From positions 136,429 to 200,428 of the forward strand of contig PDIP01000032.1 of assembly GCA_002811645.1 (NCBI GenBank): DNA of 64,000 nucleotides, written 5' to 3'. A program made the position numbers and the translations under genes. A model generated the notes under the pieces. The model was given only the letters and a program-made list of their open reading frames with translations, was not told the DNA's origin and did not search any database. This stretch comes from Corallochytrium limacisporum Hawaii (lineage: Eukaryota > Protista > Pluriformea). Positions 1-64,000 of the stretch are shown here, piece by piece. Position 1 is the first letter of the stretch. Each line of letters starts with the position of its first letter.

Positions 1-3000
1 CCGCACCTCTCCGCCAGGCCCATCCCATACTAAATGTATACCAAGTTTTACTCCACTTCCCACTGGTGGTGCTGTAGCGCAACTGTTGTGCTACCGTGAG
101 GCTCAGCATTTATGTTTAATGCATTATTGTTCGAAATTGATGAATCGCTCTTCAACTTTTGCATATACGCTGTCGAAGCGTGCGTGGAACTCATTTAAAT
201 TCAATAAATGAGATTTTCAGCTATTGGTACTTCCACCGTGTCTCGCATACTCAATCTATTGAACAAGAAATTCCCCTATGACGGACGAGAGCTGATTGGC
301 TACAGCTACCAAGTATTCAAGAGTTCTCATAATGGGGCGCGGTACTGGCTTTGAACGTTCTGCTCCGAAGCAAACCGTACAAATCATTTCGTTCACTCAG
401 AACTCCTCTCTAGGACATGCCTCTTTCTCCGTAGAATGTCATGCTCTGGTACAATCTCTGAGTGTTGAACTTCGATGTTTGTGGCAGATGCTCATACAGA
501 CTGCTGCGCCTTTGTACTCAATGTGCTGTCCTGGAGGTGTTCAACAGAGAGTACCGCATTGTTGCAGCGCGCCATGTGATTTTGGCGTGTCGCATGCGTT
601 CCCGTTTGCTAGGTTTCTCTGTTTCAAGCTGCCGAACACTGAAGTCGATCTCCGCTCATTCTTGGCCGATGAGCATCCACAGCAATCGGGAGGCGACAGA
701 TTGAGAAGACAAGAACCCCACTCAAGGCACAGGCAGCCCACAGGTATGTCATGGTCCCGTCCAAGAATTCCATGATAAACCGCGTACCCGTACACCGAGT
801 AATGGAGCGCAGACATAGAAGCATTTGTATAGAAATCACAGGCGCATGTTCACACTTTTTGTTTGCCAGTGCGTCAGTCATCCGAGAATCCGCCCCGGTT
901 GGACAATGTAACAGTCTGCCAAACAGTTAAGGAAGAGCCCCGAACCAATGCATCCAAAAATACAACCTTTCTCTCCAATCTCACTTGCGTAAAGGGAATC
1001 CCGTCCCTTCTGCGACACGCATGTGTGGAGCATGGATAGCGCACAGATATAGAACCACATGTCCATCACCGTTTTGTTCGACCCATACATTCGCTATCAT
1101 AACCCCTACGTCACTGTCGTACCCTGTCTATAGACTTAGTACTTACCCAAGACAAGTAATCAGACAGTGCATCATCTTCGTCGGCTATGATTGGCCGAAC
1201 TGTCCACGTTTGGAGGACTGTGAACTATGCACCAAAGGCCCCATGTGCCTATCGTTACTCTCGACTCTTGAATCTCATAGTTGTGGACAGGCTCTGTCAA
1301 TCGTGGCAAGTGATCGAAACTTCTAAAGTAGACTTCCGTACTTAACATACGAGAGATTTCTTGGCAGATCGATGCGACTTCTCCTCTGCTGTCGCTTTGT
1401 CTTCTCGCTACCAATGCCTGCGGACCAAATCAACCACATCATCAGTGCCACATCAAGTCAGATGAAATAGGTAGAGGATTAACATCGACAAGTGAACCCT
1501 TCCCCTACTCAATAGCCCTAACAGTCCTGTCCGGTGCTCAGTCCCTGACGCAAAACATGAATTCTTCGTACCAGTATTTTCATTTGCAAAGATTTCTCCT
1601 CACCACCCCTAGGATGCCCATGCGCCTTATCACCACTTTTTGATACCAATTGCATCTCGGCGACGAAAACTTGCAATATGTTTAGTATAAGAAATCTGTA
1701 ATTGTGGTAGCAGTGTGTGAAGTGTGTAACAGCGTTGATAAGCCGCGAGAGCCCAGTGCCCGCCCTTGTTCCGAGTTTCCTCGAGCTGTTTTCGATATCC
1801 CGTTGGATTCCATTTATTGTCATAGTAAAGCTACGAACTACTTTTTGTTCTTATAGAAGAACTCGCAAAAATCTCTCCGCAGCTCATAAGGGAAAGGATA
1901 GAAAGTTTTGAGCAATGGACATTGCAAGAGTTCCTCAACACTTACTCATAGTGTTTTTCTTTCTTTGCGATGATGCCGCATAGACTGCGCATCCCCTGCA
2001 TTGTGGTATCGGGTAGATGGCAGGCATCGTTTCTCTGTCTGCACATATGACAACCGCATTTGTAGCGTACTGCGGTATTGTTCACTATCTTTCAATCCGC
2101 CACACGTCCGCACCAAGTCACAGATGCCTGATGTTGGTGGTTCATTAATCACTTAGAGCAGGAACACAGAATTTCACTCTCGGTAGGCCCCCAGCCCCTG
2201 CCGATGTCAGGGCTGCGTATCCGCTCTTTCTGTCTGCCCCGCGAAGAAGAAGCTCCGCATCAAGCACACAGGTACTTCAGCGCCTATGACGGCACATGGA
2301 GCGGGGAATAACCAACAAGAATAAAGAAAAGAGCCCCGAGAAGTACCGAAGAATCATGCGCACAATGATTCTGTGGGATCCTCCAGCGCAATGGAAACTG
2401 AGAGAATTGAAGGGGGGACAGCACGGGATCGATAAAAATTGGTGCAACTGCGCAGGTAGTGGCTGATCATACCCGCAGTTCTGGGCTGGTTTGTCACCTT
2501 GACGTTGCGTATCTTACAAGTCAGAGTAGTTGTGTTCAACGACGCTACGTCACTCGTGGACCCTCCCTAGCTCCCGATAAAGAAGGCTAATGCCATTTTC
2601 CGCAGAACTCGTACTATATACATAATGTATAGGTAAAGATAACCTCCGGAGACGAAAATACTGAGCACGGGGAACGGGACGTTGAACTGGGAAGCGGGGC
2701 GCAGGTGGGCGGGGGTCGCGTGTATTGAGCCGATCTACTCTTCCAATTTTCTATGGGGATCTCCATTCCTTCGTTCTCTCTCCCTTCTTACCCAGGCTGT
2801 GGTACTGAATGTATTCAATAGAATCTCGTGGATCAATAAAACGATGAAAAAAGAATGTGGGCGCGTCGCAAATCACATGAAAACCAGTTTGTGTACCAGA
2901 GGGGAATCAGAGCGTTCAGTGAAGACGAGTAGTTCCTGTTGGTCCGTTCCTGCGGATTTGTAGGTATACACACAACCGTTGTTCCACGTCAGAGTAAGGA

Positions 3001-3283
3001 AATGGTCAGCCTTGGCCCCTTGTTTTCTTGCTAGAATGACACCGTGCCCTGGCCTCTTCTCCCAGCTCTCGTCAGTGCATAGGTAATTGGGCAAGTGTGA
3101 TTTATATAAAATATATGACATTTTTTTGGCCGAAGATCTAAACCTCGAGACAGCACGATCCCATATTTGGCGCCGAAATTGTGCAAGCTGCGACCCTTCC
3201 ATCCCATTCCACTTCCACGGAAAATCACATGACTCTTTGCGCCGCAGTGCTTGCACACACTAGACTATGTCAACCAAGTTCCC

Positions 3284-3300
3284 TGTGTGTGTGTGTGTGT
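3284..3300. repeat. (TG)8 microsatellite
   Basis: Read directly from the sequence. Confidence 0.9.
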
Positions 3301-5377
3301 ACCAAAACCAAACCGAAGAATCCATACAAGAATAATCTAGCAGGTACTGCGGAGGAGTACCACGCGCATGCTGCGCTCACGGTCAGTGAGGAAACTGAGA
3401 CCAACATGGACGCAGCGGCACACTACGAAGCTGCGTATGTATAGAGTTCTGCAACTACGGGTAAACCCCCTTATGCGCTCATGTCGGTGCCAAATTGGTC
3501 AAATAAAACCCCCGTAGTTGTGCTTGGATAAGACGACCATTACAGTTTCTGTCGAAGTGTCCCTACCAATTCCATTCTCGAGGAGGGTTTGCTGCTGGTT
3601 GTATTTTTTTCTCATCATCGTCAAACTAAAAACGGAGAGAGAAAGCCCCGAGGGGACTTTTTTCTTTGTGGTCCCATGTGGTCTTGACCGATGTCGCAGA
3701 AGAGCAGTGGGAGGTCGTCTCGACTTTTTTATTTGCGATAGGACCGCAAGTGAACCAAACTGCGTCATTTTTGTACGATACTGACAATAATTACAGTATA
3801 TTTAGTACCAACTATCGTCGAAAGCATAGGATGATACAGTCGCCGTCGTGTCGCCGTGCAGCCTGCAGCCTCTGACTTTCTTTGCAGTCGAGGATATGCA
3901 GAAAAATCACTTCCATGAGTTCGGGCTTCCTCTCCGAAAATTGTTTCCAATAATAAATAAGTTGAGATCCTTTCGACCAATATCTGTAAACCGCACTGAC
4001 TGCGACGTGCGGGGGTGGTGTTGAACAGAATGAGAGGCGCCGACAGGCACGAGACAGTGTTGGTGTTGGTGTGCCACATATAATGCTTTGGAAATGGGGG
4101 GAGGGTGGTCGTAAAGAGGAGAGGATGCGTCAGGGGGAGGAGAGCGAGGAGGAGTAAGCCTTATTTCACTATAGAACTGAGGGTCCTATAGTGCATGCAC
4201 TGTCGAATGGTTGCTGTCGTTGAGATTACTGGAAACCTAAGTTCCCACCCATATCGCCCCCTTACACGACTCCAATCCAGTCACATAGAAATACCTAAAC
4301 CTGGTAGCAGGTTCAAACGGGCAACAAGGTGTACCTAATCCAATATAAAAATAATGGACATTCGTCGGGCATTTAGTGACAGAGTATCAAGAAACGCCAG
4401 AAAGCTCTTTGTAAAAATTTTCTTTTTTTTTTTGGTGTTGCATTTGTACAGCACAGCGGTGAGAAAGGACACTTTCCTTGCACACAGTGGTGGCTGGTAT
4501 GGGGTTAGTTGATGTAGGTCTATTCACTACTGAGCCTCCCCAAGAGAGAGCTCCCCCGCTCTTCTCATTGCGGTGCTGTCGCTCTGTATAGGCCCACCGC
4601 TGAGATCTATACTCCGGAAAACCGTCTGAGCCTGGGTATGATCTAGCCGTGGACGCTCGCACACAGAGAATCCGATAACAACCTCTTGCCGAATTTTCAT
4701 CCACAAAATGTGCATGTAAATAGTATAAACTTTGAGTTGTGTCTTTGCGCGTAGCCCTGCGGCCCTGTGAGACAATGGCTGTTCTTGATCGAGTGTGGGT
4801 GCGATAGGGATAAACTGGTCGAGCACAACCGGCGGAAGCAAAGGGGGTGGCGAGGGAGACTCCACCGACAAACGGTAGCATTCGTTGGAAAGCTTCTTAT
4901 CAATAGTAAATGTACATAATCTTTGTCCACATTACCAAGGGACACAAGAAATTCGAGGTCCACATGCACGACCGCGAAGGAAAGTGAGTTGCCTGAAGCG
5001 TCGCTGAAGACACACGGAGAGAGGGGAAAGGGTGCTGCAGCCCTCTTGTCTGTTAAAGCATGTGGGAGACTTTCCGTCAGCAATACTCAGTATACGCGGC
5101 AAAGGCGCCCACAACGGACGGGGACTGTCGATATTGAAGACTGCGGACCGCCTGCAGCAGATACATTGGGAATTTCCTCCCTTCGGTTTGTTTTTGTTTG
5201 TTTGGTTGTGCGAGTACGATATGCCTTCGTCTTTGAAACAGGAATAACAAAATTGCCCATTTTCTACAGCATATCTACTACCAAATCTCCCGTCCATGGC
5301 GTTAATCAACCATTCGCAACACACCCTCCGCCAAATAATCTCAAGATCTCCCTCCTTTGCATTGGCTTCCCCCCCCC

Positions 5378-5897
5378 NNNNNNNNNNNNNNNNNNNNNNN
5401 NNNNNNNNNNNNNNNNNNNNNNNNNNNNNNNNNNNNNNNNNNNNNNCCCTCTTTCTGTCGCACCCCCAAAGAAAAAGTCATGCTCTTCACAGGCTGCGAG
5501 CGTTGAAGAATACGGCCCACATACACAACCAAAGGCGAACGCGCTCACCACGACTTTCACGACCCCCCTTTGATTGGGTGGAGGCAGTGGCACCGCATGC
5601 AACCACCCTCTCTCCCTTCCCCGCGGGCACTTATTCCTTTTCACGTCTCTCACCGGAGAGCGGGAGTCGAACTCGTCGGTTGTTTTCATATGTGTTCTTT
5701 TTTTGTGCGCGAAAGNNNNNNNNNNNNNNNNNNNNNNNNNNNNNNNNNNNNNNNNNNNNNNNNNNNNNNNNNNNNNNNNNNNNNNNNNNNNNNNNNNNNN
5801 NNNNNNNNNNNNNNNNNNNNNNNNNNNNNNNNNNNNNNNNNNNNNNNNNNNNNNNNNNNNNNNNNNNNNNNNNNNNNNNNNNNNNNNNNNNNNNNNN
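5378..5897. other. Two assembly gaps (5378-5446, 5716-5897) bordered by C/G runs
   Basis: N runs with poly-C and G-rich flanks. Confidence 0.99.
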
Positions 5898-6616
5898 GGG
5901 GGAAGAAGGGGGAGGGGGGGGAGGGGCAGAGCAGCAGCAGCGTGATCATTCAAATGCAATAGTAAGCCCAGTGCCTTTTCCCCACACGCCTTCGTTTTCT
6001 ATGGGTGCGTGAAGAAGGGGGGGGGGTGTCAACTGAGTCAGCAAGTGGTCGGAAACATAGAGCGCATGAGGGCACACATTGAGAGCGAGTGTGTATGTGT
6101 GGCAGGGGCCGCAGTAGTCAGTCATTCCTTGTCTGTGTGACCGGGGCCAGTGGAACTCTCCCTGATCGTTTTTAACTCAGAGGTGGACTTCTGGAGTTTG
6201 AATGAGAATGCTACGGTGTGGGATTCTGTATCAGACCAGGACAGTTTGGAAGGACAAATCACAATTAACAATCACTGGTACTTGAGGTGAGCTACTTCGG
6301 GCCACACACAGTTTCAACATTACAATCAGCCTTTTTTTACCCGCGTTTGTAAAAGAGAAAGAATTGACAGAATTTGTACAGAATAACGGGCCAAGTATGA
6401 GCCAAGAATAACAATGCAATCCCCTATTCAGACCGAGACCCGTGCCGATTATATCGTAGTAAGCGTTTGGAAGTCCGCTTCGTGCTAAAGAGAACCTGTG
6501 AGTATCAAAAAAAGGCATTCAACTACACATAGGTTATCCATAAGTTATCATTTTATACCATACTATCACATCAGCAACAATATCCTTACCAAGTTTCATC
6601 AATAAGGACAAACAAT

Positions 6617-7426
6617 ATGACTGAGTTTCAAGAGTTCCCCATGATTTTCCCTGAGGAAATCTTCGGCATGACCGCTCCGGTCCAGCCTCAGCAAATCCCT
6701 ATTGCTGTTCCTGCTGCTGCTATCCCTGCTGCTAACCCTGCTGCTTTTGGCGACTTTGCCCTGCTTGAAGACAACGACTTTTCCGCATTGCTGTCTGACA
6801 GCGATGTTATGGACATGGTCGAATTCCTTGGCACTATCGCTGGTCCCGTCCAGGGTCCCATGGACTTCTCCCTTGGGGCTCAGGTCGAGACTTTTGGTCC
6901 CGGAACTGCGTCTGGGGCCTCGACGGACGATGAGAGCTGCTCTGTGAAGACCGAGTCTTCTGCCTCGTCTTCTCATTTCTGCAGCACCTCTCACTCTTCC
7001 CCTTCTCTGGAGCAGAAGTCTGCTGCCAAGAAGAAGGCAGCTGAGCGCAAGAACTCTACCACCAAAAAGACTTCCAACCCCAAAACTGCCGCCAAGAAGA
7101 AGGTCTGCCACAACTGTGGCTCGGAGGACACTCCTCTGTGGCGTCGCGATGCTGAGAAGAACATTCTTTGCAACGCCTGTGGCTTGTTCTACAAGTGCCA
7201 CGGTACTAACCGCCCCATTGGCGAGGATGCCGTTCTTCTCCCGGAGAACGACCGTGGCATCTCTTGCTATAATTGCGGTACTACCCGCACGTCTCTGTGG
7301 CGTCGTGATGAGCTGCAGAGGTCCGTGTGCAATGCATGCGGTCTGTACAGGCGTATTCACGGTAAGGACCGTCCCAAGGGCATGAAGCGTACCTCCATTC
7401 GTCCCAACCTGAAGCACCGTGCTTGA
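6617..7426 (+). CDS. GATA-type transcription factor with two tandem zinc fingers
   Basis: 269 aa ORF from ATG. Two C-X2-C-X17-C-X2-C fingers (CHNCGSEDTPLWRRDAEKNILCNAC and CYNCGTTRTSLWRRDELQRSVCNAC), basic tail, acidic/hydrophobic N-terminus, strong codon bias. Confidence 0.95.
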   Translation: MTEFQEFPMIFPEEIFGMTAPVQPQQIPIAVPAAAIPAANPAAFGDFALLEDNDFSALLSDSDVMDMVEFLGTIAGPVQGPMDFSLGAQVETFGPGTASGASTDDESCSVKTESSASSSHFCSTSHSSPSLEQKSAAKKKAAERKNSTTKKTSNPKTAAKKKVCHNCGSEDTPLWRRDAEKNILCNACGLFYKCHGTNRPIGEDAVLLPENDRGISCYNCGTTRTSLWRRDELQRSVCNACGLYRRIHGKDRPKGMKRTSIRPNLKHRA

Positions 7427-7652
7427 ATGGAGCTTTACCGCAATCATATCTTCCTTCTGTTTACCGATCCACAACATGAATCCATTCAGCAGCAGAAATG
7501 GTGTGTTCTTGTTTCCCGGTAAATGAGGATGTATTCCCCATTGTCGAAAAGAAAAAAGTCCCAAAAAAATTGTCTTACCCACCACCTTAATCTTCAATAA
7601 AGCGCAGCCAGCAGCAGCCTACCCACAACACCCGTTTTCAGTGCCACTGCCC

Positions 7653-8816
7653 TTAGGACCCCTTGTCACCACGAATCTGTTGGACTACGGCCCGCAAAAG
7701 AATAGTAGCCACCGGCAAGAATAGTGGTACATAAATGGCGTACTTGTGGTCCTCGGGGAAGTATAGCTGGACGAGCATGTCCTCGCTTTGCAGGGCAACG
7801 CTGCTCTCAAATAACGCCATCTTGGCATGCTGTGCACCTTCCGCAAAGATAGTCCGGTTACCCTTGCCAGCTCCAAGCTTTTGTTCCGCCGTGGTCATGT
7901 GTTTGATGGCAGCCATGAAGCGCTCGACGAGCGGCTCCTTCGATGGCAGGGCGGGCATTGCTCTTAGCTGGCTCTGCAGGGTCTTGCAGTTCGCCATGGC
8001 ACGGTCAAGGTGGCCAGATGCAGATCCCTCAACAATTCGTAGAAAGTCCAATGGGTCATGGTCTCCAAAGTCCAACAACTCTACAATTGAAGATGGTATT
8101 GCCGATTCCAGGACAGTACTCTGCACGTACAGTGGCTGGTGTTGGCTCGTGTACTTCACGTCGGCGTCTGCGTCCAGGAAGGTAATGCTTCCAAACCCGT
8201 CAAAGACCAGTTGCTTCATCCCTGTACCCATATTTTCGTCCCGCACCCGGTGCTTTACGTTTTGGCGGTAGTCCAAATAGTAGATCAGTTGGATCGGTTG
8301 ACAAAGGGACGGTTTCGCTGGTGCTAATTGAGGTCCCAGCACGCTAACAAAGTCATTCAATTCTGGGATAGAATGAACATGGGTAACTGATGAATGATCT
8401 TTTTCATTCAGAGACTCATCAATCAGTGTACTACTACTGTCTATACTACCAAGTTCCAGGCCAAAGCCATATTGCACTTGAAATTCGAAGTAGAGGTCTG
8501 TAGCAAGCGAAAGTGACTTCACAAAGTGATCGAGGTTCGCTTGGAATTCCCTGTCCCAAACGTCGAACTTAACGTCTTCTGTCTGCGAGTGCTTGTCGAG
8601 AACCAGGGTGTTGATCATTGTATAGCATATCCCTATGGCTTTAGGTGGTATTTGCCTAACAATACTGTTAACCCTGTCTTCCAGTTTGCTCAGATCATAG
8701 TCATCAACCTCCGAACTAAAGCTCGCAAACGAGAAGAGAGCGCTCCCAAAAGCGGTGATCCAGAGCGCAAGCTCCACAACCACGAATACGCCATACCAGA
8801 ACAGACTCCCTTTCAT
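7653..8816 (-). CDS. PIGS: GPI transamidase component PIG-S/Gpi17
   Basis: N-terminal TM segment. C-terminal signature LYFPEDHKYAIYVPLFLPV followed by a TM helix. Shorter (387 aa) than animal PIG-S. Confidence 0.85.
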   Translation of the reverse strand: MKGSLFWYGVFVVVELALWITAFGSALFSFASFSSEVDDYDLSKLEDRVNSIVRQIPPKAIGICYTMINTLVLDKHSQTEDVKFDVWDREFQANLDHFVKSLSLATDLYFEFQVQYGFGLELGSIDSSSTLIDESLNEKDHSSVTHVHSIPELNDFVSVLGPQLAPAKPSLCQPIQLIYYLDYRQNVKHRVRDENMGTGMKQLVFDGFGSITFLDADADVKYTSQHQPLYVQSTVLESAIPSSIVELLDFGDHDPLDFLRIVEGSASGHLDRAMANCKTLQSQLRAMPALPSKEPLVERFMAAIKHMTTAEQKLGAGKGNRTIFAEGAQHAKMALFESSVALQSEDMLVQLYFPEDHKYAIYVPLFLPVATILLRAVVQQIRGDKGS

Positions 8817-9722
8817 CGTTCACTCCGAACACTGCTGGCACACACACCTTCATGCAAACACGATCAAACTGATCACACTGGGCGGTGGCCCACATTGATT
8901 CGAGCTGCACCAATCATGCCATACAAATCAAATATGTCTGTCACTGAAATAGCTTGTGGCTTTGTATTGAACATGCCAATGAACTGTAGAAGAGTACCCA
9001 AACAATCACGCAAAACAGCGAGAGTAATGGAACAGTTCTGCGCAAGAAAGATCGTTGATCTTGATCTTCATGCTCTTCTGCTCAGCCAGCGCTATGGCTA
9101 CAAACCTAGAAAGGGCCGGTAAAAGTGATCGCGGATCAAAGGCATTCGCAACAATGCGCCGCGCGCAACCAATTGCAACCGGCGCACCACACAGTGTAGA
9201 CACTGAAACAAACGAAAGTTGATGCATTATTAAACTGACTGATCCACCATCGTCCATTGATCCGCAATCAAAAGCTTGGTAGGTCTACACTATGGAAAAC
9301 CACCAGGCTCCATACTCTACGTACTGAGAACGCTGCTCCGCACAATGGCCACCGTACGAAAACAACACTGCGTACATAGTAAATGTACTGTATGTACAGA
9401 ATCCCGTACTTTTACTACTACGTTCCAAGTTTCAGTAGTGAAAGGCCCGCAAAAAGGAAATTGGGTACATTTATTATGGAAAAGAGGCAGACTCCAGCCA
9501 CTCGTGGCTTTTTTACCCGTCCGGTGTTTGTGCCACTTCATCGGTCGGCGAACGCATAACAACAACATTTGCCTACACAAAGTTGCCATATCCATCGCAG
9601 TTGCTCTTATTTGTTGCAGAGTATATTATTGTACGGGCCAGGTACATCAAGATTATCACATATTCAAAGAATACACATCACATAAGTAGCACATTACATA
9701 AATAGGCTCGTTTCATACAACA

Positions 9723-10361
9723 ATGAAGCCACTGTCATATTGCATTCTGCTGGTTCTGGTCGTGTTCGCATCGGGTCTGGACCTGACTATTGAGCACGAC
9801 CTGACTGGCACCGGGAAGTTCACACAGCGGGCCAAGGTGATCTTTTCACATGTCGATGAGAAAACACAGGGGCTAGTCACAGGTCAGGATGGTGGGCTGT
9901 CGGCCTCGGACATCAGCGCGCTGAAGACCCTAGCAAAGGAGGGTAAGCCTTATCGCATTCGCACTAAGAGCAGCCCTACTGGCTCTGCGTCCTATGTCAT
10001 GACGTATATTAATGCGAATGATTTAGTGGAAGCTGGACTACGGGATCGCCTGCTTGTGACCGTCGATGGCCAGTCCCAAGCAGTGCTGGCACTCGACTAC
10101 GGTGTGCGCCGCAAGAGCTTCCTCACTACTGAGACTCAATCTCAAACCGATGCTAAGGCTTTTAACACCATGGCTCGTCTCGACCTACAGACTGAAGTTC
10201 CCAATGTCTTCCTTGAAGCGCACTTGGCCACTCGGAAAAACGTCCGCCCAGACGGAAGTAAGGAAGAGGAACAATCCTTCATTCAGAAGAACTGGCACTA
10301 CCTGCTCATTGGCTTGCTCTTGGTGCAGGTTCTGGGTGCCATGGCCCCTCAACAGGGATAG
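9723..10361 (+). CDS. EMC10: ER membrane protein complex subunit 10-like
   Basis: Signal peptide, LTIEHDL...F..R and YRIR lumenal motifs, EEEQSFIQKNWHYLLIGLLL C-terminal TM typical of EMC10. Confidence 0.8.
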   Translation: MKPLSYCILLVLVVFASGLDLTIEHDLTGTGKFTQRAKVIFSHVDEKTQGLVTGQDGGLSASDISALKTLAKEGKPYRIRTKSSPTGSASYVMTYINANDLVEAGLRDRLLVTVDGQSQAVLALDYGVRRKSFLTTETQSQTDAKAFNTMARLDLQTEVPNVFLEAHLATRKNVRPDGSKEEEQSFIQKNWHYLLIGLLLVQVLGAMAPQQG

Positions 10362-11144
10362 AGGAAGTGGCTGTTCTATTCAATACAAGAAGAAAATCGT
10401 GGGTATAGCATGGTATGCATGGCCACAACACTCGAGCTTAATAAACAAAGAATTATAGTAGTTTCAGACCAACCTCTTATCATCATCGAAATCGACACGC
10501 ATGCAATGGACACAAATGGCGACGCCGCAGCCCACGAGTAGATAGTACAGCAAACCACAGTTTTATGGTTGTTCTAACCGGTATCAACTGTAGTTCCTCG
10601 TCGGGGCGGCTGCGGTTGCTGCTGTGCTGCGTCTGCGTCGGTTACTGTCTTAGGTGAATCAAGCTGTGTCCTCCTCCGCGCTATACGCAATTGGCCTCCA
10701 AGGGAGCCCCTCCCGCCGTTTCCCTTCGCTTGCGGTGGGTGGCAACAGCAGCCGCCCCCTGCCCGGCGGGAAAGATTTGTGTGTGAGGCAGGCGCGCCCA
10801 AGCGAGAGGGGCTCCGGTGACGGAGCGGAGTTGGGAGTGGGAGAGAAGGGCAAAGTGGAGAGACCCCTACTCTTACGTTCGGTGCCGGCTGTTGCGCCCG
10901 AACAGGTCAACGGCCAGACAAGCGGCGGGGGGCGCGAGTGGGGACGGGGAGCGAGGCACAGAATTATGAGGGAGTGGAGAGTGCGATTAAAGGGGAGGGC
11001 CCCGTATTTGGTCAATATGGGAAGGGCTGGCGTATTTGAGGCACCAGACGACTAGAGCCACGGGGGAGTCCTGTCGGTATGGAACATCCTGGGATGGATC
11101 GTTCGGTGGATCTAACATACCGTGGACACACTTAACATCTTTGA

Positions 11145-11690
11145 ATGAGATCGTTCAGCATGCTGGAGGACCCCATGGCACTCGAACAGGTTGTAGGCTG
11201 GAACTGCGACCCGGCGGTGATGGACAAGGAGTCGGTAGACATGGATGTTCAAGAGCTACGCAACTTGCTGAACGACACTCTGAAGCATTCCCACTCACCA
11301 TACTCCAACTTTCGAGTGAGCTGCGTGATGTTCACGAAGTCTGGTCGCCGTTTCGTGGGCACCAACGTCGAAAACGCGAGCTTCGGACTGACCACATGTG
11401 CTGAGCGGTCCGCTATCTTTTCCGCCGTTAGCCAAGGAGACCGTGACTTTGTGCGCTGCGCAATCATGACTGACAGTCCCGTGGATGGCGTGGCCCCTTG
11501 TGGCGCATGCCGTCAGGTCATTGCAGAGTTCTGTGACAATGACATGCCGATAGACATCTACAGTAGTGCTGAAGAAGAGGTCGCACACATGACTCTGGGA
11601 GAGCTGCTACCTGTTGCCTTCCGCTCCAGCAGGCTGCGGTCATCCACTCCCGGATCTGAGTCTACCGTCTCCACATCGGACTCTTCATAA
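11145..11690 (+). CDS. CDA: Cytidine deaminase (homotetrameric type)
   Basis: SPYSNFRV, GTNVENASFG, CAERSA, PCGACRQ zinc-binding motifs, LGELLP. Start may be a later ATG (e.g. 11160). Confidence 0.95.
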   Translation: MRSFSMLEDPMALEQVVGWNCDPAVMDKESVDMDVQELRNLLNDTLKHSHSPYSNFRVSCVMFTKSGRRFVGTNVENASFGLTTCAERSAIFSAVSQGDRDFVRCAIMTDSPVDGVAPCGACRQVIAEFCDNDMPIDIYSSAEEEVAHMTLGELLPVAFRSSRLRSSTPGSESTVSTSDSS

Positions 11691-11954
11691 AATCATGCAC
11701 GTTCCCATAGTATGAAATCTACATTGTATGTATAGTAAAGCTATGAACGTAGCTGACTCGTTCTGATTGTCTGGTTGTGAATATGAATTAGTTACTGCTG
11801 CTCCACAGCATTGTCAGTTTCCTTCGCGTAGTTCATGATGATGCTGTTCAGGCTTTTAAAACCGCTTGTTTTGAAACTTCTGTAGCTACACTATATGAAC
11901 ATAATAATTGATTCCAACCCGTCTTGACTCAGTTGATATAGCTACCTGATCTTC

Positions 11955-13328
11955 CTACTTCTTAATGGTGGCACTGGACATCCTCCGCTTCAGATTTGTA
12001 ATTGCCCGTCGTAGGAACGGTGACGAATGTTTGGCTCCAATTTCGCTTGCCTCCTCTTCAGACATGACCTTACGTGCCTTGTCCAGGTTTGGCTTCGAAA
12101 GACGTACTGTACCAAACAGACGCTCTGGCAGCTCCACAGCCTGTTCTCCCTGGATGACAAACCCCAAGTCAATGCTTAACTGCTTTGAGTAGTTCCGCAT
12201 GACTCCGACGATCATGTTGGCAACCTGTGAACTGAATACATCGCAGTCAATCTCAAAATACTGTTGTCCGCGGAAATAGCGGTGTTTCAGCTTGGTTCCC
12301 AGCAGCGCCGGTTTGTTGCCCACCGCCCGCTTGACGACCCACGGTGCATCCACCAGGGAAGGAATGACCTTAAAGCGGCTGTCACGGTAACTATCATCGC
12401 CGTCAATGAAATGCTCCCAAAGCAGTTGGAAGGCCTTGTCATTCTCAATATCTTCCGTGCTGTGTAGGACCCAGGTACAGATCAGGTGGTGTGGTGGGCT
12501 CTGAAAGTTGATGGCCAGGTAGAACGACTTGGATCCCTTCGACAAAGCCTTCTGTACGTAGCTCTCAGGATGAGCACACCAATTATCTACCCGTTCTTCC
12601 TTGTTGATCATGTCACAATTTTGCAGCCTCAGGAGAGGTGGTTTGGACATGATCTTGACCTTGTCCTTCAGGTAGGTTGGGGAACGTACTTTCATTTCGA
12701 CCTCAGGTTCGCACCAACTGTGCTTGGAACCGGTTGGGGGACCTTTCGGGAAGGGCAGCTCTTCATCAGGTACCCATTCCCACTCTTCTGCAGATTCCTG
12801 CTCGCGGACGAATTTTTCTCCCTGCTCTCGCGCACGTCGACGAATCCAACGGCGCCGGCGCACAAAGTCAGTGAGGCCTGCCTCACTAATACTCTTACCT
12901 TTCAGTTTCCGCTTTACGAGCTGCGTGAAATCGCTTGCGTAGCTCCAACCTTCTTCATCGCAATTGGTATACTCCTTGTCGAGGTGCCATTCCTCAACCC
13001 ATTCCCACCCTTCGAACAGCTCCTTGTCTGTGCTGCCGGGATGGTACGGTACAGGAAACCCACGGTCGTCGGACCAGTGCGGCCGGTTCGCTGTGTTGGG
13101 GGACCAGCCCTTCAGTGGAATAGCACGCTCGTTCTCGTACACAATTTCCCAGATTGTCTCGTTTCCCGTTGTGTCATCAATGAAGGCCGTTCCCCCTTCG
13201 ACCTCACCCACGACTTCAACGGACTCGGCAACCACGGGCTTACCGTTTGTTGCCTCCTCTGGGGCCTCCTCTGGGGCCTCCTCAGCGGGGATCGCGTGGG
13301 AGTCAACCTTTGTGGTCTTTTTCCCCAT
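11955..13328 (-). CDS. DysF (Pex24/dysferlin-type) domain + EDR2 C-terminal (DUF1336) domain protein
   Basis: First ATG at 13328 (ORF-track start is TTG). YENER...GWEWVEEW...CDEEGWSYA...DFVRRRRWIRRR is DysF. VRSPTYLKDKVK...RFKVIP...PWVVKRAVGNKPALLG...YFEIDCDV...ELPERLFGTVRL is EDR2_C. Confidence 0.85.
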   Translation of the reverse strand: MGKKTTKVDSHAIPAEEAPEEAPEEATNGKPVVAESVEVVGEVEGGTAFIDDTTGNETIWEIVYENERAIPLKGWSPNTANRPHWSDDRGFPVPYHPGSTDKELFEGWEWVEEWHLDKEYTNCDEEGWSYASDFTQLVKRKLKGKSISEAGLTDFVRRRRWIRRRAREQGEKFVREQESAEEWEWVPDEELPFPKGPPTGSKHSWCEPEVEMKVRSPTYLKDKVKIMSKPPLLRLQNCDMINKEERVDNWCAHPESYVQKALSKGSKSFYLAINFQSPPHHLICTWVLHSTEDIENDKAFQLLWEHFIDGDDSYRDSRFKVIPSLVDAPWVVKRAVGNKPALLGTKLKHRYFRGQQYFEIDCDVFSSQVANMIVGVMRNYSKQLSIDLGFVIQGEQAVELPERLFGTVRLSKPNLDKARKVMSEEEASEIGAKHSSPFLRRAITNLKRRMSSATIKK

Positions 13329-13990
13329 TGCTATGTATTCTCTATGGTATGTGTATGTGGATCCCAATAAAAATGAATGATAATACGCTAATAATCGTTG
13401 CTAGCTCTACGGAGCTATGGCTCGCAGCGTGGGATATCCACCCATTCGCATGATCTACAGCACATTAATAGCTTCTCACATGGTGGGTTTTGGAGCCGAT
13501 TCTGAATTTCTGTTATCCCTGCCAAGGAAAATAACATTTTGGACGGCATTGTCATGGAATTAGCAAGGATGCAATGAGGACCGACGCAGATAAATGAAAC
13601 AAATCGTTCCAACCTCCCGTGTTCTCGAGAGCCGGTCCCCCTTCACCTCCCTCCCACTCGCATTATCGACGGTTGCGGGGGGAGAGACATAGCGGGAGTG
13701 CAAAAAATCACAAGCAAAAAAAGACAGCTACCATCTGGATTTCCCACACATTGACTATGAGATCACAGGAGTCATGTTTTGTGGTACTGGTAGAGAGGAA
13801 TGTGGGGGTGAGGTGGTGGGAGGAGGAGTGTGAGGGTTCCACTCCGTCTAGGGTGAGAGGATTGGCACCGTCGCGCTTTTCCTTGCAAGCCCCGGGGCAC
13901 ACAGCTGGCCCAGTATCTCGGTGCCTGTGCCCCGGGACACCCCCAACCCCCGCACAGTTTGCCAGCACCAGCGTAGAACATTGTTCCAAG

Positions 13991-14015
13991 CTCTCTCTCT
14001 CTCTCTCTCTCTCTC
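13991..14015. repeat. (CT)12 microsatellite
   Basis: Read directly from the sequence. Confidence 0.9.
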
Positions 14016-14346
14016 CCTTGCGCAGTAAACAAGGGGACGCAGGATGACAAGGTTCTCCCTCAGGAGTTTTTAGGGAATTTTGTTTAAAAGTTCATTGTTT
14101 CCATTGTCCGCCATGCAGAACAGGGCATAGGCAGGCCACAAACTCCGGAACGCTGGCCGTTTCGGTGAGACCGTGGCGGAGGCGTCGCGAATTGGGGGCG
14201 ACTGGAGAGTCCGCGCGAGAAAAAGTGTCCCCCGCGTTTGGACGCAACAGTCTCCTACCATCGTCGTATGCGAATTAAAGCTTGGGAGCTACCATACATA
14301 AAATATGCGCCCGTCTTGGGCCATGCGTTGGGGGGGGGAGTGAGAT

Positions 14347-14550
14347 NNNNNNNNNNNNNNNNNNNNNNNNNNNNNNNNNNNNNNNNNNNNNNNNNNNNNN
14401 NNNNNNNNNNNNNNNNNNNNNNNNNNNNNNNNNNNNNNNNNNNNNNNNNNNNNNNNNNNNNNNNNNNNNNNNNNNNNNNNNNNNNNNNNNNNNNNNNNNN
14501 NNNNNNNNNNNNNNNNNNNNNNNNNNNNNNNNNNNNNNNNNNNNNNNNNN
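14347..14550. other. Assembly gap bordered by G runs
   Basis: N run. G9-AGTGAGAT occurs on both sides (14330-14346 and 14612-14628). Confidence 0.99.
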
Positions 14551-15996
14551 GGGGGGGGAGGAAGAGAACGGGATTACGGAAGCACAAAAGCGGGGAGCGG
14601 GAAAGAGAGAAGGGGGGGGGAGTGAGATGGGGGACCTCTCCCTCCATTAAGGAGTCTTTCTGAAGAAACGTGGAGGCCTTGCTCACCACCGCGGAGAGGG
14701 GGGGGGAACGGGTATCCGTACTGCCAGGGATACCCAGCGTCGCCTGTTGACCACATTCCCTCTTCCTTCGGGGGCCCCTTCGATTTGCATTGTTTCGCAT
14801 CGGCGGGGATCATTTGTGCCTGAACGAATAAAGCCAGTGTACGAGCACCCTAATCGTCGTTGAAAACAATTTTTTTCTTTTCCTGGATTGCTATCCCCTA
14901 TCAGTCCGTGGTATGTTCCACTGCGACGCACTGACGACGATGTTGTTTCACTGTATTCTCTCTTGGGTTATATCGTGGATCACCCAGCCTGATTAGCTAT
15001 CTTTGTCGGCCGACTAAGAGACAAAATCTGCCGCCCTGCTTCTCGCTCTTCCTTTCGATGATCCGGGGATGGATGCCTCCTTTGTGATTGTTCCGCCGGC
15101 CGTATCCTGCCCCCATCGCCTGGACTGGAGAAGGAACGCGAGTGACTGTGTGCGATGGCCCGTTAGGGACACAAACATGGGTAATACCTACCTACCTTTT
15201 TTTAACCCCCAACATTGGAAACTCAAGTAGAATGTCACCAGAAAAGAATATCTTCTTTTTGACGTACTTGCGCTCTGTGCCTCCTGCAACCGCTCTGAAC
15301 TGCTTCGCCGGGGGTGGGGGGAGAGCGGAGTCAGGTATATAAATCGGCTCCCCCGTTGGTACGCGAACGTCTCCAGGAACCATGCACGCACGGCGCGGGC
15401 CCGGAAGCTAGAGAGCGAGCAGAGGAAAGACGAGCAGGGGATCAGATCCCCCGGGACCTTTTGTGCTCTCCTTCTTTCAGTGTTTACGCATTTGCTAGGC
15501 AGCAGCGCGACTGCCTGCTCTCTCGCATATTTATCAGAACTCGTGGACCTTTTAGTCGGATGTCTTTTCTCTCCCTGAGTCACTCCTGCACCACTGTTGC
15601 TGCGCGCAGCCATGATGATGATAAAATCGGGAATGATATAAAGGAGAACGTTAAAAAGTACAAATAGTGGGAACTGCTTGTCCGTTCACCACCACGGGGG
15701 GGGGGTCCACGAGAAGGGGAGGGGAAGCGCCGTAGTGACACGCTGTGCGATGAAACTTCTGCCGTGTATTCATCAGAAGAAACAGACCATGATGCCAATC
15801 GATACAAAGTTAGAAACAGCGGTAACGCTCTCTTTTGGGCAAGAAGTTATCGCGAAGTCATTATACGTCTCAATTGCTAGACTTTGGACGGTGCCTCAGC
15901 CGAGGGATGGGCGTGGATTTATTTTGTTGACTTTGCCTAACTAAAAGTTACAATGATATGGATATGTGGTTGTCTGACGACTAAGCATGCAATACC

Positions 15997-18900
15997 TTAG
16001 GCATCGACCATCTCGCAAATGAGATCATTGGCCTGCAGTTCATCGCCTTGTTCCACAGAAACCTTGGTGATGGAACCCTTGAATGGAGCAGTAACCACAG
16101 TCTCCATCTTCATGGCACTCAAGATGGCCAGAGGATCGCCCTTGCCGAGCTTATCACCGACCTTCACCTTCACGCTCAGCACGGAGCCAGGCATGGGGGC
16201 ACCGATTGATCCCTTGTTGCCCTTATCGGCCTGTTCGCGGTTACCGAGGTGGGCACCAGCTGTCTTGTCCATGATATGAATGCTACGGGGCTGACCATTG
16301 ACCTCAAAGTACAGCTCCCGCTGGCCGCGAGCGTCAACATCACCGATGGCCTTCAGAGTGATATGCAGAGTCTTACCCTTCTGGATCTCAATCTCAATCT
16401 CCTGGTGCCGCGTCATACCCTTGAAAAAGGTGGCAGTGTCCACCTTGGACACATCACCGTACTCCTTGCGGAAGGCGATGTACTCGTCGGTTACCGCCGG
16501 GTACAGAGCATAGTTGAGAGCATCCGTCTCCCAGATAGTCTTGTTGTAGTAGTTGGCGAAGTGGTCTTCCTTGATCTTCTTCTTGATGGCATCAAAGTCC
16601 ACAGGGGGGAGGTCGGCACCCGGCCGGCCACTGTAGACAGTGCGACTGCCCACAACCGTCTCCGCCAGGGCCTGCGGGAACCCGTTTGGCGGTTGACCAA
16701 TCAGTCCCTGGAAGAATTCAATCACAGAATTGGGGAAGTTCAAACTGGCTGCCCTGTCGTTAAGCTGCTCCACCGTTTCAATCTTGTTTTGCACCATAAA
16801 CTGAGCGAGGTCGCCGACAATCTTCGAAGAAGGAGTCACTTTGACCAGGTCACCGAGCGCAATGTTCGCAACAGCGTATGCCTTCTTGATCTGGTTCCAC
16901 TCGTGTAGGAGACCCAAAGAGAACGCCTGGAACTGGAGGTTGGTATACTGACCGCCAGGAATCTCGTGTTCGTAAACGTCGGAAGAACCGCTCTTCATGG
17001 ACTGGGTGCACTCGAATGGAGCGTAGAGACGGCGAACACCTTCGAAATAGTTGGAGATGTTGGTCAGATGCTCTGAGTCGAGACCAGTGTCGTAGCCTTC
17101 GGCCTTCAGCAGGGCGTTCAGCGCACCAATGGAAGGCTGGGAGGTCATGCCGGACATGGAATCGACGGCAGCATCGACGGCATCGGCACCGGACTGAATG
17201 CAAGCGACCATGGAGGCTACACCAGCACCGGCAGTATCATGAGTGTGGACATGGATCGGAATCTCTGGGAACTCCTCACGGAGAGCACCCACCAGCAGTC
17301 GAGCACCATTCGGCTTCAGTAGACCGGCCATGTCTTTGATACACAACACATGAGCGCCACCGCTGACCAATTTACGAGCAAAGTCCAGGTAGTAGTCCAG
17401 CGTGTACACGGAGCCCTTGCGAGGATTGGCAACATCGCCAGTGTAACAGATGGCGGCCTCGACGATACCACCAGCCTGGTTAACGGCATCCATTCCGACT
17501 TGGATGTTGGGGTAGTAGTTGAGGGAGTCAAACACACGGAAGACATCCATGCCGTGCTCCTTTGCTTCCTTGCAAAACTTGTAGACGACATTATCAGCGT
17601 AGTTGGTGTATCCGACAGCGTTGGCACCGCGCAGCAGCATGCTGAAAGGGACATTGGGGATGCGCTCACGAAGACGGATCAGACGATCCCAGGGATCCTC
17701 ACGGAGGAAGCGGAGAGCAACATCATAGGTGGCACCACCCCAGCATTCAAGGGCGTAGGCACCTCCCATGGTCTGGGCCATATACGGAGCAATGGTCAGC
17801 ATATCGGCGGTACGCATACGAGTGGCCAGAAGGGATTGGTGTGCATCACGGAGCGTGGTGTCCATCATGAGGGCCTGCCCGTTCTTACGACGATTGCGGA
17901 CTTCCTTGGCAAAGGCCTCGGGTCCGTCTTGAAGGAAAATGTCACGCAAACCTTCCGGGCGCTTGGTTGAGGGCACAATTGGCACGTCAACCTTGACATC
18001 ACCAATCACGGCGTCCGGAACACCCAAGGGCATCATGGGCCCGTTTACAGTGGTCTCACCAATGAAGTGAAGAAGGCGCTGGGCGCGGTTCTGGCTCATC
18101 TGGTCGTCGGTAGGGCGCGTGAGGTCAGGGTGGGTTCCGATAAAATCTGTGGTGACAGCACCATCCACGAAATCCGGATGGTTCAACACATTGTAGATGA
18201 AGGGAATGTTGGTCTTCACGCCACGGATGCGGAATTCGGACAGAGCACGGCTCAGCTTGCGGCAAGCCTCTTGGTGGGTCTTACCACGGGAGATGACCTT
18301 TACCAGCAGAGAATCGTAGAAAGGAGTAATGATGGAACCCGAGAACCCGGAACCGGCGTCGAGACGGATACCCATGCCCTCACCGGCGCGGTAGTGGCTG
18401 ATGCGGCCAGTGTCTGGGCGGAAGTCTTGCGAGGGATCTTCCGTGGTCACACGGGCCTGGATGGCATTCCCGCGGCACTCGATGGTGTCCTGAGACAGAC
18501 CGAGCTCGCTCAGACTCTTGCCAGATGCCACACCAATCTGTGTCTGCACCAAATCCACTCCAGTAACTTCTTCGGTCACGGTGTGTTCGACCTGCAGACG
18601 GGCATTAACTTCAATGAAGTAGTAGTTACCGTTCTTGTCCAGCAAGTATTCCACAGTACCCGCATTATAGTATCCGGCGTGCTGGGCCAGCTTGACCGCA
18701 TCCTTGAGCATGCTCTCACGCACCACGGGGTCCAAATCCATAGCCGGCGCCAGTTCAATGACCTTTTGGTGACGACGCTGCACACTACAGTCACGCTCGT
18801 AGAGGTGAACAACGTTGCCGTACTCATCACCCATGACCTGCACCTCAATATGACGCGGCTTCTCGATAAACTTTTCAATAAACACAGAACCGTTGCCAAA

Positions 18901-19620
18901 GGCAGCGAGGGCCTCAGAGGTGGCACGTTCAAAGGCGTCAGCGTACTCGGACTCGCTGTTAACAATGCGCATACCACGACCACCGCCGCCGTAGGCAGCC
19001 TTCAGAATGACGGGGAATCCAGCTTCCTGGCAGAACTTCAGGCCACTGGCAGCATTAGTGATAGCTTCCGGGGTACCGGGAACGGTCTGTACCCCGGCAG
19101 CTTCAGCAATCTTACGGGCCTCGGTCTTGTCTCCCATCTTAAAAATGGCATCCGGTGAAGGACCGATGAACTTAATACCGGCTTTCGTACATTCACGGGC
19201 AAAGTCGCTACGCTCAGATAGGAAGCCATATCCGGGATGAATGGCATCGACATCGTTTGCGGCAGCGAGTGCGACAATTTCCTTGATGTTCAGGTAGGCT
19301 TCGACGGGTGCGAGACCCTGACCAACCATGTAGGCCTCATCAGCCTTCTGGCGGTGCATGCTGCGAGAGTCTTCCTTGGAGTAGATGGCAACCGTACGGA
19401 TGCCCATTTCAGTGGCGGCGCGCATCACACGGATGGCAATCTCACCACGGTTGGCAATCATGATCTTCTTGATTTCGCGAGGGCTTCCCGCGAGGTCTTC
19501 GGCTTTCCCGCTAATGTAACGCCTGCTTGTGGAGTTGCACAGTGTTGGCCGAAGTGCGCGAACAGCAACACCCGGCCAGACACCTGGTCTGGCACGGAAC
19601 AATACAGCAGCAGAAGCCAT
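15997..19620 (-). CDS. PC: Pyruvate carboxylase, probable mitochondrial precursor
   Basis: First ATG at 19620. ANRGEIA, GGGGRGMR, ERDCSVQRRHQK, RDAHQSLLATR, HTHDT and biotin-attachment AMKM motifs. Arg/Ala/Ser-rich presequence lacking acidic residues. Confidence 0.98.
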   Translation of the reverse strand: MASAAVLFRARPGVWPGVAVRALRPTLCNSTSRRYISGKAEDLAGSPREIKKIMIANRGEIAIRVMRAATEMGIRTVAIYSKEDSRSMHRQKADEAYMVGQGLAPVEAYLNIKEIVALAAANDVDAIHPGYGFLSERSDFARECTKAGIKFIGPSPDAIFKMGDKTEARKIAEAAGVQTVPGTPEAITNAASGLKFCQEAGFPVILKAAYGGGGRGMRIVNSESEYADAFERATSEALAAFGNGSVFIEKFIEKPRHIEVQVMGDEYGNVVHLYERDCSVQRRHQKVIELAPAMDLDPVVRESMLKDAVKLAQHAGYYNAGTVEYLLDKNGNYYFIEVNARLQVEHTVTEEVTGVDLVQTQIGVASGKSLSELGLSQDTIECRGNAIQARVTTEDPSQDFRPDTGRISHYRAGEGMGIRLDAGSGFSGSIITPFYDSLLVKVISRGKTHQEACRKLSRALSEFRIRGVKTNIPFIYNVLNHPDFVDGAVTTDFIGTHPDLTRPTDDQMSQNRAQRLLHFIGETTVNGPMMPLGVPDAVIGDVKVDVPIVPSTKRPEGLRDIFLQDGPEAFAKEVRNRRKNGQALMMDTTLRDAHQSLLATRMRTADMLTIAPYMAQTMGGAYALECWGGATYDVALRFLREDPWDRLIRLRERIPNVPFSMLLRGANAVGYTNYADNVVYKFCKEAKEHGMDVFRVFDSLNYYPNIQVGMDAVNQAGGIVEAAICYTGDVANPRKGSVYTLDYYLDFARKLVSGGAHVLCIKDMAGLLKPNGARLLVGALREEFPEIPIHVHTHDTAGAGVASMVACIQSGADAVDAAVDSMSGMTSQPSIGALNALLKAEGYDTGLDSEHLTNISNYFEGVRRLYAPFECTQSMKSGSSDVYEHEIPGGQYTNLQFQAFSLGLLHEWNQIKKAYAVANIALGDLVKVTPSSKIVGDLAQFMVQNKIETVEQLNDRAASLNFPNSVIEFFQGLIGQPPNGFPQALAETVVGSRTVYSGRPGADLPPVDFDAIKKKIKEDHFANYYNKTIWETDALNYALYPAVTDEYIAFRKEYGDVSKVDTATFFKGMTRHQEIEIEIQKGKTLHITLKAIGDVDARGQRELYFEVNGQPRSIHIMDKTAGAHLGNREQADKGNKGSIGAPMPGSVLSVKVKVGDKLGKGDPLAILSAMKMETVVTAPFKGSITKVSVEQGDELQANDLICEMVDA

Positions 19621-22600
19621 TGTTTGCGGTGATAAACAACGGAACCTTCTACCTACTGTATGATATTGTTGTGATGAGATCAATGATCATCGCACTAGCG
19701 GGTCATGCTGCGATGTGTTATGTACCACTACTTCTGGGTAAGATGAAAACCGCAGAGAAGAGGCCGTGGACTCTGGTCACAGACGGCGGATCGTGCAAAA
19801 GAGTCCCCGATTCGAAGCCATAGTAGAATATACACGTCCGTCCATATCATCTGTACGGCCCAGGAACCCCTTTCTGCAATATGTGAAGAGAAGAAGGGGG
19901 GGCCAATTAGGCACTGCTGATGATGCGATTCGCGATCTCAGGGCGCAATATTGAAACGGCGGCCCACTGTTCGGTTCAAACTGTTTTGCCAACAAACCAT
20001 TGGTCCGAGATTTCGAAACGCACCTCATCAGCACGCTTGCAGGCTGGCTGTAGCCCGTTTCGCTCCGCTCATTCTCGGAGAGAGATGGAGAGCGACGATA
20101 GCCAACACCAGAAGTTTGGTCATTCAAAACCTGAACCCAGGGGCATCAATAGCGGCAAGAGAACCCCTTTTTATGAATGCAGTCCTGTCCCCAACATCAA
20201 CACAGAGTCATACTGCACGCCGCGTTTGCAACCGACACATCAACACCGCCACCAAGAACCTGTCATCGAGTCTACAGACATGCATCAAACTGACATCCAC
20301 AACTCATCAATTCCTCCTTCACTAATCTTCGTTATCTCTTGTCTTTTGGCGAAGATGCTCGCGAGGTGGCCAATTTCCCCGTGGTTTTCCTTTCAGGATC
20401 GATGACGTTCGGTGTGTCGTTGTTTTGATTTTGGGTTCCACTCGTGGACCTGCCACAACGGACTTAGTATGTGTCCCTCATGTCCCAGAGAAATGGAAGT
20501 GGACGAAGGGCTCGATTACTCAGTGTAAGCACGCGATGTTGTTTTCTGACCGCCATTCGAACTCAGCGAGTTCTGACTACGACAATGCAAATTCTCTGCG
20601 TGAAGGTCTGTCACGACATTGCGAATTCTTTGTATTAAAGTCTGCCACAGTTCGTTTGTTTTGGTTTCCCTTCGCCTGGGTCCCGAAGTTATGCCTTCGA
20701 ACGTAGAATTTTTCGCAGCGAATCCCCCAGAACAAAAAAAAAAACCAGAACTCGTAACCTGTTGCGCTACTTCAGCAGTTCCAGCGGGGAAGCGGGCTAA
20801 TTTTGTCCATGAGAAAAGTCAGTATTTCTACCGCTGCCGACATACCTACGACACTGACACCAGCCCACCCAAATATTATAAAGGGGAAGAGACGGAAGAA
20901 TTCTTGAAGTGTCGGTGTTCGAATATTGCAGAGTTGTTCTAATTTCTAAATGCAAAATAAAGGAGTCATAAATGCCACGGGACATGTGGCTCTCGCAGTG
21001 CTGCAGGCATGAATATGTCCCTTGCAGCTCCGCCCGTCCCCACAGCAGCAGGAGGGAGGACCCTGTGGGTGTATCAGAGAGGCGATCGTTATTGACAAGT
21101 CACACGAAGAGGTGAACTTGTAGTCGGATAGGCCCGCCTCCCTGATGAGCATTGTTGTTCCTTTTCACTGTGTACCGCAGCGATTGAAATTCGACCAGTG
21201 GGACGGCATTTTGTGGACGTATGTCTATGAAGTCCGAGTTTGCCAGGGGTTTGGACCACCCTGGTGACACTCAGGAACTTCGCCCCCTGCTGAATACAAC
21301 AATACATGCTTTGTTTTCCTATTCCCTCCCCAGCGGAGCGGGGCCCCTATATTTTCTCATGTCAAACATTTCTGGTGGGCTCGGTGGGTGCTGTTTGCTG
21401 CAGAGGCTGGGCATCAGTCCTTGATCCCAGAAGTTGAAAACACGGTCTGGACTACGGATGTTGGTAGCCAGAGAAAAGTGGCTATGTGGCACACTGGGGG
21501 AGACACACGTATTTTCGGGTCTATCTAGTGTGCGGAGGCCGGGATCCACGGGCCCTTTGTTCTCATAGTTCCCGCTAAGAGAACCATCACGCGGCTATCG
21601 CCTACCCCTTGGGGTCATAAGGGCGACCACAGGGACTGAAAATACACATGATTTGACGATTTTTGTGGAACTGGCTTTAGAAATTTTGTTGTTTCAATTG
21701 GAAATGCCGTATTGCGGTGGGGAGACTGAACTGGTGAGAAGTGTTCTCACCAGTTGACTCGAAGCTGTTTACTTCGTCGTGCCTAAGGAGCTAGGAACCA
21801 GAACTCCCCTCGCTCGAAATAAACACCGACACGTAATATGTGTGCAACGAACGACGAGGGATCAAAGAGGTATCCCTGATCATGGGTATGGATGCGCTCC
21901 AAAGGAGCAACGAGAGGAGGGATGGACTTATTAGGCATCGAACATGCGCACATTTTGTTTTCTTGCTTGTTAGAATTTTGCTGGTGATATCCATACCGGC
22001 ACAGTAAGCACGGTACGGGGCATACCATACTATGGTAGGGTGATCTGTAACTATCGACGCAGTGGATGATGATGGCAGATCAAAGGTGGAGAGAGTTAAC
22101 CCCCCCCCCGGGGGGACCTCATCGAGGACGGTGGTGAGTCTCGGGGTGCGTGGCGCAAGCGAAAGAGCTCCATCCGCCCCCTCGCAATATTGAGAACCCA
22201 GTCCCTGAGCTCCTACTTTTCTTCTCTCAATAGCCCAAGTATGGTAAGTTTATTTTTGGGGTACCTCTCGAAGGGGGCGGGCAGGGAAGAGAGGGAGTGA
22301 GGGTTCATTAAATAGGCCCCCGTTTAGGCAGCTGGCGACCGCGTAGCCCGTTTGTACGGTATACTTCCGGACATTTATGAACCTCGATCCGTCTCACGTT
22401 TGCCCGTCCGAACGGGCTGAATCCAAAACTTTTCTGAGGGTCTCTTGAAGCCGGTGCTCCGGAGAGTCGCCTGCGGAAACACGAACCCCGGCAGGCAGGC
22501 CTTCAGAGATTTCTTGTGCGCAAGGCGAATTAAGGAGGGCAGGCCTTGGGAGGGGCAGGCTCAGGGAAGCGACTTCTACACCTGTTTGGGACCCGAACGA

Positions 22601-22680
22601 AGTCTGCTTCCGCTTACGTGTTTTAGGAAGACTTACCTGAAGCATTCGATCAGAAATGCATTTAGGGCAGGTATTGACGC

Positions 22681-23990
22681 ATGAGCGTAGCAACGGGAAA
22701 TGTATCCACAGCGGTATTCCTCAGAAGCAAGCCCATGGGAGACCTGAGCGAGGTTCCGAATCTAGGTACGCTTGCCGCTCAGTTTGGTAGTAATCTCACT
22801 CTCTCACAGACATCATTCAGCAGTAAGGACTTGATAACCGTTGGTGATGCTTTCACTGACGAGGATTGTGTTACCATCGCAGCAATTATCGAAGAAAATC
22901 GGATGGCCGCCTGCAAGGCCCGATCGCGACCCCGAAACAAAGATTCTTCATGAGCTGCAAAACTTTCCGAACGGGCCTTGATTATGGCTTTAAAAGCACT
23001 GAAGTACGCAAAGATGCTTGATCTCATTCTTGAAAGGAGTAAGTTTCTCGTACACTATCCCGATCTGTCAAATGATTAGAATTGGCTTCATGGGATGCTC
23101 TTCCCTGCAATCGTTTCCAGTGCGGTGACGACGGCGTCCGTGAAGAGCTAAATCCCAACGGTCGCTGTAAACAATTCTCTGTGGCCATACAGGAGCACCG
23201 AGTAAAACTTGCAGTAGCTCTAGCCAAGTCTCGGGTGGCATGGCAGGCGTCAACTATTCAGGATGTGCTGCCTGATGAGTATCAAAACAAGGAGTGCACT
23301 GGTGAGAAACAGTGGAGGTACATCTTGCTAGCGAATCCAATTCCACGAGCGCGCCTTCAAGAGACATTCGAGGCTGATGCGGGTACGTACGTGCCCTGGG
23401 ACGAGTATCAGACCAATGGAGCGCAGTTGCGATCCTGGACAATCGATCCACTGGATTCCCGTTGTCTGGCACTCACTCCCGACCTGGGTCCTGAAATTGA
23501 AACTCTGTCGGTCAACGAATTGACAGTAGCGATACTCGGCGATCGGGACGTGTCTCTGGCGCTTCACGCCCTGCTCAGTCCCCTGCCAGACGGCATGGAT
23601 GGCACTTTTCAAAACGTGCTAATTTATGACGTAGGCAATGGTTCCATCCTTCCCGTGGGCAAGCTTCCTAATCTCAAGTACGCTGTTTACCTCAGCAACT
23701 CTCTGCATAAGGGGGAGACAGAACCAATTGTTCAGATGGTGTTGTCATCATCCGAAAATACGCTTGCACTGCGACCTGTCCTGCCTGGTGTTGATTTTGG
23801 ACAGGAAGACATCACGCAGAATGCACCCCATGTGCCTTGTTCGCCCATAAGCAATGGTTTCTACCTCGCTGATTTCATACCAAAACCTACTGCAGTCTCC
23901 ATCAAAGTGCCACCGTCCACCAAGAAGTTCAGAAAGAAAAAGTCAAAGGTAACGTCCAAGTCGATGGTCAACCTGCAATGGCGATGGTAA
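22681..23990 (+). pseudogene. NSUN7: NSUN7-like putative RNA m5C methyltransferase, disrupted (TGA 22951-22953, TAG 23077-23079, frameshift near 23104-23108)
   Basis: Read through the lesions: FTDEDCVTIAAIIEENR...S*AAKLSERALIMALKALKYAKMLDLILERSKFLVHYPDLSND*NWLHGMLF/[shift]NRFQ...HRVKLAVALAKSRVAWQASTIQDVLPDEYQNKE...GDRDVSLALHAL. This is colinear with remembered NSUN7 motifs (FPDSVYVMAANIFQGIR; YELAFSALKYQDILETIL; VMLYDFQDRKFQ; KIKLAAALARCRIKHDALSIYHILPE; QDKSRSLAVHSV). Pseudogene status is not proven. Confidence 0.75.
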
Positions 23991-24080
23991 TGTGATCAAA
24001 CACCATGAAGCACTTGTTGTCACTGAAGTAGTCTTAGGAAATAAATGTCTATGCTGAAACACTTCGCCTACATCCAAAGC

Positions 24081-25034
24081 TCACTTGCGGGCTGTTGTTA
24101 TTGCAGCTCCCAATTCATTTTCTAACAGCTTTGCCTCAGAGTCTCTTCCACGTTTCTTCAAGTAGCTGGCATACGCGTTCAACAGATCCTCTGCTTCGTT
24201 AGCTTCCTCAAGTGACAGCAACCGTCCTTCATAGACGCCTTTCGCACTGCCATAGTATCCTTCAGTCAAAAGGGAAGAGTCATGGGCCGCATCCGCTCCC
24301 TTTGCGATTGCTGTCAGGATCACTCCAGCAAATGTGGACACGGCTTTCTCGCCGGCTTCGTTCCTCAGTTCGCCCACGGACTCTTCCATGATTTTCCTGT
24401 TCCCATCTAAGACGCTGACGGCTGCTTTCATAACAGTCGCTCCATGCAAGTCCGCGATCTTTGCTATATCGCCCTTTACGGACCCTTCGATGTTCGCCAT
24501 CAGACATGAGCGTGCGACGTGTTCAATCGCTTCTTCGTCCTTGGAGGCTGCCACACTGTCAAACGCTTCCATTGCAGACGCTTGTGATCCCTCCAGCAAA
24601 TCGCAACGGCCGAGCAGTGCTTTACCTAAGGAGGAATGTGTACCGGTTCCGCTCAGAATTCTTCTAACTAGATCATTCTTGTTGCTGCTGCTGGCAAGCA
24701 GTGCTAGATGTTGTTGGGAATCTTTGTCTAGAGCGCCAGACTTGTATAGCTTTGACAGAATGTTGAATGTGGTCTGGTGGTGTCCCTGCTGTGAGGAGAT
24801 TTCGCATCCCACTTTTAGCGCATCTGTCTTGACTGGCATTTCATCCGGCAAGTTTTGCAAAATCTGCATAGCCCGTGTGTATTCTTGCCAAGCGAGGCCA
24901 GGTTTGCCATTCCTAAGTGCTTCATTTGCTGCTGCAATTTCGGGCAAGGTTTCTCCACCTGAGGAGAAGCTCCGCGTCCACAGTCGCCGTGATGCTGGAC
25001 AACCGCGGCTGCTGAATGCTCGAAGTCCCAGCAT
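24081..25034 (-). CDS. Uncharacterised alpha-helical (TPR-like) protein with probable mitochondrial presequence
   Basis: 317 aa ORF from ATG. N-terminus MLGLRAFSSRG...RRLWTRSFSS is presequence-like, followed by Ala/Leu-rich helical repeats. Confidence 0.75.
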   Translation of the reverse strand: MLGLRAFSSRGCPASRRLWTRSFSSGGETLPEIAAANEALRNGKPGLAWQEYTRAMQILQNLPDEMPVKTDALKVGCEISSQQGHHQTTFNILSKLYKSGALDKDSQQHLALLASSSNKNDLVRRILSGTGTHSSLGKALLGRCDLLEGSQASAMEAFDSVAASKDEEAIEHVARSCLMANIEGSVKGDIAKIADLHGATVMKAAVSVLDGNRKIMEESVGELRNEAGEKAVSTFAGVILTAIAKGADAAHDSSLLTEGYYGSAKGVYEGRLLSLEEANEAEDLLNAYASYLKKRGRDSEAKLLENELGAAITTARK

Positions 25035-25481
25035 ACTGTTCCTTGGTCACCATTCGTCTACGAGAGCATGCTGACGTTAGAAGAGCGATGTTTCGTGTTC
25101 CAACGCTGTCCCAAAGTAGTTGTCTTGTGAGCTCAGCCGTGACGCAACTCTTGAGGGCTGAGTGGAGAAATTCCAGTGGAGAGTCTCACCAGAACAGGAG
25201 CACAGGAGGAGCAGGGAGGGACACCCCCACCCCCTCTCCCTCCCTCCCTCGAAAGAGGGGGGTGCGCTATGCAAAGTAGCTGGTTTCTCGATGGCCTGGT
25301 CTAATTTGGTGACCCGCGCTGCACATGTTCTAAGCCATTGCCTACGGTACTGTGCAGTAGGTTATGAAGACGACCTTTTCTTCTTGGTACTTGGGCTCTG
25401 CATGAAGAAATAATTCACTGACTGGGACACAGAATCTTCATAAATACTTTCTAAATTGTAGATATTACAATTCAGAACACT

Positions 25482-26384
25482 ATGTCTAGACAAGATCAGT
25501 TCGACGGTATGCTGCTTGCAGTTGCCCAGCAGACCAGTGGCATTGATGAGCTTTTGGACGTGTTCTTTGGTTTCCTCGATCGTAAGACCGACTTCTATAG
25601 CAATCCACAGCAAGACCCAAAGGCTGCTGTGGACCGGGTATTCAAGAGGTACTGCAAGGCCAAGCAGTCGGTGCCTTCGAAGTCTACGCCGGCGAGCATC
25701 CAAGAGATCAAGGAAGAGAGGCCAGCAGAGGATGTGATGCAGACAATTGAAGCAGAGAGAAAGAAACAGGAAGAGTTGGTTGCTGCTGCGACTGCGAAAA
25801 AGACCGAGGGACCCAAGGACAGTGGGGAGACGAAGGAGGAAGATGGTCCGGAAGAGGGCAAACAGATGCCTAATGTTGGCAACGGTGGCTTTGCCGACAA
25901 TTACATTTGGTCACAGACTTTGGCTGACGTGGAAATTCGTCTACCCACTCAGATAGATGCCCGACTGAAGGGTCGTGACATTGTTGTGGACATCGGACGG
26001 CGCAAATTGAAGGTGGCTATCAAGAACGGCAAGACCCTTGTTGATGGTGAGCTGTACAACGAAGTGAAGGCAGATGAAAGCTTTTGGACACTGGAAGATG
26101 GCAAGACCATTGTAGTGCAGTTGAACAAAATTAACGCCATGGAGTGGTGGGAATCTATTGTGAAAGGTGGTCCTGCCATTGATACCAAGAAAGTGGAGCC
26201 GGAGAACAGCAACCTCAGTGACCTAGACGGAGACACTCGGCAAATGGTGGAGAAGATGATGTATGATCAGCGACAAAAGCAGATGGGTTTGCCCACAAGT
26301 GATGAGCAGAAGAAGCAGGATATGCTCAACAAATTCATGGCGCAGCATCCAGAAATGGACTTCAGCAATGCAAAGATTCAGTAA
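25482..26384 (+). CDS. NUDC: Nuclear distribution protein NudC
   Basis: FDGMLLAVAQQ...FFGFLDRKTDF N-terminus, PNVGNGG/YIWSQTL CS (p23) domain, LSDLDGDTRQMVEKMMYDQRQK...HPEMDFSNAK C-terminus. Confidence 0.97.
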   Translation: MSRQDQFDGMLLAVAQQTSGIDELLDVFFGFLDRKTDFYSNPQQDPKAAVDRVFKRYCKAKQSVPSKSTPASIQEIKEERPAEDVMQTIEAERKKQEELVAAATAKKTEGPKDSGETKEEDGPEEGKQMPNVGNGGFADNYIWSQTLADVEIRLPTQIDARLKGRDIVVDIGRRKLKVAIKNGKTLVDGELYNEVKADESFWTLEDGKTIVVQLNKINAMEWWESIVKGGPAIDTKKVEPENSNLSDLDGDTRQMVEKMMYDQRQKQMGLPTSDEQKKQDMLNKFMAQHPEMDFSNAKIQ

Positions 26385-27174
26385 TCAAGCTGTGTTTCTT
26401 ACGAGATTTGTGCATGATTAAATCAACTCTTTCCTGTAATAAAGAAGATCCCGGGAGTTCAACAGGTTTGTCTTTCATGGCGGGCTTTGCGGTTTCGTCT
26501 CTCGCTTTAGGATCGGCCATCGCGGCTTCGATCTGCTTTTTTCGCTCTTCTCTTTGTTTCGTTTCCCTCTCTTTCCGGATCTTAATGTCACTCTTAACAC
26601 GGTCATTCAACTCATCATAGTGGCATACGCTTTAATCGATGAGCCACCTGAGCCCTTCTTCAATCGCATCATCAAGGCCCTCCGTGCCTTTTGCCTGACA
26701 AGAGACTATCTTTGGACACTTTTCATCTCCAATAAACCGGGACACAAGCGTTGCGTCTTGCTCGTTAGCAATGAGATCTCTCTTGTTTCCAAGGAGTAGC
26801 AATGGCTTTCCCTTCACATGCTCATTCTCAAGGACTCCAGCCAGAACCTCTCGTGACCCCGCAAACTTTTGCTCATCTGTAAGATCAAACACTTAGATAA
26901 CACCATGTACATCTGGTGTGTAGTTTGACCAGATATGAGGTATCCTTGTACCACCACCAACGTCGTATATTGTGACCTGTATGTCTCCCATTTGAAACAC
27001 TTCCCGATTCAACCCGACCGTTGGGACAATATAGTCAACAGGTTGACCTTGAATTGCACTGACAACAGTCGATTTTCCAGCATTATCTAGACCAAGTACC
27101 ACGTATGTAAGGCCTCAAAACTGAGCGTCTGCATCCTGCTTGACTTGTAAGTTGCTTGAGCACCTGCAGCCCAT
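26362..27174 (-). pseudogene. ARL13B: Ciliary small GTPase ARL13B with three in-frame stop codons (TGA 27117-27115, TAA 26895-26893, TAA 26634-26632)
   Basis: Three ORF-track fragments plus the N-terminus lie in one frame from ATG 27174: MGCRCSS...QF*GLTYVVLGLDNAGKS...PTVG...DVGGGTRIPHIWSNY...GVI*VFD...GKPLLLLGNKRD...IEEGLRWLID*SVCHYDELNDRV, then a coiled coil. DxGGG (Gly in place of the catalytic Gln) and the post-GTPase coiled coil are ARL13 hallmarks. Pseudogene versus recoded gene is unresolved. Confidence 0.88.
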
Positions 27175-28166
27175 TGCGTGGTCTCCCTGTACACATCGCT
27201 GGGAATGTTCGACTTGGAATTGGTTCGAATCTAGTATGGCGTTTGATGTTCATGGCTCCTCAGGGAGTTCACACCGCTTGAATAGGCGGAACTCATCATT
27301 TAGCGCTACTCTGTCAATCAGCCGTTGGGATTTCTGGTACTTCCTCTCACCCACATCAGCGCCTGTAGAGTTCAATGGGCAGACGAGGGTTGCCTTGACA
27401 CGAATCCCTCTCAGTCCCCTCCGGGGCCCCAGGACAGTTTCGAGGTACCACCTATTTCCTGCCTTTCCAAGCCAAGGCCCATATCAGGGCAGAGGCCAAA
27501 GGTATCTATCTAATATGAAATCGAACTGATTGTGGTACCACTCTGGGCCGTGTGTCTACAAAGTACAAGCAGCGCAGTTTTCTGATCCTCTATCCATCCA
27601 GAGGTAGCCCGGCCTGTTACCGCATGAGGTGTCCATACTAAACGCCAATCGACTGGACGATGGCCCCCAGTGCGTATGCAAATCCCTGTAATTCTGTTTT
27701 GTAACAAAAGAAACTCTTGGCGTCAGCAGGAAAAAAAATTGCCCGGCGTCCCAATGCTGTCTGTGAAAGTCCGCGAAGCCGTCCAGCATAAGAGTACTCA
27801 AGGTTCTGGACTCAGTGGCATTTCTACCACAGTTCGTGTAGAAACCACTACGACGCCCTCTTTTGGAAGACGTCGGAACGCTCGAGACAGAGTGGACAAG
27901 TATCGAGCAACCCAGTCGTGCCGCCGGTAGTTAGATATGCCCTGGTGATTTTTGCACCCGGGAGAGTGCGGGGGAATGGCGCAAGACGAAAAAGGGCTAG
28001 GTAGCCAGCCACACAACCCGCGGGAGTTGCAATAGTCCAGTATAGCAGGGCGGTGACACTAAAAGGCGGTGGAGGCAGTACCTGGGATAAAGCGCACACA
28101 TTCATTCTTATGGTCGGAAATTAAAACTATTTCATTGAAAACGGAAATCAGCTTGCGAAACTTTAT

Positions 28167-28559
28167 ATGGCGATCTTATTGACCAGAGTCTACTGCACAA
28201 TAGAAACTTGCCGCGAATCTAGTGCAATGACAAGCAACGGTACAGAACAGCCCAAGGACAGTGGGCAGAAGGCTGAGTCTTCAAGCTCCCGCAAGCGCCG
28301 TTCCGTAAAGAACAGAGAACAGCATAATCGTCTGGAAAAATATCGTCGGGCTCATCTGAAAGCCTGCTTCGAAGAACTTAAAGAAACGATCCCGAGCATT
28401 CAGGACAGCAAAGCATCTACTGTGGCCATCCTCCAGCATGCCACGAAGTACACAGGGGCACTGAACCAGCATTACGAGCAAACTATAATTAGGATTGCTA
28501 AGCTACGATATATTAATGAATGGTGCAAGCAGCAAATGGCTGAAATTGAGGGTAAATAA
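28167..28559 (+). CDS. Mnt/Mxd(Mad)-like bHLH-leucine zipper transcription factor (Myc/Max network)
   Basis: REQHNRLEKYRRAHLKACFEELKETIP...STVAILQHATKY followed by a zipper, close to MNT HNKLEKNRRAHLKECFETLK. Alternative start at ATG 28227. Confidence 0.85.
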   Translation: MAILLTRVYCTIETCRESSAMTSNGTEQPKDSGQKAESSSSRKRRSVKNREQHNRLEKYRRAHLKACFEELKETIPSIQDSKASTVAILQHATKYTGALNQHYEQTIIRIAKLRYINEWCKQQMAEIEGK

Positions 28560-28583
28560 AGCAGATAATAAATATAGGCTTGC

Positions 28584-30758
28584 TCATTCTCGTGTTCCCT
28601 TGGCTGTGCTAAGCACAATAACGCAGACGTCATGGACGGGAATATGAAACAGTTTCCGGGACGCCAAATAGCTTCGTACACCGGAGATTCTGTCCAGGTC
28701 TACGTCCTCTGTGGGTTCAGCAGAAAGGCCAGCGTCTTGAATCTCATCGAAGAGCTCATCGACCTCGTCACTTGGCATTTCCAGAATGATTCGGGCCTCA
28801 TTCGCAATATGCAATCTCGCACCAATTTCGGCCCAGCCCTGCCGAATACCACGTAACATAGCATTGAAGTTCCTAATGAGTGAGGTTGACACACCGGAAG
28901 AAGTTATCTGTGCAAGCAAGAGGTTTTGAACTGCGAAATGATCCAGCTCAGGTACTAAGAAATCGAGGAGGTCAGAATGCAATCGGTGGTTGAGCATGGC
29001 GCGCGCGCTTAGCAAGTGCTGGGATGCGATTGTTATGGATTCGGCCCAGACTAAAGTAGATGGGTGGTAGGACATAATATCATCGTCGACCTGGTCGTCA
29101 GTACCATCTGGGTCCGCACATGTACGCCAGCTCAACTTCTTGATGAATCCCATGACCGTGTCACAGAGCAACCCCGTGCAACGCCGTTCTGCATCTTCAT
29201 ACACCTTTTCGATGCCCATGAGATCAACCGTATCATCGGAATTCTCTGACTCATCTTTCAGCGCAAATGAATCCAATAAACTGTGTTGTACATTTCCGAT
29301 TGACTGCCGAAGCTCAGACAGACTGTTACCAATCTGACACAGTGCCCTCAGAGTTTTGTCCACGTGTCCCTGCAGGCGACTACATGTCAGCGCAGCTGAA
29401 GACAGCTCAGTTTCCGTGGCACTCAGGGTCGGAATAAAACACTTGCGGACGAACCAACGCCTTTTCTCGGCACTTGCAATCAATGTACACCTGTCAGTGA
29501 ACGACGATGTATAGATAATGAGCCGCCTCATTTCTGGCAGCAGACCATTTTCTCCCGTGTGGTCGACTGCAATATCCTGTATGATCAAATTCTTAACAAA
29601 TTGGTCCGCTGTACCAACGAGCTGGAACGCCTTCTCATACCCAGACTGCTCGTATGTTTGAAAGAGTTCCCAGAGTTTGTCATACTGCAGCAGTCGGTTC
29701 ATCAGACTGTCCTCTAAATTCACACCATTCAGATTCAAAAGGCGGCGATCAAAGAGCAGAACCTCGCCGAATGTGTGATTCAGGAGTCCATCGTCCTTTA
29801 CTATTGTATCCTGATCTACCAATATTTTCTGCGCCGCAAGATCGACAGCCCGTTTAGCAAGTAGAGGGATCAATGAGGGAAGCCAATTCAATCCGCGTTT
29901 CCGCAAGTCGGCATCGATGGTTTCGTAGCATCCCAATGAATTCAGCAAGAAGGTGAGGTACCACTCCGGCTTATCAACCCGATTGGTTGGCCGATCTCCG
30001 ATGAAATGAAATTGGAATCTTTTCAGAATGGGTGTCAGGAAGGACGTCACGAGAAAGTCGAATCGGATGGGCTTCTCATCCCGTATTCTCAAAGTCACTG
30101 GCATGCCCGCAGAACCATTGCTGTTTCTGTCATTTTCCATCAATCCCGACGTAGTCATGATCACGGGGTTCTCCAGAAAAACCATCTCCGTGACTAGTGA
30201 CACCAACGATTTCCGAACTGGCAGAGACAACTCATCTGCATCCTGAACCTTCGCAAGCCACCCTACCTGATTAAACATGGCCTGGAAGTGTCGATCCAAA
30301 AATTCTCTTATAGCTTGCTGCCAATATAATTGTTCCCTTTCAATGAAAGAATTGAGACGTGTGCATGCTGAGCCAGAAGAATGTTCCATAAGCAGTGACA
30401 ATTTCCCATAGTTCTGCAGGATCTGTTCCCGCTGATTGTCCTGCAGTGGTTCCTGAGGCCGCAACGCCAAAACTGCTGCCACGTATCTACTGTACTGGTC
30501 AATCAAAAACCATCCTCCTCTCTTTTGCAATGCATCAGCATCTGATGAGGATGAGGCGTACCGGCTGTTGCTCTCCTTCGGTAAGTGTAGCTTCGCGTCT
30601 TTGAGTAACCCCTGGAGATCTGACACCTCCTCTCGCAACGCCGAATCTAGTGACTTATGTGTCTGTTTCAGAGTATCTAGCGACGCAGCCAGGTGCAATC
30701 GGTCTGCTTCTGCATCTTCCAATGCAGATTTTAATGTTTCTCTAATATTGTGGGTCAT
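28584..30758 (-). CDS. RINT1: RINT1/Tip20 (NRZ/Dsl1 tethering complex subunit)
   Basis: First ATG at 30758. Signature PILKRFQFHFIGDRPTNRVDKPEWYL and LLNHTFGEVLLFDRRL. Confidence 0.93.
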   Translation of the reverse strand: MTHNIRETLKSALEDAEADRLHLAASLDTLKQTHKSLDSALREEVSDLQGLLKDAKLHLPKESNSRYASSSSDADALQKRGGWFLIDQYSRYVAAVLALRPQEPLQDNQREQILQNYGKLSLLMEHSSGSACTRLNSFIEREQLYWQQAIREFLDRHFQAMFNQVGWLAKVQDADELSLPVRKSLVSLVTEMVFLENPVIMTTSGLMENDRNSNGSAGMPVTLRIRDEKPIRFDFLVTSFLTPILKRFQFHFIGDRPTNRVDKPEWYLTFLLNSLGCYETIDADLRKRGLNWLPSLIPLLAKRAVDLAAQKILVDQDTIVKDDGLLNHTFGEVLLFDRRLLNLNGVNLEDSLMNRLLQYDKLWELFQTYEQSGYEKAFQLVGTADQFVKNLIIQDIAVDHTGENGLLPEMRRLIIYTSSFTDRCTLIASAEKRRWFVRKCFIPTLSATETELSSAALTCSRLQGHVDKTLRALCQIGNSLSELRQSIGNVQHSLLDSFALKDESENSDDTVDLMGIEKVYEDAERRCTGLLCDTVMGFIKKLSWRTCADPDGTDDQVDDDIMSYHPSTLVWAESITIASQHLLSARAMLNHRLHSDLLDFLVPELDHFAVQNLLLAQITSSGVSTSLIRNFNAMLRGIRQGWAEIGARLHIANEARIILEMPSDEVDELFDEIQDAGLSAEPTEDVDLDRISGVRSYLASRKLFHIPVHDVCVIVLSTAKGTRE

Positions 30759-31291
30759 GTTGTTAACATAACGGCGCGCTCCAAGATCACATATTACCAA
30801 GGATGTTGGAGCCGATGGCCTGCCTACGTGATATCCATGCTCTACGTAACTTAGTTCTAAAGATTCTATGATTTTCACTCTAAGAAAAGAAGGGAAGATC
30901 TTCTAGCCGGGAATCATGCACTTCGTACCTTTTAGATGCACTGTCAGATATGCCAGGCTGGTCCGGACGGCAAAGCTCACCGCTTTGTGCACAGTCCAGA
31001 TCCACATGAGCCCCTAGTGTAAGCTAGAATGCGCGGGCATTTGTTTGCCTTGGCGGGGAAGGGGCGATACCGACTGGTCGTAGGCGAATTGGGCAGCTGA
31101 AGGACTTTGGTGGTTTTGTGGGGGGAGGGTGGGGCTGTCCGAACGATCCAAAAACGAGGAGGACTGGATATCGGGTGTAACAATAACAACAATTGCAAGG
31201 TACTTACGTCTCCAATGCGTTGGAAATGCTCATTGAATGATGACTATCTAGTCTTGACGTTGGAACTTTACTGTTCCACAAAATAAAAATT

Positions 31292-32524
31292 ATGGATTCC
31301 CTTAGACAGCGGCTATCCGCGGTGTGCGTACAGAACCCACCAGATGGCGCTGAAGCAGAGGCTGAACAATGTCTTGATGTTGCCATGCAAGGGGCAAAGT
31401 CTGGTGAAACGGGCCCTATTGAGCTCTGGCTGGACATGATTCTGCAAGAAGGAGTTTCGGCGCAATTGCCGCGCGCTGGTATCCCTGCCTTTCTCAGATC
31501 TTTGGAAGCATCGGACGGATTAGGTGAACAAATCGTAGTGCATATAGGAGAGAAGGCATTGAATTTGTTGGAGACTAGGCGGCTGATGTTCGAAGAGAAC
31601 ATTGTACGTCTACGAAAAGTTTTATCGGGTGTATTTGAAAAGCAAGAAGACTTTGTGAAGGCAGCACAAATTCTGGCACCAATCACGGAATATCACCATC
31701 TGCGCATATTCACTCCGAACCTGAAGTTCGGAGATCTCCTACACATTGCAGAGCTATATCTAAAAGGGGATAGTCATGTTCAAGCTGACAGTTTTATCAG
31801 TCGTGCATCTGTGCTCCAGGCGGATGTGGATGATCAAAAGCTCTTCATCAAGTTCCAGGAAATGTATACCACCATTCTGGACTTGAAGCGTAGGTTTATG
31901 GACGCCGCACAGCGATACTACGATCTGAGTTGGCAGCCATCTGAATACATTGCTGAGGACGAACGCGAATATGTACTGGAGCGAGCCATTGTCTGCACTA
32001 TTCTCTCTGGAGCCGGGCAGCAGAGAACTCGAATGCTGGGCATTCTCTATCGCGACGAAAGAAGTCATCGTCTGGATGTATACGACGTGCTCAAGAAAAC
32101 TCACCTTCAGCGTCTCCTTGGCAAGGCCGATATGGAACTCTTCGCAAAACGCCTGGGTGCTCATCAATTGGCCACACTGGCAGACGGCAGTACAATTCTC
32201 GATCGGGCTGTTCGTGAACATAATCTTTTGTGTGTCAGTCAATTATACAACAACATTGCAATAAGTGAATTGGCACTATTGCTTGGATTTTCGGAATCTG
32301 TGGCGGAGAAGACAGCGGCAACAATGATCTCAGAGGGTCGAATGGAAGGCAGAATAGATCAGAAGGAAAAGATGATTTATTTTGCAGACGATGAACGAGA
32401 TATTCAGCGCTGGGATGACAAGGTTCATGGAATCTGCTTGCAGTTAAATGACTGCCTTGAAAAGATTCAGGAGTTGCATCCAGATGGAATCCCTAATGTG
32501 AATAGTATGGACATTGCCTCCTAA
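31292..32524 (+). CDS. COPS4: COP9 signalosome subunit 4
   Basis: FEE...LR, RRFMDAAQRYYDLS, AGQQRTRMLGILYRDER, DGSTILDRAVREHNLL and PCI-domain MISEGRMEGRIDQ. Confidence 0.96.
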   Translation: MDSLRQRLSAVCVQNPPDGAEAEAEQCLDVAMQGAKSGETGPIELWLDMILQEGVSAQLPRAGIPAFLRSLEASDGLGEQIVVHIGEKALNLLETRRLMFEENIVRLRKVLSGVFEKQEDFVKAAQILAPITEYHHLRIFTPNLKFGDLLHIAELYLKGDSHVQADSFISRASVLQADVDDQKLFIKFQEMYTTILDLKRRFMDAAQRYYDLSWQPSEYIAEDEREYVLERAIVCTILSGAGQQRTRMLGILYRDERSHRLDVYDVLKKTHLQRLLGKADMELFAKRLGAHQLATLADGSTILDRAVREHNLLCVSQLYNNIAISELALLLGFSESVAEKTAATMISEGRMEGRIDQKEKMIYFADDERDIQRWDDKVHGICLQLNDCLEKIQELHPDGIPNVNSMDIAS

Positions 32525-32677
32525 GTGTATCCAATATATGAATTCAATTCTAAGACATCATCGCAACTTCAATTCAATATGCGATAATTTAATAATAGAT
32601 GGGAAATTCTTATTTAGCTCTGCAAGAATTTTTCTTGTAGAGGGATGTAATTAGGCAGGACCCCAATACTGCAGCCT

Positions 32678-34675
32678 TTACATCTCCTCACTAACTTCAA
32701 TATACCCACAGCCACACTTACGGATCATGTTTCCATCATCATCGTGGCCAATGTCTTCAAATTCGTGAACGTGGTCTACACGTGCTGCCTTTTGGATCTG
32801 TTCCGAGCGTTCAGACACAGCCATTCTTCTTTTCCGTTCCTGTTCTTCTTGAACATACTTCTTGTAGTTGAATTGGCGCTGAATTCTGTCTCTGTGGATC
32901 AGTAGTCTGCAAATTCGGCTCCAATTACCAACGGTTCTTTTGGACTTTGCTTCAGCCAATTTGCGCGCTTCCATCGCTTCATATTCTGCGATTCCTGCCA
33001 GGATAAAGTCCTCTGTTTCCTGACATACTACAATGCCTTTTGTGATAGGCACCATTCGTCCACTTTGATACTCAAAATCGACGACTGCTTTTGCAAAGTC
33101 AATTCCCAATTTCTTCGCAATTGTGTCTGATTTTCTCGCGAGTATGTGGATACAATTCTTTGGTAGCATGCTCGGCTGAAAGAGGTCCACAAAACCATAT
33201 CGATTTTTGGGCACTCGCCCATTTTCAGCACTGGGCGGAATGTACTTTTCTGTTTGCCACTCACCGAAGAGCTCCTGGTCCTCCTTGTTTTTTCGCTTAG
33301 CAGTCTTGATCGGAGTTGCGTCCTCCTTCAGCACCTTCGCCATCTTCAGCCAACCCTCCTTCGATCTTAGTTTCCGCACATTGGCACGCGGATAGATTGC
33401 CTCTCCTTTTATACGTCCCAGAATCGGTTGCATTGGATGGATGACTTCGTAGGTTCCGACAAACTTAGCCATTGCGTACATTGGATGGTTGCGATAGTCT
33501 TGCATCTTCGTCGGTAGGGGTCCTGACATGTGAGCGGAGGTGAGCAAAATGTCCTCGTTCTCTTGCTCAATGGTCTTTGTATTGTCTAGCTTGGCGATCA
33601 ACTGACTCCACCATGTCCCATCAGGTCGTTCCTTTTGGGTTCTATGTAACCAATTCGTCGCATATCTGGCCGTGACGTCTCGAATGTTTCCCGTATTGTC
33701 AACGCCCACCACGTAGGTCAGCTGACGTTTAAGCTTGGCCTCAACTTGCATGGGCTTGTCGCTAATGCCACTGATTGGGTCATACATAATCCACCGTCGT
33801 GTTGGTCCCTCATCAAGCTTTAGTTCTACCCAGTGAGTCATCGGAGACTGTTCCCGTCCACTAGCTTGATCGGATGGGGAAACCCACTGTTTGACTGGTG
33901 ATATCCTGTCCACACTGTCTTGTACTAAACCTGTGGTCTGTTGAATATGAGCAGTCCACAAGTTGCTCATTTGCTCGGCCAGCGCTCTCATATTCGGTGC
34001 ATCTGTACGGATGTATGTGTTCTTGTTCATGCGGTAATCTAAAGGACGCAGAGGTTTCACAATCCGAGCTGAGACGTCGAATGCGCGGCACAGTGCCACG
34101 AAAACACAGGCAAGTTCCTCATAAGTTCCACTCTGGGTTCGTATTACCTCGAGCAGCCTCTTGCGAGTGAGTTGTCGGCTTTGCCGGACGTCTAATCCTT
34201 CAGGCATGAAGAAATCGTCAGGAAGCACATCTTCCTTGCAGAGCCGGAATGTTCTCTGGTACCAGACAAAGAGGTGCCCGACCAAACGGTTTTTTGAGCC
34301 CTGTTGCAGTTTCAATTCCGGGGGCACTGATGCAGCAACTGCATCTTTGACTTTGTCATGATTGACGCACTCATTCAGATGTTGCAAGTTTGCAACTTCA
34401 CAAATAAGGTGAGTTTTGTGGCAAACGGTACGTAGCTCTCTTGCCCTGCGTAGCGACACATCTGAAGTTTCTTCCACCTCAGTACTGTCCCTATCCTCGT
34501 TTACTGATATCCGAATGCTTTCTTCTGGAAGGTGAATGCTCCCTGTCTCTGAAATCTCCTCCCAATTCTGTTCATTTTCAGCATCATCAACGATCTCTGA
34601 CTGAGAAACCACCGCATCGAGCAGCTTATCTGGGTTTTCGCCGGGGTCATCCCTTGTCTTGTAGAGCCGCGGCAT
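32678..34675 (-). CDS. XPC: DNA damage recognition protein XPC/Rad4
   Basis: First ATG at 34675. HKTHLIC, FVALCRA, RDVTARYA, YRNHPMYA, ELFGEWQTEKYIPP...VPKNRYGFVDLFQPSMLP (BHD1-3). Confidence 0.96.
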   Translation of the reverse strand: MPRLYKTRDDPGENPDKLLDAVVSQSEIVDDAENEQNWEEISETGSIHLPEESIRISVNEDRDSTEVEETSDVSLRRARELRTVCHKTHLICEVANLQHLNECVNHDKVKDAVAASVPPELKLQQGSKNRLVGHLFVWYQRTFRLCKEDVLPDDFFMPEGLDVRQSRQLTRKRLLEVIRTQSGTYEELACVFVALCRAFDVSARIVKPLRPLDYRMNKNTYIRTDAPNMRALAEQMSNLWTAHIQQTTGLVQDSVDRISPVKQWVSPSDQASGREQSPMTHWVELKLDEGPTRRWIMYDPISGISDKPMQVEAKLKRQLTYVVGVDNTGNIRDVTARYATNWLHRTQKERPDGTWWSQLIAKLDNTKTIEQENEDILLTSAHMSGPLPTKMQDYRNHPMYAMAKFVGTYEVIHPMQPILGRIKGEAIYPRANVRKLRSKEGWLKMAKVLKEDATPIKTAKRKNKEDQELFGEWQTEKYIPPSAENGRVPKNRYGFVDLFQPSMLPKNCIHILARKSDTIAKKLGIDFAKAVVDFEYQSGRMVPITKGIVVCQETEDFILAGIAEYEAMEARKLAEAKSKRTVGNWSRICRLLIHRDRIQRQFNYKKYVQEEQERKRRMAVSERSEQIQKAARVDHVHEFEDIGHDDDGNMIRKCGCGYIEVSEEM

Positions 34676-35310
34676 ATCAGGTGCAGATTTCACACCTCAA
34701 ACTTGGATGAGTAGTGAAACATTCCCTTAGTTTCCAAACATGTTCGCTGTGTACGATCCAGATCTCGTGCTATTCATCCGCGCGACGCGTATATTCAAAT
34801 TGATACATCGTATGGAGGTAGTAGACTTTGACACATGATCGTGTATTTGGAACCATTCAGCTAGTTTGTTCGAATACCTAACAATCATCTATAAACGTCA
34901 CATGAAGAAAAGAGATCCGAGAGTGCTGAGACACGGAAGAGGTGCTTCAAATCCTCTTTCTGCTCTCGCTTCCTTCGGAGTCAGCAATTGCCGGCAAAGA
35001 GGGTGGCTTGGGGGAGTATTGAACTTTGCAGCACAAACGGCGAGAAGCAATTTGGGTGTCGTTCGGGATCATAGGGGGAGAGTAGGCCTCCCGCCCCCAC
35101 CTACCGGGAGGAGGAGGGGAAAGGAAGACCACACATAGCACAGGGTCAAGAGGGCCACTTAAGGAACCAGTGGAAAGTGATGTATGCGACTCGTGTACTG
35201 ATCGTCTCAACTTTTCTACGAAATGAAATGCTAATTTATGATGTTTTTATGAGAAATGTGTCCGTCTGTGTCAATGACTATCTATGCACGTCCCGTTCGA
35301 TGCACGAACC

Positions 35311-37155
35311 TTAAAGAAAGGTGATCTTGTTCTTACCCAGATCTTTCAAGTCCGCGAGCATTTGCTCTGGCTTGAGCACTGCAGTACCACCAATGAAGAC
35401 ATCAGCGTTGCGGGCCTTGCTGACTTCATATGCGCAACGCATCTCCGAGTATGAAATGCCACCGATGACGAACACAACGACCTTCTTGCCCTTTGCCTGG
35501 GGAGCAGCGGCAGGTGCCGCAGACTTTGCAGAAGACCCTGCAGCCTTCTTCTGTGCCCAGCCAGGGCGACTACGTGCACTCGTGGCCTGTGGCGGAGTGG
35601 CACTGGCGGGTGTCTGGGCAGCAGTGGCCGCGGTGAGATTGCCGGCCACGGCGGTAAAGTGGCTGGCCGGCAAACGACCGTCCAGGGCATCTTCCATAAT
35701 ATCTTTCACGATCGGAGTCCACCGCAACAGGGCATATGAACCGTCTGTGTTACGCTTGCGCCGAGGATAGGGCTTCTGACTGCTCTTGCCATTGACATCG
35801 ACTCCAAGCATGTTCAAGTTGTGAATAGCAGCAGCATCTGCTTCGCTAATGCCAGCTGTTTTGATCAACTTCTGCAAGTCGTTTGCGGGCACACCACCTT
35901 TCAAACCAACAAAGGCAATCAACAATCTGAGCTTGTGATCAGATCCAATGTTGCGATCCTGCAACACTGGAACAATATGATTCACAGGATTCTTCACCTT
36001 ATCACCTTCAGCAGTCTCTGCTGCCAAGATGTCTTGCTCGACCACGGCAACCTTTTCAATCTGTTCACCACCGGACTTTCCGAAGAATGTGTTCATGCAT
36101 TGCTGGCTCATATCCATGTGCAAACTATACTTACTCATTTCCTCCTGATACTGTGGAAGATCCTTAATGGCTTTTGTGAGATCCTTGAATGTAACCTTAT
36201 CTTGCATAGATACCTTGCCAGGGTTGGCCTTCTGCATGAACTCCTTAAACTTTGTAGTTACTTCCTTGACCGCATCGGCGATGAATTCATGTCTGACCGA
36301 GGACCAGATGGGGTCGTGCTCACCAATGATAATGTCCCGCTTCACTGTTTTTCCATCAGCGCCGGCGAAAGAGTGGTTGTACTTGTCACCGTCAATGGGA
36401 AGATAGTCGTAGGCCATGCACTGGTAGGTGCACTCGTGAAGAACGGGTGAAACTGGATCAAAGTCACGGCCCAAGATGAGCAGCTCCACAGCATTGTCTC
36501 CAGTACCGGTCGGTAGCGGCTTCTCCGAAGCCATCTCATCCAGACATATGATAAGTTGGTTTGCCAGTCGCTCATTCCATGGGCTCGACTTCATGAACTT
36601 GATCGTCGGGTAATATCCCAGGGTACCGAACACAGTTGCAAGCTGGGAGGCTGTCCTTTCAATAACCAGGCTCTGAGCTTGACTTTTGTTGCTGTAGATT
36701 TCATGCATGAAGGAAGGCCGGTCAATATGGAAAACACGCTCCTCGTAAGGAAGGTAGTCTACGTAGAATTCTTCGAGGGTCTTGATCTTGGTCGCAACCC
36801 GGTTGCTGGTCAAAACATATAGAGCGTCCGGGGGGATGATACCGGTGGCAAAAATATGAGCAGCAGCATACTGCTCTTCGTGTTCCTTCTCAAAGTCTTC
36901 AGCAATGATCTCAAAGTTTTTCTTGGTGGGTTCCACGAAGTAGATGGCTTCAAAGTAGTCGAAACGCTTGCGCTTCAGTGCAATGTTCTCAACAATTGTG
37001 ACCCCGTTATCCATGACGTCAAACATGCGACAGGACTGCGAAATAACCCGAGTCGCATGCTGGTCAACAACCAAGACCTTCCAGCCTGAGTCAGGGTCAA
37101 CTTTCTTGATCATGCCTTCCATGATCCGTTCCCGGACTTTGTTCTTGAGATCCAT
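35311..37155 (-). CDS. Sec1/Munc18 family exocytic SM protein (Munc18/STXBP-like)
   Basis: First ATG at 37155. WKVLVVD, EAIYFVEP, RDFDPVSPVLHECTYQCMAYD, LPQYQEEMSKYSLHM, RWTPIVKDIMED, VFVIGGISYSEMRCAYEVS. Confidence 0.96.
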   Translation of the reverse strand: MDLKNKVRERIMEGMIKKVDPDSGWKVLVVDQHATRVISQSCRMFDVMDNGVTIVENIALKRKRFDYFEAIYFVEPTKKNFEIIAEDFEKEHEEQYAAAHIFATGIIPPDALYVLTSNRVATKIKTLEEFYVDYLPYEERVFHIDRPSFMHEIYSNKSQAQSLVIERTASQLATVFGTLGYYPTIKFMKSSPWNERLANQLIICLDEMASEKPLPTGTGDNAVELLILGRDFDPVSPVLHECTYQCMAYDYLPIDGDKYNHSFAGADGKTVKRDIIIGEHDPIWSSVRHEFIADAVKEVTTKFKEFMQKANPGKVSMQDKVTFKDLTKAIKDLPQYQEEMSKYSLHMDMSQQCMNTFFGKSGGEQIEKVAVVEQDILAAETAEGDKVKNPVNHIVPVLQDRNIGSDHKLRLLIAFVGLKGGVPANDLQKLIKTAGISEADAAAIHNLNMLGVDVNGKSSQKPYPRRKRNTDGSYALLRWTPIVKDIMEDALDGRLPASHFTAVAGNLTAATAAQTPASATPPQATSARSRPGWAQKKAAGSSAKSAAPAAAPQAKGKKVVVFVIGGISYSEMRCAYEVSKARNADVFIGGTAVLKPEQMLADLKDLGKNKITFL

Positions 37156-40100
37156 TTTGATTTTAATTGGTTGCACCCATCGAATGAAACTAGGCAGTAC
37201 AACTGAGCAGGAAGTCGGAACTATGATGGAGCCATATACTGATCGGTCTGATTGCCCTTAAATATCTATGGCGATGGCCAAACAACCGAGCATGAGTGAC
37301 TTACGTTAAAGGAGACCTCCCCCATAGCTGGATACCCTTTCAAAATGGCCTAACCTTGGGAATTGAAAGAATAAAATTCTTCCCGCCTCACTCTGCATGT
37401 GCTGTGGATACTGAATATACCAATTGGAACCAACAACTGGAAGAATATTCGTGTTGAAAGAAACCCTCCCCAATGGTGCCTCACCAAATGGCATTATTTC
37501 AGATGTCTGGAGTGCCCACCACGGGTACTCCATCAAGGGCAATGGCCGTGTACGGGCGTCCAGATTAGTTGTTTCGCTATGCAAGCTTGGAGGGCACCCC
37601 CGCCCCCTTCTAGAGTGTCTGGCTATTGTGATGATTTCGGTGGGTTCGGGAATGAGCGTGCCAAAAAGAAAAACACAAACAAGACTTCAAGAGAAGTGAG
37701 TGGGTACGCTATTACGACAAGCAAGATCAGCGTCATTGGTAGGGACAAGCGTAGTAGTTAAACAAGCAAACTACAGCAGGAAGTGGGAAGCAGCACGACA
37801 GGCACAGGGCTTCTCCCAACCCCGCAACAGAGCTAGGGCACCAATTGTAACGTGGAAACCCATCTTTGCGAAATGCAAAGGTCTGTTGCCGAATAATCCT
37901 TGTGAGAACAGTTGAACGGGGTCCCCCCAGGGGAAATAGAGAAACAAAGATTCTTCTCCCGCATGATTTCTACTAGATGGACATGTTTATGTTGGGCCAG
38001 CGAAGAAACTAGCTTGTGTGGTGTTGTCCCTGCCCTCCCCCCGGGGGGGGGGGCATCAGTGGCTGTCGGGATTTCCTCGTCTTGTTGCGATACCGGTGGG
38101 GTCTGCCTACAACAGCCCAATGCTCTTTCCGTTATGTACCTACCGGTCAATAAGAACCAGCGGGGAGCCAACGGGTGTGCCGTGTGCACTTAGTTGAACG
38201 TCGTGGTGATATAATGAGCATCAGTCCCGAATTGTTGCGAACTGGGCCGAGGGACCCACCGACGGGAATGTTACGTGTTTTGATCACACACACAGTAACC
38301 TCAATTACCCGCACATCAGTGGATTTGACCATCATCGATTCGTTTTCGCTTGAACGTAGATTTCAGTGTATGAGCATGAATACGGTGAATACTGGTCATG
38401 CCCGCAGATCCGCCATGCCCATCACGAGATGTTTTCCTCAATGGATCAGCAGCCGCCACCAGAGAGGGCGCACCGAGCCCTATGTATGCAAAGCGACAGT
38501 CCTGAGCCAGTGGTGGGCTGCCAAAGGAGGGGGGGAGGATGAAGGGTGGGCGTGGTGGAGGACATGTCCAACCAGTACTAAAAGTTCACGAGTATCCGCT
38601 GACGACTAGTACAATTCCATCTAACTTTTTGGTATACAAATTACAAGAGTTCTGTGCCTACGTTTCCGGTCCAATCACGACGGTCCCCGTTTAGTATTTT
38701 TTTTCTTTGCTTCACCCGCGCTACCCATTGAACCGCCTACCGCGATCACTGGGCCAGGATTCGGTCGCAATCGTAGTCACCACCCATCAACATGGAGACA
38801 TGAGTGGAACTGGCCTGAGTTGCTTGGACCCGGTGGGGAGGGGTCCCAGAGTGTCGCTATATTCATTCCATTCACTATTGGCCCAGCATTGTGTAATGGC
38901 ATAAATTGCCAATGGAGACCGCATTTTTTTTTTCCTGTTTAGCCGTTCATTTCAGCCGGGCTTTGGGCCCGACCAGTGAAAGTCCTGCATGCGCTGAAGA
39001 GCCACTCCTTTTAAGAGCTGACAACCCCGTTCTGAGTCATTCTTTCTATGGCGGGCTATGATGCATTCTGACTAACGAATACTTGCGCCCACCACCACCG
39101 CAAGCTTAGCAAGTCCTGGGAGTTCGCTTGATCCTCTCTTTTGCCCTGCGGCGTACGGACGCCCTCATGATGTATAGCTTCTTTAGCTATCCCTATCTGC
39201 GGCCAGTAGAGAAACTGCCACTCTGCTCCGGACGGGTACCCTTCGCGACGGCGAGTGTCAAGGACCTGCACACCAACTTGTAGCTTTACTCCCCCATTCA
39301 TTTGTATTGATTCCTGGTTCATTCACAAGTGAAAGGAGTTGGTTTCCAATCAATGGTCACTTAGGGAACCTGTTTACTATTGCCATCGGCGGTTCCTTCT
39401 TGTAGCTCTGCGACCCCCAACACACTTTGAACATTGGTTCTCTTCCTTTCCTTTTTTTTTTTTTCTCAACGACAACAGAGAGGAGGGTGGAACATTTGAG
39501 GGGGCGTCATGGGGTTTTGTTGAATCGTCTCATCGCGAGGCATGCGGTGGACCAGTTTCACCGGGAGGGAGAATATCTGCCACCACTTGCGCAGAATATG
39601 TACTTTCATTCGCAGCGGCTGAATTCCATAGAGAATGTAGGGACACAAAAAGGCGTGTTGGGGACCTGCTTCTTCCGAATCCTGGAATGCCGCCTCGGGG
39701 TCGTCGCACTTCGATGCACTTTAACGCCCCGAGCCCGCCCAACTCCGACCGGGCCGGCCTGTGGCCATGCATCTGCCACCACCGACAGGGGGGTGGGGCC
39801 CTGGATCGTTTCCGCATTAATAGTAAATATATGAAATATATGGGCCGAAAGGGAAAGGACGAGAGAATTTTTTCCATGCCGGGGTGCGGCGATTGACAAA
39901 ACGGTAAAAGATAGACGAGGAATAACGAAAATGGCGGGTGGGTAGGTAGGGCCCGTGTATGCGCCGGAATTTTGCCACCCTTAGAGGCGAAAAGGGGGCT
40001 TGTAGACGTCTCCTGGAGCACACCTGCGGTGGAAACATGGCGATAGAGATGTGAACTCGGCAAACACATAGAGATACCTCCCTTTCAGGAGCTTTCTTCA

Positions 40101-40339
40101 CGCCTTAGGCTGCACATCCTTCACAGCCACATAGCTTGGTTTCGTCTTCAACTTATCATCGTTGCGTTCAGGTATGGAAACGACTACATTTGGGTTGAGG
40201 AAAACTCTTCCTTCGAGGGGCGAGGCAACATGCAGCGTTCGCAAAACCTTAAGGTAGCCCCAGAGCACGGTCAATACGATTTACAGAAAAGAAGAATATA
40301 GGGTACCGACTGCAGCATTAGGACAGCGTTGTATGTAGC

Positions 40340-42571
40340 ATGCTCCATCGGTACAGGCTTAGTGAACTGCAGGCTGCCAGTTTTGCCAAGCTGGTAGCAG
40401 TACCTCTGGACCAATCAAAGCCGATGAGTGCCACTAGTGAAGACTCTGGCTCAAGGGAGCGTCCATCAGCGGAGCAAAATTCACTGCGCGTTACAGATGA
40501 ACACGAACATGAGCCCAAGGAATCAGCGAGCTCTGAGGGAGACAGCGGGGAACGCACACTTGGCAGACCCACCCGTGGAGTCTCGCCAGTGTACAAGAAA
40601 CCAGTTGCAAAACAGTATAGTGGTGAATCAGCTATTGCACCTATAGGCTCCAAGATAGGGAATTTCAGCTGGCAATCGGCGACAAACACAGTTGCAGAGG
40701 GACTCGGACTCCCTGGATTTTCGAACAAGTCGCCATTCAAAGACTATGTATACGAAAAGGTTCTCGGTTCTGGTGCTTTCTCTAAAGTGAGACTCGGAAT
40801 CCATGTTCCCACGCAAACAAAGGTTGCAGTCAAAATAATGTCAAAGGCACGGCTGGAAGTATGTCGAGAGAGACAACTTAAGCAGAAATTGAAGCTTAAG
40901 CTGATCACACAGGACCAGTACGAAGAGCTCAAGGAAGAAGCACTGACTACATGGGAGCGTCTAAGCAAGGAGGCCAAGCTATTGCAGTATTTGGATCATC
41001 CCAATATTATTGTACTTTATCAGGTAGCAGAGTCAGCAACAGAATTTCACATTATCCAAGAATATGCCCCGGGTGGCACTCTGCCGGGATACATGAAATC
41101 AAGGGGCGGCAAGTTGAGCGAGGAGACCAGCAGGGTCATTTTCAGGCAATTGCTGTCTGCGTTAGATCATTGCCACCGCAGCGGTGTAGTACATCGTGAC
41201 ATCAAGATGGACAATGTGCTATTAAGAGATGCGGACGCTGACGTTCCCCACGCGATGTTGACAGATTTCGGCTTAGGACGAATTATCGATCCGGAAGATA
41301 TGTGCGCAACCTTTTGCGGGACCCCCATTTATGCTGCGCCAGAGCTGGTCTCTGGCGTACGGTACCATGGTAGTGTGACAGACATATGGGCTTTGATGGT
41401 ACTTTTATTCCAGCTGATTGCTGGTCGTGCCCCGTTTAAGGCCAAAGGGGTACCAAATCTGTACAAGAAAATTCTAGCAGTGGACTATATTATGCCGGAG
41501 CAGTTCTCACCGGAATTGCAGGAACTTATCCAAGGAGTGTTTAAACGGGACTCTGCTGACCGTTTGGAAATGGAGGAATTGCGCATTCGTGAATGGACAA
41601 ACAAAGGGTTTGACACACCACCTGCACGAGTCCTGCCACACAAAGCCATCAATCAGATGAGCATGAATTTCATGGACAACTGCAAGAGCATCGCGTACGA
41701 AAAGGATGCTATCATCTATCTGTACAACAATCCATCGGGCATCAAGGACTACATCAAATCTGGATTTGACGCTGGCAAGCCATCTGCACTTGGGGTCGAA
41801 AATCAAAGTACACTAAGCACGAGCCTCTCATCTGAACTGTTGGATACCCAAGACAGCAATCAGTCGAAACCTCGAATGCGTTTACCAACTTTCTCAGAAG
41901 AAGAGGCTGAAGCAGATGCACTTGTGAAAGCCCCGGGTGACATCTTGGGAACTAGTCTAAGTGTGCTTGACGAGTTGAGCCAACCAAAGTTCACCATCGC
42001 CCGTTCCAAGAGCGAGATTAGCCAGAACTCGGACGAGGCAAAGTCATCAGGTACTTTGGGCCAGCGTCACAGTATCGACGATAAGGATCTGCCACACGTT
42101 CAACGTCGCGCCAACAGTGAGAGGCCCAAGAGCCGGACTCGTCCAGTCAGCATGTCAGAAAGCGGGAACGCGCTACAGAAAATCGCGCCCTTTCGTTGTG
42201 CCTATAAATGCACGCACCTGAATCCGGAGCAACTGTTCTTGAAATTGAAGAGAATCCTGACTCACTTGAGCATGACCTTTAGTGTAAACACAGGCACTAT
42301 GATGTCATTGCGGGCTACTCACCTGGGCGATCATGGCGTCGTAGAGAGTCCTGGTCCGATTGAGAACATGTCGGAAATGTTGAAGAGTCTTACGAATAGC
42401 AAGAACCCTCCGGCCAATTCTGGGTTAAGAGAAGCCCTGGTTATGGACCTCACGGTGGGGAAGGTCTGGATGTCCACGACTACCACTGCTTTGCAAATTA
42501 GGAAGGTAAGCGGTCGCGAGGATGTCTTCCGTCAAATTCACGATCGAATCGTTGCCCTGTGTGACAACTAA
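40340..42571 (+). CDS. CAMKL-family (MARK/Kin1-like) Ser/Thr kinase with C-terminal KA1-like domain
   Basis: GSGAFSKV, VAVK, HRDIKMDN, DFG, TFCGTPIYAAPE. Terminal LQIRKVSGREDVFRQIHDRIV resembles KA1. Start uncertain (ATG 40340 or 40424). Confidence 0.9.
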   Translation: MLHRYRLSELQAASFAKLVAVPLDQSKPMSATSEDSGSRERPSAEQNSLRVTDEHEHEPKESASSEGDSGERTLGRPTRGVSPVYKKPVAKQYSGESAIAPIGSKIGNFSWQSATNTVAEGLGLPGFSNKSPFKDYVYEKVLGSGAFSKVRLGIHVPTQTKVAVKIMSKARLEVCRERQLKQKLKLKLITQDQYEELKEEALTTWERLSKEAKLLQYLDHPNIIVLYQVAESATEFHIIQEYAPGGTLPGYMKSRGGKLSEETSRVIFRQLLSALDHCHRSGVVHRDIKMDNVLLRDADADVPHAMLTDFGLGRIIDPEDMCATFCGTPIYAAPELVSGVRYHGSVTDIWALMVLLFQLIAGRAPFKAKGVPNLYKKILAVDYIMPEQFSPELQELIQGVFKRDSADRLEMEELRIREWTNKGFDTPPARVLPHKAINQMSMNFMDNCKSIAYEKDAIIYLYNNPSGIKDYIKSGFDAGKPSALGVENQSTLSTSLSSELLDTQDSNQSKPRMRLPTFSEEEAEADALVKAPGDILGTSLSVLDELSQPKFTIARSKSEISQNSDEAKSSGTLGQRHSIDDKDLPHVQRRANSERPKSRTRPVSMSESGNALQKIAPFRCAYKCTHLNPEQLFLKLKRILTHLSMTFSVNTGTMMSLRATHLGDHGVVESPGPIENMSEMLKSLTNSKNPPANSGLREALVMDLTVGKVWMSTTTTALQIRKVSGREDVFRQIHDRIVALCDN

Positions 42572-42649
42572 AACCATGTACCATATCAGACAACAGATTA
42601 TAAAACAACTGCAAAGCTGTACTTCTTTACTTTGTCGAAATCAAACTCG

Positions 42650-44785
42650 TCAAGCTGATGCATCGAACAATGCCTTCAACTCTCGTTCCACATCTGCAGC
42701 GGAGTATTTGATATACTTTTCCGGTGTGGTGGTAAATGGCACATTCTGGTACCGGACTAAAAACTTTCTGTACAGCGGCAGCAAGCCGTCCAAATGTGAC
42801 TTTACCAGTGCTGCCCGCAACGCTGTGTCCGGTACAGCCCACTGTTTCTGAGACGACGTAAGAGCCGCAAATTCCGAGTTGAAGGTTGAGAACTTGTCCT
42901 TGATCATTTTCTTCGCATCGCGCGAAATCTTGTCACCTGTCAGGTCATGTTCCTTTCCACCTTTCTTGATATCCAGGACAGCCTCAGTGCACTTGAACCA
43001 GGTGGCATCATAGTTGCGCCGGTACTGTATGAATCCGGACTGGACGTGTTTTTTTACATCCTGTGGCGTGGCCTGTTCCAGGCCCTTGTGAGTGGATCCA
43101 GAGGCCGATGGAACGCAATGTTTCTCTATGTAGTGAAGGTTGTTCATCATGAAGACATCTTGCAGACCAGTTTCCGAGTAGACTTTGGACTTAGCCTCCA
43201 AATTATCATACAGAATACCAACTAGTTCACCAATGTAGTTGTTGATATTGCTTCCCATCGACGACAACAAAGGAATCACTGTCTCCTTGTACTCTAACAG
43301 TTTCTCCAGATTGCCAATGATCTCAGATGTGACCTCGTGCACAGTGCCGTCGTTTGGTACGGCACGACCACCCTGAGCCTTAGCATTGACCGTGATATCC
43401 TTGAGAGCTTTGGTGCACGCACCCTCAAAGTCACTGACAAGGTCCTGGTATTTTTCAAACTCTTTGGTAACAGCCCAGAGCAGTTTGCGCATTGGACTCA
43501 GGTTTTTCTTTAGGGCTTTCAGAATATCTAAACATTCGTAGAGCAGAGTGTAGTCATAGCCCATCTCAGGGCTGTAACCAGCCTTTTCACTTTCCTTGGA
43601 CAATTTCTGCACCATGACCAAATTCAAGTCCACGAAGTCAGTCACTGGCGTACTAATGACACTGGCAAATCCAGTGGCAACTAGAGCTGCGGGAATGCAC
43701 CTCTCGGTCATCGCCTTTTCATGATCCAAAATCTTATAGAATTGGTGTACAGACCGCGCATAGCGACTGGAACCCACTTCATATCCTTTCCGATTGTCAC
43801 CAGCACCCTTGACCACGTCGGCGAGTGCAGTAATGCTCGAGCGGTGCCCATGGCCTAGGCTCGGCTGACGAAAGTGATCAGTGGTCTTAGATTTGATTTT
43901 GTCCAGGGCCCGGGCCCCCATGCTGATATTGTCTTTACGGCTACGGTGCCCACGTTTCGAAGGTCCTCCACCACTTGGTCCGTCACCCAATTTTGGCGCA
44001 CCACTATCTGCGCCTCTTTCCTCGGCGAGCTGACCAATATCAAAGAAATCTTCAGTGATCGATTTCTTCAGTAAATTCACCATATGGCTACTTCGGACAG
44101 TGGCATAGATGGTGATAAAGTTATTAATCTGCACCGTTGTGAACCATGACCCAATCTTGTACATGTCATTGATTAATATGTCAATGTCCTGCTGCGGATT
44201 CTGTGAAGGTTGCTTAATCGCAGCAAAGCCCACTTCAGACTCAATCTCGGTGAGCTTGGACACCCGCAGTCGGTAAACACTCTCTAATTCACTTACGCCT
44301 CGTCCATAGTACACTTCAATTTCACTGATAATTCCATCTGATAGGGCCGCACTACGTCCTCCTGGGGTGTGCTCTACCTGTTCTTTAAAGAATTGCATGG
44401 CTTCATGAGCCTTGTACATTACTCTGATATAGTCCGACAGGTCGCTGGTGGCACCGAGAGCAACCACATCTTCAATCTCCTTTGGTGTGTAATAGAAGCT
44501 GATGATATACTCCAACTGCGTGATTGTTTCTTGAAGGTTCTCAGAAGCCAACTGAATATCTGTGGTCACACCATGGAGTGGAGATATACTGGTTTCAACA
44601 TCTTCTAGGCGGTTGGCAAACGCAGCCAAGATGTTTGTAAAGTCTGTTGTTACTTCGTCTGCTCGTTTTAACGATTGTCTCAGCAGGACTGTATCATCCC
44701 GATCCGACTGCATGCTTTCCTCCATTTCTGCTCTCTTCTGGAACAGAGCCAGAATCTCTGGCTTCATGACATATGTATTCGACAT
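42650..44785 (-). CDS. EXOC7: Exocyst subunit Exo70
   Basis: VPNDGTVHEVTS, VFMMNNLHYI, IKDKFSTFNSEF, WAVPDTALR, FTTTPEKYIKYS. Confidence 0.96.
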   Translation of the reverse strand: MSNTYVMKPEILALFQKRAEMEESMQSDRDDTVLLRQSLKRADEVTTDFTNILAAFANRLEDVETSISPLHGVTTDIQLASENLQETITQLEYIISFYYTPKEIEDVVALGATSDLSDYIRVMYKAHEAMQFFKEQVEHTPGGRSAALSDGIISEIEVYYGRGVSELESVYRLRVSKLTEIESEVGFAAIKQPSQNPQQDIDILINDMYKIGSWFTTVQINNFITIYATVRSSHMVNLLKKSITEDFFDIGQLAEERGADSGAPKLGDGPSGGGPSKRGHRSRKDNISMGARALDKIKSKTTDHFRQPSLGHGHRSSITALADVVKGAGDNRKGYEVGSSRYARSVHQFYKILDHEKAMTERCIPAALVATGFASVISTPVTDFVDLNLVMVQKLSKESEKAGYSPEMGYDYTLLYECLDILKALKKNLSPMRKLLWAVTKEFEKYQDLVSDFEGACTKALKDITVNAKAQGGRAVPNDGTVHEVTSEIIGNLEKLLEYKETVIPLLSSMGSNINNYIGELVGILYDNLEAKSKVYSETGLQDVFMMNNLHYIEKHCVPSASGSTHKGLEQATPQDVKKHVQSGFIQYRRNYDATWFKCTEAVLDIKKGGKEHDLTGDKISRDAKKMIKDKFSTFNSEFAALTSSQKQWAVPDTALRAALVKSHLDGLLPLYRKFLVRYQNVPFTTTPEKYIKYSAADVERELKALFDASA

Positions 44786-45728
44786 GATTATGCTAGTGTT
44801 TGATGCCCCTTCAACCGAAGATCAAGCACGTAGTATTTGTGTGCCATGTAGCAGCGTGAAGAATGCCTGCACGGGACATCCACAGAGACATCCACTTTAG
44901 GACCATAGATCCTCAGTACCTGAGTCCGTGACATATAGTTTATGGTTAATGGAATGGTTCAACATGCGACACTTGTGTTGGAGTATGCCCCCCGGGTCCA
45001 ACCCTCAGGCCTCTTTCGCCAGTAAAGCAGGTCCGGACGCTTGCCCTTTGAGACTGCGACCGGACCCGCTCTTCTCTACTGAGTTTGACCAAGTTGCGGA
45101 CACCACTCAACGACAAACAGGCGCGGATAATTATATACTCAGCCTTGAAAATTTAAAATTTATATTCAAATTATACTGATATTGATATACTTAAGTTTTA
45201 AATATGCAGCCTGCGAGAACTATTATTCCTGCTGGAGAAGCGACAAAGTTTCCCCCACCAAAGCCCATTTCCTAGTGGAAAAGTATGAACTTCCGCCGAG
45301 GACCGGGCAAGTTTTTTCGCTCCCTTTTTTGCTTTTGCTCTGGCACACGGGAGGCCTGGAGGCCAGGTAATGGTCATCTCAAGGTCTGCAATTGACACTT
45401 CGCAGTGCTTTCGGAAATAATAGTGTTCTGCACCCTCCTTTCAACGATTTGCTTTTGAGTAGCAACACAAAAATATGAAATCTTTGAAGTTTTTGTATGC
45501 CAGTGACCCAATTTTGGACTTGGAAAGTAATATTAAGTTTCGATCAGGTATTTCTTACTGTGACTCTGATGAAAATTACATTTCAACGCAGTAGAAAAGA
45601 TCAGTGTGAACACAACAGGCGGGAGGCATTCTAACGAGCTTCTTGCTTATATTGTCTCAGAAGATGAGTTGAAGTGTCACAGTGTTCGCAAATATGTGAA
45701 TGAGAAACCTAGCACGACATCTACCAAA

Positions 45729-48700
45729 ATGGTTCAAGATCCTGACCCCGGTATAGAAGCGTCAAATGACGCTGGAGAGGCCAGTGAGGAAAAGATGCAA
45801 TTGCGTCAGGCGGCGATCGATGAACTTGATGGCCAGATGCAAGGGATAGTTGACAATTATGAGCTCAAAGTAATTGAAGCATATATTTTAGAGTCTGGAG
45901 ATGATATTTTGTCGTGGCCATTGGATTCCTACAAGGCCTACGTAGCCAAGAACAGGTTGGAGAATGTCATTGGTGCGCAGGTCGTTGATCCTAATACAGG
46001 AGACTTGGCCTCGGAACTGAATGTCAAGGCCATGCTGAGACAAAGGAAGACAACAGACCAAGGAAAGGAGACGCACAGTGTGGCCAGCGGTCTATCTGGA
46101 AGTGGTCTCGATGTCCCTTCACCTTCTGGCGACAGCGAAGCGTTCGTCCCTCACAGTGAACGCGGAGGAGGTGAAGGTGACAGTTTGACCCACCGCTTGG
46201 TACCACTGACTGAGTACATTCCTATGGAAGAAAGGGCCCCGGACGCTGCCATTGAGGATGAGATGGCCGTGGACGAAACTGCGGATCAAAAGCACAAGCA
46301 GGCACAGCAAGGGAACATGGCCATTGTTAAAGTCAGGGAACTGCTCGATTCAACCCGAGCCCTGAGTTTACAAGCCATCACCACCGCGAAGGATCTTCCT
46401 GAGTTCGAAGCAAGTGTGCTGCAGGGCGTGCGGGCCCTACAGACCAGCGGTCGCTGGACCATCAAAAGACACCCGAAAGTTCGTGAGCTTCCTGTATCCG
46501 CTACGTACCGCGATTTGGTCATGGAGGAAGCGCTGTGGATGTCAGAAGATTTTCGCATGGAAAGAAGGTGGAAGAAAGGACTGGCGGCAACACTGAGTCA
46601 CCAGTGTGCGGAAATTGTGCGTGCAAAGAAGGAAATCGCGGCCGAACCAACACAGAAGATTCAACCAGAGACAATCATTCCCCTCAAAATTGCCCGTATG
46701 GTGGAAAATTTCTGGAAGAATTTCGACCTGGCACCGGCCACAAGTATTGCGATGGACATCGACGATACAGACGGAGATGAGGATGATGACAACATTCCAG
46801 TGTTTGAATTCACCAAGCACAGTGCCGAGATGTCCATGATTAATCTGGAAAGGTCACAGGAACTGATCCCAATTGCTATGGAATCAGCCTCATCTGTCGT
46901 CACCAAAGACTCCATAATGCCTGCCAGTGAGAAAGGCAATAAGTCTGTCGTGCCTGTATACAAGGACTTGGCCACTGTGGTAAATGCCATGTTTGGCATC
47001 TTCTCATGCGGAGCAAACATCTTGCTGCGGAATGTCCCCTTTGAATGGCAGCGGCACCAGGCTATTATTCACTATATTCAGTCTCTGGAGGAGAAAAATG
47101 GTGTGAGGGGACCTCATCTGTTTATCAGCGACCGCAACAGTGTCAACCAGTTGATCCAAAAATCCTCCGATGACGCCGACAGTGGACTATTCATTCGCAA
47201 GGGAGCGAGTGTGAAGCACAAAGTACCGTTACAGTGCATTACTTTTGAGGAGTTGGCTCGTAAAGGCCCAGAGCTGGCCAAGACTGAGTGGGATCACATT
47301 TTTTTGGAGTCAGAGGACGAAGGACAATTCTTGGCACAGATGTTGGAGGACTGCCCGGATCTGCCCAATATTCCGAGCAAAAGGCGCTGTGTACTGTTGC
47401 GTGATAACGATGCCATGAAGAAAGATGGTCAGTTGAGCGTAGATAAGCGTGTGAAGATCCTGCAGAGTCTGTACCTACTGCTGGCCTGTGAACCTGGCGA
47501 CAAGGAGGTAAAGATTGCAGACGAAGTGAATGAAGGCATGGAGAAGACCGTCCGTCAGCAACTCCAAGCCATTTCCTTCAATGCAGCAAGAGCCACGAAA
47601 AACCTAGGAGCTGAAATAGAGACAAGCGCCCCGGAAGAATGCGAAGTCTCTGTTGAGTTTGTTACTAACGAGCCGACGAACTGGCAGAAAGAACAGCTGC
47701 AGCTTACTAGCAAATTCTTACAGGCACGCACAGAGAAGCGTGAGATTGATCAGCGTGATTTGCTGTCATCCATTCTCTACGCCCAAAAGGTTCTATGGTC
47801 TCCCGACGCTTCTTATCTGTCAATGCACGGGCGCCAAGAAGAAGGAATGAAACCAACCAGGAGCACGGATGCGGCATTTGCATCCCGGTGCCAGTCACTG
47901 TACGGGGAAGGACTTCAGCGTTCTGGCGCTGCCAAGACACAGAAGAAGGACTTCGATGAGGTGCAAACCGAGAGTCCAAAGCTGAAATGGCTCATGGACC
48001 ATCTGTATTCTTGTATTGGCGACCGCACTGCGACCATTGTGCTCAGCAGTAATGGCACTCTACTTGAACATCTGGGAATGCTGCTGAAGGCCATTGAATT
48101 GCCACACATTGTGCTGGTTGGAAATGGCACTAAGGAAGTGCAGAAAGCAAGGATCGAGAGTTTCAACAAAGCTCAAGGCACCAAGATTCTCCTCATGCAC
48201 ACTGACTGCGGACCCATTGAGGAGATGACCAACATCGCCAAGGATATTGTCTGTCTCGGAATGCCAGTGGTTGACTTCGTGGCGCAACAGGCGATGGAAG
48301 CGCTATCAAACTTCTATGACTCTGCGTCGGGCGCCGTCACGGTACACCACGTGCTGTCCGAGGCCACCTTCGAAGAAGTGTACCAAAGCAAGGTGGACAT
48401 CAAAGATTTGGAGTCAGGTGGACTTGCCAAAGCAGTGTTTGGCCCATACGAAGCCATCTCCCTGCTAGATCACGATCTTCTGGCCAGCATGTTTGACAAT
48501 GAGGACCAAGTGGAAGAGATTGGCACATTAATTCCGCCGTCCTCTGTGATTGCCTCCAGTCTCTCCCGTACGTACTTCCAGCTTGTAGACGATGTTACAC
48601 AGCGGACACGCTACCGCCGAGAGGTTAACTTAGGACGCGAGAAGCCTTCTACTGGTGTGGACAAGCTTCCGGACGGAGGTGATGGGGGCACCACCCACCG

Positions 48701-50483
48701 TCGCCACGTCCGGGACCTAGCACTGCAGAGTATCAAAACCTCTGGATCATCGGGCATGTTCTTTGCAGGAGCAGCTGACAAGGATGGCCACTTGGTGCCT
48801 GTCTGTGGCGGTGACTATCGTGATACTGGAGGTGATCTGCACCTATTTGCTTCACTCGGAGACGAATTGCTTAGCGCGGATGATTTTATCAATGACCCCT
48901 TCTTTGATGCCAACGATTTCTCAGCGTTAACCTTGGGCACTGCGAGTGGAAGTACTAGCGCCGCAGCTGCATCTGGAGTGCTCAAAAGCAAGGGCGCCAA
49001 TATTCCAACTTGGGCGCCCCCTACTAAATACGACATTGTCACACAAGATGGTAGTCTGCGCAATGGACTCTACAACGAGAATTTAGTGCTCGGTCTGCAG
49101 CACACTGCCAAATTACCCAGACCTCCCAGACTGGGACGGAAGAAGAAAGAAGAAGCGGCAGCGGCAGCGGCAGCTGCGGCAGCTTCGGTTGCAGTCGAGA
49201 GTTCGATGCAGCGCACCGTCGGCGACGTGATTGAGGACTTCGATCTCATTGATTTTGGCAAGATGCTGATGCTCCCTGCGTCCTGCAACCTCGAGAAGAG
49301 CATGTCTGCCCAGAAACGGGCGCAACAGGCCAAGAAGATGCAGGATACAAAGTCTCTGCGCCTTGCCAGTCTCACGGACTGGAACGTGGAGGAAGATTAC
49401 CTACTGCTGCGCAGTGTTGGCTTTGTGGCGAAGGCATTCCCGAGTCGGTCGGGTGCGTTGAACTGGGAACTGATCGCAGAGGCGGTAAATTCGAAAACCA
49501 ATTTTTATGGTCATCCACGAAGCGCTAAACAGTGTCGTGACCGCTACGAGAAGGTCATCGTACCCACCGAACAGGGCAAGTACTACCCACTTATTCCCAG
49601 CCTACCCCAGGGAGGCAATAAGAAGAAGGACAAAGACAAGGACAAGAAGAATAAGAAGAAGGAAGCGCAGTTAAAGAAGAGGCCACGGCCTTCCACCCTC
49701 GTACAAATTGACACTGACGAAGGTAAAACTTTCCTTGACTACAAGAACCGAGTTAGCGAGGCAGTCAGAAGGGCCAGCCAGAAGCGCAAGAAGCGCAAAG
49801 GCACCCACGATGGTATCGGAGAGGTTCCCCATGACTCGCATACCACAGCTCTTCGCAACTACCGGCCAAGCGTCGGCCCTGCGGCCATGGCCCGGAATCT
49901 TCCGGCGAACGCAGGGGCCGCGAACGTCACCAGCGGGGCAGCGCCAGGCGCTCAGGGCCAGACACAGGCTGCCGCAGCAGCAATGGCCGGTAGTGCGGCT
50001 CAAAAACTGCGCCAGAGCACGTCAATGCTCAGTGGTGTTGCTGCAGGACACCCGCCCGGTCGCGCGATGCCAAACCCCGCAGCAGCTGCAGCAGCCGTGC
50101 GGGCGAGTCCCGCGGGACTCGGTGGCCCATCTGGCCTCGGTGCTCCGGACCTCAACGCCGGCGGTGCACACGGCGGTCCTGGGGCTGCTGCTGCTGCGGC
50201 GGCCGTCGGTGGTGCCGCTGGTGCAGGTGATTTGAAGCTGCCTTTCTCACAGGAACAGATGGCCAGCCTCACTCAGCAACAGAAAATGCAATTGCTGAAC
50301 CGTTTGCGTCTGAAACAGCACCAGCAGCAGCAGCAGCAGAAGCAGCAGCTCCTACAAAAGCAGCAGAGTCAGCTCACGGCGGCACAGCAGCAGGAACGAC
50401 AGCGGCAGTTGCTTGCTCTTCAAAAAGAGCGCCAGCAGGCGCAGGCACAGGCGCAAGCTCAGGCGCAAGCACAGGCGCAGGCG

Positions 50484-50550
<67 letters not shown>

Positions 50551-51380
50551 AGGCACAGGCGCAGGCACAGGCGCAGGCACAGGCACAGGCACAAGCTGCT
50601 GCTGCCCAACAGCAGCAGGCTGCAGCTGCCGGGGCTGCTGGGGGTCTGCTGGGTGCCAGTGCGGGCGATTTTGGTCTGCTCTTCGGTGCGGGCGCGGGTG
50701 CCGCGGGCAGCAGTGCCAAGGCCGCTGCTGCCGCTGCAGCTGGCCAGCAGCCCTACATGGCAGGGTCGCTGCTTCGGGGCTCTCCCGGAGCAGCTGCAGG
50801 AGGCGGCGCCACATCTGCTGATGCTGCGGCCCTGCAACAGCGCTTGCAGCAGCAGCAGGCCGCGCAGGCACAGCAGAGGGCAGCAGCAGCGGCGGCGGGC
50901 GCTGGCGCAGCTGGACAGCTACCCCCCGCGGAAGTGAGGGCTCGCCAAAAGCTGCGCACTTTGGCGCAATGGTTTGTGTCAAAGGTGCCGAACGCCAAGC
51001 CGCACGTAGCGTCGGTCATTCAACGCCAGGACATGACCACAGAGCAAAAGATTGTACAGGTTCAGAAGCTGGTTGTCCGTGCTCAAACAATGATCCGTCA
51101 GCGGCAGCAACAGGCACAGGCAGCCCAGAGACACCAACAACAACAGGCAGCGGCTGCAGCTGCGGCCGGTCCCGGCGCCGGCGCCGGTCCTGGCGGTGCC
51201 GGTGGTTTCAATCTTGGCGGCCTCGACTTCGGTATTGGTGCAAGTACTGCAGGAGCCGTCAATCCCGGCTCGGGCGCCGGCGGAGACGGCAGCAACGGTC
51301 AGGGCGGCGGTGCCACGGGCATTCCCAGCTTTGATGCGCTGCTGAGTCCGAAAGGCGGGGCCGGTGACCAAGCAAAATAA
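45729..51380 (+). CDS. EP400/Domino/Eaf1-like chromatin scaffold: HSA + degenerate SNF2 ATPase + SANT/Myb + Q/A-rich tail
   Basis: First ATG at 45729. HSA: DLVMEEALWMSEDFRMERRWK. SNF2 remnants: GPHLFI, SPKLKWL, RIESFN, VHHVLSEATFEE. SANT: WNVEEDYLLL...NWELIAEAVN...RSAKQCRDRY. PolyQ and QA repeats. Confidence 0.88.
50436..50597 (+). repeat. Coding hexanucleotide repeat (CARGCN)27 encoding (Gln-Ala)27
   Basis: 162 nt, mostly CAGGCA/CAGGCG units, inside the EP400-like ORF. Confidence 0.95.
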
Positions 51381-51522
51381 AAAATGAACACAACACATTC
51401 AAGAGAAATCTATGAAAGTCATGTGCTGAAGCCAATTTATGGATTCTTGATGTTTCTTTAGTGAAGGCTGCTTAGTTGATGAGCTTGTGCTACTCCGTGA
51501 GGCCTGCTCAGTGGATAGCTAT

Positions 51523-52185
51523 TCATTTGAATTGCTCAAAATCGGACGGCTTGAGCCCGATTTGCTCATCAGTCTCGCAGTCAATCTCTTCGTAGAATTT
51601 ACTTTTCTTGCCGGGGTAGCTCTCAAGCACGGCATTGGCCATGTCAGTGAACTTGCGCTTGCGTTTCTTCCATTCTTTAAGACTGATTTCGAACTGTTTG
51701 ACGATCTGATCCCGTTTCTCGTGGGTCATGGTGGTGCCTCCTTCGGTAATACTGGTAATCTTTGCCCGAAGTGCTGCAATCTCTGCAATTCTTGAGGCCT
51801 TTCTCTGTTTCAGGTTGTCAAGTGTAGGTCTAGTCTTGAGTGCACCAATGTCCCGTTCGATGTCCTGAGTCTCCGCTGCCACAGTTTTGTTCTCACGTTC
51901 TAGTCCTGATATATGAGCGTCCAATGCATCTATGTCTTCCTTGGAAGGGTTGTCCATGGCATTCTGATTAATGAAATAGATCTTTGCCTTGCCATACTCC
52001 TTCTCTACAACACGATCTTCCTGCACCAGCGCTGCCAGGGCTTTGACAATGCCTGCCTTTTGAATCTCGCCATGAAGATTGGCGTGAATGTCCAATACAC
52101 TGTACGGTCGATTCTGTTTGTACAAATACTCATATATTGTGTTTGCATTGTCGTCTACCGATGCCTTTTTCGTGGCCGTCGGCAT
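51523..52185 (-). CDS. HOP2: Meiotic homologous-pairing protein Hop2 (PSMC3IP/TBPIP)
   Basis: First ATG at 52185. IYEYLYKQNRPYS...EKEYGKAKIYFINQ winged helix, coiled coil, EWKKRKR, EEIDCETDE. Confidence 0.94.
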   Translation of the reverse strand: MPTATKKASVDDNANTIYEYLYKQNRPYSVLDIHANLHGEIQKAGIVKALAALVQEDRVVEKEYGKAKIYFINQNAMDNPSKEDIDALDAHISGLERENKTVAAETQDIERDIGALKTRPTLDNLKQRKASRIAEIAALRAKITSITEGGTTMTHEKRDQIVKQFEISLKEWKKRKRKFTDMANAVLESYPGKKSKFYEEIDCETDEQIGLKPSDFEQFK

Positions 52186-52609
52186 GATGAATTGCTTGTT
52201 GCTGCTGGCACTGGTACAAAGCCGAGTTTTGTGCGATCGACGAAACACGGCCGTTGTGACTCACGCAAATCTTCACCAGTGTTCAAGTAGTCCACGGGAC
52301 TGTTTGAATTACGCAGAGTACTGCACTGTGTGTCATATGCTAGGATTGGCAAGCGCCGAAACTGGACTATGGGTCTCCAAAACCCTGAGCTCGGCTCCCA
52401 AGCCGCCACAAAACGGGTCCCCATCCCCTTGCCTCCCGTTCTTTCGCGCCAAATCGGAGGGCGTGAATATACGGGATTATTTGAAATTAGGACTCCTACC
52501 TGCACCTCACTGTTCAACCGTATAGAGCATTTTCACCGCGGGTGGACGGTCTCAAACCAAAGGGGGGAACATACCGAAGCAACCTGGGGAAGGCAGGGGA
52601 GGGGGGGAG

Positions 52610-52788
52610 NNNNNNNNNNNNNNNNNNNNNNNNNNNNNNNNNNNNNNNNNNNNNNNNNNNNNNNNNNNNNNNNNNNNNNNNNNNNNNNNNNNNNNNNNNN
52701 NNNNNNNNNNNNNNNNNNNNNNNNNNNNNNNNNNNNNNNNNNNNNNNNNNNNNNNNNNNNNNNNNNNNNNNNNNNNNNNNNNNNNNNN
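52610..52788. other. Assembly gap flanked by an exact 24-nt G-rich direct repeat
   Basis: GGGGAAGGCAGGGGAGGGGGGGAG at 52586-52609 and 52789-52812. Confidence 0.99.
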
Positions 52789-55690
52789 GGGGAAGGCAGG
52801 GGAGGGGGGGAGGGAGGGGGGGTGGGGGAAGGACGCGACCGTGGTAGAAGCAAAAAGCCTGGAGAAACCACAACGAGACACAAGGAGAGGGAAACAGGGC
52901 GGCCTCCTTGCTCCGTTGATACGGTAGTGGGGATGCTGCGAACTTTTCGCGCGGGCCTGTGTGCCGCCCTGTGGCAGCCTAAAGACTTTTTAAAGGTGGA
53001 GCCGGGGCACCCAACAAGTAAAGTCTCTCCTCGTTCCCGTTGTACAATAGGTCACGCATCCATTGCTGGGGACCGAGGAGAAGAAGGACTATATTCATTC
53101 ATGCACACACCCATTACTGTGCGGCATCGGACGGGGAACTTGCAATCCAAACTTGCTTTGCAATGGTATGCACGTGTACTTGTCGGCGCTGTACTATCGC
53201 CATTGTCGTGCGCTCTGCGTGTGTTGCCACCACCTACATAAATGCAGGTCCCGTCGAGAGAGGTAAACCATTATTCGTTTGCTCAGCCCCTTGGCTTAGT
53301 GGACCACATTTTGTTTGCGATGGGCTCTCATAGTTTAAGTATTGACACCGGAGGCCCAGACGGAGATCAGCCAATCAGGATCCCGGGACAGGCTGGGGCC
53401 CATCTCCCTTCCCGTTCACCTTATTCTTAGTTCTGATTCCTTCCTCTCTCTCTCTGTGAAAACAGTTTGTTTTGATTTGTTTTGCTTCGAAGTTCTATAC
53501 TTTGACTGAAGGGCTGCGGTTCCTAGGGAGTACTAGTTGTGGCGGCCGTTGGCGTGCATCCCGATACAACTGTATGACGACACTGCTGCGTTCCTTTTGC
53601 GGGGGCTGTCTAGAAGAGCCTCGAGAAGTTTGGCAAAGGAACGTGTATTATTGATAAAAGTAAATGATTTTTTTTTGTTTAATTTGTATTTTTGATTTTT
53701 TTTTGTGCCGTTTGTTCCAGAACGAAGGCGGGGTTTCAACCCCGGTGTCTCAGGCGATATTGGGGAAAGGCTAAAATATTCGTCACAGAAAGTCTATAGT
53801 CCCCAGAAATATACCAACTCAGAAATGGACCCATATTTCTTGTGGTACAGCTCTCTTGGCAATCACCGTGGCCAGGCAGGTGTACTGTTGTGTTCTCCAT
53901 TGCAAGGAATGACAAGGGAGAAGAAGAATGAGGAGAAGGAGGTTGCCAGCACGCCTCCCTTCGGAGCTCTTTTCTCGTAGAAGACAGGTAGCAGTTGTAC
54001 CGTCAGTCTCGCAAACTGGTCGCCTCCTCTGGCCCACAGAACTTGTATTGTACGAGCAGGGGTTTGGCAAGGAGATGAGTTGGGGGGGGGCAGTTGCCGC
54101 AGGTCTGTGTGCAGACTTTCACTTGGACAGTGGTGATGATGTGGCGGGGAGTATTGAAGCCAAAGGGGAAAAGGGGGCCCTTCGACGGAGAACACAAAAC
54201 GTTACCGGGGATTGCGCTCCACGCCCGCCCTCCCCCCCCTCCTTCCCTCCCTCTGGGTGGGGCGGGGAAGGCTGTGTACCTGCACTGCTTTGGCGGGAAA
54301 TTCTCTGTTTGGACACAGACCTAAGGAAACGAATGGGCAGCAATGAGAGAGCTTCCGTGGCGGTCCACGCTATACCCAATTCCGGTACCTTGTACCGCGA
54401 AATGATATCAACCGGGGAAATGGGGAAAAAACTTTCGGTTTTTAGAGAGTGAGTTCAGGCTGAGGCCAAGCGTGGCCATGCGTGTGTGCACTGACTGAGT
54501 ACGGCCGGCCGCATTCGTCCGCGCACGGCAGCAGACCCAACGCAAAACTGAAGGGGACCACAAACCGCTTCCTCTCTGGTATGTACGGAACACCACTTGT
54601 CTCCGAACGCAGAACAGTTGCAACCCCCATAGATATTGGACTGTCAGGACAAGGGAGGATGAAGGAAGGGGGGGGGTTGGCGGTTGCAAAGGAGTAGCAA
54701 AATACATGTGCGACCCCGCTGTGATATACCCACACAGTTCACAATTCCACAAAACCCGATATCATGCAGAGGAAAGGCGCATAATGGGACTTATATCTAG
54801 CCACCAATGGAAAGTGAAAAAAATTTTCACTTTTCCACTTTCTATTTGTGTGACCCAGTCATAATCAAAATACGATTCTGGTTAGCTTTGTTCGGCCCTT
54901 CCCACTTGTCTGCTCTCCGGTCCTTGTTTTGTTTGTTTTTGTTTGTTGGTTTTGGGGGTTTGCTTTGCTCTCGCGATGATTAGCTGACCGCGAAGGGACG
55001 ACCTGGCGTTGCCTCCGGATTGGTGATTGACATTGTACCGGAACAAACGGCGCCGCACGCGAAGCCAACGACCCCCCAAACACACCCAGAACACGCCAGT
55101 TCCCGGGTGACTGAGAATACCAAAGATTCTCGGGTGCTATAGCGAAAGAAGGAAAAGACACAGAAATAAATGAACCGAGGGCTGATGAAAAGGGAGGGAA
55201 TCACTTTGGCAAGGTCAAAAAGCATAACAATGGCGTGCACCGTCCCCGTGTATCGCAAGGTAAGGCACTGAACAGATTATCAGTTCCATATTTCATATAT
55301 TTACTATAGGAACAACGAGAGTTGAACAACAGGCTTGTTCTTCCGGGCGGATCCTCTGCTAAGTCCGCGCTATCAATAGGTTCCGTAAAAATTTACCCCT
55401 GGAGGCATTTCAAAAGAAGCTGGCTTAAAAAGGGAAGACCAATACTGAAAGAGTAGAGAGAGATGAAAAACCTAGAGGGGGCGCCATCAACAGAAAAGGG
55501 GAGAGGGGCAAGGGGGCTGGGCCAAGAAGGAACCGATGCTCCCCCTTTCCTTCGGTCCGAAAGGAATTTGGGGTTTCTTTTCTCTTCAGCTACTTGATAG
55601 ATCAAAGGTTCTGGATCTCTCGAAGATACAGCGATCTTAAATTATTTGATTCTTAAGGTTTGGATCATTAATTGTATTAATCTAACAAAC

Positions 55691-56697
55691 ATGGGTGAGC
55701 GTGAGGACAATGTCTACATGGCTAAGCTGGCCGAGCAGGCTGAGCGCTATGACGGTAAGTAACAAGAGTCGCAATCAGACGTACATCGGGCGATCCGCAC
55801 CGTACAAAATGGTTCATCCATCCATCCATCCGGTTAATAAGCTTATACAATAGCTTATTTGATGATTTTTGGGTCGAGGTGATCATGATGGCGTGTACGG
55901 TGATGGGAGGCCGATGTCGAAATCAGGATTTGGATCGTTGCGGACAGAATCGCTAACATTCTTTGTATTTTCTTTTAATTTTATTTACAGAAATGGTTGA
56001 CGCCATGAAGAAGGTCGCCAACCTGGACACTGAGCTCACCGTTGAGGAGCGCAACCTGCTGTCCGTCGCTTACAAGAACGTCATTGGCGCCCGCCGTGCC
56101 TCTTGGCGTATCATTTCCTCAATTGAGCAGAAGGAGGAGTCCAAGGGTTCTGACAAGAAGCTGGAGATGATCAAGGCCTACCGCACCAAGGTCGAGAACG
56201 AGCTGAAGGACATTTGCTCCGACATCCTTTCTGTCCTGGACCAGCATCTGATCCCCGCGGCCACCTCTGGCGAGAGCAAGGTCTTCTACTACAAGATGAA
56301 GGGTGACTACCACCGTTACTTGGCTGAGTTCGCCCAGGGTAAGGACCGCCAGGAGGCTGCCGAGAACTCTCTCGTCGCCTACAAGGCTGCTTCTGACATT
56401 GCCCTGACTGAGCTGCCTCCTACCCACCCCATTCGTCTGGGTCTGGCCCTCAACTTCTCTGTCTTCTACTACGAGATTCTCAACTCTCCTGACCGCGCAT
56501 GCCATCTGGCTAAGCAGGCCTTCGATGATGCCATCGCTGAGCTCGACACTCTGTCCGAGGAGAGCTACAAGGACTCAACACTGATCATGCAGCTGCTGCG
56601 TGACAACCTGACTCTGTGGACCTCTGATATGCAGGGAGATGAGGGCGAAGGCGGCAAGGACGAAGGCAAGGACGAGGGCGAAGAGGATGGCAACTAA
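55691..56697 (+). CDS. YWHAE: 14-3-3 protein, epsilon type; exons 55691-55754 and 55991-56697
   Basis: Exon 1 [21 protein letters not shown] joins exon 2 (E)MVDAMKKV...[25 protein letters not shown]...[19 protein letters not shown]. Confidence 0.98.
55755..55990 (+). other. U2-type spliceosomal intron (236 nt, phase 1)
   Basis: GTAAGT donor, GCTAAC branch point at 55952-55957, T-rich tract, ACAG acceptor. Splicing restores the conserved ERYDEMV. Confidence 0.95.
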
Positions 56698-56876
56698 ATG
56701 GTCCGAACGTTTTGCAGTATCTCTGTCTCCCATTGTTGACAACTTGAAATACAAAAAATGCTCATGTCGAAAATGTGATAAGGGTGACAAATTTTGTTTA
56801 TATATAGTGGATGACATATTCTGGATTCTTTATTGGGGTATCTTCTACGATGCTTTTGGAGCAAGGAGGGACTGAT

Positions 56877-57425
<549 letters not shown>

Positions 57426-58221
57426 CTACCACTTCCTCTCCTTTTTGGTGTATACCTTTTCAATTTTCTTCATTTTCTTGGCGCTTCGCGGTGGGATATA
57501 TTCACCACTGAATCGGTAGTTTCCTTTTATCGCATCTTAAAAATTGGCGCAGAGGGTTACAGTTTCACCGTTCCAGCCCCTCTTTTGCCGCCTAGGTATT
57601 CTTAGTAGGGCATTGACATCACAATTAATTGACCACGTTTCTCAGTAAGTTTTCCCGCGTATACAAAAACTTTAACTAGCATCTTGGTTGGTACGGCCGT
57701 CCCTTCGATCCCAGTATCGCGGCGGCAGCCACAAAATCCCGAAAGATGGTGAAAAAGACGGGCTCTGTGTTTAGGAGTGTATAAGCGAGCCCGCATTGAT
57801 TCCGGAAATACACTCCCAAAACTTCCTTGTTTGTGAGTGTGCTTGGATCAGACGCGCACACCAGCACGTACTACCCCTGCCGTCCCTTGGGTGGTAAAAA
57901 TTTTCATAAAGGGGTTCGCCCGGTGTAGGTGGGGGCGGGCCAATGGTGGAGAGAAAACGGAAGGTTTCGTTAACCGCATCATCGGAACGGATTCCACCCC
58001 AGGAGAGATCTTGTGGGCCTGTACAGTTCCGGATCCGCAAGGGCACGGAACACCGTTTGACCGACACTTGGGACCCACCAGCTGAATAGGTGAAGAGGCT
58101 ATTTCAGATCCATTCGCCGCCCTGTCGCAGACCTGCTCAGGCGAAGGAAACTCGCAGTCCATCGGGCCAATTCACGATATCTTGCCGTTATCACGGGCGA
58201 ATCTTGATCAATTCCCGAAGC

Positions 58222-59634
58222 ATGAGTTCCCCCATTGGAGACAACATCATTCTTACGACAGACTCGTACAAGGTCACCCACTGGAGGCAGTATCCACCGA
58301 AGACGACCAAGGTCTACTCGTATTTTGAATGCCGCAGAGGTGCTAAGTATGATCAGGCCGTACTCTTCGGTCTGCAGTACATCCTCAAACGGTACCTGGT
58401 CGGTTCGATCGTAACGAAAGAAAAGATTGTGGAGGCCACCGAATTCTTTGCAAAGCATTTCGGCAGTGAGGGCTTGTGCAACACAAAAGGCTGGGAGCAC
58501 ATTGTGAACGAGCACGATGGCAAGCTTCCGCTGCTGATCAAGGCCGTACCGGAGGGTACTGTAGTGGATATCAACAATGTCTTATTCACAGTTGAGAACA
58601 CTTGCCCAGAGTGCTATTGGGTGACCAACTACGTAGAGCCTCTGCTGGTGCAAGCCTGGTACCCAATCGCTGTCGCCACAAACTCTCGCGAGCAGAAGAA
58701 AACCATTGCACGATACCTGGAGGAGACATCTGGTGACATGAGCGCTTTGGGATTCAAGCTACACGATTTTGGTTTCCGAGGAGCGAGTAGTGTGGAGAGC
58801 AGTGGCATTGGTGACTGTGCCCATCTAGTCAACTTTATTGGAACCGATACTCTGGAGGGCATTGTGTGTGCCCGTCACTACTACTCATGCGACATGGCGG
58901 CATTCAGCCTTCCTGCCACCGAGCACAGCACCATGACTTGCTGGGGCCCGGGTCAAGGAGAGATTGAAGCCTTCGGTAATGCTTTGAACCAATTCCAGGA
59001 AACGCCGGTCAGCATTGTTAGTGACAGCTACGATGTTTTCAATGCCATCGATGAGATTATTGGTAAAAATTTCGCGGCAAAGATTAAGGAAAGAAAGATG
59101 CCCTGCATTGTGCGTCCCGACAGTGGCCACCCCCCAACGATAGTACTTGAATGTCTGAACAGGCTTGAGAAGTATTTCGGCAGTACCAAGAATTCTAAAG
59201 GTTACAAGGAGCTACCAACGTACATTCGAGTAATCCAGGGTGACGGCATAGACTCAGACATGTTAGAGAAGGTTCTATTTGGTCTGCAGGAGGCCGGTTG
59301 GAGCGCATCGAATGTGGTCTTCGGTAGTGGAGGTGCCCTGCTGCAGAAACTGCACCGTGACACCATGAAGTGTGCTTACAAATGCTGCTACGCGGAGGTC
59401 GATGGCAAGGGCGTCAATGTCTACAAGGACCCGATCACCGACCCGGGCAAGAAATCCAAGAAAGGGCGCTTGACTCTGGAAAGGGATGCTACTGGAAAGT
59501 ACCACACCATTGAGGAGAACCGGGGAGATCCATCCAAGGATCTGTTGGAACCGGTTTTCGAGAATGGTGCCATGGTGCGGGACCAGACTCTGGACGAAAT
59601 TCGCAAAAATGCACGTGTGGACGAAGAAAAGTAG
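58222..59634 (+). CDS. NAMPT: Nicotinamide phosphoribosyltransferase
   Basis: First ATG at 58222. TDSYKVTHWRQYP, KLHDFGFRG, PATEHST, VSDSYD, RPDSG, IQGDG, FGSGGALLQK, KDPITDPGKKSKKGRL. Confidence 0.97.
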   Translation: MSSPIGDNIILTTDSYKVTHWRQYPPKTTKVYSYFECRRGAKYDQAVLFGLQYILKRYLVGSIVTKEKIVEATEFFAKHFGSEGLCNTKGWEHIVNEHDGKLPLLIKAVPEGTVVDINNVLFTVENTCPECYWVTNYVEPLLVQAWYPIAVATNSREQKKTIARYLEETSGDMSALGFKLHDFGFRGASSVESSGIGDCAHLVNFIGTDTLEGIVCARHYYSCDMAAFSLPATEHSTMTCWGPGQGEIEAFGNALNQFQETPVSIVSDSYDVFNAIDEIIGKNFAAKIKERKMPCIVRPDSGHPPTIVLECLNRLEKYFGSTKNSKGYKELPTYIRVIQGDGIDSDMLEKVLFGLQEAGWSASNVVFGSGGALLQKLHRDTMKCAYKCCYAEVDGKGVNVYKDPITDPGKKSKKGRLTLERDATGKYHTIEENRGDPSKDLLEPVFENGAMVRDQTLDEIRKNARVDEEK

Positions 59635-59741
59635 GTACTGACAACTTTCGGCGTACTATCTTTGTCCAACACAACTGTAACATGTAATTACAATACCGTG
59701 AATTCTCTAAAATAGATATACTGAAACAATAGTTGCCAACT

Positions 59742-60695
59742 TTATTCCACAGTCTGTCGATAAGATTGCAATAACGTGGCGATATTCATGACATCCTCAT
59801 TGATGGCATCTAACAGTATTGTCAGCTGGTAGATGGCATCCAAATCCAGACTCCGCCGGAAAGGAATGGACTTGGGTTGCAACACTGTGTTCTTGCCATT
59901 GTCATTGACGGGCTGTCGAGACGAGGCCGACTGTGTTCCTCTGCCGTTCAAAAAGAAGGCAGCGGCACGATTGGCCGGTTGCGGTGCAGGCGACGGTCGA
60001 TTCAGATTCTCGTATCCCATCATAACCCGCAGTACACTTGCAATAAATCGCTGTCTAACCTCCCGCTGTGTTTCCAGCTCTTCCCTCTGCTTCCGGGCCT
60101 CCCGTATCTTAACGTCTAACGGCCGTAACTCAGCTTCCAATCGCAAACTCATATCCTGCAGATCACGACAGGTGAAATTGTATACATCACTGCGTGTTTG
60201 ACCTCTTGATATCCCGTTCGGTTTGACCAATCGGGGCAATTTGTCATCGATGGACCTGTAATATTCCCACTCGGTGTGGGTGTCATTCCACAGCTGTGAG
60301 ACTGCGTTGGCGGTGCGGTTGTCTAATAAACGACCCCACAGACTATTGTTAGGTACATTGGAGCCCTTTAGGCTAGATTTGGCTTGGAATTCCTGTTCCA
60401 GTGGTTCCGTGGTAATGTTTTCATAAAGTCCGTCCTCTAATGGAAACAGTTGGCAAATCGTTTTCGGTTCTGAGTGTTCTTTAACTATTCTACCGGCTAC
60501 TTCATTAGGCGCTGGCGGTGGTTGTGCTGTGCTTGCTTCAAAGTCATTCCAGTCTTCACCGCCTGCTCCCCACTCCTCCTCATCCCCACCGCCAGTGTTC
60601 CACTCGTCACCATCACTATCGTTCCATTCATTCTTGTCTCCACTGGTCAATTCTCCATGTTTAGAGCTGGCTGACTCGTCTTCGTTATCTGACAT
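59742..60695 (-). CDS. FEZ/UNC-76-like coiled-coil protein with acidic Trp motifs and an aftiphilin-like segment
   Basis: 317 aa ORF from ATG. REELETQREVRQRFIASVLRV resembles FEZ RDELEFEKEVKNSFITVLIEV. IPF...IYQLTILLDAINEDVMNIATLLQSYRQTV resembles FEZ IPY...LQMLTNILFAMKEDNEKVPTLLTDYILKV. Coding status is near certain; the family call is from memory. Confidence 0.7.
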   Translation of the reverse strand: MSDNEDESASSKHGELTSGDKNEWNDSDGDEWNTGGGDEEEWGAGGEDWNDFEASTAQPPPAPNEVAGRIVKEHSEPKTICQLFPLEDGLYENITTEPLEQEFQAKSSLKGSNVPNNSLWGRLLDNRTANAVSQLWNDTHTEWEYYRSIDDKLPRLVKPNGISRGQTRSDVYNFTCRDLQDMSLRLEAELRPLDVKIREARKQREELETQREVRQRFIASVLRVMMGYENLNRPSPAPQPANRAAAFFLNGRGTQSASSRQPVNDNGKNTVLQPKSIPFRRSLDLDAIYQLTILLDAINEDVMNIATLLQSYRQTVE

Positions 60696-61564
60696 GATTC
60701 ACAGTCCACTCACGTCGCCGTCATTTTTATGTCTTAAGTGACTAACCTTCATTACCTGTCGAAATCTCCATTATATCCGCTCATTCAAATCAAATCGTGA
60801 CACTCCCATCACAGGCTGTGAATCATTGTCTACGTTTATGTGATCACTGGCTGTCGGAAAGTTGACACGAATACCTTCACCACCCATTCTTGCTTGCGCC
60901 GACCGCAGGGTCTCAGCTCCCCCTTGCCACCGGCCGGGTCACCCAGTCATCGGCCTGCCCCTCTCTCGCCGCCGAGGTCTCCACCCGCAGTGTAACTGCT
61001 CTTTCATCTAAAGCCACTCCAGCTAGTACGTTGATGATTGGAAGTTCCAATCGACGCACTACCCATACATTCACTATCAAATCCACAATTCGCATAATTA
61101 ATGTACTGGTGGGCTACAGTCAGAGTTTTCAGTGGGGAGGGACCAACCGCCGCCCCTCCCCCCGCTGCCGCCATTAAGCTAATAGCTAGTGGACGCCTTT
61201 GTTTTGCCAATTGGAACCCAGGACCGGGAGCACCGAAGAACGGAGGTCACAAGAAAACAACAGGAGTACTAAACGCTCGGATTTTGCACAAGTTCTGCGG
61301 TGGGACTATGGAGATGGCAGCGTATTAGGACACAGCAGAAGCGGATAGAGGATGAGCACTTGTGTGGTTGAGCCAAACGGTAGAGGCGAGGCAGTACTGT
61401 AGTTGTCGACAACAGGAAAGGCGGTCAGAGGTTTCTGTGGGGCGTAGTTGTAGCTATTTGAAAGTGCTAGGATACGGTTGGTACCTGTTCATTGAGCACA
61501 TTGAAAATTAGAGATTCATAGATTGAGTGGGATAGGGTTCGGACCCACTTTCGAATTGGCAAAG

Positions 61565-62884
61565 ATGATCTCTGCCTTCTTCATTTTCAACCACAAGGGT
61601 GATACCATCATCTATCGTCAGTACCGTGACGACATCAGCAGGCGGGCAGCAGCAGATGCATTTCGGGTTCATGTCATTTCAAGTCGGTCAGTGATTCGGT
61701 CTCCTGTGCACACCATTGGTGGGACTTCGTTCTTCCATCGCAAAGTCAATAACGTTTGGTTCCTCTGTGTGACCCGTCAGAATGCCAACGCTGCAATGAT
61801 ATTCGAGCTTCTCAATAGCTTTGTTGACGTGACTCAGTCCTATCTGCACAATATCACCCAAGAACGGATCAAGGAGAACTTTGCCACCATGTATGAACTC
61901 CTCGATGAGGCCGTTGACTTCGGCTACCCGCAGCACACTGGCGCGGATATCCTAAAGCTATGTATCACCCAGGGTGGATTTACACCACAGGAGCAAACTA
62001 TGATTGCTAATCAGTTGACCGCTCAGGTGACCGGGGCTGTCTCTTGGCGTCGGGAGGGCATCCGCTACCGTAAGAACGAGATTTTTATTGACATCATCGA
62101 GAACGTCAACGTACTGGTGGCGACGGACCAGCGTGTCCTGACGTCTAATGTAAGCGGCAGCATCATGCTACGGTGCTATCTATCTGGTATGCCTGAGTGT
62201 AAATTTGGCCTGAACGACAAAGTGCTGATGGACCCGGAAGTAGTGGCTGCGGCTCAGGCCGCAGGTGTGCCCCTCCCCAAGCAAAAGGGTAAGAAGCAGA
62301 TTGCCATCGACGACTACACATTCCACCAGTGCGTTAAGCTTGGTAAGTTTAGTAGTGACCGTACCATTTCCTTTGTTCCTGTGGACGGTGAATTTGAACT
62401 TATGCGTTACCGCATCACACAGAACATTCACATTCCTTTTAAGATCGTGCCTCTGGTCAAGGAAATTGGTAAGACACGACTGGAGATCACTGTTGTGCTC
62501 AAGTCCCTTTACGTGACCCGACTGCTGGCCACAAATGTAGAGGTTAGGATCCCTACACCACCGAACACATCCAAGGCTAACGTTACCTGCCTGGCAGGAC
62601 GGGCAAAGTACAAGAGTGGAGAGAATGCCATCATCTGGAAAATCAAGCGCATGTCCGGCCAGACCGAACTGCAGATCAATGCCGACATCGAGCTGCTTAG
62701 CATGGCCAAAGGAGCAAAGAACTGGAGCAGACCTCCAGTTTCTTTGAAATTCCAGGTGCCTATGTTTACGGCCAGTGGTCTGAATGTGCGGTTCTGCAAA
62801 GTCTTTGAGCCCAAGCTGGCGTACAAGACTATTAAGTGGGTGCGGTACCTTACACAAGCGGGTACTTATGAATTGCGGATCTGA
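61565..62884 (+). CDS. AP2M1: AP-2 adaptor complex subunit mu
   Basis: First ATG at 61565. FNHKGD..IYRQYRDDI, DAFRVHVI, QVTGAVSWRREGIRYRKNE, LSGMPECKFGLNDK, WSRPPVSLKFQVP, IKWVRY. Confidence 0.97.
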   Translation: MISAFFIFNHKGDTIIYRQYRDDISRRAAADAFRVHVISSRSVIRSPVHTIGGTSFFHRKVNNVWFLCVTRQNANAAMIFELLNSFVDVTQSYLHNITQERIKENFATMYELLDEAVDFGYPQHTGADILKLCITQGGFTPQEQTMIANQLTAQVTGAVSWRREGIRYRKNEIFIDIIENVNVLVATDQRVLTSNVSGSIMLRCYLSGMPECKFGLNDKVLMDPEVVAAAQAAGVPLPKQKGKKQIAIDDYTFHQCVKLGKFSSDRTISFVPVDGEFELMRYRITQNIHIPFKIVPLVKEIGKTRLEITVVLKSLYVTRLLATNVEVRIPTPPNTSKANVTCLAGRAKYKSGENAIIWKIKRMSGQTELQINADIELLSMAKGAKNWSRPPVSLKFQVPMFTASGLNVRFCKVFEPKLAYKTIKWVRYLTQAGTYELRI

Positions 62885-63053
62885 ATAAAGTCGCGAAAGT
62901 GGTACGTATGTTGTTCAATGATATATGTTGATCATTTCACAGAGCACCTGATAGGTGGGCTCAACATTGAGATGTACAAATTTATGATAAACTGATCAAC
63001 AGGGGAGTACGGATCATGGTTGGTCTCTAAGATATGTATCGAGTTATTATCAT

Positions 63054-63557
63054 CTAGAATTTCATAGCAAATGATGCACCGCATGAGCATCCAGCCTCTG
63101 CCTGAGGATTCTCACTCACGACAAATTTCTGCATAATCAATTCTTGTTTGTAGTCAACCGTGGACCCCTTGATGCCGTCCAGGGTTGCCTCGTCTACCAC
63201 TACGCGTATGCCATCGTTGTCATAGACAAGGTCTTCGTCCTCAATTTCTGTGGTTTCTTCTATGGCATACTGATATCCACTGCAACCGCCACTGTCGATT
63301 GCTACCCGTAGCATCAACTCCGGATTGTCTTTGCGCAGAAATTCTAACCGCTTGATGGCTGCATCTGTTAGTTTGAGGTCACCGTCCTTCAAAAGCTTTT
63401 CCGCGGGCACTGGATCTGTGGCACTCAGTGCGTAATTGCGGCACATAAAGAAGGGTGCTACTATTTTGGTGCCATTGTATCTACTTGTGCTGATCGTCGT
63501 CTGCATCAAACGGGGCACGGTATCCCTAAATAGGGATGTGGTCAACCGGAATGCCAT
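63054..63557 (-). CDS. ISCA2: Mitochondrial A-type Fe-S carrier, ISCA2-like
   Basis: Presequence, LRVAIDSGGCSGYQY, GSTVDYKQELI, NPQAEAGCSCGASF. Confidence 0.92.
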   Translation of the reverse strand: MAFRLTTSLFRDTVPRLMQTTISTSRYNGTKIVAPFFMCRNYALSATDPVPAEKLLKDGDLKLTDAAIKRLEFLRKDNPELMLRVAIDSGGCSGYQYAIEETTEIEDEDLVYDNDGIRVVVDEATLDGIKGSTVDYKQELIMQKFVVSENPQAEAGCSCGASFAMKF

Positions 63558-64000
63558 GGTGTGTATTTGTCTCCTTAAAATATGTATTTCACCAAATCGT
63601 TCCGCCGCATGACCGAATACATATTATGGTTGCCACGAGAATAATTTTTTTCAGTTTATGTTTCCAATTTATAGCTGCAGGTGCATGTCTGTTAGCACCC
63701 AATACCCGACGTTGTAGCTATCACAGCACTTTCATGTTCCTGTACCTGCCCAGCTTGAGGGCTAAGACTTCCCCCCGAAGACCCGTTTCATATCATCCCA
63801 TTCCCGAAAACACGGGAGGGGGGAAGGGGGGGGGACCACCGGCTGGCCGCTCCACCTTGAGGTACATTCAGTATTCGGTTGCACACACTGAAGTCTATGC
63901 GAGAGTGTGGACCCGGGACACCACAGTGCTTATACCACCCTCTGTCTGGGAATATTGTATCAAATCTACTCATTTTGATTTAGCTCTGCCGTCGCTTGGG

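What the first reader, a model, noticed from the sequence alone, without database searches (positions are those of the whole stretch)
22681..27174. Only the cilium/flagellum-associated genes are broken: flagellar-toolkit decay in progress, or stage-specific recoding
Seen: of about 25 recognisable genes, 23 have clean frames, including ORFs of ~1200 and ~1880 codons. Two carry premature stops. Known: ARL13B is a ciliary membrane GTPase largely restricted to ciliated eukaryotes, and NSUN7 is needed for sperm flagellar motility in mouse. The two genes are separated by two intact genes, so this is not a local deletion or a badly assembled patch. Inference A: selection on the flagellum was released recently and the toolkit is decaying, so counting BLAST hits would falsely suggest a cryptic flagellated stage. 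This matters if the organism is Corallochytrium, where flagellar genes have been reported but no flagellum seen. Inference B: the stops are a switch, removed by RNA editing or readthrough only in a rare flagellated or sexual stage, as with A-to-I correction of premature stops in the Sordariomycete sexual cycle.
Basis: partly seen in the sequence, partly recalled or inferred. Interest (0 to 1): 0.9.

Follow-up and report, generated by a model that had tools for sequence, protein, structure and literature searches.

The report
Cilium genes decaying, IFT-A coat kept
In Corallochytrium, a single-celled relative of animals thought to hide a flagellated stage, most cilium genes checked are broken or missing, yet five subunits of one transport complex (IFT-A) remain intact, which points to a job outside the cilium.

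Summary
The lesions are real. ARL13 has three in-frame stops; the NSUN5/7-family gene has two stops and a frameshift. All six are in both DNA runs and, unedited and unspliced, in a probable RNA run. A second, ~1% diverged isolate shares five, has Glu at the sixth, and carries two deletions of its own. That is decay, not recoding. The organism is Corallochytrium limacisporum (EukProt 'Clim' names). Genome-wide, ARL3, ARL6, kinesin-2, B9D1, B9D2, IFT57 and IFT46 are also broken; axonemal dyneins, dynein-2, IFT172, BBS1/5 and RSP3 were not detected; 0 of 65 non-ciliary controls are broken. Not all ciliary genes decay: centriole genes (SAS-6, delta/epsilon tubulin) and five IFT-A subunits (7,388 codons, no lesion, about 54 expected) are open. 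So the published 'cryptic flagellated stage' most likely rests on fossils, while IFT-A is kept without IFT-B or either IFT motor. The public NSUN7-like model hides its lesions behind a 41-nt intron that neither RNA assembly splices. NSUN7 orthology itself is untested. Other first readers of this scan noted the same pattern on other contigs; I found no paper reporting it.

The parts
22681..23990 (+). NSUN5/NSUN7-family (probable NSUN7) pseudogene, about 436 codons when read with X at the breaks; about 90 residues of the methyltransferase core missing against the NSUN5 profile
   Evidence: HMM of 120 NSUN5 homologues scores the X-read-through at 31.7 bits, best of 2000 shuffles 3.1; a separate intact NSUN5 orthologue lies on C88
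22951..22953 (+). premature TGA, shared by both isolates
23077..23079 (+). premature TAG, shared by both isolates
23089..23090 (+). frameshift (best placement), shared by both isolates
   Evidence: best score with the break at 23088; one search lists no indel here in X3 or X4
23039..23079 (+). 41-nt GT..AG stretch used as an intron by the public model Clim_evm54s149; not spliced in either RNA assembly, lacks the CTAAC branch point seen in real introns here, and encodes conserved NSUN N-terminal sequence
   Evidence: 12.4 bits unspliced against 5.4 for the model
23444..23614 (+). 171-bp in-frame deletion private to isolate X4; ends not GT-AG on either strand
   Evidence: table 5
24081..25034 (-). 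intact 317-aa gene, family not identified (local control)
25482..26384 (+). intact NudC gene (local control)
   Evidence: Pfam Nudc_N and CS
26362..27174 (-). ARL13 unitary pseudogene: G domain plus coiled coil; region covered by RNA-like contigs up to 27223/27225
   Evidence: both G-domain pieces hit Chlamydomonas ARL13 (4m9q, 5di3_B) best and collinearly; no intact ARL13 among Arf matches
27115..27117 (-). premature TGA before the P-loop, shared by both isolates
26893..26895 (-). premature TAA at the F/Y column of the Arf beta-4 strand, shared by both isolates
26632..26634 (-). premature TAA private to this isolate; GAA (Glu) in X4
   Evidence: (26634 A>C on the plus strand)
26537..26538 (-). 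2-nt deletion in the ARL13 coiled-coil tail, private to isolate X4
   Evidence: table 4

Best explanation
C. limacisporum lost its cilium recently and genes used only in the cilium are decaying neutrally by point mutation and deletion. ARL13 and the NSUN7-like gene are two such fossils, still transcribed. SHOWN: lesions in DNA and RNA-like contigs, different lesions in two isolates, eight broken cilium-only genes against no broken controls, intact centriole genes and five intact IFT-A genes. INFERRED: the loss is young (about 0.02-0.09 substitutions per site from stop counts, a lower bound); centriole genes stay because the centriole organises mitosis; IFT-A stays because it does a job outside the cilium, most likely as a motor-independent, coatomer-like membrane coat or adaptor in vesicle traffic or at the centriole (about 0.6 for that role).
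For:: no RNA-DNA difference at any stop in X3; X4 shares five lesions, has GAA at the sixth and adds two deletions. ARL13 dN/dS between isolates 0.91 on 10 changes; SNP density 1.2-1.3% in the two fossils against 0.2% and 0.55% in the intact neighbours. Broken elsewhere: ARL6, ARL3, kinesin-2, B9D1 and B9D2, IFT57, IFT46. Only dynein-1 found with three dynein domains. Controls 0 of 65; Fisher P about 7e-11, or 1e-7 with the six open ciliary genes counted. Open frames: IFT121 1463, IFT122 1189, IFT139 1638, IFT140 1240, IFT144 1858 codons, about 54 lesions expected at the fossil rate. SAS-6, delta and epsilon tubulin open; centrioles seen by EM (PMC11153136).
Against: Only contigs of culture-stage runs were laid, so rare edited or spliced transcripts cannot be excluded. 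The NSUN7-like gene shows dN/dS 0.27 between isolates (9 synonymous, 6 non-synonymous; P about 0.01) and its lesions cluster in 50 codons before a 300-codon open frame. Lesions outside the window were not checked against reads. 'Not detected' includes remnants too decayed for the HMM search. Selection on IFT-A rests on open frames only; dN/dS was not measured. The intact Tubby protein shows no obvious IFT-A-binding N-terminus by eye, and a second Tubby copy is a fragment.
Confidence: 0.9

Rival explanations
1. The stops are a switch removed by A-to-I editing or readthrough in a rare flagellated or sexual stage.
For: ARL13 has stops only in this isolate; both B9D2 stops are TAG at positions that are Trp in the human protein (Trp from memory); the fossils are transcribed.
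Against: Editing cannot repair the frameshifts and deletions in the NSUN7-like gene, ARL3, ARL6, kinesin-2, B9D2, IFT57 and IFT46. One ARL13 stop is Glu in X4 and another sits at an F/Y column. RNA contigs are unedited. TAA, TGA and TAG all end long genes normally (18/13/6). Axonemal dyneins and dynein-2 were not found.
Confidence: 0.02
2. The NSUN7-like locus still makes a shortened protein (ATG 22984, 41-nt intron spliced out, 321 aa), so only ARL13 is a true fossil in this window.
For: GTAAGT donor and TAG acceptor restore the frame exactly; public model P0001; dN/dS 0.24-0.27 between isolates and an in-frame deletion in X4.
Against: No splice joint in X3 or X4 contigs; no CTAAC branch point; the 'intron' encodes conserved residues; X4 lacks 57 codons of the model; the methyltransferase core is already incomplete.
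Confidence: 0.12
3. IFT-A is also released from selection and simply has not been hit yet, or was released later than IFT-B.
For: IFT-A proteins are divergent (IFT144 about 29% identical to homologues, N-half barely alignable); IFT140 lacks the C-terminal part of its TPR domain; IFT43 not detected.
Against: No lesion in 7,388 codons has P about 5e-24 at the fossil rate and 0.005 at a tenth of it. Long insertions kept in frame imply selection for the reading frame over a long time.
Confidence: 0.08
4. Assembly or sequencing artefact.
For: X1 and X2 may be the source of the assembly.
Against: X3 and X4 come from other studies and carry the same lesions; 65 control genes are clean.
Confidence: 0.01

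Closest known systems
Decay of flagellar genes in the downy mildew Hyaloperonospora arabidopsidis (PMC3471859)
   Same: Flagellum lost; remnants with indels and deletions left in the genome; local compaction.
   Different: There 211 of 257 genes are gone and 37 remnants average 57% identity and 42% of gene length. Here many fossils are near full length, transcribed, and still differ between isolates. Centrioles and five IFT-A genes are kept.
Sanchytrids, unfinished flagellum loss (PMC8371127)
   Same: Intermediate state of loss; axonemal dyneins missing.
   Different: Sanchytrids lost all IFT-A, kept part of IFT-B, and lost delta and epsilon tubulin. Corallochytrium shows the reverse on each point.
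Partial IFT losses in Thalassiosira, Toxoplasma/Neospora and Plasmodium (PMC5850483)
   Same: IFT modules are lost as blocks. Toxoplasma and Neospora lost several IFT-B components.
   Different: Those species still build gamete flagella with motors. Here both IFT motors, transition-zone B9 genes and ARL3/6/13 are dead or undetected while IFT-A persists.
Cryptic flagellate stage proposed for C. limacisporum (Torruella et al. 2015, as cited in PMC7147346 and PMC12731214)
   Same: Same organism; homologues of flagellar genes are indeed present and transcribed.
   Different: Many of those homologues cannot encode full-length protein, so the inference from presence is not supported. The 2015 paper itself could not be read.
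A-to-I repair of premature stops in Sordariomycete sexual stages (from memory)
   Same: Premature stops inside conserved genes; two TAG at Trp columns in B9D2.
   Different: Those are stop-only, Trp-restorable and conserved between species. Here frameshifts, deletions and isolate-private lesions are common.

Membership tests
ARL13 GTPase | Best sequence match to ARL13 over other Arf/Arl proteins | tested here: met
   Both pieces rank 4m9q/5di3_B first (E 2e-13, 4e-6), collinear across the stop
ARL13 GTPase | Gly in place of the switch-II Gln; coiled coil after the G domain | tested here: met
   DVGGG motif and charged helical tail read directly in the translation; diagnostic value from established knowledge; no coiled-coil predictor run
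ARL13 GTPase | Monophyly with ARL13 in a tree | not tested
   No set of ARL13 sequences was on hand; broken genes cannot be searched whole by reference
NSUN5/NSUN7 family | N-terminal domain plus C-terminal methyltransferase strands | tested here: met
   31.7 bits against best shuffle 3.1; Pfam NSUN5_N E 0.07 on the 41-aa piece
NSUN7 orthologue | Closer to NSUN7 than to NSUN5 | tested here: inconclusive
   No NSUN7 retrieved. Indirect: an intact NSUN5 orthologue exists elsewhere; resemblance to human NSUN7 is from memory only
Unitary pseudogene | Disabling lesions fixed in DNA and present in RNA | tested here: met
   (contigs, not raw reads)
Unitary pseudogene | No intact copy elsewhere | tested here: met
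   Met for ARL13; for the NSUN gene only one other NSUN5_N match, the NSUN5 orthologue, from a search that missed this locus itself
Unitary pseudogene | dN/dS near 1 | tested here: inconclusive
   ARL13 0.91 on 10 changes; NSUN7-like 0.27 on 15 changes
Editing-repaired premature stops | Stop-only lesions at Trp columns, conserved between isolates | tested here: not met
Editing-repaired premature stops | A-to-G RNA-DNA difference in a specific stage | tested here: inconclusive
   None in culture-stage contigs; other stages not available
IFT-A complex | Six subunits 43/121/122/139/140/144 encoded | tested here: inconclusive
   Five found in long open frames; IFT43 not detected
IFT-A complex | Subunits assemble into one complex | not testable with these tools
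   Needs pull-down or imaging

The most novel reading that the evidence does not exclude
C. limacisporum is a non-ciliated eukaryote that keeps an almost complete IFT-A complex under selection after losing IFT-B, kinesin-2, dynein-2, the BBSome and the transition zone: IFT-A working alone as a non-ciliary, coatomer-like coat or centriolar scaffold, in a species that can be stably transfected.
Probability: 0.65. Interest if true: 0.87.

Novelty: new variant of a known kind. Interest (0 to 1): 0.78.

Why it matters
It undercuts a repeatedly cited inference (a cryptic flagellated stage in a key close relative of animals) and shows how gene models and homology counts can report fossils as working genes. 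Because the loss is recent, broken versus intact sorts genes into cilium-only and multi-use classes: a genome-wide list of pseudogenes would be a natural screen for ciliary genes, and the NSUN7-like gene falls provisionally on the ciliary side. The intact IFT-A set makes an old question, whether IFT-A has a function outside cilia, directly testable with no cilium to confound it; stable transfection is published for both strains (10.1101/2020.11.12.379420).

Tried and rejected
Hidden introns: the only candidate (41 nt, 23039-23079) is unspliced in RNA contigs and removes conserved residues; no GT-AG pair with a consensus donor spans the TGA at 22951 or the ARL13 stops. Changed genetic code: all three stops end normal genes. 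C182, a second dynein-domain hit, is midasin. C47, an Arf hit with stops, is ARF6 with ordinary introns. NSUN7 homologues were not retrieved by five routes. HMM searches for BBS5, BBS1, IFT81, IFT43, DRC1/2 and RSP3 found nothing; other readers report remnants of IFT81 and DRC2, so these blanks do not show deletion. Torruella 2015 and van Dam 2013 are not held. Broken genes were searched piece by piece by reference; the joined NSUN reading was built only inside a script, with X at the breaks, and was not sent to remote searches. Coding-model scores of IFT140 and IFT144 are inflated because they were in the training set and were not used.
Full report
OBSERVATION. Translation of the region confirms two broken genes around two intact ones. 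On the minus strand, 27174-26362 reads as an Arf-like GTPase with a coiled-coil tail and three in-frame stops (TGA 27117-27115, TAA 26895-26893, TAA 26634-26632). Both G-domain pieces match Chlamydomonas ARL13 best, and the middle stop takes exactly one codon in the alignment. On the plus strand, 22681-23990 has TGA 22951, TAG 23077 and a frameshift at about 23089-23090. An HMM built from 120 NSUN5 homologues scores the reading with X at the breaks at 31.7 bits against 3.1 for the best of 2000 shuffles. An intact NSUN5 orthologue exists on another contig, so this is a paralogue. NSUN7 is the likely name, but no NSUN7 sequence could be retrieved, so orthology is untested. The other roughly 23 genes of the window have clean frames.

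ORGANISM. Proteins of this genome carry EukProt names of the form Clim_evm, and Clim is the abbreviation for Corallochytrium limacisporum (PMC11153136). The 24.1-Mb, nearly intron-free genome makes open-frame tests informative.

READS. Four runs were laid as contigs. DNA runs X1 and X2 are identical to the window but may be its source. X3, a probable RNA run from another study, is identical at every lesion, with no editing and no splice. Its contigs stop in the intergenic gaps (25120-25456 and beyond 27223), as RNA would. X4, a third study, differs at 35 positions, which fits the second known strain (India and Hawaii, 10.1101/2020.11.12.379420; the assignment is inferred). X4 shares five of the six lesions. 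It has GAA (Glu) at the third ARL13 stop, and adds a 2-nt deletion at 26537 and a 171-bp deletion at 23444-23614 whose ends are not splice sites. Different isolates breaking the same genes in different places is what neutral decay gives. ARL13 has dN/dS 0.91 on ten changes. The NSUN7-like gene has 0.27 on fifteen (P about 0.01), which I cannot explain fully. Contigs drop rare forms and cannot show strand, so ARL13 coverage could be read-through from the convergent NudC.

THE 41-NT 'INTRON'. The public model Clim_evm54s149 (321 aa) starts after the TGA and removes the TAG and the frameshift with a 41-nt intron. Neither RNA assembly splices it. It lacks the CTAAC branch point of the ARF6 and 14-3-3 introns, and it encodes residues that match the family profile (12.4 bits unspliced against 5.4). 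It is most likely an annotation patch over a pseudogene, with a 0.12 chance of a minor rescued product.

GENOME-WIDE CENSUS. Broken: ARL6 (about 40 codons including most of the P-loop region deleted, with frameshift), ARL3 (truncated, stops and frameshift; 33, 87), the only kinesin-2 found (frameshift, TAG, about 190 codons deleted; 20, 23, 78), B9D1 (TAG) and B9D2 (two TAG and a frameshift; 28, 33), IFT57 (frameshift; 41, 48), IFT46 (N-terminal part lost or shattered; 55, 68). Not detected: any dynein heavy chain other than dynein-1, with three different domains (10, 19, 65, 26), IFT172 (21), BBS1, BBS5, IFT81, IFT43, DRC1/2, RSP3 (75, 27, 74, 63, 61, 89). Intact controls: 39 DEAD-family genes, 9 non-ciliary Arf-family genes, 12 kinesins, alpha/beta/gamma tubulin, dynein-1 and midasin, 0 of 65 broken (12, 13, 20, 62; Fisher P 7e-11, or 1e-7 counting the open ciliary genes). 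Names of control paralogues, B9D1/B9D2, delta/epsilon tubulin and PACRGL were assigned by reading the translations. These lesions were not checked against reads, and the gene set was chosen by me, not sampled at random.

WHAT IS KEPT. SAS-6 and delta and epsilon tubulin are open, which fits the centrioles seen by EM in this species (PMC11153136). A PACRG-like gene is open. Five IFT-A subunits lie in long open frames: IFT121 1463, IFT122 1189, IFT139 1638, IFT140 1240 and IFT144 1858 codons. IFT121 and IFT139 rest on one Pfam domain and the frame length only. At the lesion rate of the fossils about 54 hits are expected in these 7,388 codons and none is seen. IFT144 is only about 29% identical to its homologues, with long in-frame insertions, and IFT140 ends half-way through its TPR domain. 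One Tubby-domain gene is open and a second is a fragment.

MECHANISM. Shown: lesions, their spread between isolates, and the split between modules. Inferred: an ancestor stopped building a cilium; genes with only a ciliary role were released and now collect stops and deletions. Stop counts suggest about 0.045 substitutions per site (0.02-0.09) since release, a few times the distance between the isolates; this is crude and a lower bound because older fossils escape detection. The absence of detectable axonemal dyneins suggests that motility went earlier or that long genes are deleted fast. Without IFT-B, kinesin-2 and dynein-2, IFT-A cannot run as a train. Its persistence therefore means another job. 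I consider a motor-independent coat or adaptor on membranes or at the centriole most likely (about 0.6), from the coatomer-like architecture of IFT-A (established knowledge) and from cilium-independent IFT-A roles reported in Drosophila (cited in PMC7536321). No evidence here localises it.

RECODING. A-to-I editing turns any stop into Trp. One ARL13 stop is Glu in the other isolate, another sits where Arf paralogues of this genome have Phe or Tyr, and seven of the nine broken genes have frameshifts or deletions in this assembly that editing or readthrough cannot mend. All three stop codons end normal genes. The two TAG codons at Trp columns of B9D2 are simply the commonest nonsense change, and that gene is also frameshifted. 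Probability 0.02.

COMPARISON AND NOVELTY. Flagellar gene decay is known from Hyaloperonospora (PMC3471859) and partial loss from sanchytrids (PMC8371127), Thalassiosira and apicomplexans (PMC5850483). In the sanchytrid and diatom cases IFT-A goes and IFT-B lingers, the reverse of this genome. The literature I could read still cites a cryptic flagellated stage or a near-complete toolkit for Corallochytrium (PMC7147346, PMC12731214), and searches found no paper on pseudogenes or IFT-A retention in it; the library lacks most subscription papers, including Torruella 2015. Other first readers of this scan noted the same pattern on other contigs; I used those as leads only, and most of my census preceded them. 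Verdict: a real feature, a new variant of a known kind, interest 0.78.

Noticed in passing
G000 kinesin search (loci L040-L054): None of the 12 intact kinesins read to me as a conventional kinesin-1; L049 is unassigned and L051 is a very divergent motor without a GKT P-loop.
   Followed up: no
window 26362-26384: The ARL13 frame ends inside the last 23 nt of the convergent NudC coding sequence, so the true ARL13 C-terminus was probably deleted or truncated.
   Followed up: partly
G000:C88:255259-255492 and L067: The IFT46 remnant lies tail to tail with the intact NSUN5 gene, about 23 kb from the intact IFT122 gene.
   Followed up: partly
L065 (G000:C272:24781-24876): Fragmented second Tubby-domain gene; may be the true TULP3-like ciliary adaptor.
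   Followed up: partly
L060:171-3881 minus: IFT140 is open for 1237 codons but stops at about position 275 of the 486-position TPR model.
   Followed up: partly
window 22681-23990: Excess of synonymous changes between isolates (9 of 15) in a gene with shared disabling lesions; unexplained.
   Followed up: partly
window 28167-28559: Short 130-aa bHLH gene (Pfam HLH), Mad/Mnt-like by eye.
   Followed up: no
window 24081-25034 minus: Intact 317-aa protein with a mitochondrial-type N-terminus by eye and no Pfam family; singleton cluster.
   Followed up: no
L011 (G000:C47): ARF6 keeps three ordinary introns with CTAAC branch points in an almost intron-free genome; 14-3-3 in the window (about 55755-55990) keeps one.
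   Followed up: no
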